A stretch of DNA of 64,000 bases from the NCBI GenBank assembly GCA_003222395.1, contig QHWB01000069.1, forward strand, positions 9,660-73,659, in the 5' to 3' direction. Numbering within the stretch: the stretch's first letter is position 1; each line of letters starts with the position of its first letter. The notes beneath the pieces were generated by a model, which ran no database searches, had not been told where the DNA came from, and was given only the letters and a program-made list of their open reading frames with translations. The stretch is from Acidobacteriota bacterium. GTDB lineage: Bacteria; Acidobacteriota; Vicinamibacteria; Vicinamibacterales; CAVVIG01. Position numbers and translations under genes: made by a program. Shown here in pieces: positions 1 through 64,000 of this stretch.

Positions 1-179
1 GACTCCAGATTCTAGAACTCGCACAGAGTGCCTATCCGTCGTACGTTACGAAAAATTCGCGCGAACAGGCACGTCTCGGTGAAAACAGTCGTATCGAACT
101 CCACCGTCGATCGCGGAAGTCTTTCGCCGGCCTACATTAAACCGTCGACGTGTTCGCGAATAGAGGCAAAACTGGAGAT

Positions 180-225
180 TGGCTCCTCAGGTTGGACTCG
201 AACCAACAACCCTCCGGTTAACAGC
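180..225 (-). tRNA. 3' half of tRNA-Asn(GTT), truncated; att-like site
   Basis: Reverse complement reads GCTGTTAACCGGAGGGTTGTTGGTTCGAGTCCAACCTGAGGAGCCA: anticodon loop CT-GTT-AA, T-loop GGTTCGAGTCC, CCA end. The D-arm and 5' acceptor strand are absent. Confidence 0.85.
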
Positions 226-360
226 AATCACGGATCGTCGGCACCGTCGCTGACCACAGAAACTTGTAGACGTGGCGTTTCGGATGCGATCGTAGCGACG
301 ACCAGCTGCGGCAAGCTACGGCCGAACTTGCGTACTGGCGCGTTCCTGCCCGTTTAACAG

Positions 361-773
361 CATGGCTCCGGTCTCGGCGATCGCGGACATGGTGGCCGAT
401 CCTCGTCGACGATCGACGATCATCGTGACCCCGTTGGAGAGACTCAGACACCCATCGCAACCGGGCCGCACCTGGTCTGACTCACGAGAGGAGGACCGCC
501 ATGAGCGCCGCCCGCCCGGCAGAACTGAATCGGAAGCAGCGAAAGGAATTGGCCCGGCGCCTGCGGGTCGACGACCCGGGCCTGGAGGTGATGCATCCCC
601 ACGCCGCCGGGATCGACGTCGGCAACAGCGCGCATTACGTCGCGGTCCGGCCGGATCGAGATCCAAACTCGGTCCGACGGTTTGAGTGTTTCACCGCCGA
701 CTTGCATCGGCTGGCGGACTGGTTACAGCACTGTGGGGTGACCACGGTGGCGATGCAGTCGACCGGCGTCTAA
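361..773 (+). mobile_element. IS110-family element remnant: left non-coding end plus N-terminal DEDD transposase fragment (CDS 501-773)
   Basis: HAAGIDVG...HYVAV...FECFTADLHRLADWL..CGVTTVAMQSTGV is typical of the IS110 RuvC-like N-terminus. RBS GAGGAGG precedes ATG 501. Stop at 771-773 sits at a junction. Confidence 0.85.
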
Positions 774-1274
774 AGGAACGTTTTTCGATCCTCGCCTGAA
801 CGATAAAGGCCGCTTCCCCGTTTCCGTAAAAGCCGGATACCCGAACGTCCGCAACACGCCAGACTTGATCACGTCCAAGCTGGCGGCATTGCATTTCTAC
901 CAACTCGCGATTCCCGCACCTACGCCGCCCGCTGGTTCCTTCGACGCGCAGGTCGCACAACGTGGCAGGCGGTGTTCGAGGGACAGGCGAGGTGCGCGAC
1001 GTGCCATGTGCCGCCACTGTTCACCGAGCCTGGATGGGCCTTGCACAAACCTGAGGAAATCGGGATTGATGACTTTCAGGCCGATCGATCTCCGGACAAG
1101 CAATATCGAACGACGGCGCTGAGGGGCCTGTTCACCCGGCAGAAGGGCGGTTTCTATCACGACGGCAGGTTCCCAACGCTGGAAGCCGTGGTCAACCATT
1201 ACGACGAACATCTCAAGCTGAAGCTGACCCCCGAACAGAAGCGCGAGCTCATTGAGTACCTGAAGTCACTGTGA
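774..1274 (+). pseudogene. C-terminal fragment of a cytochrome c peroxidase-like (CxxCH) protein, frameshifted
   Basis: Pieces in different frames: GTFFDPRLND, LITSKLAALHFYQLAIPAP, CATCHVPPLFT...GGFYHDGRF..L..VV.HY...LIEYLKSL. The 5' part is missing. Confidence 0.7.
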
Positions 1275-1287
1275 AGCGCAGTGGCGA

Positions 1288-1761
1288 ATGTTTAGGTCCC
1301 GCCGGCGTCACCGCGCCGCGGTTGGCACATGGAGGTTCGCACTGCACGAAATAGATCACCGACCGAAGGGGGAACGGGATGCGTTCAAGCTGCTGTACGC
1401 CGGCTTTGTCGCAGCGCCGATCATCGCCGGGTTCGACAAATTCACCGACAAACTCGGGAATTGGGACCGGTATTTGTCCGACGATGTTGTGGAAAAGCTT
1501 CCGGTCGAGCGTCACACGTTCATGCAAGGCGTTGGGTTGATCGAAATCGCCGCAGGAATGCTCGTCGCCGCCAAGCCAAGGTGGGGCGGCTATGTCGTGG
1601 GCGCATGGCTTGCGGGAATCGTCGCCAACCTTTGGACGAAGCCCGAATACAGAGATATCGCCCTCCGCGACATTGGGCTCGCCCTTGGCGCCCTGGCGCT
1701 CGCTCGGATCGCCGCTGATCAACCGACCGCACACCGGCACGTCGGCGATCTGGCCGCGTGA
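1288..1761 (+). CDS. DoxX-like membrane protein (start uncertain)
   Basis: GFVAAPIIAGFDKF...W..YL...VGLIEIAAG...WLAGIVANL...DIALRDIGL; four hydrophobic segments. Confidence 0.65.
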   Translation: MFRSRRRHRAAVGTWRFALHEIDHRPKGERDAFKLLYAGFVAAPIIAGFDKFTDKLGNWDRYLSDDVVEKLPVERHTFMQGVGLIEIAAGMLVAAKPRWGGYVVGAWLAGIVANLWTKPEYRDIALRDIGLALGALALARIAADQPTAHRHVGDLAA

Positions 1762-1789
1762 GTCGGACGTTCTGTCCGTCAGGACGCCG

Positions 1790-2587
1790 CGATTGGGGTA
1801 TCGACACCGCAATCGCGGCGGCTCGTTTGGAGTCTGGTGCCCGCTTGGCGCTACTTCCGCATCGTGGGCGAACTGAAGGGCCTGGGCGTGATTGTGTCAG
1901 CGACGACTGTGAAGAAGGTCCGGCGCGAAGAGCAGCTTGGTCCAGCAGGCAAGCGCAAGGGTCCGTCGTGGCGTGAGTTCCCGCACGCGCAAGCTAAGAG
2001 CGTCATTGCCGTGGATTTCTTCACCGTCGACACCATCTGGCTCCAGCGGTTGTACGCGCTGTTTCTTTATCGAAAATCGCCAGTCGTCGCGTGTACCTGG
2101 CCGCGCCGGCTGCACGGCGCGTCCTGACGGCGAATGGGTGACGCAGCAGGCGCGGCACGTCGCGTGGACGCTCTCCGAGCGTGCCGACCCAGTCCGATTC
2201 CTGATTCGCGACCATGATCAAAGTTCACGAGCAGTGTCGATGTCGTCTTTGAGGCGCAAGGCACGCGCATTGTTCGTACGCTGATTCAGGTCCCTGAGGC
2301 GAATGGGACCGCGCAGCGGTTCGTTCGGACGGTTCGACCTGAATGCCTGGACTGGTTGCTGATCCTGAACGCAGGGCACCTCATGCGAACGCTGACTGTA
2401 TTTATGGATCATTACAATGGTTGTAGGCCCCATCGCAGCCTGGGACTCACGCCTCCGAATGGTCGGACGCCGATTGAGAACTGGGAGGGCATGCAACCGA
2501 TCACCGTGACACGTCGCGACCGTCTCGGCGGCCTCTTACGCGAGTATGAGCGCGCTGCGTGACTGGATCGAATTTATTTACCCTACA
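1790..2587 (+). mobile_element. Degenerate rve/DDE 'integrase core' transposase element, copy A
   Basis: Frameshifted pieces RIVGELKGLG, AVDFFTVDTIWLQRLY, WVTQQAR, FLIRDHD, HYNGCRPHRSL, RDRLGGLLREYERAA*. End motif GAATTTATTTACCCTACA. Confidence 0.85.
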
Positions 2588-2657
2588 ACGTCCTGGCGGC
2601 ATGATCAGTTTTCTGCACCCTACACGAAACGAGCACAACTTGAGCATGTCGCGGACG

Positions 2658-3764
2658 CTACTCGCGCTCGTAGTGTTTTGGGAACAAACGGCTATAGATC
2701 AGCGCGACTTGTGCCAGCCGCTTCTCGGCGACGCCTTGATCCATGTCGGAGAGGACCACGGTCCATATGTCGCCCTTGCGGCGAGCGTTCGCTTCGACAT
2801 CGCGCTTCTCGTTGGCCGATGTCTGATAGGTGTACTCGCGGATGTCGGTCCAGCCGTCTTTGTCGGGCAAACTATTGGTGACCTTCAGCGGCCACTTCAC
2901 ATCGGGCCGATACGCCGCCCATGCCGCGGCAACGGCGCGGTCGGCGTCCGCGGCATGGACGTAGACGAGCGCGATGTGCGAGTTGCCTTCGGGCGATTCG
3001 AGGATCGTCGCGGGACCGCGCCTCTCGATCCGCCAGAGGTCGGGCGCCACGAACCGGGCGCCTTCGACGGTCGTGCGCTGTGTATCGGCCCCGAGCACTT
3101 CGCTCGCTGGCGCAGCGGGCTGATGTGATGTGACGCCGGTCAATTGCAGCGTCATGCTGAGGAAGAGGAGCAGAACACCAATTGCACACGTCCCCAAATC
3201 CTGCGGAGGCTGATAATTGAACAGCGGCCGGTTGTTGTAGTCGTCCATCTTCGCCGACGAGGACTTGTCGTGAGAGGGCGCCGGCTCTCGATCGTCGAGC
3301 GGCGTGTAGTCGCACGGGACGCCGTAGAGCGCGGCCACGCGGCGCGCGAGCTTCGCGTCGTCGCACTGCAGGTTGGATGGATAGGCAAATTCGGCGCGAT
3401 ACCCGCTCTCGTGCTCGATCACGCGTCCCCAGATTTTGACGGCACCCCACGCACGGCCCGCCGGCCCTTTCAAGTGCTGCAACCGCAGGGCATGAGCACG
3501 ACGCTCCATCCGCACTCGTTCCAAAGCGGCGGCCGGCGTCCTGACGACGTGAATGCCACAGTCGCAGCCGTAGACGGGCGCCGACACGAATCGACCATCG
3601 CGAACGTGTTCGCCTGCGCCTTCATATGACACCGCGCCGCAACGAGCAACGAATGGCTCATACGGCGGCCACGGCTCCACGAACGCCGACCCGGCGAGGA
3701 GCCCGTTTTCAAACACGTTGAAGACGCGATACGCCGTGATCGCCTCGAAGTAATCGGGAATCAC
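2658..3764 (-). CDS. Chimeric ORF: N-terminal CxCG...WGRVIEHESGYRAE domain fused to a truncated serine-hydrolase N-terminal domain
   Basis: N-half AYRVF...CDCGIH...VKIWGRVIEHESGYRAEFAYP. A TM/signal-like segment follows, then ADTQRTTVEGARFVAP...PDKDGW...AEKRLAQVALIYSRLFPKHYERE, which I recognise as the N-domain of beta-lactamase-family serine hydrolases, cut before the catalytic domain. Confidence 0.55.
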   Translation of the reverse strand: MIPDYFEAITAYRVFNVFENGLLAGSAFVEPWPPYEPFVARCGAVSYEGAGEHVRDGRFVSAPVYGCDCGIHVVRTPAAALERVRMERRAHALRLQHLKGPAGRAWGAVKIWGRVIEHESGYRAEFAYPSNLQCDDAKLARRVAALYGVPCDYTPLDDREPAPSHDKSSSAKMDDYNNRPLFNYQPPQDLGTCAIGVLLLFLSMTLQLTGVTSHQPAAPASEVLGADTQRTTVEGARFVAPDLWRIERRGPATILESPEGNSHIALVYVHAADADRAVAAAWAAYRPDVKWPLKVTNSLPDKDGWTDIREYTYQTSANEKRDVEANARRKGDIWTVVLSDMDQGVAEKRLAQVALIYSRLFPKHYERE

Positions 3765-3889
3765 GCTGGCACCCTCTTCGGGACTGGCTTCGGCATCTGC
3801 TTCTGTGGTGGCGCAGGCGTGCGCTGCGGCACGGGTATTTTCGTCGGCTCGACGTAGATTTCACGCGTCGGCTTACCAATCTGCGCCAT
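3761..3889 (-). CDS. 42-aa proline-rich small protein MAQIGKPTREIYVEPTKIPVPQRTPAPPQKQMPKPVPKRVPA (not in ORF track)
   Basis: ATG at 3889 after GAGGGTGAG. Its TGA (3763-3761) overlaps the GTG start of the downstream ORF (GTGA coupling). Confidence 0.7.
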   Translation of the reverse strand: MAQIGKPTREIYVEPTKIPVPQRTPAPPQKQMPKPVPKRVPA

Positions 3890-4042
3890 AACTCACCCTC
3901 ACGACGATCAGCACGATTTATCGAGAGCGACGCAGCTCCACCTCGATTCACGGTGTGACGCGAACGATACTCCAATGCCACGCCACCGTCGAGCGGTTCC
4001 ACATCCCACCGCGACCCGATGACGCTATGATCGCTCACCGCC

Positions 4043-4178
4043 GTGATTGAAACATCGCAACGGCCGCCGGCGGCTTCGGATCTCGACCAGCTCGCGCCGA
4101 TGCTGATGGACGCTGTCGTCAGCGGCGCCGGCGTCAGCTTCGTGCTTCCGTTCTCCGTTGCAGCCGCGCGCGAGTGGT
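4043..4178 (+). pseudogene. GNAT acetyltransferase N-terminal fragment
   Basis: DLDQLAPMLMDAVVSGAGVSFVLPF...AREW (Ttr-like GNAT start). Cut at the TGT end of the adjacent element. Confidence 0.6.
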
Positions 4179-5270
4179 TGTGCTTCGCCAAAATCAGATC
4201 GGCGCGTTTCGAGTCACGTTCGGTTGTGAGCCGTAGCGACACGTTACAAAGGCCTTTCGATAGAGGGACGGTGCGTCGGCGACGCTTTCCGCTGATGCGC
4301 AGCGAGACGGCCGGCTGTCAAAGCGCGACGCAACCGCGTCGCGCGACGGTGGTCGCCGGCGTAGGTCAAGCAGCGCGGCGCTCATAGCGATGGTGCAACC
4401 CGCCCACTTCCGCGAACTCGATGACGCGGCCTTCCGTCGCGTCCTGGACCCGTCGTGGCGTCGGGGCGTCTTTGTCCAGCGACAGGTGTGTTCGCGATCC
4501 GCGATAGTACGAGAGACATCGCCTGAGCACGCGCAGCAGGTGTCGTTCGCTGAGGACGATGAGGTGGTCAAGACATTCGCGACGCATCGATCCGATCAGG
4601 CGTTCGACGTATGGATTCTGCCACGGACTCGACGGACTGGAGATGACCTCGGTGATGCCCATGCCGGCGATGCGACGCTGGTATACCTCACCGTAGATCG
4701 CATCGCGGTCTCGCATGAGCCAGGTCCGCGCGGTGTCTTCCGGAAACGTCGCGACGATCTGTTGCGCGGTCCATTCAGCGGTTGGATGTTCAGTGACGGC
4801 CAGGTGGACGACTCAACGACGTCGGTGCGCGAGGAGGACCAGCACGAACAACACGTCGCCCGTGAGCGTGGGCACGGTGAAGAAGTCCATTGAGACGATC
4901 GCGGCGATGTGATTTGTGAGGAAGGTGCGCCACGTCTGGGATGGCGGTCGCGGAAACCTCGCGACGATCCGCGAGACCGTTCGCTCCGAGACATCGATGC
5001 CCAGCTTGCGCAAGTCGCCATGGATTCGCGGCGCGCCCCACAGCGGATTCACGGATGCCATCTTGTCGATGAGCGCCCGAATCGCGGCGTCGGTCCTTGG
5101 GCGGCCGGATTGTTTCTGCCGGGATCGCTCCGTCCAGCAGCGTCGCAGCCATTGCTGATGCCAGCGCACGACGGTGTCCTGCCCGCACCATGAGCAAGGG
5201 GCCATGCCAGCCTCGCCAGGCCCTGGCGAGCACGGTCCAGAAGAATCGATCGCACGGTCGAAGACACGGT
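4179..5270 (-). mobile_element. Degenerate rve/DDE transposase element, copy B
   Basis: NPLWGAPRIHGDL.KLG, SMDFFTVPT, RDRDAIYG, SPWQNPYVERLIGSMRRECLDH, VGGLHHRYERRAA*. Frameshifts present. End TGTGCTTCGCCAAAATC at 4179. Confidence 0.85.
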
Positions 5271-5439
5271 CGCTTGGTGGTGCGTGCACGATCGGACTAG
5301 GCTCGAGAAATCGACGTATCTCGTCCAACGGATAGGACCTTTATTGAACGTTGGTTGACGTTGGCTGCCGAGTGATGCTCTTCGGACCGCGTTTGGGCAC
5401 ACTCCTGGGCACACTCGGAGAATGTTCGCCATCGCGCGA

Positions 5440-5630
5440 AATGGCTTTCTAACTGGCTATGACGGCGACCGCGTCGGACTTGCGCCGTGCGCGTTGCCGC
5501 TCCCGCGATCGCGGCGTGCTTCCAGCGCCGCACGGTCACCTCGCCAATGCGCTCGCCGTCCGCGAGTGTGATCGACTGCGACGGCCCGCCAGACGCCGGA
5601 GTCCGAACGCGCCGTCCAGGTAGCCGAGCT
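5440..5630 (-). pseudogene. Internal fragment of a carboxypeptidase-regulatory-like domain protein
   Basis: GPSQSITLADGERIGEVTVRRWKHAAIAG resembles acidobacterial CarboxypepD_reg repeat proteins. Confidence 0.35.
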
Positions 5631-5689
5631 CAGTTTGCGAGAATTGCTGATTTGGTGATCTCCGATTGCTGATTGCGGTTGCTGGAACG

Positions 5690-7132
5690 CTATAGCACCG
5701 TCGTCACAACGTCCGTCAAGAGCAGCCAGCAAGCGAATCCGGCCACCTGCACCGCAAGGGTCTTCGGCTCACGTTCGGACGTCCAATGGTTGCGTGCTGC
5801 GAACAACAGCAGCAGCACCGCGAGCGGCGTGGCGGCAATCACCCATGTCGTGAAGACGGCGGATGGCTGCGTCAGCATCCCATACGCGCCAGCGGAATGC
5901 TGCGGCAACACCAGGGCGCTAACGGTCCAATCAATCCACCTCGCGAGCGCCATGGCTGCCGCACTTGCAGGAAGCAGCAGCGCGAGCGCGATAATCCCGC
6001 TCCCGCACCACGACGAAATGTACAGGCTCCACGTCGTTAGAAGCACGACGCTCGCCGCCAGCGGCCAGAACGATGTGCGGGAGATTTGCGGCGGCGCGAA
6101 TACGAACCACGGCAGAACCACGCCGAGCACGAGTGCAAGGACGAGCACGACGCTCACTTTCACCGCCCATTGCTGCGCGCGCGGCACGGGCAGCATCGCC
6201 TGCGATTGGACCATGCCGAAGTGCCGCTCCTGCGCGCTGGCGAGGGATCCCATGAGCAGCGGTAGCAGCGCAAAATACAGCAGGCCGACTGCGCGCATCG
6301 GGACTTCCCTGGCGAAGTCCAGGTTGAGCCGGCCTGCAACTGTCAGCCCGGTCCATATGAGCGCATATACAGCGACCATGGCAAAAGTCATCTCTTGCAG
6401 CCGCAGTTCCTTCTTCGCGAGCATCCAGAGCGGCGGCCGGGCCGGGCTGTCGTCTGTCACAGTGAACCATCGCGGCAGGCGCAGTTCCTCTCGCGCACCC
6501 TCAGTGTCCTGCAGACGCATGAACGATCGCGCGGACAGGACGGCCCCGGCCGCGGCGAAGATCCACATCGCGGGCATCCAGACGGCGAGAGCCAGCGCCT
6601 CGGCGGCAGCCGTTCCGGTGCCGTAGATGATGACTCCGGCCAGCAGCGCGAGGAGGTACGTCATCCCTGGAATGGTCGCCGTGAACAGCGCGCCCGCCAT
6701 CTGACTCCGTAGCCGCATCGTCAGGTACGGCGCGACACAAAAGCCGCCGATCAATGGAAGGTATAGCGTGGGGTATCGCGGAAAGTTGCGGAACGTGTGA
6801 GCAAACGACTGGAACAACACGACCCTCGCGATGAACCCGAGCGCCACCAGCATCACCGCGAGAACGGACGCCTTGGTCAACAGCATCGACGATCGCCTGC
6901 ACGGCTGGACGAGCAGCGATGCCAGCGTGCGGTTCGTGAATTCATGCCCGATGACGTGCGCGCCGAGCGCGAGCGCTCCCGCGATGTACGCGAACGTGCC
7001 CAGCGGGAAGAGCGAGTGCATCCCCGTGCCGCGCAGCACCGGGTCAGCCCCGATGGTAAATGCCGTTGCCGCCCACACCGGGAGCAGCGCGCGGAATTCC
7101 TTCGACGCGAGCGCCGTCCGCGGGCCGTTCAT
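5690..7132 (-). CDS. ABC-2 type permease with internally duplicated halves
   Basis: About 12 TM segments, two KE.R starts, and E...T...LL.QP / ER..G....LP motifs. ATGA overlap with the ATPase gene. Confidence 0.8.
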   Translation of the reverse strand: MNGPRTALASKEFRALLPVWAATAFTIGADPVLRGTGMHSLFPLGTFAYIAGALALGAHVIGHEFTNRTLASLLVQPCRRSSMLLTKASVLAVMLVALGFIARVVLFQSFAHTFRNFPRYPTLYLPLIGGFCVAPYLTMRLRSQMAGALFTATIPGMTYLLALLAGVIIYGTGTAAAEALALAVWMPAMWIFAAAGAVLSARSFMRLQDTEGAREELRLPRWFTVTDDSPARPPLWMLAKKELRLQEMTFAMVAVYALIWTGLTVAGRLNLDFAREVPMRAVGLLYFALLPLLMGSLASAQERHFGMVQSQAMLPVPRAQQWAVKVSVVLVLALVLGVVLPWFVFAPPQISRTSFWPLAASVVLLTTWSLYISSWCGSGIIALALLLPASAAAMALARWIDWTVSALVLPQHSAGAYGMLTQPSAVFTTWVIAATPLAVLLLLFAARNHWTSEREPKTLAVQVAGFACWLLLTDVVTTVL

Positions 7133-7878
7133 GCCGTCACACCATGCGGTTGAAGGGTCGTCACGAAAATCTCCTCGAGGCTCTTCTCGTGGCGCGCGCG
7201 CGCAGCGTCGGCGTTGAGCGTGAGCACTTCACGCCCGCGATCGATGATCGTGAACTCGTCGATCAACCCTTCGAACTCGGAAATCAGGTGGGTGGAGACG
7301 AACACGGTCCGGCGGCCGGGATCGCCATCCTGGTACGCGCCGATCACGGTCCGGATGAACTCGCGGCGGACGATCGGATCGAGTCCCGAGGTCGGCTCGT
7401 CGAGGATGAGCAGTTCGGGCTCGGGGCAGATTGCGATGACGAGCGCGAGCTGCGTGCGCTGGCCTTTCGAGAGGTGACTCGTCTTCTGGCGCGGATCGAG
7501 GCGGAACTGCTCGAGGAGCGCGCGCTCCGTCTCGCTGTTCCACGTCGGACGAAACGACGCGAAGTACCCAAGGGCGTCGCGGACCGTCATCCACGGATAG
7601 AATGCGACGTAGTCGGGGACGTAGGAAATGCGCGACTTGACGGCGACTTCCTCGCGCGCGGGATCCATCCCGAACACCCGCACCTCTCCGCTCGTCGGCC
7701 GCAGCAGGTTCAGCAGGCACTTGATCGTCGTCGTCTTTCCGGCGCCGTTCCTGCCGAAGAACCCGTAGCACCGGCCTGCCGGCACCGAAAGGCTCAGCCC
7801 GTCAACGGCGTCGGTGCGTCCGTAGCGGCGGACCAGGTTGCGGACTTCGATCACGGGATTGTTGTGGGTCATAAGCAT
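7129..7878 (-). CDS. ABC transporter ATP-binding protein
   Basis: Walker A GRNGAGKTT, signature LSKGQ, Walker B LILDEP, H-loop STH. Confidence 0.95.
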   Translation of the reverse strand: MLMTHNNPVIEVRNLVRRYGRTDAVDGLSLSVPAGRCYGFFGRNGAGKTTTIKCLLNLLRPTSGEVRVFGMDPAREEVAVKSRISYVPDYVAFYPWMTVRDALGYFASFRPTWNSETERALLEQFRLDPRQKTSHLSKGQRTQLALVIAICPEPELLILDEPTSGLDPIVRREFIRTVIGAYQDGDPGRRTVFVSTHLISEFEGLIDEFTIIDRGREVLTLNADAARARHEKSLEEIFVTTLQPHGVTA

Positions 7879-8280
7879 TCAGGAGTTCGCCGCGTGGCGC
7901 TTGTGCTCGAGCGCGTCGAAGCGCTCCTCGGCGACACGCAGAAAGTCCGCCTTGTCGATTTGCAGATGGTGCGCCTGAATGACGGCACCGTCGAGCGTGT
8001 CGGCGAGCAGCTTCCGGCGCACCTCTTTTTTGAATGGCGAATGGTTCGCACGAACGAAACAGCCTTTGCCGGCGATGGTCTCAATGACGCCCTGACTCTC
8101 CAGCGCCGAGTACGCCTTGGCGACCGTGTTCCGATTGACTCGCAGTTCTTCCGCGAGTGGACGGATCCCCGGCAACGGTGAGCCTGCGTGGAGCGCACCG
8201 GATGCGGCGGCCGCCTTCACCTGGTCGACGAGTTGCAGGTAGACGGCCTTGCCCGATTTGTAATTCAACTGAAACAGCAT
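7879..8280 (-). CDS. GntR family (YtrA subfamily) transcriptional regulator
   Basis: VYLQLVDQVK...LPGIRPLAEELRVNRNTVAKAYSALE..G.I....GKGCFV; short C-terminus; heads the ABC operon. Confidence 0.92.
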   Translation of the reverse strand: MLFQLNYKSGKAVYLQLVDQVKAAAASGALHAGSPLPGIRPLAEELRVNRNTVAKAYSALESQGVIETIAGKGCFVRANHSPFKKEVRRKLLADTLDGAVIQAHHLQIDKADFLRVAEERFDALEHKRHAANS

Positions 8281-8286
8281 ATTCAG

Positions 8287-8327
8287 ACTGTCATATGACA
8301 GTATGACACACGACGGCGATTTGTCAA
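8287..8327 (-). promoter_or_regulatory. Sigma70-type promoter overlapped by palindromic operator (likely YtrA autoregulation)
   Basis: TTGACA (8327-8322), 16 bp spacer, TG-T-CATACT. Perfect palindrome ACTGTCATATGACAGT at 8287-8302. Confidence 0.7.
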
Positions 8328-8471
8328 GAGCTGCCTTGCCAGCGCTCCTGACCGCTAGCGACGCAGTGGCCGCCGGTGGGGCGCGCTTTCAACGAGGACC
8401 ACCGCGCTGCATGATCTCGAGAGTCTGAGTGTCGTGAGGTCGCTACGGGTACTCCAGTCCTCCGGCCCCGC

Positions 8472-8898
8472 TTAGCCTCTTCGTATCGTTCCCCACCGCG
8501 GGTTCTCTCGCGCGAGCCGCACCACCAGGTCTCGAATCTCACGCCGCATCGGCGGATGCCCGATTGGACGGGCGTACGTCCACCGCCTGGCGACCAAGCG
8601 TCGATGCCATCGCAGCAGCGTCGCCGGCGTCACGATGAAGGATCGCCAACACTCGCGTGGCAGCAATCGGCTGGCAGCGGCGACGAACACCCTGTCGACG
8701 GCGGTCATCGCGGGACGGCGCGTTTTCGGCCGAAGGATCGCGAGTTCGTGCCGCAGCACAACGATTTCGAGTTCCTTGAACTCGTTCGACCGAACGACGA
8801 AGGCGATGAACTGGAGAAGCCAGCGAAGCAACACGTAGCAGAACGACATGGGCACGAAACCTCCATCGTTACCAGGCTACGGCCCAATTCTACGCACA
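8472..8898 (-). mobile_element. rve-element 5' fragment, copy C
   Basis: KELEIVVLRHELAILR...IVTPATLLRWHRRLVARRW...RLARENPRWG, truncated. Left-end motif TGTGCGTAGAATT. Confidence 0.8.
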
Positions 8899-9037
8899 AG
8901 CCCTAACGGATTCCTGTTGGCCGCCCAGGCGTGGGACCGAGGTCCGCATTTTTGCATCCTTCACGCTGTCAAAGGACACCAATTGGCCGCGTCCAGCATC
9001 GGCGGGATGACCGCGGCGACGCGCGTCGGACCGTCCA

Positions 9038-9983
9038 ATGTCTTCGGCGCCGTTTCACATCGTCGCCTCGACCGGTGAACCCGGACATGCTGTTCGGCGC
9101 GACCAGTTCTCTCTGAGGCATCGTCATGACATCGAGTGGGCGATCAGGAGAAACGCCGCGCTGGGATTGCAGAGCATCGAGCCGTACGAAAACCAGATTG
9201 AGAAGTATCGGCGCAATCCGATGGCTCTCAAGCGGCTCTTCGATGACGCCGGCATCGCTTTCATCGACGCTTCCAAGGGTGAGGCCGGCCAGTCGACGGA
9301 GTTCATCGATCCAGCTCGGATCTCAAGAACCATCGCCGATCATGTCGAATTCGCGCGCGATTTCCTCCAGCCGCTCGGCGCCACCCACTGGAAGTGCAAC
9401 ATGGCGGCACAGCCGCCAGGCGGGCCCAGCGACGATCAGCTCAAGAAGCTCGCGGACACGCTCAACGAGATTGGCAGACAAACGTTTGCCATGGGGATTC
9501 GGATGGCTCCGGCATCCTCACATATGGGGACCTATGGAACGCGAGCACGAGGTGCGGCGCGTGATAGAGCTCACCGATCCCAAGTGCGTCTGGCTGACCA
9601 CGGACACGGGCCACCTGACGTTGGGCGGCATGGATGCCGTGCGCATCATGGGCGACTATTTCCCACGGATCGCCGAAGTGCATCTCAAGGACACATACGC
9701 GAAGTTTCGCGGCAAAACGTCGACGCCGACGCAGGAGCAGCACCGAACCGCGAGCGTCTACCACAATCTGGGCGGAGGCGGCGTCGACTTCCCGGCGGTC
9801 TTCAAGCTGTTGGGGACCGGCACTACAGGGGCTCGGTCGTTGGATCTCGACGGGCCGAGAAAGGGCGACGACGGCTTCGACGCCATCGGCGGAAACATCG
9901 ATGTCGCGATCGACGACTACATCGCGCACAACATTAATTACCTGAGAGACGTTGTCGGCGTCAGGCTTCCGCCTCTGGATTGA
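9038..9983 (+). pseudogene. Sugar phosphate isomerase/epimerase (IolE-like TIM barrel), frameshifted and 5'-damaged
   Basis: HPHIWGPMERE, DTGHLTLGGMD, EVHLKD, LGGGGVDFP split across frames. Confidence 0.75.
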
Positions 9984-10004
9984 AAAGCGCGGACAAGTCG
10001 ACGA

Positions 10005-10985
10005 TTACTTGCGACGCGGGCCGGTGTAGTCCTCGATCGGTGGTGTGCCGTAGGTGTGGAAACTCTCGATCGTCTTCAGTCCCCACGCCTGGCCCAATCG
10101 GCGTTCTGCTTCCGTCCAGACGACCGGCGGCCAGTCCGGTGCGAGCACGAGCCGTGCGCCGGCGTTGTCGACCTCGATGCGATTGCCGCCGGGTTCGTAG
10201 ACATACAGAAAGAACGTCTGCTGGATGGCATGCTTGTGCGGGCCCGTCTCGATGTACACGCCGTTCTCGAGGAAGATGTCGGCCGCCCGAAGCACATCTT
10301 CCCTGGAGTCGACAGCGTAGGTCAGGTGGTGAAAGCGACCGCGCGCGCCGTAATGATCCGCGGTGAAGGCAAGGTCGTAGCTCTTGTTGGTCGCTGTCAT
10401 CCACGCGCCCGCTTCCTCGCCGTTGTCGAGAACGATCATTTCGGTCGTCCGCATGCCGAGCACGTCCTCGAAGAAGAGCCGCAGCGCGCGAACATCGGCG
10501 GCCAGCAGGTTCAGATGATCGAGCCGCCGAACGTTCACGCCGCGGGCCGGGTAGCGCTGCGCCTGGTTCTTCAGCGCCGGCTTCAATTGAGGCGGCGGCG
10601 CATACCACTCGGTCTCGTAGTAAATCTCCATCCTGTGCCCGTCGGTCGTGCTGAATGAGAAGGTGCGGCCGTGCCCGAGATCGCCCTCGGTCCACCCGTG
10701 ACCGAAGCCTGCGGCGTCGATAATCGCGGCGCGTCGCTCGAGCGCTTCCGGACTCGTGACCCGAAACGCCATGTGGCCCATGCCCGCCACTTTCGAGGCC
10801 GTGAGCTTGAGCGTATGGTGTTCGTAATCGTCCCAGCCACGTAGGTACACCGACTCGCCGCGCCGATCGTTCACGGTCATGCCCATCACGTCGGTGAAGA
10901 ACCGAAGGCTTTCGTCGGGTTTCGGCGACAACAGTTCGACGTGCGCGAGGTGGGCGAGATCGGATGACCGAATCGTTGGCTTCAC
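10005..10985 (-). CDS. xylE: Catechol 2,3-dioxygenase (extradiol, VOC family)
   Basis: LAHVELLSPK, YLRGWDDYEHHTLKL, RRLDHLNL, HHLTY, GPHKHAIQQTFFLYVYEPGGNRIE (Fe ligands H/H/E). Confidence 0.88.
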   Translation of the reverse strand: MKPTIRSSDLAHLAHVELLSPKPDESLRFFTDVMGMTVNDRRGESVYLRGWDDYEHHTLKLTASKVAGMGHMAFRVTSPEALERRAAIIDAAGFGHGWTEGDLGHGRTFSFSTTDGHRMEIYYETEWYAPPPQLKPALKNQAQRYPARGVNVRRLDHLNLLAADVRALRLFFEDVLGMRTTEMIVLDNGEEAGAWMTATNKSYDLAFTADHYGARGRFHHLTYAVDSREDVLRAADIFLENGVYIETGPHKHAIQQTFFLYVYEPGGNRIEVDNAGARLVLAPDWPPVVWTEAERRLGQAWGLKTIESFHTYGTPPIEDYTGPRRK

Positions 10986-11091
10986 GGCCGTCTAGCCTAT
11001 CCGAGTCGTCCGTGAGCGCGCCACGTTGGGGAACCCGAGACCCGCAGGATGTGAAACGAACGAGAGTGGTATAGTGCATCCCGCTCGAAAC

Positions 11092-11120
11092 TTGACGCGG
11101 AAGTGCGCGAAGAGTATCGC
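11092..11120 (+). promoter_or_regulatory. Putative sigma70 promoter for TBDR1
   Basis: TTGACG, 17 bp spacer, TATCGC. Confidence 0.35.
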
Positions 11121-11187
11121 CAGGACAAGGAGCAGCTCGGTTTCACAATCGAAGTAACCCGTCCGCCGCTCGTGAGGGAGGTCACCA

Positions 11188-14100
11188 ATGATGTTTCGCG
11201 TGATCCTCGCCGTCGTTCTCCTCACACCCGCCTCGCACGCAGTTGCGCAGATCACGTCAGCGACCATTTCGGGCACCGTCAAGGACGAAACCGGCGGCGT
11301 GCTGCCGGGAGTCGACGTCGTCATCAGGAACCTCGATACCGGCCTGAGCCGGAGCGTCGCGACCGACGCGAACGGGTACTTCACGGTGCCCGGCCTTGCG
11401 CCGGGAAGGTACGAGGCGCGTGCCACGCTGCAGGGATTCACGACCGCCGTGCAGACGGGCATCGTGCTGGAAGTCGCCCAGCAGGCCGGCCTCAACGTGG
11501 TTCTGAAGCTCGGCACGACAGCCGAAGCGATCACCGTGACCGGCGAGAGCCCGCTCGTGGATGTCCGCAGCTCCGCGCTCTCGGCTGTCGTCGACAAGAA
11601 GACGATCGAGGAGCTGCCGCTGAACGGACGCAACTACATCATGCTCGCGACGCTGCAGCCGGGCATCGTCCAATTCACCGAGAAGCAGAGCACGTCGCCG
11701 GCGCAGCGCGGCGTGTCGTTGAACATCAACGGCATGGGTGGCCGATCCAACAGCTTCCTGATCGACGGCGCGAACATGCGCGGGTATGCCGGCATGGCGA
11801 CGGTCACGGCGGCCGATTCCACGCTGGGCGTGGAGACGATCCAGGAGTTTCGCGTCGTGACCAACGCGTTCTCGGCCGACTACGGCCGCGTGATGGGGGG
11901 CGTCGTCAACATCGCGACCAAGTCGGGCACCAATGCGCTGCACGGCTCAGGCTTCGAGTTCTTTCGCAACAGCAAGATGGACGCGCGCAACTTCTTCGAC
12001 GGCGACGAGCCGCCGCCGTTCACGCGTCATCAATACGGCGCCGCGGCAGGCGGACCGATACGCAGGAACAAGATCTTTTTCTACGGCGGCTACGAACGGC
12101 TGCAGGAGGATCTCGGACAGACCATCATCACGGCGGTGCCGACGCTGGCCGCACGCGCGGGCAACGTCAACCCGAGCGTCAAACCTTATCTCGATCTCTA
12201 TCCGGCGCCGAACGGCCGCGACCTGGGACCGGGGATCGGACAATACACGTACGAGTTCACGCGCGTGACGCGGGAGAACTTCTTCCAGGGACGAATCGAC
12301 GTCGAGCTGTCCGACAGCGATCTCCTCTTCGTCCGTCATACCTACGACGGATCGCGCCAGGTGTCGCCAATCTCGAGCGGCGCGATCCAGACGACGGGGT
12401 TACCGCAGTTCTTCACGAACTCCACGTCGGGCAACCATTTCTTCACGACGGAGGCGAAGCGGACGTTCACCCGGAACCTGCTCAACACGGCGCGCTTTTC
12501 GGCGAGCGTGCTCACCTACGAGCAGCAATCGGGCAACACGCTGGCCGAGCGGCTGTCTTTCATTCCGGACGCACCGTTCATGGGCACGATCCTGATCGGC
12601 GGTTTGTCGCAGCTTGGCAACTACGCCGCCGAGCCGTCGACCCAGAACATCGACTACTGGACGTGGAGCGACGACCTCACGTACACGAAAGGCAGACACC
12701 TGTTGAAGACCGGCGCACTGGTCGAACATGCGTACGCACAGAAGCTCACGACGGTCAACAGCAGAGGCACGTACACGTTTGCGAACTTCGCGCAATTTCT
12801 GGCGGGCGTTCCGAGCCGCTTCCAGGGCAACGCGCCCGGCTCGAACTTCGAACGCAAGCGGCCCAACACACTCTTTGGCTTCTACGTCCAGGACGATTAC
12901 CGCGTCACGCCGAAGCTGACGCTGAATCTCGGCGCGCGCTACGAGTTCTTCACGCTCCCCACCGACAAGGACGGGCTGGACGTGTATCTCGCGGACATTC
13001 TGACCTCACCGGTGACAACGCTCGGCGGGCCGTTCGTCAATCCGTCGCTCAAGAACCTCGCGCCGCGCGTCGGCTTTGCGTGGGATGTGGCCGGCGACGG
13101 CCGCACCGCCGTGCGCGGCGGCAGCGGGCTGTATTACGACACCGACGGTCCGTACAACAGCTCGCTCGGCATCGCCCTCCAGGCGCCACCCTTCGTGATA
13201 CCGGTCAATGTCTCCGGCTCGGGGATTCCGTTTCCGACGCCGGTGTTTCCCACTGGTACGACGGGCGGTCCGCTGAGCCTGCGCACGATCGACTATCACA
13301 TCAAGCAGCCACGAGGGTGGACCTACAACGTCAACGTGCAGCGCGATCTCGCGGGAAGTTGGGCGGCCATGGTGGGCTACGCCGGCTCACGCGGATACAA
13401 CCTCGTGAACGCCACTGAAGGGAATCCCGTCGTGCCGATCGTGCGATCCGATGGCACATTGTTCTTCCCGGCGGGCGCGCCGCGGCGCAACCCGGCGTGG
13501 AGCAGCATCGACTATCGGAGGTCCGATGGGCGTTCCGCGTACAACGCGCTGCAATCGAGCCTGATGAAGCGCTTCAGCGCCGGATATCAGGTGCAACTGT
13601 CCTACACGCTCAGCAAAGCGATGGACAACGCCGACGCGCAGCTCAGCACCGACACGGTGACGTCATCCGTCTATCCGCAAAACCCGTACGATCTGGACGC
13701 GGAGTGGGCGGTCGCCGCGTTCGATGCGCGTCATGTCTTCTCGGCCAACGCCACGTGGCAGCTGCCGGCGTTTCACAACCACGCGATGCTGGCCGGGTGG
13801 CAGCTCAACGCGATCTTCTCCTTCCACACCGGCTATCCGTTCTCGCCATCGATCCAGACGCCGAACTGGTCGCGCAGCGGCAACATTTCAACCAATGCCG
13901 AGGATCGCCCGAACGTGAAGCCCGGGACGGATCCGACGCGCATCATCAGTGGTGATCCGAATCACTGGTTCGACACCAGCGTCTTCGAGCTGCAACCTCA
14001 GGGGACGTTCGGCAACACGCCGCGCAATTTCCTGCGCGGTCCGGGCTTTGCGAACACCGACGTGTCGCTCGTCAAGAATCAGGCGCTCGCCGGGAACGCG

Positions 14101-14280
14101 AGGCTGCAGGTGCGGCTCGAGCTATTCAATGTGCTCAACCGCGCGAACTTCGCGGCGCCGACGCGGCCCGTGTTCGCCGGCGCGACGCAAAACGAGACGC
14201 CGCTGACGACCGCCGGACAGATCTTGCGAACGGCGAACTCGTCGCGGCAGGTTCAACTCGGAGTCAAGCTGATGTTCTGA
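11188..14280 (+). CDS. TonB-dependent receptor, Oar-like, with N-terminal carboxypeptidase-regulatory domain
   Basis: Signal peptide, ISGTVKDETGGVLPGV, LPLNGRNY, IQEFRVVTNAFSADYG, TKSGTN, C-terminal RQVQLGVKLMF. Confidence 0.93.
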   Translation: MMFRVILAVVLLTPASHAVAQITSATISGTVKDETGGVLPGVDVVIRNLDTGLSRSVATDANGYFTVPGLAPGRYEARATLQGFTTAVQTGIVLEVAQQAGLNVVLKLGTTAEAITVTGESPLVDVRSSALSAVVDKKTIEELPLNGRNYIMLATLQPGIVQFTEKQSTSPAQRGVSLNINGMGGRSNSFLIDGANMRGYAGMATVTAADSTLGVETIQEFRVVTNAFSADYGRVMGGVVNIATKSGTNALHGSGFEFFRNSKMDARNFFDGDEPPPFTRHQYGAAAGGPIRRNKIFFYGGYERLQEDLGQTIITAVPTLAARAGNVNPSVKPYLDLYPAPNGRDLGPGIGQYTYEFTRVTRENFFQGRIDVELSDSDLLFVRHTYDGSRQVSPISSGAIQTTGLPQFFTNSTSGNHFFTTEAKRTFTRNLLNTARFSASVLTYEQQSGNTLAERLSFIPDAPFMGTILIGGLSQLGNYAAEPSTQNIDYWTWSDDLTYTKGRHLLKTGALVEHAYAQKLTTVNSRGTYTFANFAQFLAGVPSRFQGNAPGSNFERKRPNTLFGFYVQDDYRVTPKLTLNLGARYEFFTLPTDKDGLDVYLADILTSPVTTLGGPFVNPSLKNLAPRVGFAWDVAGDGRTAVRGGSGLYYDTDGPYNSSLGIALQAPPFVIPVNVSGSGIPFPTPVFPTGTTGGPLSLRTIDYHIKQPRGWTYNVNVQRDLAGSWAAMVGYAGSRGYNLVNATEGNPVVPIVRSDGTLFFPAGAPRRNPAWSSIDYRRSDGRSAYNALQSSLMKRFSAGYQVQLSYTLSKAMDNADAQLSTDTVTSSVYPQNPYDLDAEWAVAAFDARHVFSANATWQLPAFHNHAMLAGWQLNAIFSFHTGYPFSPSIQTPNWSRSGNISTNAEDRPNVKPGTDPTRIISGDPNHWFDTSVFELQPQGTFGNTPRNFLRGPGFANTDVSLVKNQALAGNARLQVRLELFNVLNRANFAAPTRPVFAGATQNETPLTTAGQILRTANSSRQVQLGVKLMF

Positions 14281-14309
14281 GATCTACGAGGTGGACTGCT
14301 GGGCACTCG

Positions 14310-15125
14310 TGTAGGGTGCAAAAACCTGGTTACGCCGCCGGAACGTACTCGCGAACCACGCCACCAAGACGATCGCGACGGTGGACCTTGAGTTCGTCGG
14401 ACACCACCGCCGGCACTGGACGTATCGAGTGCGGCGGAGTCAGAGCCAGCGCTCGGTGAGGTCGGTGGCCGTTGTAATGATCCACGAAGATGGCAAGCAC
14501 GCGCTCCAGGTGTCGTTCGTTCACGATCAGCATCCAGTCCAGACACTCGGAGCGGATTGTGCGCACGAATCGCTCCGCGACCCCATCGCCTGCGGCACCC
14601 GAAATGGCGTGCGAACGATCTGGACACCCTCGCTTTGGAACACCTCGTCGAAGCTCTGGGCGAATTTCTGATCCCGGTCTCGAATCAGAAAACGAAATGA
14701 CTCCTGGGTGGCGGTCAGCGTCCACGTCAGTTGTCGCGCCTGCTGCGTGACCCACGCTGCGCTCGGATGCGGCGTGCATCCCGCAACATGCACCCGGCGG
14801 CTACCCGGCTCAACGAAGGACAGCACGTACAGCCGTTGCAACCACATGGCCTCGCCGGTGAAGAAGTCGACCGCCATGGTGGTTCGCGAGTACGCTCGCA
14901 AGAACGCGCGCCAGATCGGGCCACGTCATCGCCGGACGACCGATTCGTCGCCGGAGGACGGCGAGTTCGTGCCGCAGCACGATGATTTCCAGTTCTTTGA
15001 AATCGTTCGACCGAACGTGCAAGAGGGCGAGCTGCAGAAGGCGTCCGAGCACGACGTAACATAGCGAGACGAGCACGATGCCTCCTGCGTTGGCCGGAAC
15101 GCCAGGCACATTTTACGCATAGGCC
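14310..15125 (-). mobile_element. Degenerate rve/DDE element, copy D (internally deleted)
   Basis: KELEIIVLRHEL, VDFFT..AMWLQRLYVL, FLIRDRD, AERFVRTIRSECLD, RDRLGGVVREY. End TGTAGGGTGCAAAAA at 14310. Confidence 0.85.
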
Positions 15126-15349
15126 ACCGCACTCAAGATTTCCGCACCGGGATGCGCAACCGAGATTAAAGCACCCTACAAGTACGAAAGGGGACCGGCG
15201 ACAGCATTGGAAGATGGCGTGCTCATCGGATGCCAGCGCGATCCTGCGCGCTGATCCGTTCACAGCGCACAGCATGGCGGGCCGACGTTCGCCACGGAAT
15301 CGCGCGATTGTGGCAAGCAGCCGTTAGCGCCCGAGCGCTTAGAACGCGC

Positions 15350-15421
15350 TTGACTTCGCGTGCAAGTCCGCCTAACACTTCGCGCGAATATCACCGAAAG
15401 AAGAGAGCGAAGCGCTTCGCT
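15350..15421 (+). promoter_or_regulatory. Putative promoter plus LacI-like palindromic operator for TBDR2
   Basis: TTGACT-17-TAACAC. Perfect palindrome AGCGAAGCGCTTCGCT (15406-15421) directly before RBS AGGAGG. Confidence 0.5.
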
Positions 15422-15431
15422 AGGAGGCCCT

Positions 15432-18400
15432 ATGAGCAGCGCTGGAAGCCGGTTTGCGGTCTGGCGACGCGTCCTGCCGTTGAGTCTGCAGCTCCTGGCG
15501 CTCGGCGCCGGCACCGCGCTGGCCCAGTCGAACCTTGGCGCCATCACCGGCATCGTCACCGATCCGCAGAACGCCATCGTGCCTGACGCAACGGTGACCG
15601 CGACGAAGGTGGCGACCGGTCTGCGCACTTCAACTAAGTCGAATTCCACCGGAGTCTACCTGCTCACGAGTTTGCCGCTCGGCACCTACACCGTCTCGGT
15701 GGAACATGCCGGCTTCAGCAAGTACGTTCGCGAAGGCATCTCAGTCGATGCCGGGCAGCGGTTGGGGCTCGACATCGCGCTGACGGTCGGCGCGATGGAG
15801 GAAGCGGTCAGCGTGACTGCGCAGCCGCCGCTCATCCAAGACCGTACATCTGCGATCGATACCACTATCGAGCCGAAAAGCATCGAAGCGCTGCCGCTCT
15901 CCGGAAGGAAGACGCTGAACGTCGTCGCGCTCAGCGGCGCCGCCGTTTTCATCGCATATCCGAGCACGCCGACAGGCAGTCCGTCTTTCACGCTTGCCGG
16001 CGGACGAGGGCGCAGCCAGATGTCGTACATCGACGGCGGCAGCTCACAGAACAGCCGTATCGGCAATCCGCTGATCGATACGGATCTGCCGTCGGATGCT
16101 GTGGCCGAAGTCAAACTGCTCGCCAACAGCGCGTCGGCGGAGTTCGGCGCTTCGGCCGGCGGTGTCGTCATGACGACGACAAAATCGGGCACGAATGAAC
16201 TGCGCGGGAGTCTGTACGAAAACTTCCGCCACGACGCGCTCGATGCGCCAGGCTTCTTCGCGCCCATCGGCAGCGACGGTCACAAGATCGCACCCGAGTT
16301 GCGCTACAACGTCTACGGCGGCACCGTCGGTGGTCCGGTTAGAAGGAACAAGACGTTCTTCTTCTTTTCGTATGAAGGACAACGTCAGCGTTCCGGCAGC
16401 ACACTCACGTTAACGGTCCCGACGCTGCTACAGCGACAAGGTGATTTCTCGCAGACGTTCAACGCTTCCGGAGCCCTGATCCCGATCTTCGATCCCGCGA
16501 CGACGACGATAGTCAACGGCCGTGCGGTGCGCACACAGTTTCCGGACAACCTCATTCCGCAAAACCGCATCGATCCGGTCGCCGCGGCAATCCTCAATTT
16601 CTTTCCGAAGCCAAATCAGGCGCCGATCAATTTGGGGGGCGCGAACAACTTCAGCGGCACGCGAGTCTCGATCATTCCGTCGGATCTCGTGTTCGCAAAA
16701 ATCGATCACGGCTTTACTGAAAGAGACCGTCTGACCGCGCGCTACATGCGGCTGGCGGGCACCGGCTCGATTTCCAGTCGGTTTCCGAATGGAGGCGCGG
16801 GCGATCCTGGTCCCGGTTCGGATTTCGCCGAGCGTTGGGCGATTCGTCTCTTCGGCAACTGGACGCACACGGTGAACGCGAACCAGTTGAATGAATTCCG
16901 CTTTGCCTACAACGATCGCCTGTTTCATCAGTTGAGTGCCGGCCTGGGCGGCAACTACCCGTCACAGCTTGGACTCATCGGAGTTCCGGACGCCGCGTTC
17001 CCGCAGTTCGCGCCAGCGAGCGGCTTCGGCGCGATCGGCTCGACGTCGCAGCAGCGGATCGAGAGTCCGATTCGGACATATCAGTTCATCGACAACTATT
17101 CGTGGATCCGCGGCCGGCATCAGTTCAAATTCGGCGGCGAGATGCGCCGCTCCTTCCACGGAGACTTGCAGCAGAGCACCGTCTCCGGCGCATTCGCCTT
17201 TTCCGCGAACGGGACGGCGACGCAAAGCGCGACCAGCTCATCGTTCTCCGGCGGCAACGGACTGGCGACGATGCTGACCGGATTCGTCACCAGTTTCACC
17301 GAAGTCTCAACGCTGGAGCTTGAGCGGCACATGTACTACTTTGCCGCGTTTGCGCAGGACGATTGGACCGTCGGCCGCAATCTGACGCTGAATCTCGGAC
17401 TCCGCTGGGAAGCGGACACGCCGATGATTGCCGACGATCTCCGCATGAACGGCTTCGATCCGAATCAGATCAATCCTGTATCCGGAACGCCGGGCGTCGT
17501 GAAGTTCGTTGGCGCGGACGGGTGGCCGGTCGCACCGTATTCGACGCATCGGGCGAGCTTCGGACCGCGCGTCGGGATTGCGTGGAAGCCGTTCTCGTCG
17601 AAGACCGTCGTGCGCGGCGGCTATGGACTGTTCTATGCGCATCCGTTCGACGACAGTCCTGGCAACGCGGTCGCGCTTGGGTTTGGAACGAGCGCCAATC
17701 TCTCCACGCCGGACAACGGCATTACACCGGCGTTCTTTCTGAGGAACGGCGTTCCTGCCGTGACGAATCCGACGCTCAACGATTCGTTCGGGGCCGTGAC
17801 CGTCGCACAAGCCGCGGCGGGCAGGACGACCAACGCAGTGACGTATCTCGATCCCGATCGAGCGGTCGGATATTCGCAGCAATTCAACATCGGGATTCAG
17901 CAGGAGCTGCCGGGCAACATGGTCGTGGAGGTCGCGGCGCTGGGAAACTTGTCGCGCAACCTCTCGAACGCGAACCTGTCGGTGAACCAGATTGCGCCGA
18001 ACGTCCTCAGTTCGCTGCAGGCGCAGGGCATCACGACCCAGCTGCAGCAGTACCGTCCGTTCCCGCAGTTCACCGACGTTCTGATCCAATTTCCGACCAA
18101 CGGTCTATCCGACTATTACGCGCTGCTGGTGCGGGCCGATAAGCGTTTTTCGCACGGCCTCAGCTTCGGCGCGAATTACACATGGTCAAGCTATCTCGGC
18201 AACATCACGCAGCCTGGCACGGCGCTCGGCAACGGCGTCGGCAGCCTGATCTACCAGGATTACTACTCCACGAATCCGCGGGCGAATTACGGACCGACGG
18301 CGGACGATATTCCGCAACGCCTGAACTTCCACTGGATTTACGAGCTGCCGTTTGGCACCGGCCGACGCTGGCTCGCCGGTCATCCGCTGCGTCCTGTGGT

Positions 18401-18839
18401 CGGCGGCTGGTCGCTCGGCAACATCTCGACGTTCCAAAGCGGCGCGCCGCTCACCATCACGACGCAAACCAACACGTGCAACTGCTTCTCGGCGGGCCCG
18501 CAGCGTCCGAACGTGACGGGCGACCCGAATGCGGGCAGCCATACCGTGGCATCCTCGTTCAACACCGCCGCCTTCTCGCAACCCGCGGCCTATACGTTCG
18601 GAACCGCCGGCGTGGGCATCGTCCGCGGGCCGGGGCTGATCCAGGTGGATATATCGGTGATCCGCGAGGTCACGGTCACGGACACAGTGCGCACGGAGCT
18701 GCGCGCCGAAATCTTCAACCTGATCAATCACACGAACTTTGGGAATCCGGGAACGGTGTTCGGATCCTCCACCTTCGGCGTGATCAGTTCGGCATTGCCT
18801 GCGCGCCAGGTTCAGCTCGGCCTGAGGTTGACGTTCTGA
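15432..18839 (+). CDS. TonB-dependent receptor, Oar-like
   Basis: RBS AGGAGG before ATG 15432. ITGIVTDPQNAIVPDA, LPLSGR, SAEFG, TKSGTN, ARQVQLGLRLTF. Confidence 0.93.
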   Translation: MSSAGSRFAVWRRVLPLSLQLLALGAGTALAQSNLGAITGIVTDPQNAIVPDATVTATKVATGLRTSTKSNSTGVYLLTSLPLGTYTVSVEHAGFSKYVREGISVDAGQRLGLDIALTVGAMEEAVSVTAQPPLIQDRTSAIDTTIEPKSIEALPLSGRKTLNVVALSGAAVFIAYPSTPTGSPSFTLAGGRGRSQMSYIDGGSSQNSRIGNPLIDTDLPSDAVAEVKLLANSASAEFGASAGGVVMTTTKSGTNELRGSLYENFRHDALDAPGFFAPIGSDGHKIAPELRYNVYGGTVGGPVRRNKTFFFFSYEGQRQRSGSTLTLTVPTLLQRQGDFSQTFNASGALIPIFDPATTTIVNGRAVRTQFPDNLIPQNRIDPVAAAILNFFPKPNQAPINLGGANNFSGTRVSIIPSDLVFAKIDHGFTERDRLTARYMRLAGTGSISSRFPNGGAGDPGPGSDFAERWAIRLFGNWTHTVNANQLNEFRFAYNDRLFHQLSAGLGGNYPSQLGLIGVPDAAFPQFAPASGFGAIGSTSQQRIESPIRTYQFIDNYSWIRGRHQFKFGGEMRRSFHGDLQQSTVSGAFAFSANGTATQSATSSSFSGGNGLATMLTGFVTSFTEVSTLELERHMYYFAAFAQDDWTVGRNLTLNLGLRWEADTPMIADDLRMNGFDPNQINPVSGTPGVVKFVGADGWPVAPYSTHRASFGPRVGIAWKPFSSKTVVRGGYGLFYAHPFDDSPGNAVALGFGTSANLSTPDNGITPAFFLRNGVPAVTNPTLNDSFGAVTVAQAAAGRTTNAVTYLDPDRAVGYSQQFNIGIQQELPGNMVVEVAALGNLSRNLSNANLSVNQIAPNVLSSLQAQGITTQLQQYRPFPQFTDVLIQFPTNGLSDYYALLVRADKRFSHGLSFGANYTWSSYLGNITQPGTALGNGVGSLIYQDYYSTNPRANYGPTADDIPQRLNFHWIYELPFGTGRRWLAGHPLRPVVGGWSLGNISTFQSGAPLTITTQTNTCNCFSAGPQRPNVTGDPNAGSHTVASSFNTAAFSQPAAYTFGTAGVGIVRGPGLIQVDISVIREVTVTDTVRTELRAEIFNLINHTNFGNPGTVFGSSTFGVISSALPARQVQLGLRLTF

Positions 18840-18929
18840 TCGGCGCTTTGCTCCGGCGATACGAACCCGGTACGTCCGCAAAAGTCGCCAACGTTCTGCC
18901 ATCTAACACGGGTCAATCGCCTTCACGTC

Positions 18930-19537
18930 ATCTCCTCCGTGCGCAAGCAAAGAACGTCATCGCCGCCGATTTTTTCACCGTCGACACGATGTGGTTCCAG
19001 CGGTTGTACGTGCTGTTCTTCATCGAGATCGCCAGCCGGCGCGTGCACCTGGCGGGCTGCACCTCACAGCCCAACGGGGAGTGGGTGACGCAGCAGGCGC
19101 GGCAGGTCGCGTGGACGGTCGCTGAGCGCGCGGACCCTGTGCGTTTCTTGATTCGCGATCACGATCGCAAATTCACCGACAGCTTCGATGCGGTGTTTCA
19201 GACCCAAGGCGCCCGAATCATTCGCACGCCGATTCAGGTACCTGAGGCGAATGGGATCGCGGAACGGTTCGTTCGCACCGTCCGGTCCGAATGTCTGGAC
19301 TGGTTGCTGATTGTGAACAGACGTCACCTCGAAACGCACGCTAACGGTGTTCGTTGATCATTACAACGGCTATCGGCCTCACCGCAGCTTGGACCTCGCG
19401 CCGCCGAACGGCCGACCGGCGATTGAGAACTGGGCGGGCACGCGACCGATGGCAGTGAAACGCCGCGACCATCTCGGCGGACTGTTGCACGAATATGAGC
19501 GCGCGGCGTGAGCCGGATCGAATTTGTGCACCGTACA
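18930..19537 (+). mobile_element. rve/DDE element 3' part, copy E (closely similar to copy A)
   Basis: AADFFTVDTMWFQRLYVLFFIE, FLIRDHD, ANGIAERFVRTVRSECLD, ...HEYERAA*. End GAATTTGTGCACCGTACA. Confidence 0.88.
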
Positions 19538-19556
19538 GGAACGACGGCTCGAGGCA

Positions 19557-21047
19557 TCATGCCGAGCGGCTGGAACGCGCATTGGTGCCCGCCTCCGTCG
19601 AGCGCGTGAGCACGGGGCAATACAATCCCAGTCGTTCCCGCCGCCACCACTCGCCCGTCGCGCGCCGCGTCGCGAAGTCGCTGAATTGGTATCGGTACAC
19701 CGTCGCGCGCACGTACCGTGGTGGCGCCGCGGGAAACGGATTGGTGCGCAGCAGACTCAATACCGGTCGGGCGTCCTCCAGCAGGCGCGCCAGAAACGCG
19801 ATGAACCATGGATACCGGCGATAGTCGCCAAGTGCCGCGAACCACATCTGCCAGTCGAGCCGCGGCTGGTGGGGCATGCAGTACCGCGGGGGCCGAGTTG
19901 GGTCGTCCGGCTTCCACTTGAACTCATATGGCTTCCAGGTTGCGCCATCGTCGCTGCCCTCGACGATGATCTCGGGCCGCGTGGTCGTCATCACCGCAAA
20001 CAGTCCGTAGCCGCTGACGAGATGGAATGGCTCGAGCCACGCGAACAGCCGTTCGAGCGAACGCGGCCACGAGACATCGCGACCGAACAGGTACACGACG
20101 CGGCGGACGGAGAGCACCAGCAGCACGAACGCCATCGGCACGAGAGCCCACCAGGGCCAGCGTGACGACACGGTTGCGCCGGCCGGGAGGACGTGCCGCC
20201 AGACCGCGTCATCGAACAGGAGCAGCGACAGCGCGATCGCGAGCAGGTTGAAGAAGCAGTAATTGCCGGTCGCCATGACCAGCAGCATCAGCGCGATCGT
20301 CAGCACGCCGGCGATATAAGAGACTGGCGGTGAGGCGAGCATCAGGAAGGGTACGGGCAGTTCGATCACGAACATCAGCGCGCAGGACATCTGGTGAAAC
20401 CACGGTGGCAAGTGATGCGCCAGCCAGGCGAGCGGTGTCGGCAATGGCTGCGTCTCGTAATGGTAGGTCAGTGCGGTCAGCGCGCGCCAAGTGGGGTCAC
20501 CGCTCCGGAGCTTCACGACAGCCGACGAGAACATGAGGCGGAACAACAACCAGCGAGCGAGCCACAGTGCGATCGGGTGAGGGTCAGCGCGTGGCGGCCA
20601 GTGCGGCAGGAGCTCCACCGGTGCGAGCCAGACCGCGAGGAAGCCGGTCTCGAGAAGCAGCACATCCCACTGATAGGCGAGAAAGACGCGGCAGACGTTC
20701 AGCAGTGAGAGGTAGGACGCCCACAGCAGCGCGAGTGTGATCACCGGCGCGATACCCGCGATGAGCGCGACGGAGAGCGCGGCGCCGCCCCAACAGAGGC
20801 ACTGGAGGAAGCGATCGCTGGTGCCGAACCAGCACAGGGTGGGGAGCGCGGCAAATCGCGCGCGGCCGAGGACGGTCTTCAGATCGTCCAGAAAGATCGC
20901 GGCCGGCAGGATCCCGTCGCGACCGATCAGCCCTTTCACCTGCATGCCGATCGAAACGAACGCCGCGAGATAGATGACGCCCAGCGCGCGCAAGAACAGC
21001 CAGTCGGCTATCGCGTACGTCACCGACGCGAGCGGCATCGCGTCCAC
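19557..21047 (-). CDS. Lipase maturation factor (LMF1) family membrane protein
   Basis: FLRALGVIYLAAF, YQWDVLLLETGFL, WLLFRLMFSSAVVKL, YHYETQPLP, YGLFAVMT..RPEIIVEGS, PHQPRLDWQMWFAAL. Confidence 0.92.
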   Translation of the reverse strand: MDAMPLASVTYAIADWLFLRALGVIYLAAFVSIGMQVKGLIGRDGILPAAIFLDDLKTVLGRARFAALPTLCWFGTSDRFLQCLCWGGAALSVALIAGIAPVITLALLWASYLSLLNVCRVFLAYQWDVLLLETGFLAVWLAPVELLPHWPPRADPHPIALWLARWLLFRLMFSSAVVKLRSGDPTWRALTALTYHYETQPLPTPLAWLAHHLPPWFHQMSCALMFVIELPVPFLMLASPPVSYIAGVLTIALMLLVMATGNYCFFNLLAIALSLLLFDDAVWRHVLPAGATVSSRWPWWALVPMAFVLLVLSVRRVVYLFGRDVSWPRSLERLFAWLEPFHLVSGYGLFAVMTTTRPEIIVEGSDDGATWKPYEFKWKPDDPTRPPRYCMPHQPRLDWQMWFAALGDYRRYPWFIAFLARLLEDARPVLSLLRTNPFPAAPPRYVRATVYRYQFSDFATRRATGEWWRRERLGLYCPVLTRSTEAGTNARSSRSA

Positions 21048-21197
21048 AGCGATCGAAACCTCCCTCTATTGTGGAAGATCGAGGCGGCAATGCGCGTGGT
21101 GCAACATACGCGCTCAAGGCTCGACGGAACGGCGCTGGAGGAACTCGCGTAGGCTTTCGGATCAGGTATGCCGAGGGCGGCCATTGTTGATCTGCCG

Positions 21198-21213
21198 TGG
21201 CGTCTCATTTGCA
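21198..21213 (+). promoter_or_regulatory. Sigma54 (-24/-12) promoter motif
   Basis: TGGCGT-CTCAT-TTGCA (GG-N10-GC), about 45 bp upstream of ATG 21259. Confidence 0.6.
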
Positions 21214-21258
21214 CCGCGCGAAGAACGCACAACCCGTATTGACGAGGAGGAAACCACC

Positions 21259-21747
21259 ATGTACGCGAGCCTATGGAAAGCAATCTGTGTAGCGCTCGTT
21301 CTGGCGGCAACCGCGAGCCTCGCCGCCCAGACCTCAAGCTCATCCAGCACGCAGAGCTCGACTGACAAAATCACGGTGACCGGGTGCATCCAACGCGCAG
21401 ATCAATCTGCCACCGGCACCACAGGAACCTCCGGAACGACAGGTGACGCGAACACTAAATTCCTTCTGACGAACGTGACCTCCGGTACTGGGGCGGGTTC
21501 CTCAACCGGAACGTCCGGGTCCGCCACCGCGAGCTCGTCGACCGCCAATACCTACCGTTTGGATACCGACGACAGCAAGGTCTCTCCTCATGTTGGTCAC
21601 AAAGTCACCATCGCAGGTACGGTCGAGCCCGCGTCGGGTAGTTCGGCGTCCACAAGCGCGACGTCGGCGACCTCGGCGTCTTCAAGCGCGAACGCGCGGA
21701 AGCTCAAGGTCGATACGGTCACGATGGTGTCCTCGACCTGTCCGTAA
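21259..21747 (+). CDS. Secreted Ser/Thr-rich hypothetical protein (paralog of 60956-61423)
   Basis: RBS GAGGAGG, signal peptide, ITVTGCIQRA...YRLD...PHVGHKV.I.GT...LKVD.V.M.SSTCP. Confidence 0.8.
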   Translation: MYASLWKAICVALVLAATASLAAQTSSSSSTQSSTDKITVTGCIQRADQSATGTTGTSGTTGDANTKFLLTNVTSGTGAGSSTGTSGSATASSSTANTYRLDTDDSKVSPHVGHKVTIAGTVEPASGSSASTSATSATSASSSANARKLKVDTVTMVSSTCP

Positions 21748-22019
21748 CAGCGCTTGTTCGCCCGACGCCACAGACGAGTTGCGATGAGGCTGGCGTCACG
21801 GGTTGCGCCAGCCTCGTTGGTTGTTTGACAGAGCCGGAACGGCAGCCCCAGTTGTCGATTTGGGCGATGCCGGACGTTTGCAAACAAAACACTTCCCGTA
21901 ATCCTTGACGACATGGGCACCGGCCTGCGCGCCCGAACTACCCGAGTCGCAGATGCCTTGCTCCAGCCCCGCAGAATCTCACCCAGACCAAGACTGCTGG
22001 CTCGAAAAGAGCGAAAGTT

Positions 22020-22330
22020 ATGACTATCCAAGAGGTCTTGACGCCCACTATGAAATCGTCCAGTCCCGACACCGACCTCGCCGCGGCCGCGAAAATCATG
22101 TGGGACGGTGATGCGGCACGGTGCCGGTTGTCAACGAAGAACGACGAGTGATTGGCATGATCACCGACCCTGATATCTGCATCGCCGCCGCGACCTGTGC
22201 CACCAGCCCTGCCAACGTCCGCGCTCACGAAGTGATGTCGGCAGGTACCCACACGGCGAACGTCCGGTTCGCGCTTGATGTCATCGAGCCGAACCGCCTG
22301 CGCTCCAGTTGTTGGCAGCGTGTGGCGACG
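22020..22330 (+). pseudogene. CBS domain protein, frameshifted
   Basis: MTIQEVLT...PDTDLAAAAKIMWDGD / VPVVNEERRVIGMITDPDICIAAAT. Confidence 0.7.
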
Positions 22331-22336
22331 CGCGCC

Positions 22337-22615
22337 ATGACTGAACTGGCTTCGAACCAGTGCGTGCCGTGTCGAGGCGGCGTGCCGCCACTCAAAGGCG
22401 CCGAACTCGAGCGGTTGGTACGCGAGGTCGATCACGGCTGGCGCGTGATCGGTTAGCACCACCTGGAAAGGACTATCGGTTCAAGAAGCGCAAGGCCACC
22501 ACCCGGATATCTATCTCTCGTGGGGCAAGGTTCGCCTCACGGTCTGGACACACAAGATCGACGGCTTGACCGAAAGCGATTTCATCTTCGCGGCCAAAGC
22601 CCGATCGCCAGTTGA
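22337..22615 (+). pseudogene. Pterin-4-alpha-carbinolamine dehydratase, disrupted
   Basis: MTELASNQCVPCRGGVPPL, TAG stop and deletion, then [35 protein letters not shown]. Confidence 0.8.
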
Positions 22616-22632
22616 CGCCCGTCGCCGCCTGG

Positions 22633-23060
22633 TTACGCGCCTTCGGTGATCGCCGCGCCGGCCGATGCGTTCAACACCACCGCACGGTCGTTATTGGCCA
22701 TCGCGAAGACAAGCGGACACTGCGCCTGGGACGTGCTGGCCGTCGCGAACAGGTGATGGATATCGATGTCCGCTTGCGCCAGCTTTTCAGTCATGCGATG
22801 GAGCATTCCGGGTTTGTGCGCCGGCTCCGTCACCAGCACGTCCGCCTCGCGCTCGTCATATTTGTGGGCTCTCAACGCGTCCAGCGCGCGCGCGCTGTCG
22901 TCGGTCACGAATCGAATGACGGCCTGGGCGCCCTCCACCCACGCGCTGATGGCCAGGATCTTGATTCCTTAGCGGCCATCGTCCTGGCGATCTCATTGAG
23001 CTTCCCGATCGCATTGGGTACACGGATGACCACTTCTTTCGCGGGTCTGGTCTTCAACAT
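22633..23060 (-). pseudogene. Tandem ACT-domain protein with one frameshift near 22965
   Basis: EVVIRVPNAIGKLNEIARTMAA / ...IRFVTDDSARALDAL...HKPGMLHRMTEKLAQADIDIHHLFA. Confidence 0.7.
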
Positions 23061-23443
23061 GGCGGATTCCTTCGCGGTTACAGTGGGCTTCTGGCCGCCG
23101 CAACTGGCGTAATCTCTCCACGACGCCTTGCACATGACCAAATCGACTGCGTGATCGGGTACGTCGGAACCAGCGTCAGCTTTTGGCAGGTGGCGGTAAG
23201 TGAAACCTGTTGAGAAGAGCTTCTGCTTAGCTGTCGAGCCCAAGGTCTGTGCGGAGCCGGCGATCTGGGCCGCTGAACGAATGGTCGGCGTGATTCGCGA
23301 TGAATTCGGGTTGTGACCTCGGTGTGCCCGGCTTGGCTGCGCCTGATATGAGTATGATTCACGCAGATCATATGCTTGACAACCTATGAGATCTGGTGCT
23401 AGTGAATAAAAAAGCGTCCCGGCGCCACAGAAAGGAGATGTCC

Positions 23444-25403
<1,960 letters not shown>

Positions 25404-25419
25404 ATCCTACGGCTCCAGT

Positions 25420-25450
25420 CGGTGACCGGATCCTCGGATCCGGCTCACCG
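25420..25450 (+). terminator. GC-rich hairpin after groEL (no U-tract)
   Basis: CGGTGA-CCGGATCC-TC-GGATCCGG-CTCACCG. Confidence 0.45.
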
Positions 25451-25558
25451 AGGGACCGGAACGGACGTCTTCCGGGCGTCGACATCGGTCAGTCCGCCCA
25501 GTGTCTCGTTTCACTCGATACGCCTGAGAAGGAGGCAGGTATAGCGCACAAATCGCTC

Positions 25559-25762
25559 ATGTCGATATCGATGCTCGTCGTGATGATGGTTGCGATGGTC
25601 GCGGCTGAGATGCATGCCCCGATCGTGACGATGAGCATCACGCTTCCCGATGGCCAGACCAAGGAGTTGACGGCGCCGGAAAGTGGCGTGGCGACGCTGA
25701 CGCTGAAGGATGGCACAGAGTTCGGATTCCGGCCGACGATTCAGGACGACCGGCCGCGCTGA
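25559..25762 (+). pseudogene. N-terminal fragment of a small secreted protein
   Basis: Hydrophobic N-terminus, then ITLPDGQTKELTAPESG...FGFRPTIQD; ends abruptly. Confidence 0.35.
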
Positions 25763-26051
25763 TTACCGAAGCCGATCATCGCAACGTCGTCCTCGTTCCG
25801 GAACGATTCGGCGGTCGCTTCGCACGTTCGGTGTGGCCGACGACCAACTAGTGGAGCTGTGTGTGACCCGCGCGCGATCGGCGACGGTTGGATGATTCGA
25901 TTGAGTCTCTGACCGCACGATGGTGAGCGACCCGCTGTGTGGACACAAAAATATTGGGTCTTGCAGGCGGTCGTTGCCTTTGGCACACTGAAAAGGAAGT
26001 CATCAGTTCGAGGCGCGTCATGGCACGGCGATCGAGGCAGCGTTACCGCTG

Positions 26052-26636
26052 ATGGACGCACCGCAGCCCGAGACCCGGCAGAAAGCGCGACGCGTCGTTG
26101 AACGGCAGGTGATGTACCTGCGGCGCCTTGTCGATGATCTGCTCGATGCCGAGCGCGCGAGGCGCGGCACGCTTCAACTGGAAACGCGCGCCATCGATTT
26201 CCGCTCAATTGTTGCTGACGTGGTCAGCATGTTTCGCGCGCGTGTGCAGGAGCGCGGTGTCGATGTGGCGAAGGAAGCGCCCACGAGGCCCGTCGTCGTG
26301 AGGGGCGATCCGGTTCGTTTGCAGCAAGTCGTTGCGAACGTGCTCGACAACGCGGTGAAGCACACACCGCCTGGCGGCAGCGTGCGCGTCCATCTCGCCA
26401 CGCGTGCGGCGCACGCGGTTCTCACGGTGCGTGATACGGGCGACGGCATCCCGCCTGACGTCCTGCCGCACATCTTCGAACCATTTCGGCATCACGGCAA
26501 CGGCGGCGGACTGGGTATCGGTCTCAATGTGGCGCGACGACTGGTGGAACTCCATCGAGGACGGATTCAGGCGCACAGCGCAGGCGCGGGGCAGGGCGCG
26601 GAATTCGTCATCGCGCTCCCGATGGCCGAGCGCTGA
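26052..26636 (+). pseudogene. Histidine kinase C-terminal part (partial HisKA plus HATPase_c); H-box absent
   Basis: VERQV..LRRLVDDLLD, RLQQVVANVLDNAVKHT, VRDTGDGI, GGLGIGL. Confidence 0.75.
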
Positions 26637-27025
26637 GCCCGAATCGACGCCCCAAGCTAATTCCAAGCCTCAGCCGCGATCCCGACATCACGCGGCTGCT
26701 CGATCGGCTGGAAGGACGGGGCTTCATCAGTCGTCATTCGTGAGGGCGCTGACCGGCGGGTCGTGCGCGCACACATCGCTGAGCAGGGACGGGATCTGCT
26801 GTCGGCGATCGACGAGCGCGTTCGGGACCTGGCGATCGGTGTCGGGATACTGCTCAGCGAGCTCCGTCTGAACACGAGCCAGATCCGCACGTGCGCCGAG
26901 CCGGTGCTCGGCATCGGTAAAGCCTCGTCCGACTGCCGGCGCGCGACACGCTCGACGACGCGCTGATTACGCCCGACCGAACCGCGTGGCCGGCAGTAAT
27001 ACGACCGCGACCACGATATTCGGGA

Positions 27026-28639
27026 CTAACGCAACTGCGCTAGCAGTTGTCGGGCGCGCTCGCCGAACTCGTCGTCGGTGATCACTCGTTCGGCGAACTC
27101 CCGCGCCTGCTCCTTCTTTGATAGGCTGAAATAGCTCACTGCCGTGTTGTACCAGGATGTCACGATCATCCGTCGATTGCTGGCGATTTGCGCCTCTCGT
27201 TTCTTGATCTGGCGGATCTGACGATCGAGCGGCTGCGTGGACGCGCGGATGTTCGCGATTTCCTCGTTCAGCTTCGCTTCCGCTTTTTCGAAACACGCGA
27301 CGGTTTCGATTAACACCTCTGCCGTGCGCGGCCACGCGCGCTGCTCCCCAAGTACGATTCCGAGATAGAAGCCGGTCTCACAATCACTCTTATCACGTCG
27401 CCGGGACAACTCGAATCTGTTCTGCGAGACGTCGAGCTGTTTTCGATGATACGCGATGATGCCGGCGAGCTTCGGTACCGCGGCGTTGAAGAGCTGCTTG
27501 TTGGCGAGCTCGATGTCGGCCCACGCTTCGTCGTCGCGGCTGAGCGCTTCTTCGTTCACCGCCCGCCAGTAGCGCGCGTCGCCGACGAGCGAATTCTGCG
27601 CGAGTAACTGATCCACGATCTGTAGCGAGTCGGCATACCGTCCCGCGTATGTCAACGCCTTCGCCTTATTGAGGAGGGCGTCGGGGTATCGCGGAACGAG
27701 AGCGAGCGTACGGTCGAGGAAATCGATGGCTCGATCAAAATCTTCGAGCGCCATGTAGTCAGCGCCCAACGAGCTCGTCACTGCAGGCCACTCACGGCGC
27801 CAGTCGTAGGCTTTCAGGAGGTGGTCCATCGCCGCATCAATCCTGCCGGTGAGCGCAAGGCCGAAGCTAAGGAAGTAGTGCACTTCCACAAATCGCGGGT
27901 CCCTCTCGAGCAGCCGTTCAAGTGAGGGACTGTCCGTATTGCTCCCGCACGTCGCCGCCTTCAACGCAACGAGCGGTGTTTCGCGCCATGCAGGCTCAAA
28001 TGTGAGCCATTGGGCGACTGCGTGCTCGGCGCTGGGTAGGTAGGCGCAGTTGAACGCGAGCCAGATGTAGGCGGAGAGCGCGTCCTCATTCGCGTGCGCG
28101 CGGAGCTGTGCCGTCCACAGCTCGCGATTCTGAAGCGCCGTCTGATTCCGCAGTAACGCGACATCGTCCGACACTTGGGTTACGGCACCGCGAACCGGCA
28201 GGGTTTCCGCGATGTCGAGCAACGCGCCAAGTGTCGCCTGAGTGCGCGGATTCGCTGCGACGATCTCACGAGCGCGCGCAAGGTACCCGCTGTCCGGGGT
28301 ACCCAACTCACGCTCGCGGATCGCCAGCAGGGCCGCAGCTCGAGCCGCGCCAGTGGACGCGGCATCTGCCACCGTCGCCACGGAGCGAAGATTGTTGTAT
28401 TCCTGAAGTGCGGACACGAGGCAATCGAAGCAACCTGCCTGTACCTGCGCGTCCGCGGCAGCCAGACGAGCGGACGGTGAGGGCACGCGAGCGCTTGGCG
28501 TGACAACCGGCTTCGATGCGGCGCATCCAGAGTGCACGAATGCGGCCAGCACGCACCCGCTTGCGCCGCGCCACAATCGACAGCGCCGCCGTCGCCTGGT
28601 CGTCGCGGACGCAGCTGTGCATACTGTCTGGAACATCAC
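27026..28639 (-). CDS. TPR-repeat protein, probable lipoprotein
   Basis: R-rich N-terminus plus VLAAFVHSGC; TPR-like helical repeats (LGADY.ALEDFDRAI..., ALLNKAKALTYAGRY). Confidence 0.7.
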   Translation of the reverse strand: MMFQTVCTAASATTRRRRRCRLWRGASGCVLAAFVHSGCAASKPVVTPSARVPSPSARLAAADAQVQAGCFDCLVSALQEYNNLRSVATVADAASTGAARAAALLAIRERELGTPDSGYLARAREIVAANPRTQATLGALLDIAETLPVRGAVTQVSDDVALLRNQTALQNRELWTAQLRAHANEDALSAYIWLAFNCAYLPSAEHAVAQWLTFEPAWRETPLVALKAATCGSNTDSPSLERLLERDPRFVEVHYFLSFGLALTGRIDAAMDHLLKAYDWRREWPAVTSSLGADYMALEDFDRAIDFLDRTLALVPRYPDALLNKAKALTYAGRYADSLQIVDQLLAQNSLVGDARYWRAVNEEALSRDDEAWADIELANKQLFNAAVPKLAGIIAYHRKQLDVSQNRFELSRRRDKSDCETGFYLGIVLGEQRAWPRTAEVLIETVACFEKAEAKLNEEIANIRASTQPLDRQIRQIKKREAQIASNRRMIVTSWYNTAVSYFSLSKKEQAREFAERVITDDEFGERARQLLAQLR

Positions 28640-28834
28640 CGCGCGACACCATCGGACCGCCGCGCACCTTGCGGGCGGGGTGATCCAAGCGATTGGCTCG
28701 ATCGCAGTAGCGCTACTGCGTCTGCCGCTGATCCACTAAAGAACGTGTCGGCCGGACGTACCCCTTTTGTTCCAACACGCGCAATTGCGTTCGGACCGTT
28801 GAATACGCCTGCTTTCCGCCCATCTCTGACATTG

Positions 28835-28929
28835 ACCTCACGCGCGGTCGCGTGCCCACGTCGGTACAAGACGTCCGTGATGTGCCGCTCTCGTTTGGTG
28901 AATAAGTCCGGCGTCAAGGCGCTGGTCAC
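28835..28929 (-). pseudogene. BlaI/MecI/CopY repressor N-terminal fragment
   Basis: FTKRERHITDVLYRRGHATAREV, then similarity is lost. Confidence 0.65.
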
Positions 28930-28950
28930 GCGCGGTTCCTATTCACGACA

Positions 28951-28987
28951 TGCTATTTTTATCACATCTGTGTTATATAAATAACAC
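28951..28987. promoter_or_regulatory. Two operator-like boxes in divergent BlaI/ADOP intergenic region
   Basis: Inverted repeat GTGTTAT-ATAA-ATAACAC (28970-28987) and a degenerate copy TGCTAT-TTTT-ATCACA (28951-28966). Confidence 0.55.
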
Positions 28988-28989
28988 CG

Positions 28990-31584
28990 ATGCGAAGAAC
29001 GACGCTCTTCTGGTTGGACGATCTGCGGCGCGACATCTCTTATGCGGCGCGCGGCCTCGCCCGCAATCCCGGGTTCGCCATAGCTGCCGTGGTCACGCTC
29101 GCGCTCGGCATCGGCGCCACGACGGCCGTCTTCAGCGTCGTCAACGCCGTCCTGCTGCGTCCGCTGCCGTACCCGGACAGCGATCGGCTGGTCCGGATCG
29201 TCGAACGGTTGCCGGCGCGCAGTGCGAACACTCCGCCCGGGCGCAGGACGGCCATGACGTGGACCGAATTCAGCGAATGGCGCGCCCGTACGACCACGCT
29301 GTCGGCCATGGCGTACGCGCTGACGCCGCCGATCACCTTGATGCCAACCTCCGCGGGATCGGCGCGTTTGACCGGCGCGCTCGTGTCCTCCAATACGTTC
29401 GGCATGCTCGGCGGCCGCACGTTGCTCGGCCGCACGCTCGACGCGCGCGACGACGCGGCGGGTTCCAGCGTCGTCGTCCTCAGCGCCGGCGCGTGGCGCC
29501 GGTACTTCCAGGCCGACCCCGGCATCGTCGGACGCGCGGTCGCGCTGAAGACGCTCGGTCCGGAAGCCGGATTTCTCGACGGCACGCCGCTCAGGGTCGT
29601 CGGCGTTATGCATCCGAGCTTCGACTTCCCGTCACCGCTCGTCGATTTCTGGGCGCCGATTTCCGAAGGCTCTCCGGCACGCCGAGCGCTCGCCGGCGGC
29701 GTCATCGCGCGCCTGCGCGATGGCGTGTCGATCCAGGCCGCGACGGACGAAGCCAATGCCATCGGCGAGGGGCTGCGACCCAAACCGACGTCGGGGCCGC
29801 TCTCGCAGCCGCTGCCTCCGGGCGTGCGACGCTTCGACGCTGAGAGGGTGAAAGAACAACTGGTCGGGCCGAGCCGGCCCGCGCTTCGCGTGCTCGCCAT
29901 CGCTGTCGGCACCCTCCTGCTGATCGTCTGCGCGAACGTCGCCAACCTCCTGCTCGCGCGAGGGACGACGCGTGAGCGCGAGATCGCGGTCCGCCTCGCC
30001 GTCGGCGCCAGCCGCGGACGCGTCCTGCGACAGCTGATCGCGGAGAGCTTCGTACTTGCCGTTGTCGGTGGCCTCCTCGGTGCGGTACTCGCGATCGGCG
30101 GTGTCGCGCTCGTGCGCGAGTTCGGGTCACCGCACGCGCAGGGTGCCTTTCAAATCTCGTTCGGCGGCGCGATGCTGCCGCGGCTGCACGAGATCGTCGT
30201 CGACGGCCGCGTGCTTGGCCTCGCGATCACCCTGGCGCTAGTTACGGCCCTGTTAGTCGGCATGGTGCCGGCGTTCAAGCTGTCGCGCATGGATCGCTTG
30301 CGTGTGCTCAGTTATCGAGGCGCCGGCGGACAGGGCGGTGCGACGCGCGGCGACATGCGCCTGCGCGACGTGCTGGTCGTCGGTCAACTGGCGATGGCGA
30401 CGATGCTGCTCGTCGGCGCCGCTCTGCTGATCAACAGCTTCAGCCGGCTGTCGCGTGTGGAGCCAGGCTGGAATGCGTCAGGCGTCCTCACCTTCTATCT
30501 CGTCATGCCGCAGGACTATTCGACGGCTCGGAAAGCCGAGCTGATCGAGCGCGTGATCAACGAACTGCGCGCATTGCCGGGCGTTCAGAGCGCGGGCTTC
30601 ACGTACGCAGGGCCGCTGCTGGGCCTCGTCGATCAATTCGGCACGTTCGTCCCGCAAGGACGCACGCCGGACGAGATGCGCGGCAACCCGGACAATCCGC
30701 AAATCCGCGCGGTCAGTCACGACTACCTGCAAGCGATGGGCGTGCGACTGATCGCAGGACGATGGTTCGACGCGCGCGACGATGCCGCCGCGCCCCCGGT
30801 CATCATCGTCAACCGTCTCGTAGTGCAACGGTTGTTCGGCAACGAGAACCCGGTGGGACGACTCGTGCACCTGGACGGTCGAATGGAGTTCGCCCCGCAG
30901 CAGATCGTCGGGGTCGTCGAAGACATGCGGCAGGCCCGGCTCGATCTAGAACCGGCGCCACAGATGTTCGTCGACTACCGCCAAGTACTCGCGCTGACGC
31001 AGGCGCGCAAGATGCCGACCGCGGCCCAGGAGCGGCTCGCATTCGGGTTTCTCTCGTTCGTCGTCCGCACGGCAGGCGAGCCCGCCGAGTTGATGCCGGT
31101 CGTGCGATCGCTCGTCGCCCGTGTCGCCCCCTCAGCGGGCATCGACGTGATGCTGCCGATGGAGCAGATCGTCGCGTCGTCGCTCACACGGCAGCGTTTC
31201 TATGCGCTGATGCTCGGCATCTTCGCCGCGATCGCCGCGGCGCTTGGCGCGATCGGGACGTATGGCGTGCTTGCCTATGCCGTCGCTCGTCGAACGAACG
31301 AGATCGGCGTCCGCATGGCACTGGGCGCGCAACGTGGCGACGTGCTGCGACTGGTGCTTCGCCGCGGCGTCATCCTCGCGGTCATCGGCATCGTTCTCGG
31401 CCTCGCAGGCGCGGCCGGGTTGTCGCGCTCGCTCACCGCCATGCTGTACGGCCTCACGCCGCTCGATCCGACGACGTACGTCGCGGTCACCAGCCTCTTC
31501 GCGATCGTCACCGCGCTCGCGTCGTACATGCCCGCGCGGCGAGCCGCCAAGGTCGATCCGATGGATGCAATCCGATGTGAATAG
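28990..31584 (+). CDS. ADOP family duplicated ABC permease (MacB/FtsX)
   Basis: TLALGIGATTAVFSVVNAVLLRPLPY, CANVANLLLARG..REREIAVR.A.GA, EIGVRMALGA, PARRAAKVDP. Confidence 0.93.
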   Translation: MRRTTLFWLDDLRRDISYAARGLARNPGFAIAAVVTLALGIGATTAVFSVVNAVLLRPLPYPDSDRLVRIVERLPARSANTPPGRRTAMTWTEFSEWRARTTTLSAMAYALTPPITLMPTSAGSARLTGALVSSNTFGMLGGRTLLGRTLDARDDAAGSSVVVLSAGAWRRYFQADPGIVGRAVALKTLGPEAGFLDGTPLRVVGVMHPSFDFPSPLVDFWAPISEGSPARRALAGGVIARLRDGVSIQAATDEANAIGEGLRPKPTSGPLSQPLPPGVRRFDAERVKEQLVGPSRPALRVLAIAVGTLLLIVCANVANLLLARGTTREREIAVRLAVGASRGRVLRQLIAESFVLAVVGGLLGAVLAIGGVALVREFGSPHAQGAFQISFGGAMLPRLHEIVVDGRVLGLAITLALVTALLVGMVPAFKLSRMDRLRVLSYRGAGGQGGATRGDMRLRDVLVVGQLAMATMLLVGAALLINSFSRLSRVEPGWNASGVLTFYLVMPQDYSTARKAELIERVINELRALPGVQSAGFTYAGPLLGLVDQFGTFVPQGRTPDEMRGNPDNPQIRAVSHDYLQAMGVRLIAGRWFDARDDAAAPPVIIVNRLVVQRLFGNENPVGRLVHLDGRMEFAPQQIVGVVEDMRQARLDLEPAPQMFVDYRQVLALTQARKMPTAAQERLAFGFLSFVVRTAGEPAELMPVVRSLVARVAPSAGIDVMLPMEQIVASSLTRQRFYALMLGIFAAIAAALGAIGTYGVLAYAVARRTNEIGVRMALGAQRGDVLRLVLRRGVILAVIGIVLGLAGAAGLSRSLTAMLYGLTPLDPTTYVAVTSLFAIVTALASYMPARRAAKVDPMDAIRCE

Positions 31585-31777
31585 CACGTTTGGCGCGACC
31601 GCCGGCGCCGCGTGCGACTCCACTCCCTCGCATCCTTTGCAAGAAGATCGAGGATTTGCGCCAGCTAGGCGCGTTCATGGTCCGCACCGGCGGGTTGGTT
31701 TGCCGTCACCGATCCGGATGTGAGCTCATTGCCGCGGATCTGTGAGGTCTATGCGATTGTTGACGCCCCCAAGTGCC

Positions 31778-34700
31778 TCAATCGTGCCGGAGCGCAACGG
31801 CTGGATCGAGCTTGGCCGCGCGCTGAGCGGGTATCAGCGTCGAGATAAGCGCAACTATTACGAGAATCACGGTGATACTCGCCAGCGTTGCCGGGTCATG
31901 CGGGCCGGTTCCGGCAAGCATCGATCGGACGAACCGTCCCACGCCGACAGCCGCAGCCATTCCGAACGTCACACCGACGATCAGTGCGGGCAGGGTGCGC
32001 CGCACGAACATCCACGTGACGCTTGATGTCCGTGCGCCGAGCGCCATGCGAATCCCAATTTCCCTCGTTCGCTGCGTCACTGCGTAGGCGGTAACGGCGT
32101 GCAAGCCGATGGCCGCGAGCAACAACGCGATCAGCGCGAAAGTCGAGAACATGGTGGCGAACGCCTCATTGGCAAATCGGGTTCCTGCGACAAACTGATC
32201 GAGCGTTGTGACGCTCGCCAGCGGGAGCTCGGCGGCGATTGACGACAGGGTGTTTCGGAGGGTTGAAGCAACTTGGACGCGAGTGCGCGCGGATCGCGCC
32301 ATGATGATCATCTGCGACGTAGGACTCGAACGATACGGAACATAGACGACCGGATCGAAGTCCCGTGCGTAATGTTGACGGACCATTGGCGACACACCGA
32401 CAATCGTCAGCCACGTCTGCTTGTCGCTCCGGCTACGCGGATTGGTCACCTTGATCCGGTGTCCGAGCGGATTGACGCCGCGCATGTACATCGAGACGAA
32501 CCGCTCGTTGACGATCACCGTCTCGTGGCCGGGGCTGCCGTCGTCGCGCGTAAAGGGTCGTCCCTGCTGAAGCTTCAGTCGAAGTGTGTCGAAGTAGCGT
32601 GGACCGATCATGACGTACGAGGCCGTAACCGGTGCAACCATCCGGGTCGCGGCGCCTTCGAGTTCCACGAGCCACAGAGGCGCGTCGTAGAACGGGTACA
32701 CCGACGCGAGCGAGGCCACCTCGACATCTGGTGAGGTCGCGAGTCGATCTTCGAGGGCGCGATAGACGACCAGCTGTTGCTCGGGCGTCCTGTAGCGCTG
32801 TGGGGGAAGGTCGACGCTGGCGAGGACGACATCGGACGTGTCGACAATCGAGTCGGCGCGGTACACGGCCGCGAGTGTCTTCGCCAGCAAGCCGGCGCCG
32901 GCGAGAAGCGCGAGCGTGAGCGTGAACTCGACGACCAACAATCCATTTGTCCAGAACCGCGGTTGGTCAGATGTGGGTGTCTGCCTCGAGATGACAATCG
33001 CCGGACCGACGCCGAACAGGAATGCGCAGGCGACAATGACTGCGAACAGGTAGCCGAAGACCTCGCGATGAATCGCGAAGTTGTACCAGTAGGGCCAATT
33101 CGCGAGGGGCAGAGAAACGACCCATACGTGAACACCTGTCACGCCGACAACAAGCCCCAGCGCACCGGCGGCGACCGCTAGGATCGAGTGCTCGACGAGC
33201 AGCTGGCGGGTCAGCTGCCATCGCGTCGCGCCAATCGATCTGCGAATAGCGATCTCGTTCGCGCGTCGCGCGCCTCGGGCCGACAAGAGGTTGGCGACGT
33301 TGGCGCAGCCGATGATCAACACGAACGAGACGGCAAGGAGCATCGCGTCCCACGGGTTTGCGATCGAAAACTCTTCGGCGTAACCCCTGACAGCCGGACG
33401 GGTATCTCGGTTTGTGAGGGGATAGGCGCGCGACAGCGCGTCGCCGATTCCTGCCAAGTCGGCCCGCGCCTGTTCGACGGATACGCCATCTTTCAAGCGG
33501 CCGACGACCTGCAGCGTGCGCGTGTCGCGGCTTTCAGTCAGCAGATCCGGGGCGGTCGCCAGCGGCATCCACAGGTCGTGGACGAGCGGAAACCGGAACC
33601 CGGGTCGCATGACACCGATGACGGTCATGTCGATGCCGTTCGCACGAATCGTCTTGCCCACGATTGCGGGATCGCCGCCGTAGCGCGCCTTCCAGAGGCC
33701 GCCCCCGAGGATCACAATAGGGGCAGCGCCAGGCTGATCGTCAAATTGCGAGAAATCGCGCCCGAGGATGGGCCGGTCTCCGATCAGCTGAAATGTTTCG
33801 GCCGAAATATAGGCACTCGTCGCGCGTTCAGGAAGTAGGCCGCGGTCGGTGAGATTGATGCCGACACCACGATACGCAACCATCTGCGTCACGGTGCGAG
33901 TCTGCGACCTCCAATCTTGGAAATCGGCGTACGACACGCCGAACGGATGTCCCGACCGATCCGCACTCGCCAACACAATCGCGCGTTCTTCGTCCGGGAT
34001 CCTCGGCCGTCCCCCCATCCCGTTGACGATCGTGAACATCGTGACGTTTGCGCCAATCGCGAGCGCCATGGTCGACACCACGAGCAGGCTAAACGCGCGC
34101 TCACGACAGAGCAGCCGAAACGCGTACCGCGCGTCGCCCAGTGTGCCCTGCACCAGGGGCTGCCTCTCTGGGTTTACTAGTTGGGATGGGACGTCCGCGT
34201 CGACGTTCGATGTACCGATCAGGTCGAGGATCACGGCTGCCTCGTCGGCCGCTTCACCTGTCGGGCTGGCGATCGTCCATCGCTGCCGACTGAATCGGCC
34301 GATGGTCAATTCGAATGCTCCGACCGGTATCAGCAGAAGCAGTGGTGGGATTCGTAGGCACCCGTACGCGAACGCGTATGCGCCGATGGCATAGATCGGC
34401 CATCGAGTCTTCAGTCTCGCGTGACCGGGGCGATAGGCACGCGTGAACGGGAGAAAATCAATCGTCAGCACGATGACGTCGGCGAGCGCAACGATCAACA
34501 AGACCGTTCGTGCCGCGTGAGCCCAGCCGCCGATGGCAAAGGCCATGGCACCAAGAGCGGGCGCGACCAGGGCGGCGATCGCGGCGCGCACGCCGCGCGC
34601 GTATGAATCGAAACGAGCTGGTGCGTTGACGTTAAACGTCCACGCCGACGGCAATTCGCTCGGCACGAAGAACGCGGCCCGAAGGCCGATGATGGCCCAA

Positions 34701-35860
34701 AAGGCCAGCATTAACGGTGCAGCCAGAAAGCTAGCAAGCGATCCGACTCCCTGACGAGCAAGGCTGACCGCGATCAGTGCGACGCCAATCCCGGCGTTCA
34801 TCGCAATCGGCGCCTGTTGTGCCCGGTTTCTGACAATCGTGGTCAGGATGAAGTCGGACACCGCATGGGCGAGGCGATCGCCGCGGCACAACGCACGCGC
34901 AATCGCCCGGCTGACCGTGGCTTTTCCAAGCGGGCCGACAGTAGCCAAGGGCGTCAGCGCACGTCGCATCTGCAGATGGATCGCCAGCACTGAAGTCACG
35001 AATGCTCCCGACACGGCGGCCGGCACCAGCAGGCTGGCGCCTCGACTGATCGCGATCACCTCAGCCCAGTGTCCTCGTGGCGAGGCTCGAAGGACCTCGA
35101 ACCACGCGATGAACCACGTGATGGGCGGAATCGTCATCTGCGCCACCGCGAGACGTCCTTGCCTGTGAGGTGACGCGAACGCGGTCACGACAAGCTCGAG
35201 AATCGCGACGACGAGCAGGAACTGGAACCCCGATCCGAGTAGTGCGGCGAGCCGTGCGCCGCCGAGCATCACGACGAGACTTCGTGCGATCACCACGATA
35301 CAGAACGCGACGATGGCTGCGCACGTGGTCACGACGAGGCAGGCGAAGAAGTTCACTATGAACACGCGCCATCCGGCGCGATCGGCCGTTCCGAGTGCGA
35401 ACAGCAACGAGTTGAGGATCCCGATCCCGAGCGAGCTGCCGAGCAGCAGCGCGCCGAGAGCGGCGAGCTTCGCGGTCATGATCGTCGACGCGCGCAGCGG
35501 TAACGGACCGAGGACCATTGCGTCCCGTCGGTCGAACGTCAGTGCGTCCCACGCGTACGCCGCAACCAGGCCGACGGTGATCATGGAATACGCGATCAGC
35601 AATCCGACCGCTGCCTCGGTCGCATCGTCGAACGCCAACCCCCGCACGGCATTCAAACGGATGATCACGGCGGCCGGTACCTGCATCCGTCCGCTGTAGG
35701 CGAGCGGCTGGTACTGCCCGAAGCCCTTCGGGAACAGGAGCAGGCACGGCGTAATCACAAATGCGAGGACGCCGAAGATCGCCTGACGGAGCTGAACGTC
35801 CGAGGTGACCGTCTCACTCGTGAAGAACTGCGCGAAAAACGTCCGGAAGAGCGTCTTCAT
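31778..35860 (-). CDS. Fusion of a ~560-aa multi-TM membrane protein with an ADOP permease
   Basis: ATG 35860 overlaps the ATPase stop. N-half WDALTFDRRDAMVLGPLP...PSELPSAWTF; C-half ALAIGANVTMF, CANVANLL, EIGIRMALGA, AAKLDPAVALRHD. Confidence 0.85.
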   Translation of the reverse strand: MKTLFRTFFAQFFTSETVTSDVQLRQAIFGVLAFVITPCLLLFPKGFGQYQPLAYSGRMQVPAAVIIRLNAVRGLAFDDATEAAVGLLIAYSMITVGLVAAYAWDALTFDRRDAMVLGPLPLRASTIMTAKLAALGALLLGSSLGIGILNSLLFALGTADRAGWRVFIVNFFACLVVTTCAAIVAFCIVVIARSLVVMLGGARLAALLGSGFQFLLVVAILELVVTAFASPHRQGRLAVAQMTIPPITWFIAWFEVLRASPRGHWAEVIAISRGASLLVPAAVSGAFVTSVLAIHLQMRRALTPLATVGPLGKATVSRAIARALCRGDRLAHAVSDFILTTIVRNRAQQAPIAMNAGIGVALIAVSLARQGVGSLASFLAAPLMLAFWAIIGLRAAFFVPSELPSAWTFNVNAPARFDSYARGVRAAIAALVAPALGAMAFAIGGWAHAARTVLLIVALADVIVLTIDFLPFTRAYRPGHARLKTRWPIYAIGAYAFAYGCLRIPPLLLLIPVGAFELTIGRFSRQRWTIASPTGEAADEAAVILDLIGTSNVDADVPSQLVNPERQPLVQGTLGDARYAFRLLCRERAFSLLVVSTMALAIGANVTMFTIVNGMGGRPRIPDEERAIVLASADRSGHPFGVSYADFQDWRSQTRTVTQMVAYRGVGINLTDRGLLPERATSAYISAETFQLIGDRPILGRDFSQFDDQPGAAPIVILGGGLWKARYGGDPAIVGKTIRANGIDMTVIGVMRPGFRFPLVHDLWMPLATAPDLLTESRDTRTLQVVGRLKDGVSVEQARADLAGIGDALSRAYPLTNRDTRPAVRGYAEEFSIANPWDAMLLAVSFVLIIGCANVANLLSARGARRANEIAIRRSIGATRWQLTRQLLVEHSILAVAAGALGLVVGVTGVHVWVVSLPLANWPYWYNFAIHREVFGYLFAVIVACAFLFGVGPAIVISRQTPTSDQPRFWTNGLLVVEFTLTLALLAGAGLLAKTLAAVYRADSIVDTSDVVLASVDLPPQRYRTPEQQLVVYRALEDRLATSPDVEVASLASVYPFYDAPLWLVELEGAATRMVAPVTASYVMIGPRYFDTLRLKLQQGRPFTRDDGSPGHETVIVNERFVSMYMRGVNPLGHRIKVTNPRSRSDKQTWLTIVGVSPMVRQHYARDFDPVVYVPYRSSPTSQMIIMARSARTRVQVASTLRNTLSSIAAELPLASVTTLDQFVAGTRFANEAFATMFSTFALIALLLAAIGLHAVTAYAVTQRTREIGIRMALGARTSSVTWMFVRRTLPALIVGVTFGMAAAVGVGRFVRSMLAGTGPHDPATLASITVILVIVALISTLIPAQRAAKLDPAVALRHD

Positions 35861-36621
35861 GACCCCATGACCTCGACCAGACCTCGGGCGCACCCAGTGA
35901 CGTTTTCTTCGCGGACAAGACTGGCGAACACCGCGTCGAGCGACGGGAGTTGGAGCGTCGAGCGCAGCTGTGGCACAGAATCGTGACCGACGACGACGCC
36001 GTCCTTCAGAATCACGACTCGCGAGCAGACCTGTTCGACGACCTCCAATACATGCGAGCTAAAGACGACGATCTTTCCTTCGTCTGCGAGCGCCTTGACG
36101 AAGGCTTTCAGAATTCGGGCGGCGCTGACGTCCAGTCCGGAAAATGGTTCGTCGAGCACGACCACTTGCGGATTGTGCAGGACGGCAGCTGAAATCAGAA
36201 TCTTTTGGCGCGTGCCTTTGGAGTACGACGACAACGTCTGATAGCGGTCGTCGTAAATGTCCAGCAGCTGCAGGAAACGATCGATCTTGGCGTTCAGCGC
36301 GCCTTCGTCGATGTTGCGAAGACGCCCCACGAGGCGCAAGTACTCAGGACCGGTGAGGTAGGAGTACAGGTGAGGTTCTTCAGGTACGTAGCCGATTTTC
36401 GCTTTGTACTTTGGGAGGTCCGCAAATATATCGGTTCCGTTAACGGTGACGTCGCCGGCCGACGGATGCAGCAGGCCAGTCAGAATCTTGACAGTCGTGC
36501 TCTTGCCGCTACCATTGGGTCCGAGCAAGCCCAACACTTCGCCAGGCCGAGCCTGAAATGACACGTCGCGAGGTGCGGTTAGAGCACCGTAATGCTTTGT
36601 GAGACTCTCGGCAACAAGCAT
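35857..36621 (-). CDS. ABC transporter ATP-binding protein
   Basis: GPNGSGKST, YSKG.RQK, VVLDEPFSGLD, SSH. Confidence 0.95.
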   Translation of the reverse strand: MLVAESLTKHYGALTAPRDVSFQARPGEVLGLLGPNGSGKSTTVKILTGLLHPSAGDVTVNGTDIFADLPKYKAKIGYVPEEPHLYSYLTGPEYLRLVGRLRNIDEGALNAKIDRFLQLLDIYDDRYQTLSSYSKGTRQKILISAAVLHNPQVVVLDEPFSGLDVSAARILKAFVKALADEGKIVVFSSHVLEVVEQVCSRVVILKDGVVVGHDSVPQLRSTLQLPSLDAVFASLVREENVTGCARGLVEVMGS

Positions 36622-36883
36622 GGAATATTGGACACCGCGTGACCGCTCCCAGGTCGAATTCGAGCGATGCAAAGCAGCTGTGGCTTCTGGCGGGCGCGGA
36701 AACCCCGTGAAGGCATTGCAGGCCGTTGCCCTAACGAGTAGTCGCTAGGTGATCAAGTCCACCAGACCGACGATCCCGTAACTTCTAGCGCCAAGTGGAT
36801 CGTCCCGTTAATGCATCACAATTCAACGACTCTGCTGATGGTGGTGGCGTATCGTCTGTCGAAAACGAGCCGTCCGACCTGGA

Positions 36884-37065
36884 TTAATTGGTCCTCAACG
36901 CGACGATGGGATCGACGCGAGCGGCGTGCCGCGCCGGAAGCCAGAGGCCGATCACGGCCGCGAACGTGAGCGCAACGGGGACAAGCGCGTAGGTGATCGG
37001 ATCGTGGACCGTGACACCGAATAAAAACGACCTGAGAACCCTACCGAATGCCGCCGCCGCTGCCA
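36884..37065 (-). pseudogene. C-terminal fragment of ADOP permease
   Basis: LFGVTVHDPITY...PARHAARVDPIVALRTN*. Confidence 0.75.
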
Positions 37066-37092
37066 TAGGGTGTGGGTCACAAGAACGCACCT

Positions 37093-37200
37093 GTGACCCA
37101 TCTCAGAAGGATGATGCTGGAAGAACTCCAGCGTCGGAACTACGCGCCGAATGCGATTCACGCGTACCTACATTCGGTTGAAGTTGAACAGTTCGCTAGA
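37093..37200 (+). pseudogene. Tyrosine recombinase N-terminal SAM-like domain fragment
   Basis: VTHLRRMMLEELQRRNYAPNAIHAYLHSVE...FAR (Phage_int_SAM_4-like start). Confidence 0.65.
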
Positions 37201-37594
37201 CCACTTCGCAGTGAAGACATCACCGCGGCCGTTTGCGTGGATGGTGAGCGCTTCGAAGGCTTGACGTCCAGACGGTTGCGATGCTTGACTTGCGGGGCAT
37301 GCGCTTTGCTCTTAATGGGACCGTCAGGATGAGATCGCGGCGACGCGTCCGGACCGACCTCGTGCAGACGAATGAGAAGCGCTCGTTCGCCGAGCATTCC
37401 GCTTCCGCGCACGCTGTCAGCGTCGTCCGGCGCCAAGCGATGAGAACTGACGTGCAGAACCTGGCGAACCGAAGCACTGAGCTGCAGCGATCCGCGCACT
37501 CTCCCGCGCGTTCCTTCGCGGACGCGACTCACCGAGCGGCTCGGATTCACGCCGTCGAACGCTGCCGCTGGCAAAACCCCTTAGGAGTACGCAC

Positions 37595-38308
37595 ATGAAC
37601 AAGTATCTGACCGAACTCATCGGCACGTTCTTCCTTGTCCTTACGATTGGGCTGTCAGTGTTGGGCGGCACCCCGATGGCGCCGCTCGCCATCGGCGCTG
37701 TGCTCATGGTGATGGTGTACATGGGCGGGCACGTCTCCGGAGGGCACTACAACCCAGCCGTCTCGCTGGCTGTCCTGATGCGGGGCAAGCTCCAGCCTCG
37801 CGACGTCGCGCCCTATATGACCATGCAGGTTCTGGGCGCCGTTGCCGCCGCAATTGTGGTCTACGTAGTACTCGGGCGGACCTTCGCGCCCGCGCCGGGA
37901 CAGGGAGCCTCCGCGGTTGGCGCTCTTCTCATCGAGGTGCTGTACACGACCGCCCTCTGCCTAGTCGTCCTCCACAGCGCGACCGCACCGCAGACGACGG
38001 GCAATTCGTTCTACGGTCTAGCGATCGGGTTCACCGTGGCCGCCGGCGCCTTTGCCGGGGGGCCGATCTCGGGTGGAGCTTTCAACCCGGCCGTTGGCAT
38101 CGGGCCGATTCTCGTCTCGGCGGTGCTCGACCACGGCTCGCTGGCCAACCTATGGCTCTACCTGCTGGGGCCGTTCGTCGGCGGCGCGCTCGCAGCCGCG
38201 GTGTACCGTGTGCAACAGCCTGCGGAGGCCACGCCGCAGGAGGCGCTGGCGGCTCGCGCCGATTTAGGCGAGGCGGTACCGAGTTCGCGCCGGAGGACAC
38301 CAGCGTAG
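37595..38308 (+). CDS. Aquaporin / MIP channel
   Basis: SGGHYNPAVS and SGGAFNPAVG NPA motifs; six TM segments; RBS AGGAG. Confidence 0.93.
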   Translation: MNKYLTELIGTFFLVLTIGLSVLGGTPMAPLAIGAVLMVMVYMGGHVSGGHYNPAVSLAVLMRGKLQPRDVAPYMTMQVLGAVAAAIVVYVVLGRTFAPAPGQGASAVGALLIEVLYTTALCLVVLHSATAPQTTGNSFYGLAIGFTVAAGAFAGGPISGGAFNPAVGIGPILVSAVLDHGSLANLWLYLLGPFVGGALAAAVYRVQQPAEATPQEALAARADLGEAVPSSRRRTPA

Positions 38309-38619
38309 AGACCTCAAACGACGCTGCCGCGCGGATCACAACCAGCCCCACCGCCGGCTGCACGACGGCGGCGCAATGGAACCGTGTGATTCGAGCGGAG
38401 CGTCGCGCTGCGGATCCTGCGGCGCAGAAATGAGGAACGGCGCGCGCGGCACTCGCGCGCGACATGTGTCGCTCCTCCGCGCCGTCCGCGATCTTCCCGT
38501 ATTGAGGCTGGCCGCCTGGGCCTCCACCCTTCAGGGATGTTTTGGTCGACCGTTATCTTGGTACCGCCGAGCCGTTCGTATGGCCGGTCATGAAGTAGTT
38601 GCGCGCGTCGTTGACGAGC

Positions 38620-39200
38620 GTGTTGAAGGTACGCCAGTCATCCGGGCGATCGCTCGGCATTCCGTTGCTGCAAGGGCGCAACATCGCCTGGAGCGACACG
38701 CGAGACTCGACGCCAATCGCGATCGTCACTGACGCGCTCGCGCGCTCGTTGTTTCCGAACTTCGGCGCGATCGGACGTCGAGTTCGCGTCGTTACGCGAC
38801 AGACGCCTCCTAAGTTCGAGATCGTCGGTATTGTCGCCGATGCGCCGTACAGATGCCTTGACGAACCGCACCAGCCGACGTTGGTCCGTGCGTTCCCAGG
38901 ACAACGTCTCGATTCAGCAGCCGATCATGCTCGTACGCACCGATCATAACGTCGCACTCGTGGTCGACTCGTTCCGGAACATGGCTTCGACATCCGGGCG
39001 TCACTTCGTGCGCGATGTCGCCAGACTCGATCAGTACGTCGACGAAGTGCTCCTGCGCGAACGGCTGACGGCATGGCTATCCCGCGGCGCTCGCGGCCGC
39101 GTGCGCCGTACTCGCACTCGCCCGCGCTGCTGGCCGCCTACATTCCGGCACGGCGCGCGGCTGCCGTCGATCCCCTCGTCGCGCTACGCTGGGAGTAATC
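38620..39200 (+). pseudogene. Degraded ADOP permease fragment
   Basis: LGIPLLQGR...AIGRRVR...FEIVGIVADA...ERLTAWLS, with frameshifts. Confidence 0.6.
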
Positions 39201-39492
39201 ACGGATTCCGGAACTGTCCTTCGAGTCGCCTCGCCAGACTTCGCTCGGCCTTCAGGCAAGCCTTCTCTGGGCGGCGACGTGATGAAGCAGATTCGACTCG
39301 CGCGTAAATCGATAAGACCGTGACGAAGATCAGCGGAGCGCTCGGTCCGCAACATGCGCGTCGAACTTGCACCTGAAGGCGAGTGAGCGAGAAACCGCCG
39401 CTAACGATAAGTCCCCAAAAAGTCGCCTAGTCTTTACGCATCCGAGCATCGAATGATGCAATTCTGCCGCGCAGTTTGGCGAATCAGTTGGC

Positions 39493-39521
39493 TTGACACG
39501 CTGACGCGATGCACGTAATTT
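39493..39521 (+). promoter_or_regulatory. Putative sigma70 promoter
   Basis: TTGACA, 17 bp spacer, TAATTT just upstream of the ADOP gene. Confidence 0.5.
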
Positions 39522-39534
39522 CGATCCATCTTTT

Positions 39535-41955
39535 GTGGCGATTATCCGCCGCGCGTTGCCGCCGTTGGAGATCGTCGCCCGCGACGTCCGATACGCAGTT
39601 CGAGGGATGCGGCGGACGCCGGCCTTCAGCGCTGCCGCGCTCAGCACGCTCGCGCTCGCCATCGGCGCAAATACGGCGATCTTCAGCGTCGTCGACCAAC
39701 TGCTGATCCGGCCGCTCGCATATCGCGAGGCCGGCCGTCTCGTCGTGATCGACGCGACGCGGGACTACGAGGGCACACCTCGGCCCGGACACGTCTACTG
39801 GCCGTTGGATGCGGCGGAGCGCTGGCAGGAGTCGCTTCGCGCCTTCTCCGACGTCACGTTCTACACGAACCAGGTCTTTCAGTTATCGACCCGGGATGGC
39901 GCGGAAATACTGGACGGTGCGACGGTCGCACCTTCGTTCTTCTCCGCGGTCGGCGGACCGATTCTCGCTGGGCGCCCGATCGGGCCGGCTGACATGCTGA
40001 CGCCGTCGATTGTGATCAGCCAGCGGCTGGCACAGCGGCTCTTCAACGGAGCCTCCGCCGCGCTCGGCGCGCATGTCGTCCTCAACTCAACTGACTACGT
40101 CGTCATCGGCGTCGCCGGACCGCAATGGGACGTGCCGTCGTGGAAGACAGACGTGTGGGAGTCTTCAGCCTTCGCGCACGCTCGCAGACCGCAATGCTGC
40201 AGCGTCCAGCTGCTGGGCCGCCTGAAGCGCGATGTCACGATCGCGCAGGCGCGCGCCGACGTCGCCGACGCGGCGCGGGCGCTCGCGACGGCCGACTCGA
40301 AAACCTTCGGCCGGCTGCACACGACGGTGACGACGCTGCGCGACAAGCAACTCGGCGACGGCAGGCCGGCGCTGCTGCTCCTCTGGGCCGCCGTGGGAAT
40401 CGTTTTGATCGTCGCGTGCGCGAATATCGTGAACCTGCTCGTCGCGCGTAACGTCGCGCGCACTCGTGAAACATCGATTCGGCAAGCGCTGGGTGCATCA
40501 CGCGGCCAACTCGTCGTGCAGGGGCTGATCGAATCCGGGCTCCTTGCGGCCGGCGGCGTCGGCGGCGGAGTCGTCATCGCACAAGTGGCCGCCGCCGCGC
40601 TCACGCGCGTCGATCCCGAGACGTTTCCGCGCCTGCACGACGTGCATGTCGATTCCCTCGTGCTCGCATTCGCCATCGGTCTCGGCCTGCTTACGACCGT
40701 GGCCACCGGCATCGCGCCGTCCATCCAGGCCGCGAACGTCTCACCGCCTCGGGCAATGACGAACGCGCCGACTCGCCGCCACCGTCGACTGCAGCAGCTG
40801 CTCTGCGTTGCGCAGCTCGGCGCCGCCGTCGTCCTGCTCGTCGCCGCGATGCTGCTCGGGCGGAGCCTGGTCGATCTCCTCGGAACCGATCTCGGCGTCA
40901 CGTCGGATCACGTCCTCACCGCGTCGATCAACACGGCATTCGGGCGCCCACACTCGGCCGATGAGATCGCCGGAACAATGCTGCGCGTCATCGACGAGGT
41001 GCAGCAGATTCCCGGCGTCCGCGCGGTCGGTGCGGGCACGAGCCTCCCGCCGGATACAAGCCGCATCATGATGTCGCTGCGGCGAAAAGGCGATGATGTC
41101 GACTACGTCGCGAGCGCGGTGGCCTGCACTCCTGGCTACTTCCAGGCGCTCGGCATCCGTCTGCTGAACGGCCGGTTCTTCACCGACGCGGACGATCCGC
41201 AGCACGCTCCGGTGATCATCGTGAGCGCTACGACAGCACGCCACCTGTTCGGCAACGACGATCCGATCGGACAGACCTTCGCGGTCCCGAAGTTTCAGTA
41301 CCGCCTGAGCAGCGGCAAGGAGGCGACCGTCGTCGGGGTGGTGTCGGACGTGAAGTACTCAGGAATCGATGCGACGGCAGGCGATCAGGTCTACTGGTCG
41401 ATGGCACAGGCACCCTGGCTTTCGGCGTTCCTGACGATCCGCACCGCCGGCGACGTGAACGTCGGGTCGGAGCTCCGGCATGTTGTCGCCTCGGTCGACG
41501 CCACTGTTGCCATGTCGTCGATCAAGACGCTGGATGGCATCATCGACACGGCGACGGCGCCGGCGCGGTTCCGCACGATCCTGATCGCCGCGTTCGCGCT
41601 CATCGGTCTCGCGATCGCGTCGATTGGACTGTACGGGATCGTCGCGTACTCCGTGTCGCAGCGGACCGCGGAGATCGGCGTTCGTGTCGCGCTCGGCGCC
41701 GGCACGAGCAACGTGATGTCGCTCGTCCTGCGCGAAGGGGTCGCAATCGCCGCGGCAGGCGTCGCGATCGGGCTTCCGACGGCGTACGCCACGAGTCGGA
41801 TGTTCGCGGCGTTGCTGTTCGGCGTGAAGCCAAACGACCTGTTCACGTACGTCGCGTCGGCCCTCGGGCTGATCGCCGTGGCGCTTGCGGCCAGCTACGC
41901 GCCGGCACGCCGGGCCGCGCGCGTCGATCCCATCGTCGCACTCCGGGCCGAGTAG
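39535..41955 (+). CDS. ADOP family ABC permease
   Basis: TLALAIGANTAIFSVV, ACANIVNLL, EIGVRVALGA, PARRAARVDPIVALRAE. Confidence 0.93.
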   Translation: MAIIRRALPPLEIVARDVRYAVRGMRRTPAFSAAALSTLALAIGANTAIFSVVDQLLIRPLAYREAGRLVVIDATRDYEGTPRPGHVYWPLDAAERWQESLRAFSDVTFYTNQVFQLSTRDGAEILDGATVAPSFFSAVGGPILAGRPIGPADMLTPSIVISQRLAQRLFNGASAALGAHVVLNSTDYVVIGVAGPQWDVPSWKTDVWESSAFAHARRPQCCSVQLLGRLKRDVTIAQARADVADAARALATADSKTFGRLHTTVTTLRDKQLGDGRPALLLLWAAVGIVLIVACANIVNLLVARNVARTRETSIRQALGASRGQLVVQGLIESGLLAAGGVGGGVVIAQVAAAALTRVDPETFPRLHDVHVDSLVLAFAIGLGLLTTVATGIAPSIQAANVSPPRAMTNAPTRRHRRLQQLLCVAQLGAAVVLLVAAMLLGRSLVDLLGTDLGVTSDHVLTASINTAFGRPHSADEIAGTMLRVIDEVQQIPGVRAVGAGTSLPPDTSRIMMSLRRKGDDVDYVASAVACTPGYFQALGIRLLNGRFFTDADDPQHAPVIIVSATTARHLFGNDDPIGQTFAVPKFQYRLSSGKEATVVGVVSDVKYSGIDATAGDQVYWSMAQAPWLSAFLTIRTAGDVNVGSELRHVVASVDATVAMSSIKTLDGIIDTATAPARFRTILIAAFALIGLAIASIGLYGIVAYSVSQRTAEIGVRVALGAGTSNVMSLVLREGVAIAAAGVAIGLPTAYATSRMFAALLFGVKPNDLFTYVASALGLIAVALAASYAPARRAARVDPIVALRAE

Positions 41956-42294
41956 GGGACAGAGTCGAGTACTGCCGCGACGCTGGCGCCTCAAGGGGGT
42001 TGCTCGTCCGATCGGCGTTTGCTCACGACTGACCTGAGAAATGAGCTGCGCTTCGCCGCGACGCGATCGCACGGGCTTGGAGGGAGCGTCGGCTGCCGCG
42101 ATGTTGTTGTCCGGTTTTCCGAACCCGTTCGCGTCCGCGAGCACACCGACGATCGTCAACCGACCTTGCGATAAAACTCAGCGGGCGGTGCCCTAGGTTC
42201 TGGATCTGCGCTGCTGCAGTCAGAGTGTGGCTTTCAGTTCGAGAAAGCCCGCAATCTTCTGGCGAAGCGAAGAGATCATCGAGCTCCGCCGCCA

Positions 42295-42729
42295 TCAGTG
42301 GCGCAGGTGTTCCGAACTGGGACCGCCCGGGTGCACCGTGTTCCGCTCAGCGTGCCAGGTCAGATTTCCGACTGTACTCACTAATGTTCCCTGCAGCGAC
42401 CCGTCTGGCTGAAGCGTTCCAATCGCGAAGAGGTCAATGTCATTTGAGTCGTCGCTGTGCCGGATTCCGCCGCCGTCCGACGAGCCCGCAAAATGAATCA
42501 GCCCCTTCCTGAATTCTCCTTGCAACGGAAACGAACCGTGGAATCCTTCGAGGGTCCCTGTCACTCTCGTGCCGTCCTGTCGCAGCGACAGCGGCATGAC
42601 GTAGCCCTCGGCGGAGAAAGTCCATTCTCCGCTGAGCGTTCGCACCTCGGGTGTCGCCTTCTGAGCAGACGCTCCCGCGTTGTGCACTGTCGCGATGATC
42701 GCAAGTACCAGCGCGAGTGCTAATCGCAT
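42295..42729 (-). CDS. Secreted hypothetical beta-rich protein
   Basis: RBS AGGAGG, signal peptide, LSGEWTF...LSLRQDGTRVTGTL. Confidence 0.65.
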   Translation of the reverse strand: MRLALALVLAIIATVHNAGASAQKATPEVRTLSGEWTFSAEGYVMPLSLRQDGTRVTGTLEGFHGSFPLQGEFRKGLIHFAGSSDGGGIRHSDDSNDIDLFAIGTLQPDGSLQGTLVSTVGNLTWHAERNTVHPGGPSSEHLRH

Positions 42730-42790
42730 CGGGTCGCCTCCTGTTCGTCACGAAGACCAGGTGTCGCGGTCGGGTTCCGCGTGTGCTCGG

Positions 42791-43327
42791 TCAGCGCTTT
42801 CGCTGCTGAATCTGCGCGACGAAGAACCGCTTCAGCGTTTCGTTCGTGAGCCCGAGTTCCGTCGCTTCTTCGAGCGCCTTGTCGGTGTCCCAGCCATCGA
42901 CGATCGTGCGTTTCATGAGCCACATCCCGGCGGCTCTTCCACCGCCAGCTCAATGGATGAACGCCGGCTGGACGCCCGGCGCGGTGATCGTCTTCAGAAA
43001 CGTGTCGACGACCGCGGGGTCCGGCGCCGCCGCACTGAATGGGATGTGGTAATAGGGAATATCGGCCACCTTCGCAGCGGCGATGTTAGCGTCGATGTCG
43101 GCCCCCGGCTCGGTCGCGAGGCGGAGGTTGATGATCGACGCGTAACCCATCTTCTTGATTTCCTGGATCGCGGTGGGCGTAATGGCGCCTGCGCACGCCA
43201 CGGTCGATTCGACCTTGGCGAAGTTCCGGATACCAGGGACCTCCTGCCTCACAACCTGCGCACTCGCCGCGGTGGCCATCAGGCCAGCGAGCGTGAACAG
43301 CGCAAGCGTCGGAATCTCCGGTTGCAT
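42791..43327 (-). CDS. Secreted DUF442/Blh-like PTP-fold phosphatase/sulfurtransferase with in-frame TGA at catalytic Cys: candidate selenoprotein
   Basis: RBS AGGAGG plus ATG 43327, signal peptide, GYASIINLR, YYHIPF, FIH-TGA-AGGGRAA (42952-42950). The frame continues 52 sense codons (...GWDTDKALEEATELGL...) to TGA at 42793-42791. Confidence 0.7.
42917..42936 (-). promoter_or_regulatory. Candidate bacterial SECIS hairpin
   Basis: GAGCCGC-CGGGAT-GTGGCTC: 7-bp stem with one G-U pair; loop begins 20 nt after UGA with G at loop position 2. Confidence 0.5.
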
Positions 43328-43469
43328 GCCCGCACCTCCTTTTGAAAGGTGCAGCTTACCACTCCGGGTGAGCCCCATGCGCGCGCCAGCGGCAGACCGA
43401 CGCCGGTGGTCGCCTTCCGATCGGCATGAGGATCTCGGGGTCCTGCTCACCGCCAGGAAACGACAGCGC

Positions 43470-43600
43470 GAACGTCTCACGTCCACGAGTAGCGCGGCTT
43501 CCTCACCCGGACGCAGAGAGGCGTAGATGTCCCCGCCCAAGTCCGCCGGCATCTTCGCGCCGGGTTCGCGCACGATGAGTACGCTCTCTACCCTTTTCTC
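43470..43600 (-). pseudogene. C-terminal fragment of a TIR-like nucleotide-binding domain protein
   Basis: VLIVREPGAKMPADLGGDIYASL resembles the P.DL.G..Y end of CAP12/Pycsar-type TIR domains. Confidence 0.4.
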
Positions 43601-44229
43601 ACCGGCCGTTACCGAACCCATGCGTCTGATTGGCGGCCAGCTGTGCCGAGGCGTTGCCGGCCGCGAACAGCACGAAGGCGCAGGTCGCGACCGTCGGTCC
43701 CAAGACCTGAAGCCGTGCAAAGCGAAGAGAAAGTCGCGGATGCGGTACCCGGATCATGTCAATGCTCCTTTTGTTGTGGCGTCGCTCGATGATGACCTCG
43801 CGACGTTGGCCTGCCTCGATCGAGGATTTGCGCGGCGCGTGATGCGCAAATGAAATGCCCGACGCGATCGAGTGAAACGCACGACAAATCGGACGCTGCG
43901 CCAACGGCTGGCCTACGATCGAAGTAAGCCGCTTTCGCGTTGAGTACAGTTTAGGGATGTTCTTGACGAACCGACTCGACCTGGAATGCCTTTCACAAAA
44001 GAACAATGACGTACGGACTTACAGAGGGCATCCACCTCGATAAGGATGTCTTCGATTGTGAGGCGCTTCGATCACGCGCTCACAACTGCTTCGGAATGCC
44101 GAACCGATCCGACCGGACAACACTGTTGGTTTGGTCGAAGTGCGGGTTCGCTGTTTGCCGCGGTCGCACCGAGGACTATTCCCACAACGCGAAGGGCGCA
44201 TTGGGGGGCGATCAACGGAGCGACGGATG

Positions 44230-44823
44230 GACGACCAGCAGTCCGTTATGCGTGCGGCCGACGCGGCCACGGACTGGCTCGTCGACAAGGGATATATGCA
44301 CGTGCTGGTCGAGGTGGCCAACGAAGCCGACAACGCTGGATTCAAGCACGACATCATCAAACCCACCGGAGGAGCAGTACGGCTCATCGAGCGATTGAAG
44401 GAGCGATCGAAAGGCAAGGTCGGGTCGCCGGCGGGCCGGCTGCTCGTCAGCACCAGCCTGAATGGGGGACGAGTGCCGTCGGATTCGCTGGTGAACGTGG
44501 TCGACTTCGTTCTGCTGCATGGCAACGGTGTCCAGGATCCGGCGCGCATCACGCAGATGGTCGACGGAGACCAGGAAGCTGCCGAGCTATCGCGGGCAGC
44601 CGATCGTCTTCAACGAGGACGACCATTTCGATTTCAGCAAGCCGTAAAACAACATGCTGGCCGCGCTGCGCGCTTATTCGAGCTGGCGATACTTCGATTA
44701 CCGGATGACCGGAGAGCGGTTCGACGACGGGTACCAGAACGTGCCGGTCAACTGGACGATCAGCTCGCCGCGAAAGCGGGAGTTCTTCGCGCTTCTGTCC
44801 AAGGTGACGGGTGGCAACCGATA
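44230..44823 (+). pseudogene. C-terminal fragment of a glycoside-hydrolase-like TIM barrel protein
   Basis: ATDWLVDKGYMHVLVEVANEAD...DFVLLHGNG / PIVFNEDDHFDF / GYQNVPVNW, frameshifted. Confidence 0.5.
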
Positions 44824-44894
44824 GCCTCTGGAACAGGCTGTAGTGTGTCTACGTCTTATGTTTAAGGCTCTCGATACCCGAGGTCCTGCATTCC

Positions 44895-47621
44895 TTGCGA
44901 GGGGATACGCGCACCGACCTTTCGGACGGCGTTCTCGATACGTTTCCTGCTGTTGCGTGGCTCAAGAACGATCCGCGTGCCTTGGACTGGAACGGGCCCG
45001 CGACCCGGCTCTTCACGCGCTTTCGCGAGGACAATTTGCAGCGGCCGATCATCGAGCTCTTCGAGCGCGTGGCCCGGCGAGAGCGAAGCCGCATCGCAAT
45101 CAGGGAAGCGAACACGGCTCTCACCTTTGGTGAACTGTGGGACGCGGTCTCGGGACTTGCCGAAATCCTGGGGGCCAACACGGGGCCCGGCGACCTGATC
45201 GCCATCCTGCTGCCGGCATGCCCGATGTTTCCGATCGCCATGCTCGCATGCCTCGCCGCAGGACACCCGTTTGTCGTCCTCGATACACACCATCCGCCGG
45301 ACTGGCTCGGCGACGTGCTGCGGCAGGCACGCCCGACGCTGGTCATCACGCTCGACGATGGTCTGCGGAGTGTCGAAGCTCGGATGCCCACGGTGCGTGT
45401 CATCCGTTTGACTGGCTTGCCCAGGTCCGCGCCCAAGGGTTGGCGACCGGCCCCTATGGGTTTGGATGAACCCGCTTGTGTCCTATTCACGTCCGGCAGC
45501 ACAGGGCAGCCAAAGAGCGTCGTGAATAGTCAGCGAAACCTGCTGCAGCGCGTGGCGCAATCGATCAATGCCGCGCACATCAACGCCGCGGACCGACATC
45601 TGACTCTTGCTCCGGCCTGCACGATCGTCGGCGTCCGGGACGTCATGACCGCGCTGCTGGCGGGAGCGAGCATTCACCTTCTCGATCCGCGAGGTGTCGG
45701 GGCACGCGAGATCTTGCACGTGATCCGCGCGGAGGCCATCACCGTCCTCTTCGCGTTTCCGGCTCTTCTACGATCCATCGTCGCGGCTCGGGAAGGACAC
45801 GCGGACGCTGCTCTGAGGCTGGTGCGCGTCGGCGGAGACACGACCGTGTGGAACGACGTCGAGACGCTGCGCGCGTGGCTTGCACCAGAGGCCGCAGTCC
45901 AACTCGTCTACGCGGCGACGGAAGCGCCGATGATGCAGTGGTTCGTGAACGACACGTGCAGACGTGAGGATGCTCGCATTCCCATTGGCTATCCGCTGCC
46001 TGGCAACCATCTCGCGTTAGTCGACGAAGACGGTCGTGCTACGCCGCCAGGCGAAGTCGGTGAGCTCATCGTCGGAGGACAATACGTTTCGCTGGGAAGT
46101 TGGGTCGAGGGACGGCTCGCGGACAAGAGCGTTGAAACGGACGCCACGCATGGAGAGCGGATTTTTCGCACCGGAGACCTCGCGCGCCAGCGGCCCGACG
46201 GGTTGCTGGAGCGAGTCGGCCGCAAGGATAGGCAGGTCAAGATACGCGGGTTTCGCGTCGATCTCGATGGAGTCGAGGCCATGCTTCGCGCGCACACATC
46301 CGTTCGAGATGTGGCCGTGACGGGACGGCCGAGCAGCGCCGATGGCACGTTGACGCTCGTCGCATATGTAAGTGCGCGCGATGGAGCGCCTCCTGAACTG
46401 ATTGGCGAATTGAAGGAGTTGATGCGCTCCGCACCGCTGGCGATGCGCCCCGCACGCTTCTATCTTGAGCCTTCGATTCCGCGGCTGCCGAGCTCGAAAC
46501 TGGATATTCGCGCGCTCGCCGCCCTCGACGAGGCCCGTGTTCAACGGGAACGTGCTGAATCGATCGACGAAGCCACGCTTCCGGGGATCGGCGGCGATCA
46601 CGTGGCGCAGACGGTGGCTGGCGTCTGGCAAGATGTGTTGCTCACACCGGTTCGAGCAACTGACGATGATTTTTTCGACAGCGGCGGCGACTCGCTCAAG
46701 GCCATCACATTCGTGCTCGAGCTCGAGCGGGTACTCGGCTTCGAGATCCCGCTCATGCTGATCAGCGAGGCGCCGAGGTTCTCTCAGCTTTGCCAGGCGC
46801 TGAGAGAGCGGCGCGCACCAGGCTCGACTCCTCTGGTCACTCTCAAGGCGGGCAGCGGCCTGCCGGCGGTTTTCTTCATCCATGGCGTTGGCGGAAATCT
46901 CGTCGAAATCCTGCCTACGGCGCGGCGCTTGACTTACGGTGGCGCCGTGATTGGCATTCGGGCGCGCGGTGTAGTACGCGGAGAAAAACCGCACACGAGC
47001 ATCGAGGCGATGGCCGTGGACTATCTGAGAGAGATCAAGCAGCGCCAGCCGAACGGTCCGTATCACCTGTGCGGCTATTCCTCAGGTGGACTTGCAGCGT
47101 TCGAGATTGCCCGACGCTTGTCCGAGTCGGGCGATGAAGTCGGTTTGGTCGGGCTGTTTGATACGACGATGAGTCCGGTGCGATGGCCATTACAGACCTG
47201 GCTCGCCATCAGCGCTCGGCGAATGGCGCTCTTCGCCGCCGCTCTGCGCGCGGTGTCAATTCGGAGGTGGCCCGCCACACTGCGCAAGTCAGTCGAGCAA
47301 CTTCGCGCGTGGCGTCTCTCTGTCAGCGACTCGCCCTTAATTGGAGTCAAGGTCGCGGCAAGCGCGCTCATCGCCTCAGCAAGGTATCAACCAGGGTTTT
47401 ATCGCGGTGAGCTCACGCTGTTCTCGCCCGCAGGGCGCGAGCCTGGCCTTCCCTCTCTCGAGTCTATCTGGCGCAAGCATGCTCGAGCGGTGGTCGTCGT
47501 CGACACGCCGGGAACCCACTTAACAATGCTCTCGCCGAGTCATGCGGAGACAACGGCTGCATGTGTGACGCAGTGTCTGCCCTCTGGTCCTCTCGCGCTC
47601 ACAAGTGGCAATGGCGCGTGA
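44895..47621 (+). CDS. Monomodular NRPS-like enzyme (A-T-TE)
   Basis: A3 LFTSGSTGQPKSV, A5 YAATE, A7 FRTGDL, A8 GRKDRQVKIRG, A10 SSKLD; T domain FFDSGGDSL; TE domain GYSSGG and PGTHLTML. Confidence 0.88.
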   Translation: MRGDTRTDLSDGVLDTFPAVAWLKNDPRALDWNGPATRLFTRFREDNLQRPIIELFERVARRERSRIAIREANTALTFGELWDAVSGLAEILGANTGPGDLIAILLPACPMFPIAMLACLAAGHPFVVLDTHHPPDWLGDVLRQARPTLVITLDDGLRSVEARMPTVRVIRLTGLPRSAPKGWRPAPMGLDEPACVLFTSGSTGQPKSVVNSQRNLLQRVAQSINAAHINAADRHLTLAPACTIVGVRDVMTALLAGASIHLLDPRGVGAREILHVIRAEAITVLFAFPALLRSIVAAREGHADAALRLVRVGGDTTVWNDVETLRAWLAPEAAVQLVYAATEAPMMQWFVNDTCRREDARIPIGYPLPGNHLALVDEDGRATPPGEVGELIVGGQYVSLGSWVEGRLADKSVETDATHGERIFRTGDLARQRPDGLLERVGRKDRQVKIRGFRVDLDGVEAMLRAHTSVRDVAVTGRPSSADGTLTLVAYVSARDGAPPELIGELKELMRSAPLAMRPARFYLEPSIPRLPSSKLDIRALAALDEARVQRERAESIDEATLPGIGGDHVAQTVAGVWQDVLLTPVRATDDDFFDSGGDSLKAITFVLELERVLGFEIPLMLISEAPRFSQLCQALRERRAPGSTPLVTLKAGSGLPAVFFIHGVGGNLVEILPTARRLTYGGAVIGIRARGVVRGEKPHTSIEAMAVDYLREIKQRQPNGPYHLCGYSSGGLAAFEIARRLSESGDEVGLVGLFDTTMSPVRWPLQTWLAISARRMALFAAALRAVSIRRWPATLRKSVEQLRAWRLSVSDSPLIGVKVAASALIASARYQPGFYRGELTLFSPAGREPGLPSLESIWRKHARAVVVVDTPGTHLTMLSPSHAETTAACVTQCLPSGPLALTSGNGA

Positions 47622-47692
47622 ACGAGCCGTAGCCGTCAACGTTCTGATCGATCTCTAAGTGGTGGTGTACCCACCGCCGACGCGCGAAAGGT

Positions 47693-48922
47693 ATGGACCT
47701 CCATCCCATCCTCCGCGACGCAAACAGGGCACGTCTGGTGTTGCTCGCAACAGATTGTTGGAACCAGACGAATGGAATCACAACGCTGTATCGAGCCGTG
47801 ATTCGCTGCATGGATGAGCGGTTCCGCGGATACTGTCGGCTGCTGGTCGTTCATCCGACCGATCACGCCTGCGAACAGTCGATTGGATACGGTCATCAGG
47901 CGATCGGAATGGCACCACGCTTCCGATTTCATCTTCCGCAGTATCCGGAGCTGGTCACCGGATATGTTAGACACAAGGACTTCAGAAACCTTGAATCTAT
48001 GTATGGGCATGTCGACGTAGTCCATGTTGCGACGCAGGGCTTTCTAGGCTTGTCTGCGATGCGGTACGCCGCCAGGTATCGAAAGCCGTGCGTCGGCTTT
48101 TATCACACCAATTGGCCCGCATATGTCAGCGAATATCTGCCGTCCCTAATCCCGTCTCGCCTGAAGGCGACCGCCGCACAAATGATCGCACGTCGGTGGG
48201 ACCGACTGATCTATGGACAATGCAGCGTTCTCATCGCGCACACGAGCCGCACCGAACGATGCCTCAGCAGCGTGCTGAAACGGAAGCTTCTTTACGCCTC
48301 GGCGTTTGTCGATGTCCGGCGGTTTGCAACGGCCGACGTGATGCCATCAGGCGATCAGGACGCTGAGCCGGTTGTATTCGGGTTTGTTGGCAGAATCGCA
48401 AAAGAGAAACATCTCTCCCGAATCCTGAATCATGCCGACACGATCAAGCGTCTCGGTTGTCGATTGACGATTGTTGGCGATGGACCCGAGCGGCGGCGTT
48501 TCGCGCGCGCGAGCGCCGATTTTGTCGGCTACAAACATGGTGACGATCTCGTGGCAATGTACCGAGCCATACACTTTCTGTTGATACCGACACGCAGCGA
48601 TACGCTCGGCTTGGTCCTGCTCGAGGCCGCGGCCTGCGGAACTCCAGCCGTCGCCTTGCGAGGGACGGTCGCGGCAGATTTGATCTCGCGCTACGGATCC
48701 GGCGTCGTCGTCGACGATTTCGACGATGGCGTATTTCAATACCTTCACAACGTGGCGCGATCGGATCAGTTCAAGGAAATGCGAGCTCGAGCAAAGGCAA
48801 TGGCCGCCGATCATGATGTGTCACTTGGGACGACGATCCTGGTCAAAACATGGCTCGATGCTTGCCGCGTCGCGCAGCATCGCCAAGAGACGGTTGGCGA
48901 GGCATCCGCGACCGGTTCCTGA
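47693..48922 (+). CDS. Glycosyltransferase family 4
   Basis: QTNGITT, DVVHVATQGFLG, FYHTNWPAY, FVGRIAKEK, VGDGPER, DTLGLVLLEAAACGTP. Confidence 0.9.
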   Translation: MDLHPILRDANRARLVLLATDCWNQTNGITTLYRAVIRCMDERFRGYCRLLVVHPTDHACEQSIGYGHQAIGMAPRFRFHLPQYPELVTGYVRHKDFRNLESMYGHVDVVHVATQGFLGLSAMRYAARYRKPCVGFYHTNWPAYVSEYLPSLIPSRLKATAAQMIARRWDRLIYGQCSVLIAHTSRTERCLSSVLKRKLLYASAFVDVRRFATADVMPSGDQDAEPVVFGFVGRIAKEKHLSRILNHADTIKRLGCRLTIVGDGPERRRFARASADFVGYKHGDDLVAMYRAIHFLLIPTRSDTLGLVLLEAAACGTPAVALRGTVAADLISRYGSGVVVDDFDDGVFQYLHNVARSDQFKEMRARAKAMAADHDVSLGTTILVKTWLDACRVAQHRQETVGEASATGS

Positions 48923-48937
48923 GTCGACGGACCTGGA

Positions 48938-49233
48938 TGTGGTCGCAAAGAGTCGATTCAGGCGGATTCGGCAAGTTCGGAACGTCGCGGACATCGTCCT
49001 GAACGGGCGGCGAGGGGATGGTGCGTCAGACGCAGCCGTCGAGGGCGTGATCGCTCAAGCACCTGAAGCTGATGGCGCAACGCGAGCACCTCGAGGTGCA
49101 ACGCCGCACGTGACCGCACGCAACCTCGGAGGGTCATAAGGAGCCAGACGAAGACCGACATCGGCGGGAAGCGTATCGGTGGTTGGCCGCAACATCAATC
49201 GTGACAACAAGAACGGAATTTTCAGCAGCCACA
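48938..49233 (-). mobile_element. 296-bp internally deleted rve-element (MITE-like), copy F
   Basis: Ends TGTGGTCGCAAAGAGTC and (rc) TGTGGCTGCTGAAAATTC; encodes only RSRAALHLEVLALRHQLQVLER. Confidence 0.65.
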
Positions 49234-49317
49234 GGCTGAGGAGCGGCTGAGAACGGGCGTTATGCTAACGCCCAGACAGCCCTGATGCGGCCCAGTGTCC
49301 TGCGGTAGTATTCCGGC

Positions 49318-50493
49318 ATGATGGGACGACATCTCGACCGCCGTACGCTGCTGCAACTGATCGGCGGCGTCGCCGTCGCGGGCGTGCCGAGGATGTCCGG
49401 CGCGGCCGTTGAGAGCGTCGTGATCGCCGGCGGCGGCATCATCGGCGCGAATCTCGCGTATCGGTTCGCAAAGCGCGGCGCATCAGTCACGGTTGTCGAG
49501 CGAACCAAGCCGGCAAGCGGTGCGACTGCGAATTCCTTTGCTTGGATCAACTCGACGTACTCGAAACAGCCGCTCTCGTACTTCAACCTGAATCGGCTCG
49601 GCATCGAAGCGTGGCAGCAGCTCGACCGCGAGCTGCCCGGCGACCTCCCGCTGCGATGGGGCGGCAGCGTCGAATGGTACGGCGACGAGGCGCGCGCGAA
49701 GGCCTTCCGCGAAGAGGTGCGCCATCATCAAGGGTGGGCGTACCCGACGCACTTGATCGACGACGCCGCACTGCGCGCGCTCGAGCCTCACGTCGAACCC
49801 GGACGGGTGGCTGCCGCGGCGCACGCCGAGCTCGAAGGCAGCGTCGATCCTGTCAGAGTGACAGAGCTGCTCCTCGAGCGCGCGAAGAGCGCCGGCGCAC
49901 GCGTCAGCTATCCGTCCGCAGTCACTGGCCTCGATGAGCGGAACGGCAAGCTGCGCGCGGTCAAGACGACCGCCGGAGAGATCGAAGCCGACGTCCTGAT
50001 TGTTGCCTGCGGCACTGACACGCCTCGCGTCGCGGCGCTGGCGGGCGTGCGCGTTCCGCTCAAGGAATCGCCGGGCGTGCTGGTGCACACGCCGCCGCAG
50101 CCGCGCGTACTCGAACGTGTCGTGCTGTCGCCGGTCGTTCACATGAAGCAAAAGCCGGACGGCCGGATCGTGTGCGGCTCGGGGTTCGGGGGATCGCCGA
50201 CCAACGACGCGAGTCGCGAGGCGGCCGAGCAATTTCTGAGCAAGGCGAGCCAGGTGCTGCCGGCGTTCGCAAGGACGAGTATCGAGAAGGTGACGCTGGG
50301 ATATCGCCCGTTGCCGCAGGATGAATTCCCGATCATCGGCTTTCCGCCGGCGAGGCGCGACGTGTACGTCACCGTCATGCACAGCGGCGTGACGCTGTCG
50401 CCGCTCGTGGCGCACCTCGCCGTGCTCGAAATTCTCGACGGCGTGGAGGCCGAACCGCTCGCGCCGTATCGGCCCGCGCGTTTCAACACGTGA
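49318..50493 (+). CDS. FAD-dependent oxidoreductase (DAO/glycine oxidase family), Tat signal
   Basis: LDRRTLLQL Tat motif, VVIAGGGIIG, GATANSFAWIN, GYRPLPQDEFPIIG, HSGVTLSP. Confidence 0.9.
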   Translation: MMGRHLDRRTLLQLIGGVAVAGVPRMSGAAVESVVIAGGGIIGANLAYRFAKRGASVTVVERTKPASGATANSFAWINSTYSKQPLSYFNLNRLGIEAWQQLDRELPGDLPLRWGGSVEWYGDEARAKAFREEVRHHQGWAYPTHLIDDAALRALEPHVEPGRVAAAAHAELEGSVDPVRVTELLLERAKSAGARVSYPSAVTGLDERNGKLRAVKTTAGEIEADVLIVACGTDTPRVAALAGVRVPLKESPGVLVHTPPQPRVLERVVLSPVVHMKQKPDGRIVCGSGFGGSPTNDASREAAEQFLSKASQVLPAFARTSIEKVTLGYRPLPQDEFPIIGFPPARRDVYVTVMHSGVTLSPLVAHLAVLEILDGVEAEPLAPYRPARFNT

Positions 50494-50528
50494 CCGTAGC
50501 GCAGCCTTCACGGCTGTTCGGAGGATCC

Positions 50529-51377
50529 ATGCAGATGCGTCTTGCCGCGACGGCAGCCGCCCTTGCGTGCGCTGCCGGAGCCGCCGCTCCCGCGCTCCGT
50601 GCGGCCGAGGACTCGCAGAACAACGTCATCGCGCTGCTCGCGGCCGGCAAGCCAGCGATCGGTGTCTGGACCGGCGCCACTCCGGCCACGCGCATCGCCA
50701 AGGTCCTCGGCACGAGCGACGCCGACTTCATCGTCGCGGATCTCGAGCACGACATCTACGACTTCCAGGCGCTCCATCGGTTCCTGCTCGAGATCGCGGA
50801 CTTTCACCACCGCTATCGAACGCAGCCGCGCCCGATGCCGAATGTCCTCGTGAAGCTCGCGCATCGCGGCGGATGGGATCCGCGGTACGAAATCTCGGAA
50901 GTGATGCGCGTCGGCCCCGCGATCGGCGTGTGGGTGCCGATCGTCGAAAGCGGCGCCGAGATGCAGCGCATCGTCTCCGCGTTCGGTCAGGCCGAACAGT
51001 CAGGCTTCGAAGGGCTCAATCTGTCGGGGCAAGGCGGTCACACCGGCGTCTCGCCACTCTGGCCGACGAACCCCAAGGGACAGCTGATGGTCGTCGCGAT
51101 GATCGAGACCGACGAAGGCGTTCGTCACGCGGAACAGATCATCTCGACGCCGGGCCTCGCTGCGCTGCACGTCGTGCACCTGTCCGAAGCCGACAACGAC
51201 AAGATCCTCAAGCTATGCCAGAAGTACCACGTCGTTCCGGCGATCGACGCGACGCCGGATGACGTCAAGGCGCGCGTCGCGGCGGGCTGGAGGCTGATCA
51301 GCCTCGGGTGGGATTTCGGCATGCTGCAGAAACAGCTCGGCGAGACGCTGAAGGCGACGCGCAACGCGATCAAATAG
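50529..51377 (+). CDS. HpcH/HpaI aldolase-like protein with signal peptide
   Basis: DFIVADLEH, VWVPIVES, LWPTNPKGQLMVVAMIET.EGV...EQIISTPG; Ala-rich signal peptide; RBS GGAGG. Confidence 0.75.
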   Translation: MQMRLAATAAALACAAGAAAPALRAAEDSQNNVIALLAAGKPAIGVWTGATPATRIAKVLGTSDADFIVADLEHDIYDFQALHRFLLEIADFHHRYRTQPRPMPNVLVKLAHRGGWDPRYEISEVMRVGPAIGVWVPIVESGAEMQRIVSAFGQAEQSGFEGLNLSGQGGHTGVSPLWPTNPKGQLMVVAMIETDEGVRHAEQIISTPGLAALHVVHLSEADNDKILKLCQKYHVVPAIDATPDDVKARVAAGWRLISLGWDFGMLQKQLGETLKATRNAIK

Positions 51378-51512
51378 CTCGCGCAGGTCGCGACCCTTGA
51401 GTCACGTCGCGTCGTACCCGGCGAGCCGGCGGATCATTGCATCAACACGCAATTCAGCGTTGGAAGTAACCTAGAACCGCCGTCGGTTGTTCAAGGAGAA
51501 GGGAGCGAGGCG

Positions 51513-52625
51513 ATGTCCGGTTCAGGTTTCGCGAGATTGTGGTTCGTTCCGGTTTTGGTCATCTGGATTGCGCTGCAGGGAAGCAGCGTTCAGGGGCAGC
51601 AGCGGGGAGGCACTCCTCAGACGGAGAAAGTTCGGCCCATCAACAGTGGCCCCAATCCATATCGCGTGATCCGCGATTGGGCGCAGCTGAATCTGGAAGG
51701 TCGCCCGTGGGGCGGTTCTAACGGCGTCGCGATCGACCGCGATGGCAAAACCGTGTGGGCGACGGACCGATGCTCGCCGGGGACGACCCCGGGATGCCTC
51801 GGCACCAACGCGAACCCCGTGCACCATTTCGATGAGTCCGGGAAGGAGATCAGGAGCTTTGGCGGAGGGATGTTCGTCTGGCCGCATGGCATCCACGTCG
51901 ATCGTGATGGAAATTTGTGGGTGACCGACGCGCGCGCCCCAAGCGCCGATGATCTCGAGAAGTTTCCCGGAGAACACAACAAAGGGAGCGTCGTCGTCAA
52001 GTTCAATCCCGACGGCAAGGTTCTCATGACGCTCGGCAAACCGGGCGTGAGGGGAACTCCTCCCGATGCCCTGATCGAGCCAACTGACGTCGTCACCGAC
52101 CCGAGGAATGGTGATGTTTACGTAGCCGAGAGCCACACCGACGTCACCGATCCCAATCTAATCGGACGCATCTCCGTGTTCGACAAAAATGGAAAGTACC
52201 TCAGAGCGATCGGCAAAGCGGGAACCGGCCCGGCCGAGTTCCGGACGCCGCACGCGCTCGAGTTCGATTCCCGGGGTCGGCTGATCGTCGCCGACCGCCA
52301 TAACCATCGTATTCAGATCCTGACGAAAGACGGGAAGTTTCTCAGTGAATACGACGACTTCGGCCGCGTCAGCGGGCTGGCCATCGACACGAGCGACATG
52401 ATTTACACGGCCGACTCAGAGTCGACCGACAGGGTTCACCCGGGCTGGCTCAAGGGGATTCGGATCGGCAGTCTCAAAGACGGCAAGGTGATGATGTTCA
52501 TCCCACCCCACAAGACGGATTCTCCCGATGGCGCCATGGGGGAAGGCATCGCCATCGACACTGCGGGCAATTTGTACACGGCGGAAGCAACCCTGAGGGG
52601 CGTGACGAAATACGTCAAGAATTAG
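51513..52625 (+). CDS. Secreted NHL-repeat beta-propeller (peptidyl-alpha-hydroxyglycine lyase-like)
   Basis: FVWPHGIHVDRDGNLWVTD, EFRTPHALEFDSRGRLIVADRHNHRIQI. Confidence 0.85.
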   Translation: MSGSGFARLWFVPVLVIWIALQGSSVQGQQRGGTPQTEKVRPINSGPNPYRVIRDWAQLNLEGRPWGGSNGVAIDRDGKTVWATDRCSPGTTPGCLGTNANPVHHFDESGKEIRSFGGGMFVWPHGIHVDRDGNLWVTDARAPSADDLEKFPGEHNKGSVVVKFNPDGKVLMTLGKPGVRGTPPDALIEPTDVVTDPRNGDVYVAESHTDVTDPNLIGRISVFDKNGKYLRAIGKAGTGPAEFRTPHALEFDSRGRLIVADRHNHRIQILTKDGKFLSEYDDFGRVSGLAIDTSDMIYTADSESTDRVHPGWLKGIRIGSLKDGKVMMFIPPHKTDSPDGAMGEGIAIDTAGNLYTAEATLRGVTKYVKN

Positions 52626-52706
52626 AGATCCGTTTCGTCGCCGGGACCTGCGCTTCAGAATATCCTCGACTACGAGCGTTGCTGTGAGGCCTGAGGCCCC
52701 CAGCGT

Positions 52707-53517
52707 CTACTTGTACGACGAGCGGTCCACCGATGCGCCGCGCAGGTACACAGACGAGATCTTCCGCGTGTTGGTCATGTCGTCCAACGGATTCGCATCT
52801 AGCACGATGAAGTCCGCACTGTTATTCGGTTCGATCGTACCCGTGTTGCTCATCCTGAGAAACTGCGCTCCGTTGCTCGTGGCCGCGACGATCACCTGCG
52901 TCGGTCTCATCCCGGCAGCCACCATGTCCGCCATTTCGAAGTGCGGCGCATACGGCGTGTTCCCATCGGTGCCGATTGGCCGCGTTTTCCTGCACTGCTT
53001 TGCGCGCCTCTGCGGTCGTCGTTACCCAGTACGGCGCGGTCGTGCGTCCCGGTTCCGGCGCCGTGATCCCGCGCCCGGCCGTAAAGAACCTCGCCAGGCC
53101 CGGCATCGTTTGCGCACGAAGCTGAAATGACGCGTCCGTCGTGTCCTGACCGAGACTCAGCGCGGCACCGACGCCGAAGTACGCCCTCCTGCGCAGATCG
53201 TCAATGAGCATCTCGCGCGTCTGGCTCAGGTGGGTGTGCGTGTCGATGATCACGGGCATCACCGTCTTACCTGCCAAGTTCACGTGTGTCGCACCCGCGG
53301 GCGCACGTACATCGGCTGCTCTGCCGACCTGCGCGAACCGCGCGCCGTTCACGATGAACGACGCGTTCTCGATCGGCGGACGCGCGTCACCGACGATGAC
53401 ACGAGCGCCTTCGAAGACCGTGACGCCGGTTGCCGGCGTCTGTCCGAAGGCTGCCACTGCCGACGCCGCAATGACTGTCGGGGCGAGAAGTTTCACTCGT
53501 TGCACCAGCCCCTCCAC
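52707..53517 (-). pseudogene. Amidohydrolase family protein with internal deletion
   Basis: LAGKTVMPVIIDTHTH N-terminus joined to ADMVAAGMRP...ATSNGA...GTIEP...ADFIVLDANPL C-terminus; middle missing. Confidence 0.8.
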
Positions 53518-53874
53518 GGCGCGAACTGTATCAGGGATTGCACGGGGTGGAGCAAGCGGCTTCGACCTTGAGCAGGTCGCCGTCCGTAATCCCTTTTTCG
53601 GCGACCGTCGCGACGGCGGTATGCCGCCCAGTGGCAGCCACTACGACGTTTTCGGTTGGGACACTGCGCGCGATGATAAGTAACGCTTTCGGGCCGAGCG
53701 GATTTTCGATCGGTTCGAGCCGGCACGTCTCGTCGTCGAAATAGTCTGGCGTACTCAAGCACGACCGCTGAAACGAGGCGTGGCAATGAGCCGAAGACTG
53801 GCGGAGGTGCACTGTGAGACTGCGGACCACACTCACCGTTGTCATGACCGGTGTTGGGGCGATCCAAGCGGATT

Positions 53875-54282
53875 TCAGAAATCAGGCGGGGGAGGCGCGT
53901 TATTGCCGTCCCAATCTTTGACGGTTCCATCCTTGGCCTTCAGAAACCCCAGAAGACAGCCGTTGGAGCCGTCCCGTAGATGATGACACCGCGCTTTGAC
54001 GGTGTCGCCCGGTTTGACGTAGTCGGGCGTGACTCCTATTCTTTGGAGGCCTGTGCGGCTCGTTGCTTCCAATGCCCACATTTGAGGCTCACCGTTGGAA
54101 TCCTTCACTTCCAGGTAGATCCAAGAATGCGGGACGACCAAGTGCAGTTCCTTGACCACACCCTCAATATCCATAAACGTGTCGACGTAGTTGCCATGGG
54201 AATGGTGCGCGGACACCGGCAACACGAAGGCCATCGCACAAATCGTCGCGAGCCGAAGACCTGATTTGAACGGCATGTTCAT
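53875..54282 (-). CDS. DUF6152-like secreted protein
   Basis: SAHHSHGNY...EGVVKEL..VVPHSWIYLEV...W.LE...GDTV. Confidence 0.75.
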   Translation of the reverse strand: MNMPFKSGLRLATICAMAFVLPVSAHHSHGNYVDTFMDIEGVVKELHLVVPHSWIYLEVKDSNGEPQMWALEATSRTGLQRIGVTPDYVKPGDTVKARCHHLRDGSNGCLLGFLKAKDGTVKDWDGNNAPPPPDF

Positions 54283-54316
54283 TCTCCTCGTCCAGGCCCT
54301 GACCTTACTGCTGCCT

Positions 54317-54973
54317 TCAGCGCTTGACGCGCGGGGGCGTCGGGAATCCGTTGGAGTAGACAGACTGATAGCGAAGGCCGATTCCATTCTCGTCGATCCA
54401 TCCCAGCGATTGCTGAAACAACCCCGGCTCTGGGTAACCCGCCGGCACGGTGCCCTCGATAATATAGAGCCGGTTCTCGTGCATGTAGATCCCGGCAAAG
54501 GTGCGCGACTTATCGGCGTTGTTGGTGAGCTGAAGCTGATGTCCTTCGACGAGGTCGACGGTATTCCAGACAAAGCTCGTCAGCTTGGCGTCACGTTGTA
54601 TCAATCGCCATGATGCATAGATAATTGCTCCTCGTAAGTCAGCTTTCCAGTGCCCCTCATCGCCCGGTGATCCCAAGCAGGGTTCGGCGCCCGCCGGACA
54701 GGACTTGGCTTTTTCGGTGAGAATTCGTCGAGCCTGGTTGTAATCGACCACGGTCACCGAGTAGCGGCTCTGGCCCTGCACGGCGCTATAGACGCGCGCC
54801 GGCAGATCGGCTCCACGCTCGGATCGGTAGGTTATCTCCGTTACCTTCGGCGGGCTCGGGAAGTTGCACGTGAAGCGATCTTCCCGATTGGCAAATTCAA
54901 TCCATTCCTGGGCGAACGAAGCCCCCGACATAGAAAGTACGACGGCTGTTGAGACGAGTGGCGTCAGGCGCAT
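54317..54973 (-). CDS. Secreted hypothetical protein
   Basis: Signal peptide, AQEWIEF...F..NFP..P...ENRLYIIEGTVP...FQQSL. Confidence 0.7.
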   Translation of the reverse strand: MRLTPLVSTAVVLSMSGASFAQEWIEFANREDRFTCNFPSPPKVTEITYRSERGADLPARVYSAVQGQSRYSVTVVDYNQARRILTEKAKSCPAGAEPCLGSPGDEGHWKADLRGAIIYASWRLIQRDAKLTSFVWNTVDLVEGHQLQLTNNADKSRTFAGIYMHENRLYIIEGTVPAGYPEPGLFQQSLGWIDENGIGLRYQSVYSNGFPTPPRVKR

Positions 54974-55025
54974 GATTCGTTGCCCTCCAGCGAAGCTTGC
55001 TTCGCGCACCACACGTGTTGACGGT

Positions 55026-55976
55026 TCACTGACATCGAATGGCGCCGCTGCCCTCCGTGCCGCCTTTGTCGCGGTAAACCTTGTGGCAGTCTGCACACGC
55101 GTCGTTCAGTTTCTCGCTGATGTCGACGAAGGCCTCGTAATTTCTCGCTCGTGACGTCTGATGCGCGAGCTTGCCGACCTCCACCAATGCTGCAACGTAC
55201 TGCTTCCAATCGGCGCGGTCAACGGGGACGGGCCTGCCGTTCTGACACCGGCGTCCTGGCGTGAGGAAGAGGGGCGCCGTCTCCGTGATCGCAATGGCAG
55301 CCTGATCGACGGCCAACCATCCGGGATAAACCGAGGATCCCCACTCGACGTAATCAAACGGCGAGGAGGCCGGCGATTTTTTCGGCTGAGCAGCGGGATC
55401 CCTGATCTGAAGGTTGAATATGGTATTCGCAGCGGGAAACGCGATGGCTCTCATCAGCTCGGCCAGGTTACCTTCTGGCGGTGGAAGAAACGTGGCAGCG
55501 CCGCTGGCTGCGGGCGCCGGGAGGGTTCGGACCGTGGGAAACGCCACCTGCGCCAGCGTGGCTTCGGTGAGCTCGGCTTGGCCAGCCGGGAACTTTCCGG
55601 CCTGAAGAATGTACGCCGCGAGGTCGGCGGCTTGTTGTCGCGAAAGGCTCACAGGCTGGTTGAAGGGCATCGTCTTCTCGATCTTGTCGATAAGATTCGC
55701 CAGCGGACGCCCGCTCCAGTTCGAGAGGAAACTGTCTCCGACCAGCGGAGGGCCGGTCGTGCCTTCCATCGCCATGCCGTGACATTCGCCGCACTGGACC
55801 TGGTAAACCTGCTGTCCGCGCGCTGCCTGCGCGGCAGAGTACACACCGTCGGTCATCGATCGCAACTGCGGGACCTGCGCCGCAAGCGAAAACACTGCGG
55901 CGGACGCATAGACACATACTGTCACAGCGAGCGCATGGCGAATTGCTGGCCGGCCCAATAGCGTCGGGCGCACCAT
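55026..55976 (-). CDS. Di-heme c-type cytochrome (class I-like CGECH plus C-terminal c'-like CADCH)
   Basis: RBS AGGAG; GVYSAAQAARGQQVY..QCGECHG...MP; LNDACADCHKVYR. Confidence 0.8.
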   Translation of the reverse strand: MVRPTLLGRPAIRHALAVTVCVYASAAVFSLAAQVPQLRSMTDGVYSAAQAARGQQVYQVQCGECHGMAMEGTTGPPLVGDSFLSNWSGRPLANLIDKIEKTMPFNQPVSLSRQQAADLAAYILQAGKFPAGQAELTEATLAQVAFPTVRTLPAPAASGAATFLPPPEGNLAELMRAIAFPAANTIFNLQIRDPAAQPKKSPASSPFDYVEWGSSVYPGWLAVDQAAIAITETAPLFLTPGRRCQNGRPVPVDRADWKQYVAALVEVGKLAHQTSRARNYEAFVDISEKLNDACADCHKVYRDKGGTEGSGAIRCQ

Positions 55977-56221
55977 TTGATTCTCCTGTTCATCGGCGAC
56001 CAGCGCATTGTACGCCGGCAGGACACCGTGAAGGAGGTGTTCGGCGTCAGCCGTGAGGCCTTTGACTCGGCCCGGCGAGAGACCGGCGCACGGGAGGCGA
56101 GCAACGACGGTCCGACCGGCGGCAACAGGCGGCGATAGTTTTCGGGCAAATCCGCCCGCCGCCGTTCCCGCGACGCGATCCGCCCGCGTGGATCCGTTGT
56201 CGGCCCTCAAAGCGGAATAGA

Positions 56222-57136
56222 TCACGCAGTCCGCTTGATCACCACGAGGCTGACATCGTCGGACGGCTTCCCGAAGGCGAGCAGGTCCGCTTTGAGCGAA
56301 TCGAAGATGTGCGCAGCGGTCTGGTGTTTCACTTCCCTGAGCTTCTGTTCGAGGTGCGTCGGGCAATAGTCCTCCTCAGCGCTCCGGTGCTCGACGAGTC
56401 CGTCCGTATGGAGAAGAAGGATGTCCCCTTCTCCCATGAGCACCCACTGGTTCATCTTGTAATCGTCTTTGAAGCCCAGAACGCTCGTCGTCCTCTTGCG
56501 GTCCGTCACGTGGAACGACGGCACCATCCCCAGCGGCGGTGATGAGACGCAGAGATCCTCGCTGACATTCATGAACCGATCGTGCCGGCTGGAGAAGACG
56601 AGCGGAACCGGCTGCGCGGCCGAGAGGAACCGAAACCGCGCGTCGTCCGAGATCTCGCCGTAGATCAGCGAGATGAACTTGTGCTCGGCGGACGACTGGT
56701 AGAACCGCGTGTTCAGATTCTCGAACAGGCGCTTCGTCACGCGGCCGAACATATCCAGCTCGTAGATGGCACCGAGTAGAAACGCCTCGTGAAGCATCGC
56801 CGCAAGCACCGCGTCCGTCGCCCGATGGCCGGAGACGTCGACGACCGCGATTCCGGCTTTCCTCTGGCAGCGCTTCAGGTTCTCGACGATGTCGAGCCGG
56901 CCGTTACGGATGTTGTCCTGGATTCTCGCCTCGAGGTCGAAGCGCTGCTTGAAATCGAGAAAGATCAGGAGGTCGCCGCCCACCGAGCCGTTGAGGGCGA
57001 GCGTGCCTCCATAAATGTCCATTCCGCGAACCAAGGGAAGATCCCCGGGCTTCGGAATCAGATAACTGGCAATCTCCTCGAAATTTTCCAGCTCGCTCGT
57101 GAGCTGACTAATAGGGTCCACGAAATCCGAATGCAT
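56222..57136 (-). CDS. Stand-alone PP2C/SpoIIE-family phosphatase
   Basis: VGGD, AVVDVSGH, LLHTDGLVE, DDVSLVVIK. Confidence 0.85.
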   Translation of the reverse strand: MHSDFVDPISQLTSELENFEEIASYLIPKPGDLPLVRGMDIYGGTLALNGSVGGDLLIFLDFKQRFDLEARIQDNIRNGRLDIVENLKRCQRKAGIAVVDVSGHRATDAVLAAMLHEAFLLGAIYELDMFGRVTKRLFENLNTRFYQSSAEHKFISLIYGEISDDARFRFLSAAQPVPLVFSSRHDRFMNVSEDLCVSSPPLGMVPSFHVTDRKRTTSVLGFKDDYKMNQWVLMGEGDILLLHTDGLVEHRSAEEDYCPTHLEQKLREVKHQTAAHIFDSLKADLLAFGKPSDDVSLVVIKRTA

Positions 57137-57230
57137 GCTCCGCCGTTTCGAAAGAAGTGCGCGCCGTTCGCGCGGCCCCATCGAACGCGAGCGTCAGCGA
57201 CGCGAACTGTTGGTTTTCGGCGTGGCTGAG

Positions 57231-57246
57231 TGCAATGGCGGGACCA
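57231..57246 (-). promoter_or_regulatory. Sigma54-like motif upstream of PP2C
   Basis: TGGTCC-CGCCA-TTGCA (GG-N10-GC). Confidence 0.4.
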
Positions 57247-57622
57247 GCTGCAAAGGGTTCCGACGTCATGCAGAAGATCCTCGAGAGCCTGCATGAAAGG
57301 CATGCAGGGTGCTTACGCGGTTACATCACTTGGCCATCTGGCGGAATCTGCGCGGCGCTGCGGCGTTTTCCTTCACGTGACGCGGCCGTCATCGCCGCAC
57401 CACATGCCTCTTCTATATTCCTCGGACGCGACTCTGTTCATAACATTTGGGAACCCAGCTAATCGATCCGCGCTCTGTCCCCACTGAGGACCTTATCGGC
57501 GGCCACTGGCCGTCGCCCACGTTGTTTCCGGTCGGGACTTGCGCGTCGGAATAATTGCTGGAGTTGAGCGCCGTCAGGCGAAGCCGAGAGAATTCGGTTG
57601 CGCGTCGTGTCGCCGCTGAACG

Positions 57623-57880
57623 CTAACCTTTCGACGGACACGGCTCCTCGGGATGGCAGGTGCAGCGTTCCCGGTGGCAGTAGACCTTGCAGTCCTGCGA
57701 CTCGGATTCGATCGCGTTGCCGTGCTCGTCGAGATGACAATGATATCGGCAGTGACACTCATGCCCGCGCACCTCATTCTTCCGAGGCGCATGGTTCATG
57801 CAGTAATGGTCCGATGGTAAGGTCGATTCCTGTGCCGCGACGCTGAGAACCGCGAAGACTATCAGCAGCAGGCGCTTCAC
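57623..57880 (-). CDS. Small secreted Cys/His-rich protein
   Basis: Signal peptide MKRLLLIVFAVLSVAA; 9 Cys and 9 His in the ~69-aa mature part; GAGAGG upstream. Confidence 0.7.
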   Translation of the reverse strand: MKRLLLIVFAVLSVAAQESTLPSDHYCMNHAPRKNEVRGHECHCRYHCHLDEHGNAIESESQDCKVYCHRERCTCHPEEPCPSKG

Positions 57881-58177
57881 CTTGAACCTCTCAATCCCTC
57901 GTCACTGAATCGCTCCGCCGACCCGCTTGTCGCCTGTTGGAGCAACAACGGTTCCATCTGAGGGCTGCCCGATTTGGTCAACGAATTCGGGCCGGATGTT
58001 ATGGAGAACCGTGGTATATCTGCCTCCGGCGAGAGAAAAGGCGTCGCCTGTGGTTCGCGAGAATCCGATCGCGCGGCAGCGCCAGTTGATCTTGTGCCTG
58101 AATCCCGACAGGATCGCGCATGCTCACGGCTGTGGCCAATGAAAATGCCGCCTGGCGTTCGCTGATACGGCGCTGAG

Positions 58178-59158
58178 ATGGCGGAGATCTCGACGAAGAT
58201 GAAATCCGTGGTTCGACGAACACTATTCCTGTTTCGGGTCCTGGCCGCGCTGAGCTTCGTTCCCACGCTCGTCTCGGGTCAGGCTGCCAGCCGTGCCGCC
58301 CACCCCGGATTCGACGGCATCTGGAATTCCGCCACTGCGACGCCGCTCGAACGCCCCCGGCAGTTCAAGGACAAACCCTTTTTTACTTCCGACGAAGCCG
58401 CCGAGTGGGAGCGCCAGGTCGCTCGAAACAACGAGGAGCGTCCGCCCCAGGCCGGCGCGAAAAACGTCGGCACCGGTACTTACAACACGTTCTTCCGCGA
58501 GTTCGGCACCCGCACCGTCAAGACCCTCCGAACCTCCATCGTGACCGACCCTCCCGACGGCCGCATTCCCGCGCTCACGCCCGCGTCTGCGGAGATCAAG
58601 GGCCGCCGAGTCGAGGCGCAGAAGAACCCCTCGAGCGCTGAAGATACGGGGCTTCAGGATCAATGCTTGGCATTTTCCACAGCGGGGCCGCCCATGCTTC
58701 CGTATTCCTACAACAGCAACTACCAGATTGTTCAGACCAGAGATGCCTTCGTCGTGCATGTGGAGATGAATCACGACGCCAGAATTATTCATCTGGACGG
58801 CCGCCCGCATCTTCCACCGGGTATCAGGCGATGGATGGGTGACTCGGTCGGTCACTGGGTAGCCAACACGCTTGTGGTGGACACGACGAATTTCAACGAC
58901 GGTGGCGGATTCTATGGGGACGCCGGCGGTAACTTCGGCTGGGACCGGAATCTGCATCTAGTCGAGCGATTTAGTCTTTTCGACACCGATACTCTGCTCT
59001 ACCAGTTCGAGATCGATGACGCGACCGCATTCACGCAGCCATGGAAGGGTGAACTGACGATGACGCGGTCGACGGGCCGCATCTACGAATACGCGTGCCA
59101 CGAAGCGAACTACTCGTTGGCGAACATGCTCAGGGGATACCGCGCCGGCGAACGCTGA
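58178..59158 (+). CDS. Conserved secreted hypothetical protein (YEYACHE family)
   Basis: GIW...TPLERP...RTSIVTDPPDGRIP...YNSNYQIVQ...GDSVGHW...LVVDTTNF...YEYACHEANY. Confidence 0.8.
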   Translation: MAEISTKMKSVVRRTLFLFRVLAALSFVPTLVSGQAASRAAHPGFDGIWNSATATPLERPRQFKDKPFFTSDEAAEWERQVARNNEERPPQAGAKNVGTGTYNTFFREFGTRTVKTLRTSIVTDPPDGRIPALTPASAEIKGRRVEAQKNPSSAEDTGLQDQCLAFSTAGPPMLPYSYNSNYQIVQTRDAFVVHVEMNHDARIIHLDGRPHLPPGIRRWMGDSVGHWVANTLVVDTTNFNDGGGFYGDAGGNFGWDRNLHLVERFSLFDTDTLLYQFEIDDATAFTQPWKGELTMTRSTGRIYEYACHEANYSLANMLRGYRAGER

Positions 59159-59180
59159 ACACGGCGCACCTCGCAGCCTG

Positions 59181-59702
59181 TCACGTTTCGTTTCCGATTC
59201 CCGCAACCCGGGTGGGTTTGCGCACCTCCGACAGGATCCATTCGACGATTGCGCCAGGTGACTCCGAGACGTCGACAACAAGCGCGTCGAACGGTTCTTC
59301 CAAAGCCGCAAACTGGCTGGACAACATGTCCACCTTCATGAAATGACTCGCCCGATGCAGCATCCGCGACCGAATGAGCTCGGGAGATCCCTTCAGATAC
59401 ACCCACGTGAGTGGTAGACCGTCCGCGAGAACGCTTCGATACGATTGCTTGAGCGCAGAGCATCCGACAACCAGGTTTTGGCCACGATCGTAGACATCGA
59501 CCATACGAGCATGGATGGCTGAAAGCCAAGGCGCACGGTCGGCGTCTGTCAACGGAATTCCGTGGCTCATCTTCTCGACGTTTGCTCGAGAGTGGAGTGA
59601 ATCTCCTTCGAGATACGGGCAAAGGATCGCGTCGGCCAACATATTGCCGATCGTGGTCTTTCCGGAGCCAGCCACGCCCATCAGCACGACGATCACGGAC
59701 AT
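59181..59702 (-). CDS. gntK: Gluconokinase
   Basis: MGVAGSGKTT, EGDSLH...NVEKM..GIPLTDADRAPWL, CSALKQSYR, HFM...L.SQFAALEEP. Confidence 0.92.
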   Translation of the reverse strand: MSVIVVLMGVAGSGKTTIGNMLADAILCPYLEGDSLHSRANVEKMSHGIPLTDADRAPWLSAIHARMVDVYDRGQNLVVGCSALKQSYRSVLADGLPLTWVYLKGSPELIRSRMLHRASHFMKVDMLSSQFAALEEPFDALVVDVSESPGAIVEWILSEVRKPTRVAGIGNET

Positions 59703-60063
59703 TGCTCTTCAAGAGTTCGCCGTGCCAGAGGCCAGAGGCAAGTATTCCATGGCCGGCGCAGACCTAGACTCGGGCAAGCCGCCCGCCCCTCAACTACTGC
59801 TCGAATTCCTGTCGACCATTCCTCTAACCGTCTGGTACAGCGATTGCGGCGCATCTGGAAGGAGGTGAGCTATGCGCGCGCACGACGACGCCTACAACTC
59901 CCATGTACGGCAACGGCTCCGGAACCTCGCGTTGGACCTGACGGCATCGACCGCGAACGTTGCGGGGTGAGCCGCATGTCACAACCGACAAAGAATGGCA
60001 ATCCACACCTTCTTTGATTTCGAGACGCCGCCTGCGCGTGATTCGTTGATGTCGTCGTCGCGA

Positions 60064-60516
60064 TCAGACCGACGCTCGCTTGTACGTCCCCGTCAGTTCA
60101 CCTTCGGCGAGAATGTGACCGTCCATCGCGTCCATCGCCTCTCGCTTCGACAGTCCCGGCCGTCCGAGTGAATCGACGTCGAGGGCGTATACATGGAAGC
60201 GATAATGATGGGCGCCGTCCTTCGTCGGCGGGCACGGGCCGCCAAAGCCCTTCTTCCCGAAATCGTTCACGCCCGTTTTGCCAATTGACGCGCGTTCGCC
60301 AATCGCGTGCGTTGACGCAGGAAGGTCATAGAGGACCCAGTGCGTGAAGGTGCCAGAAGGCGCGTCAGGATCCTCGCAGATGACCGCGATGCTCTTCGAT
60401 TCCTTGGGCACTCCGCTCAATTCGAGCGGAGGCGGGACGTCCTGTCCATCGCATGTGTACTTCTTGGGAATAGCCGCGCCGTCGGCAAACGCAGACGAAA
60501 TCACCCTGAGTGCCAT
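60064..60516 (-). CDS. YbhB/YbcL PEBP family protein
   Basis: IPKKYTCDG, EDPDAPSGTFTHWV, GPCPP...HHYRF.VYALD. Confidence 0.92.
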   Translation of the reverse strand: MALRVISSAFADGAAIPKKYTCDGQDVPPPLELSGVPKESKSIAVICEDPDAPSGTFTHWVLYDLPASTHAIGERASIGKTGVNDFGKKGFGGPCPPTKDGAHHYRFHVYALDVDSLGRPGLSKREAMDAMDGHILAEGELTGTYKRASV

Positions 60517-60955
60517 AGGTCCTCCGATCAGGCCGCGCGTCCAACCTTCAAGTTGACCTTGTCAACGACCTTTCCATGCTTCACATCAGCTTCTTGTTCT
60601 TTGACCAAGGCTTTCTTTGACATCGCGAAGCGTCTCGGTGGAGCGAGCGATGCCCTGCACGCTGTGTCCTCGAAACTCTTGGGCGATGGACCTCGACCGC
60701 GAGCCTGAGCCGAATCCCGAGAAAGGCCAGAGCTGACGTTCGTCGCGGACACCGCCCCCAACACGGGACATGCTCGCGCACCGACACTTCAAACGCCGCG
60801 GTGGTGCGCCGAACATGGAACCGCACTCGACTCAGCGGAGCGATAGCCGTGGATTCTGAATCGTTACACCGCGACAGCTCCGCCGAATCCAAGCGTCGAG
60901 TGAGACGCGGCCGGATCTGAGGAGCGAAATCAGGTCGGCCGTTCCGATCGCAGGG

Positions 60956-61423
60956 TTACGGACAGGTCGATGCGATCATCTTGACATTGTCGACCTTGAG
61001 CTTTGGCGCATTCGCTGCCGAAGCGGCGGGCGGTTGAGTCGTGCTGGGCGGCTGCTCCGTTGTGCCAGTGATCTCAACCTTGTGGCCCACGTGCGGAGTC
61101 AGCTTCGCGTCATCCGCATCGAGACGATACTCGCTCAACGCCGCTGTGCTCCGTGAGGTCGTCCCGGCGGTTCCAGTCGTTCCACTGGTGCTCATGGCCG
61201 CATTCGTGAGAAGGAACTTGGTCTCACTCGTTCCCCGGTTTGCGGCCGACCTGCCGCTGGTGCCCGTCGTCGCCTGCTCGGCGCGCTGGATACATCCGGT
61301 CACCGTGATGCTTTTTCCGGCGCTGTTCTGTCGGGTCTGCGGCGCGTCTTGTGCTCCCGCAAGCACCGCCGCAAGACCGAAGACCGTCGCTGCACACGTT
61401 CCAGACCAGATTCTTATCTTCAT
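60956..61423 (-). CDS. Secreted Thr/Ser-rich hypothetical protein (paralog of 21259-21747)
   Basis: ITVTGCIQRA...KFLLTN...YRLD...PHVGHKVEITGT...LKVDNVKMIASTCP; RBS AGGAGG. Confidence 0.8.
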   Translation of the reverse strand: MKIRIWSGTCAATVFGLAAVLAGAQDAPQTRQNSAGKSITVTGCIQRAEQATTGTSGRSAANRGTSETKFLLTNAAMSTSGTTGTAGTTSRSTAALSEYRLDADDAKLTPHVGHKVEITGTTEQPPSTTQPPAASAANAPKLKVDNVKMIASTCP

Positions 61424-61460
61424 CGTCCCTCCTGTTGTTCGAAGTTAGGGCTAAAAGACC

Positions 61461-61476
61461 TGCAACTATGGCGCCG
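61461..61476 (-). promoter_or_regulatory. Sigma54 promoter motif
   Basis: CGGCGC-CATAG-TTGCA, about 37 bp upstream of ATG 61423. Confidence 0.55.
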
Positions 61477-61727
61477 TCCGTGGTTCGTTGATTCGCCGTT
61501 CGACCGCACCTTCCGCAGAAGGTGCTCTTTCCCGACGACCACATCCACAGCATCGCGACTGAGCTCGCGGCGTCGGCAAATATCTGACGCTGGAGGTCCG
61601 AAAGGACAAGCGCTCGGGCCGGATCTTCATCGACACGGCGCCCCCGAGCGCGCAAGACGGACGGGGCCATCGCCGCGATGCGAAGAAGAGCAGCAGATGG
61701 CGTCTCACGATGAGATAGTCTACGCCG

Positions 61728-62450
61728 ATGATGATCAAGCAGGCGTCGTTCGCCATGGTCACTCTACTCTGGTCGTCGGCGACGCTGTTCGGCCAGACGA
61801 TGAATACGCTCAGCAATCAGGAGAGGGAGCAGGGTTGGCAGCTCCTCTTCGACGGCAAAACGCTGGCTGGATGGCATGTTTCGGCGGCCCCTGCTCAGGG
61901 CGGCGGCCGAACCGGTCCGGCGCAACCGCCGCAGCCCGGGCAGGTCGGGACGCCGAAGCCCTGTGATCAACGCATCGCTGCTCGATCGGGACCCGCGCCG
62001 GCGCCGGCAGGCGGTTCTCATTGGGAAGTCGTCGATGGATTGTTGACGCCATGCGGCGGGCCGCCCGGCTACCTGACGTCCGATCGAAGCTACAAGAACT
62101 TCGTCCTGTCGATCGAGTTCAAGTGCGATGACGACACGAACAGCGGTGTGTTCGTGCGGTCACCCCAGGAAAACGGCGGCTACGAAGTGCAGATCTGGCG
62201 GCAACAGCCGGCTGGCTACAATACCGGCGCCATTGTCGGAACCGCGAAGACGGCACGCGAGTACGCGTTCAAGGCGAATCAATGGAATCGCTATCAGATC
62301 ACCGCGGACGGCGATCATCTCGTCGTCGAATTGAACGGCGAGACCACGCTCGATATTCATGACACGAGGTTTTCGGAAGGACATCTGCGGCTTCAGTACC
62401 AGCAGTTCCCCATCGCCTTCCGGAACATCAAGATTCGCTCGCTGCCCTGA
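61728..62450 (+). CDS. DUF1080 (3-keto-disaccharide hydrolase-like) protein
   Basis: GWQLLFDGKTLAGW, YKNFVLSIEF, NSGVF, YEVQI, QWN.Y.I...G, I.FRNIKIR. Confidence 0.88.
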   Translation: MMIKQASFAMVTLLWSSATLFGQTMNTLSNQEREQGWQLLFDGKTLAGWHVSAAPAQGGGRTGPAQPPQPGQVGTPKPCDQRIAARSGPAPAPAGGSHWEVVDGLLTPCGGPPGYLTSDRSYKNFVLSIEFKCDDDTNSGVFVRSPQENGGYEVQIWRQQPAGYNTGAIVGTAKTAREYAFKANQWNRYQITADGDHLVVELNGETTLDIHDTRFSEGHLRLQYQQFPIAFRNIKIRSLP

Positions 62451-62525
62451 GCTTCGTTTCAATTCGTGCGGATGAGGCGCTTGTCGATTCGCGCCTCGAC
62501 TCACCCGCTTCTAATGCGTGGATGA

Positions 62526-63419
62526 TCAATACCGACACGTCTGATTCCTCGCCTTTACGAAGTACTTCTTGTAATTCGAAGCCTTCGGATCCATGCATCC
62601 CTCGAGATTGAGAAGCTCGATCTTCCGGAAGTCGGTCGGCGCGGTTTCCGCCTGGATGGCGATGTAGCCCGACGTCATCGGCGTGCCGTCGATCTTGACG
62701 GCCGGATCGACCGGCGACACATTGCCGCCCCCCATCTGCGGCTTGGTGTACTCGAGCACGGTGCGGCCGTCGATGACGTGTCGGACGCGTTCGTCGCCGT
62801 GCACTTCCACTTCGACGCGGACCCACTGATCGCCGTCGTACGTCGTCGACGTGGAATTGGTGCAATGCTGCGTATGCAGCTGGCCGTTCATGACGACGTT
62901 GGAGCCTGGCGTGCAAACATTGGCGGTGCTGCGCGGCCGGCCGTCGCCGAGCCCGCCGAGGAGCTGGACCTCGATCGAGATCGGGAAGTCCTGATCCTTC
63001 AACATCGTACCCGGTTTCTGACAGTGCAGCATCAGGCCGTTGTTCCGGATCGCCCACGTCGGACCGCCTGCCACCTGTTCGCCGACGAACCTGTACTCTG
63101 CCACCAGGCGATAGTACGAGAACGAGTCGTTGTAAAAGACGTGGCCGAACTCGCCGTTGAACGTGCGCCACTTGTCGTAGCGCACTTCAAGCAGACCATT
63201 TTCAACTCGCACGGTGTCGTTGAAATTCTCGCCGAGATCGTGTTTGGCAAACTTGGCCGTCCAGCCATCGAGGTTGCGACCGTTGAACAGCTGAATCCAT
63301 TCCTGTTTGTCGGGATCGTTCTGCGTCGAGGCGCCCGCCAACGGCGCCATGACGGAAGCGAGAAGGGCTGCGGCAATCGTCCGCCCGACTACGTTGCAGC
63401 GATGGCTCAGAGTCGTCAT
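62526..63419 (-). CDS. DUF1080 protein
   Basis: WIQLFNGRNLDGW, RNNGLMLH, FPISIEVQLLGG, GYIAIQAETAPTDFRKIEL. The ORF extension upstream of 63419 is unrelated sequence. Confidence 0.88.
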   Translation of the reverse strand: MTTLSHRCNVVGRTIAAALLASVMAPLAGASTQNDPDKQEWIQLFNGRNLDGWTAKFAKHDLGENFNDTVRVENGLLEVRYDKWRTFNGEFGHVFYNDSFSYYRLVAEYRFVGEQVAGGPTWAIRNNGLMLHCQKPGTMLKDQDFPISIEVQLLGGLGDGRPRSTANVCTPGSNVVMNGQLHTQHCTNSTSTTYDGDQWVRVEVEVHGDERVRHVIDGRTVLEYTKPQMGGGNVSPVDPAVKIDGTPMTSGYIAIQAETAPTDFRKIELLNLEGCMDPKASNYKKYFVKARNQTCRY

Positions 63420-63459
63420 GCGGCGCAGTATACCGACCTGCAGCAGGTTGTGGGCTCCC

Positions 63460-63620
63460 TTTCGCTTCTTGCGATAACTGGCGAGTGCGTCCGAGACTTC
63501 GCGCAGCGCGCGGTAGATCGTTCGCTCGTAGTTCACGACGAGCTCGCGCTCGACCGACTCCGAAAGGCGGACATTCGCGCGCGTCCGACCGGCATTGAAG
63601 AGTGGCGCCGCGGCGACGCG
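63460..63620 (-). pseudogene. Outer-membrane efflux (NodT/TolC) internal fragment
   Basis: PLFNAGRTRANVRLSE...YERTIYRALREVSDAL. Confidence 0.6.
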
Positions 63621-63755
63621 CCAATGCTGGCGGTCCGACGTAAAGCGGGGACGAGGGGAGGCGCCCGGCAGCGGCCTGCCCGAATGGGTGGTCTGCCAGA
63701 CCCAACGAATCGGTACGATGGCATTTTCGGTTGAGCCGCCGCACGGGAGACCATC

Positions 63756-64000
63756 ATGCGCATCGGAATCGTAGGAGCGGGAATGATCGGATCGACGCTC
63801 GCGAAGTTGTGGGTCGACGCCGGCCACGAGGTTCGTCTGGCGTCCAGGCATCCTGAGACACTGAAGCCGTTGATTGAACGGCTCGGACGACCGGCATCGG
63901 CCGGAGCGCCGGTGGATGCCGCCACCTTTGGCGAGGTCATCATGCTGACGGTTCCCCTGAAGGCGATCCCCGATCTCGCACCCGATCTTGCGCCATTACT
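63756..64000 (+). CDS. NADPH-dependent F420 reductase-like dinucleotide-binding protein (runs off window)
   Basis: MRIGIVGAGMIGSTLAKLWVDAGHEVRLASRHP...FGEVIMLTVP. Confidence 0.85.
   Translation, partial: MRIGIVGAGMIGSTLAKLWVDAGHEVRLASRHPETLKPLIERLGRPASAGAPVDAATFGEVIMLTVPLKAIPDLAPDLAPL

Follow-up and report, generated by a model that had tools for sequence, protein, structure and literature searches.

A DUF442-family gene with a conserved in-frame UGA codon, probably encoding a periplasmic selenoprotein of soil Vicinamibacterales

Organization of the gene and its predicted product

The analyzed window is a 64,000-nt stretch of contig QHWB01000069.1 from the Acidobacteriota bacterium assembly GCA_003222395.1. 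On its minus strand lies a gene of 178 codons (positions 42791–43327), defined by translation with TGA read as selenocysteine (Sec, U), in which the Sec codon is codon 126. The ATG at 43327 has a Shine-Dalgarno-like AGGAGG (43335–43340, minus strand), which can be read in the sequence 7 nt upstream of it, in line with the ribosome-binding site noted in the original prediction of this gene from the nucleotide sequence. The first 23 residues, MQPEIPTLALFTLAGLMATAASA/Q (43259–43327, minus strand), form a putative Sec-type signal peptide with a hydrophobic core and a terminal A-S-A motif, in agreement with the signal-peptide-like N-terminus noted at that stage. The N-termini of the orthologues are similar, many of them with a basic start, and the AlphaFold2 (AF2) model described below has pLDDT values below 50 at residues 1–11 and 13–21 of this region. 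Judged by these sequence features alone, the product is probably exported to the periplasm.

The putative signal peptide is followed by a single domain, detected as a match of residues 39–139 (42911–43213, minus strand) to DUF442/BLH_phosphatase (PF04273; 35 bits, cut-off 26.1). Two elements of this domain are of particular relevance. The first is the codon of Cys45 (43193–43195, minus strand), located in the motif TVACAGA, which specifies a candidate second redox residue. The second is the active-site loop U126-A-G-G-G-R131 (42935–42952, minus strand), which starts with the Sec codon UGA (42950–42952, minus strand) directly after an invariant CAU histidine codon. Cys45, R131 and, at the Sec position, C126 are each invariant in the 66-sequence family alignment (66/66). 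The DNA reads FIH-TGA-AGGGRAA, and the frame remains open for 52 further codons up to the terminal stop TGA (42791–42793, minus strand); the read-through protein around the UGA is ...PAFIH-U-AGGGRAAGMWLMKR... That the TGA stands where a PTP-fold domain has its active-site Cys, and that the frame stays open for this length beyond it, had both been correctly anticipated. The description of the loop as UX5R was a miscount, since only four residues separate U126 and R131; the loop is UX4R, which fits the pattern HCxxxxR quoted in the same prediction.

Comparison with the NCBIfam models yielded matches only to the TIGR01244 “sulfur transferase” model (42.5 bits vs a cut-off of 85.85, below NCBI’s membership rule), the Blh model NF040641 (43 bits vs 625) and, weakly, a chorismate mutase model. 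None of the NCBIfam selenoprotein models matched the window protein. The adjacent ORFs that were scanned gave ordinary full-length Pfam matches.

Genetic code table 11 yields for the region only a 44-aa ORF (42791–42925) and an ORF that ends at 42950, and in public annotation the product appears as fragments of 116–126 aa, one of which is named “sulfur transferase domain-containing protein” by NCBI. A single 90% cluster of fragments of about 125 aa has 192 members. The gene-caller error that had been foreseen exists, in the form of truncation to about 125 aa and not of a split gene. It is a systematic annotation error that has left many 125-aa fragments in public databases, and the family may have stayed hidden because gene callers truncate its product.

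Traces of the locus were found in environmental sequence data. Most of the stretch is present in fourteen soil DNA runs. In addition, contigs from four soil RNA libraries, belonging to four studies, bridge the TGA with 88–98% likeness (spans 42784–42987, 42894–43326, 42851–43070 and 42747–43083), and none of the 40 listed differences (of 46) falls on positions 42950–42952. These contigs are a hint of expression, with DNA carry-over possible, and they are uninformative on strand, level and transcript ends.

Conservation of the in-frame TGA

Homologues were collected in two steps: 61 related genomes were searched in all six frames, and one genome of each GTDB species was then scanned. The scan added 30 loci, all from metagenome-assembled genomes (MAGs), mostly labelled Vicinamibacterales or Acidobacteriota. 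Among the 61 genomes, orthologues sharing 72–93% identity and containing one in-frame TGA were identified in nine genomes other than that of the window, while more distant homologues (at most 59% identity) have no internal TGA. The TGA copies all read FIH-TGA-AGG[GS]RAAGMWLMKR. The genome of the window also encodes a paralogue of 57% identity with Cys at the site, and such a Cys paralogue is kept in nine of the ten Sec-form genomes of this set.

Sixty loci span the active-site column. Thirty-six of them have TGA (28 distinct loci after removal of eight duplicates) and 24 have TGC or TGT. The TGA lies in the same column in all 28 distinct orthologous loci (64–94% identity), and all 24 more distant homologues have a Cys codon there. 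The division follows relatedness: among these sixty loci, those with at least 64% identity always carry TGA, and those with at most 61% always carry Cys. A match at E ≤ 1e-62 was obtained in 19 of the 118 genomes of the GTDB family. In 18 of them, distributed over 10 of the 43 genera and all with at least 64% identity, the match contains a single internal TGA; the match in the nineteenth (56% identity) lacks one.

A complete gene in one frame is present at 24 of the 28 distinct loci, and at two more the gene is intact up to the contig end. The remaining two, L079 and L080, carry a frameshift upstream of the TGA; the other 26 show no further lesion. Register across the TGA is kept in all loci, without any indel. 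In pairwise comparisons, codons −100 to −1 have a median dN/dS of 0.17 and codons +13 to +52 one of 0.15, at mean dS values of 0.95 and 1.04, respectively; the pairs include the frameshifted L079 and L080, which can only have inflated the upstream dN. Coding constraint thus persists downstream of the UGA at a level equal to that upstream. The independent copies with TGA aligned to Cys and an intact downstream frame that the original prediction had proposed to look for are therefore present, at 28 of 28 orthologous loci. At the 26 loci that reach it, the real stop codon is TGA in 21 cases, TAA in three and TAG in two, so TGA still acts as a stop there, the code is not reassigned and only the internal TGA is special. 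The His codon preceding the UGA is CAT in 28/28 Sec forms, vs CAC in 17 and CAT in seven of the Cys forms.

The protein database also contains full-length Cys relatives with the same loop, four of them (P0002–P0005) sharing 75–79% identity and one (P0008) 65%. One further entry, with W in this position, extends 19 residues beyond the normal stop and looks like a gene call made under a TGA=Trp table. A quick tree (SH-aLRT support, midpoint root) was built with the active-site column masked. L079 and L080 were left out of it, because the frameshifted rows gave an artefactual long-branch pair. Inside the Cys diversity, the 26 Sec rows group together with four close Cys rows (SH-aLRT 94), and the Cys label requires three changes on the tree. 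The simplest reading, with a root that is only a midpoint, is one Cys-to-Sec gain followed by two reversions.

Selenocysteine machinery and the candidate SECIS element

Recoding of UGA as selenocysteine and the replacement of a catalytic Cys by Sec are textbook principles. The machinery that they require is complete in the genome of the window (completeness 99%), where selA, selB, selC and selD were all identified, as the original prediction had suggested should be checked. SelA scored 456.7 bits and SelB 313.8 bits (cut-off 242.25). SelD has a Sec-type in-frame TGA of its own (...VACAG-TGA-ASK), and so has FdhA (...ARV-TGA-HGP). The tRNA-Sec gene is present in a single copy (Rfam, 62.5 bits; ARAGORN anticodon tca), and a whole-genome ARAGORN search found the UCA anticodon in one of 53 tRNAs. 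The shape of this tRNA is the standard one of tRNA-Sec: its acceptor stem has eight positions, of which the eighth is an A.G mismatch, its T stem measures 5 bp, its variable arm is long, and it carries G73. Among the 61 genomes, a strong SelA match was found in nine of the ten that carry the Sec form, the tenth being 59% complete, and the Sec form is absent from all ten genomes of at least 90% completeness without a strong SelA match. SelA is common in the order, which makes this co-occurrence a weak discriminator.

Two mutually exclusive hairpins can be drawn downstream of the UGA. The one proposed as the SECIS element, hairpin B (42917–42936, minus strand), has a 7-bp stem GAGCCGC/GUGGCUC and the loop CGGGAU (42924–42929). 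It starts 13 nt after the UGA and its loop 20 nt after it, exactly where the hairpin had been placed in the original prediction. Hairpin B is paired in 175/175 cells of the 28-sequence alignment. Six of its seven pairs never vary, and the remaining one is A-U (18 rows) or G-U (seven rows); none of the pairs in this alignment changed on both sides, i.e. no double compensatory change was found, and the extension pairs are facultative. Support for hairpin B from the aligned sequences consists of invariance and one-sided compatible changes. The RNAalifold consensus corresponds to hairpin B. In the Cys paralogues the mean pair probability of this hairpin is at most 0.01 in 22 of 24 cases; the pairing is kept in the orthologues and absent from the Cys paralogues.

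Section 5 and the legend of Fig. 2 of a recent review (PMC13188914) describe bacterial SECIS (bSECIS) elements as having a loop of 3–9 nt, a stem of 4–16 bp, a G within the first two loop positions, a spacing of 16–37 nt and an MFE of at most −7.5 kcal/mol. The corresponding values of hairpin B are a 6-nt loop, 7 bp, a loop beginning CG-G, 20 nt and −12.0 kcal/mol. In comparison with the bSECIS model, hairpin B has its G at loop position 2, followed by another G, and its variant form has a GGUA tetraloop; moreover, it is overlapped by a competing hairpin and lacks compensatory covariation, and its binding by SelB is only proposed. The 76 nt after the TGA did not fold better than shuffled sequences (z = −0.33; 69/200 shuffles fold at least as well). 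A search of Rfam returned no SECIS match, only an unrelated viral pseudoknot (16.5 bits, E = 1.1).

The competing hairpin A (GGCGGU/GGAAGA/GCCGCC; 42929–42946, minus strand) is the MFE structure of the free RNA in the window’s own copy, in whose ensemble the mean pair probability is 0.87 for A and 0.09 for B; across 24 distinct sequences, the free-RNA value for hairpin B is above 0.9 in only 14. Of the cells of hairpin A, 90.7% are paired; one of its pairs is broken in six and another in eight of 25 rows. Its loop lies 9 nt from the UGA, outside the bSECIS spacing range. Hairpin A was set aside as a SECIS candidate on account of the two broken pairs, the 9-nt spacing and a recurrent C21-to-A change that breaks A and extends B, and it may form as a competing fold of the free RNA. 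A selD-like fold with a UGAGC/GCUCA lower stem was likewise set aside as SECIS. Ribosome footprints suggest that a ribosome with the UGA in its A site would cover most of hairpin A, so that B could form. Of the two folds, hairpin B is the one that we propose as the working SECIS.

Codon usage just downstream of the UGA differs between the two groups. In the Sec group, GGC at +2, GCC at +6 and CTC at +11 are each found in 28/28 loci, and the Arg codon at +5 always ends in a purine able to pair with U (AGA in 20, AGG in six, CGA in one and CGG in one). In the Cys group the Arg codon at +5 is CGC (16), CGT (4) or CGG (4), and the other stem codons are mixed Ala and Leu/Met codons. Degenerate conserved codon columns are invariant in 3/9 cases within +1 to +12, vs 4/64 elsewhere (Fisher p = 0.036), and the four invariant columns outside this segment encode Ile, Phe, Phe and His, none of them being a four- or six-fold column. 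Mean dS is 0.48 in codons +1 to +12, vs 0.95–1.04 in the flanks; a first synonymous-site test with nine orthologues had given a mild suppression (0.22 vs 0.29–0.34) and was later repeated with 28. There is constraint at the RNA level downstream of the UGA, with modest synonymous-site tests (p about 0.03) on sequences that are interrelated.

A synonymous triple change (GGA to GGC, GCC to GCA and GGG to GGU) was observed in six loci. It adds to hairpin B the pairs A21-U26 at the top and C12-G36 below the bulged A34, its third substitution completes the GGUA tetraloop, and its GCC-to-GCA component breaks a pair of hairpin A. Well-supported branches force at least two origins of this change (five such rows are in the tree).

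One alternative, raised as a caveat with the original prediction, is that the DUF442 gene is decaying and that a nonsense mutation turned TGC into TGA. Decay would be in keeping with the two frameshifted loci among the 28 and with a split copy in genome G031, but it is contradicted by the occurrence of the same TGA in 28 distinct loci of 64–94% identity from 10 genera, by a downstream dN/dS of 0.15 that matches the upstream value at dS of about 1, by the 26 loci free of other lesions and by the kept hairpin, and we regard a pseudogene as exceedingly improbable. It is also very unlikely that the UGA is a true stop yielding a 125-residue product, perhaps together with a separate 44-aa peptide (ATG at 42925). 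Such products are indeed what table 11 and the databases suggest, 51 of the best 120 database clusters being fragments of 124–126 aa. However, a protein ending there would be missing residue 126, the conserved Arg, the active-site loop and three helices, while the frame and register are kept across the TGA in all loci and the Cys homologues are single proteins of 175–180 aa. Finally, a suppressor or a tRNA-Sec-like tRNA might read the UGA as Cys, Ser or Trp, in which case no selenoprotein would be made. Passages of one report (PMC5389517) describe selC* tRNA-Cys and allo-tRNAs, some of them in Acidobacteria; Cys is functional at the site in close relatives, and at another place the genome contains an odd tRNA-like gene. 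The anticodon of the latter is caac, however, and not UCA, and the only UCA tRNA combines the 8/5 layout with G73 instead of the U73 of selC*. The genome encodes SelA, SelB and SelD, UGA likewise stands at the known Sec sites of selD and fdhA, and the frequent terminal TGA of the gene itself speaks against general suppression. This reading appears improbable. The gene very probably specifies a product with selenocysteine in place of the catalytic Cys of a putatively exported enzyme.

Fold, probable chemistry and relation to known proteins

An AF2 model calculated from the 66-sequence alignment has a pLDDT of 84.7 and a pTM of 0.80. The best Foldseek matches were the DUF442 structures 3gxh and 2f46 and the small PTP-fold phosphatases 2i6i and 5z5a, with query-normalized TM scores of 0.57–0.66. 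The model is less certain in segment 41–50, which contains Cys45 (mean pLDDT 68). With four residues between U126 and R131, the protein departs from the classical CX5R signature of PTPs and dual-specificity phosphatases, and in a HMMER alignment to TpbA, a true CX5R protein, the Arg of the query falls one column early.

DUF442 domains have been assayed in two other contexts. According to passages of the respective reports, the DUF442 domain of Xylella Blh has thiosulfate:cyanide sulfurtransferase activity (PMC5823870), and that of Cupriavidus SQR has an essential, persulfide-carrying C94 with R99 in its pocket (PMC6441731). The C94/R99 spacing is CX4R, the same as that of U126/R131 in the window protein. 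Genomic context gave no operon hint to the function of the Sec gene, since it has no conserved neighbours: the neighbours in the window recur only in L052, and the best non-self neighbour cluster covers four of 28 Sec loci. For the Cys paralogues, seven of 24 loci fall in neighbour clusters typified by two annotated examples in L031. One of these is a Tat-signal protein; the other is encoded upstream in divergent orientation and contains a SoxA/TsdA cytochrome c domain (30.4 bits, cut-off 27).

The original prediction had left the function as either a sulfur/selenium transferase or a phosphatase. Because of the published DUF442 assays, the CX4R spacing and the neighbours of the Cys paralogues, sulfur transfer is favoured, and by analogy with the assayed domains the protein is, on balance, probably a periplasmic carrier of sulfane sulfur or selenium. 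A selenoprotein acting instead as a phosphatase or as an oxyanion reductase (on arsenate, selenite or phosphoesters), possibly with a selenenylsulfide to Cys45, is a possibility, though not a likely one. The PTP-like fold, the presence of true phosphatases among the nearest solved structures and the invariance of Cys45, which lies in the lower-confidence segment of the model, would agree with it; a loop one residue short of the CX5R of TpbA, the sulfurtransferase activity of the assayed DUF442 domains and the Cys-paralogue neighbour cluster with the SoxA/TsdA cytochrome example argue against it.

For the carrier, we propose the following course of events. The gene would be translated into a 178-residue pre-protein composed of a signal peptide and a single DUF442 (PTP-fold, Blh-like) domain. 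Hairpin B, starting 13 nt after the UGA, would recruit SelB and tRNA-Sec, which would read codon 126 as selenocysteine, so that the anion-binding loop H-C-X4-R would have Sec in place of its nucleophilic Cys. Once mature, the enzyme would most likely be a periplasmic chalcogen carrier, the selenolate of which would attack a sulfane-sulfur donor (thiosulfate, polysulfide or persulfide) or a selenium analogue. The Arg-lined pocket may hold the atom as a Se-S (or Se-Se) adduct before it is passed to an acceptor. Taken as a whole, this explanation is in our view highly probable as regards the UGA-encoded Sec, and the role as a periplasmic carrier within it is, on balance, probable.

Its broadest form is more tentative. 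It is conceivable, if somewhat short of probable, that the protein is the first selenoenzyme with a PTP/DUF442 fold, engaged in periplasmic chalcogen transfer or oxyanion reduction through a Se-S or Se-Se intermediate at Sec126 that Cys45 possibly resolves. If this is true, soil Vicinamibacterales, which are widespread, depend on selenium supply for some of their sulfur (or selenium/arsenic) chemistry outside the cytoplasm. As the gene is carried by soil Acidobacteria of a little-cultured order, the finding suggests that the handling of sulfur in soil requires selenium, and this requirement could be sought in metaproteomes. The Sec forms, the Cys revertants nested among them and the Cys paralogue in the same genomes also make up a natural series on the benefit of selenium in a sulfur-carrier P-loop.

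The family and its fold are new to the list of selenoproteins, and the prokaryotic selenoproteome would gain one family and one fold. Table 1 of a review of May 2026 comprises 119 prokaryotic selenoprotein families and subfamilies (PMC13188914), and this table has no entry for PF04273, TIGR01244, PTP or Blh. The main texts of deep-Sep (2025) and of a 2022 review mention neither a phosphatase nor DUF442; lower-confidence candidates may be listed in the supplements of selenoproteome surveys. In a search of full-text literature, no paper joined selenoprotein or selenocysteine with DUF442, TIGR01244, PF04273 or an in-frame UGA in a bacterial tyrosine phosphatase. By their titles and the beginnings of their abstracts, papers on selenocysteine in Vicinamibacter concern other topics, and the family is absent, on the same basis, among the matches listed for acidobacterial or soil-metagenome selenoproteins.

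Three groups of known proteins offer themselves for comparison. The PTP-fold phosphatases TpbA of P. aeruginosa (4r0s) and SsoPTP of Sulfolobus (2i6i) share with the window protein the fold and the nucleophile at the base of the P-loop. They are CX5R proteins, whereas the window protein is UX4R, and structural alignments to PTP-fold phosphatases show 14–22% sequence identity. The DUF442/TIGR01244 sulfurtransferases (Xylella Blh, Cupriavidus pinatubonensis SQR and the structures 2f46 and 3gxh) have the PF04273 family and the fold in common with it. In contrast to the DUF442 domains of Blh and SQR, however, the nucleophile is UGA-encoded, the domain is stand-alone and putatively exported instead of being fused to a dioxygenase or to SQR, and there is an additional invariant Cys45. 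Rhodanese-like selenoproteins (forms 1–5 in Table 1 of PMC13188914) differ in fold and in their models (PF00581 and NF models vs PF04273), none of which matches the window protein. They are likewise of the sulfurtransferase type, with the catalytic Cys replaced by Sec, and provide the nearest functional analogy among the listed selenoproteins.

Codon context of the UGA

The His codon preceding the in-frame UGA of the selenoprotein gene (window 42953-42955) is CAT in all of the 28 distinct Sec-form genes, i.e. orthologues with TGA at the active-site codon. At the same position, CAC is used in 17 of the 24 Cys forms (TGC or TGT at the active site); the genomes are GC-rich. The CAT codon may provide a sequence context that is needed for Sec decoding or for avoiding termination.

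Sec-form copies that may be damaged, miscalled or mislabelled

The Sec-form orthologue of the related genome G031 (G031:C47:158836-159370) was found as two adjacent pieces, which overlap and so lie in different frames. The SelA gene of this genome (G031:C5:27603-28717) likewise appears as two adjacent pieces. This co-occurrence could stem from an indel-prone assembly or from real decay of the Sec trait. Two further Sec-form copies, L079 and L080, located on long contigs from two uncultured-Acidobacteriota MAGs, each carry a frameshift around residues 81-100, despite which the TGA, the hairpin proposed as a SECIS and the downstream frame are all intact. Assembly error or pseudogenisation may account for these frameshifts.

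In the database protein P0010 (ENA) the Sec position is occupied by W, and the chain extends 19 residues beyond the usual stop. The entry seems to stem from gene calling with a TGA=Trp table. Two Sec-form copies group with Vicinamibacterales sequences under other record labels: L052, on a 1.9-kb contig, is labelled Gemmatimonadaceae, and L068 is labelled Acidimicrobiia. Across the gene region L068 is identical to L012, a locus of genome G012, which is assigned to the window's own family. Both labels are likely binning or labelling inconsistencies.

Genomic neighbourhoods

The ORF directly downstream of the selenoprotein gene (window 42295-42729, minus strand) encodes 144 aa and begins with a sequence resembling a signal peptide. 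It has no Pfam match and is conserved only in the closest relative, L052 (98% identity). A single-module NRPS-like protein with AMP-binding, PP-binding and thioesterase domains is encoded at window 44895-47621 (plus strand), followed by a GT4 glycosyltransferase and a DAO-family oxidoreductase.

In 7 of the 24 Cys-paralogue loci, the paralogue is preceded on its own strand by a gene for a Tat-signal protein that matches no Pfam family. A second neighbour lies divergently upstream of that gene, and its annotated example (L031) carries a SoxA/TsdA cytochrome c domain; this pair occupies L031:2-1036 (minus) and L031:281-1459 (plus), and its equivalents are in L014, L015, L018, L020, L021 and L025. 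These neighbours hint at periplasmic thiosulfate chemistry.

An unusual tRNA-like gene

Outside the window, ARAGORN identified a 94-nt tRNA-like gene in the same genome (G000:C8:28692-28785). Its anticodon comprises 4 nt (caac), its variable arm is long and its acceptor stem contains mismatches. Odd 'allo-tRNAs' are on record from Acidobacteria, according to a published account (PMC5389517).
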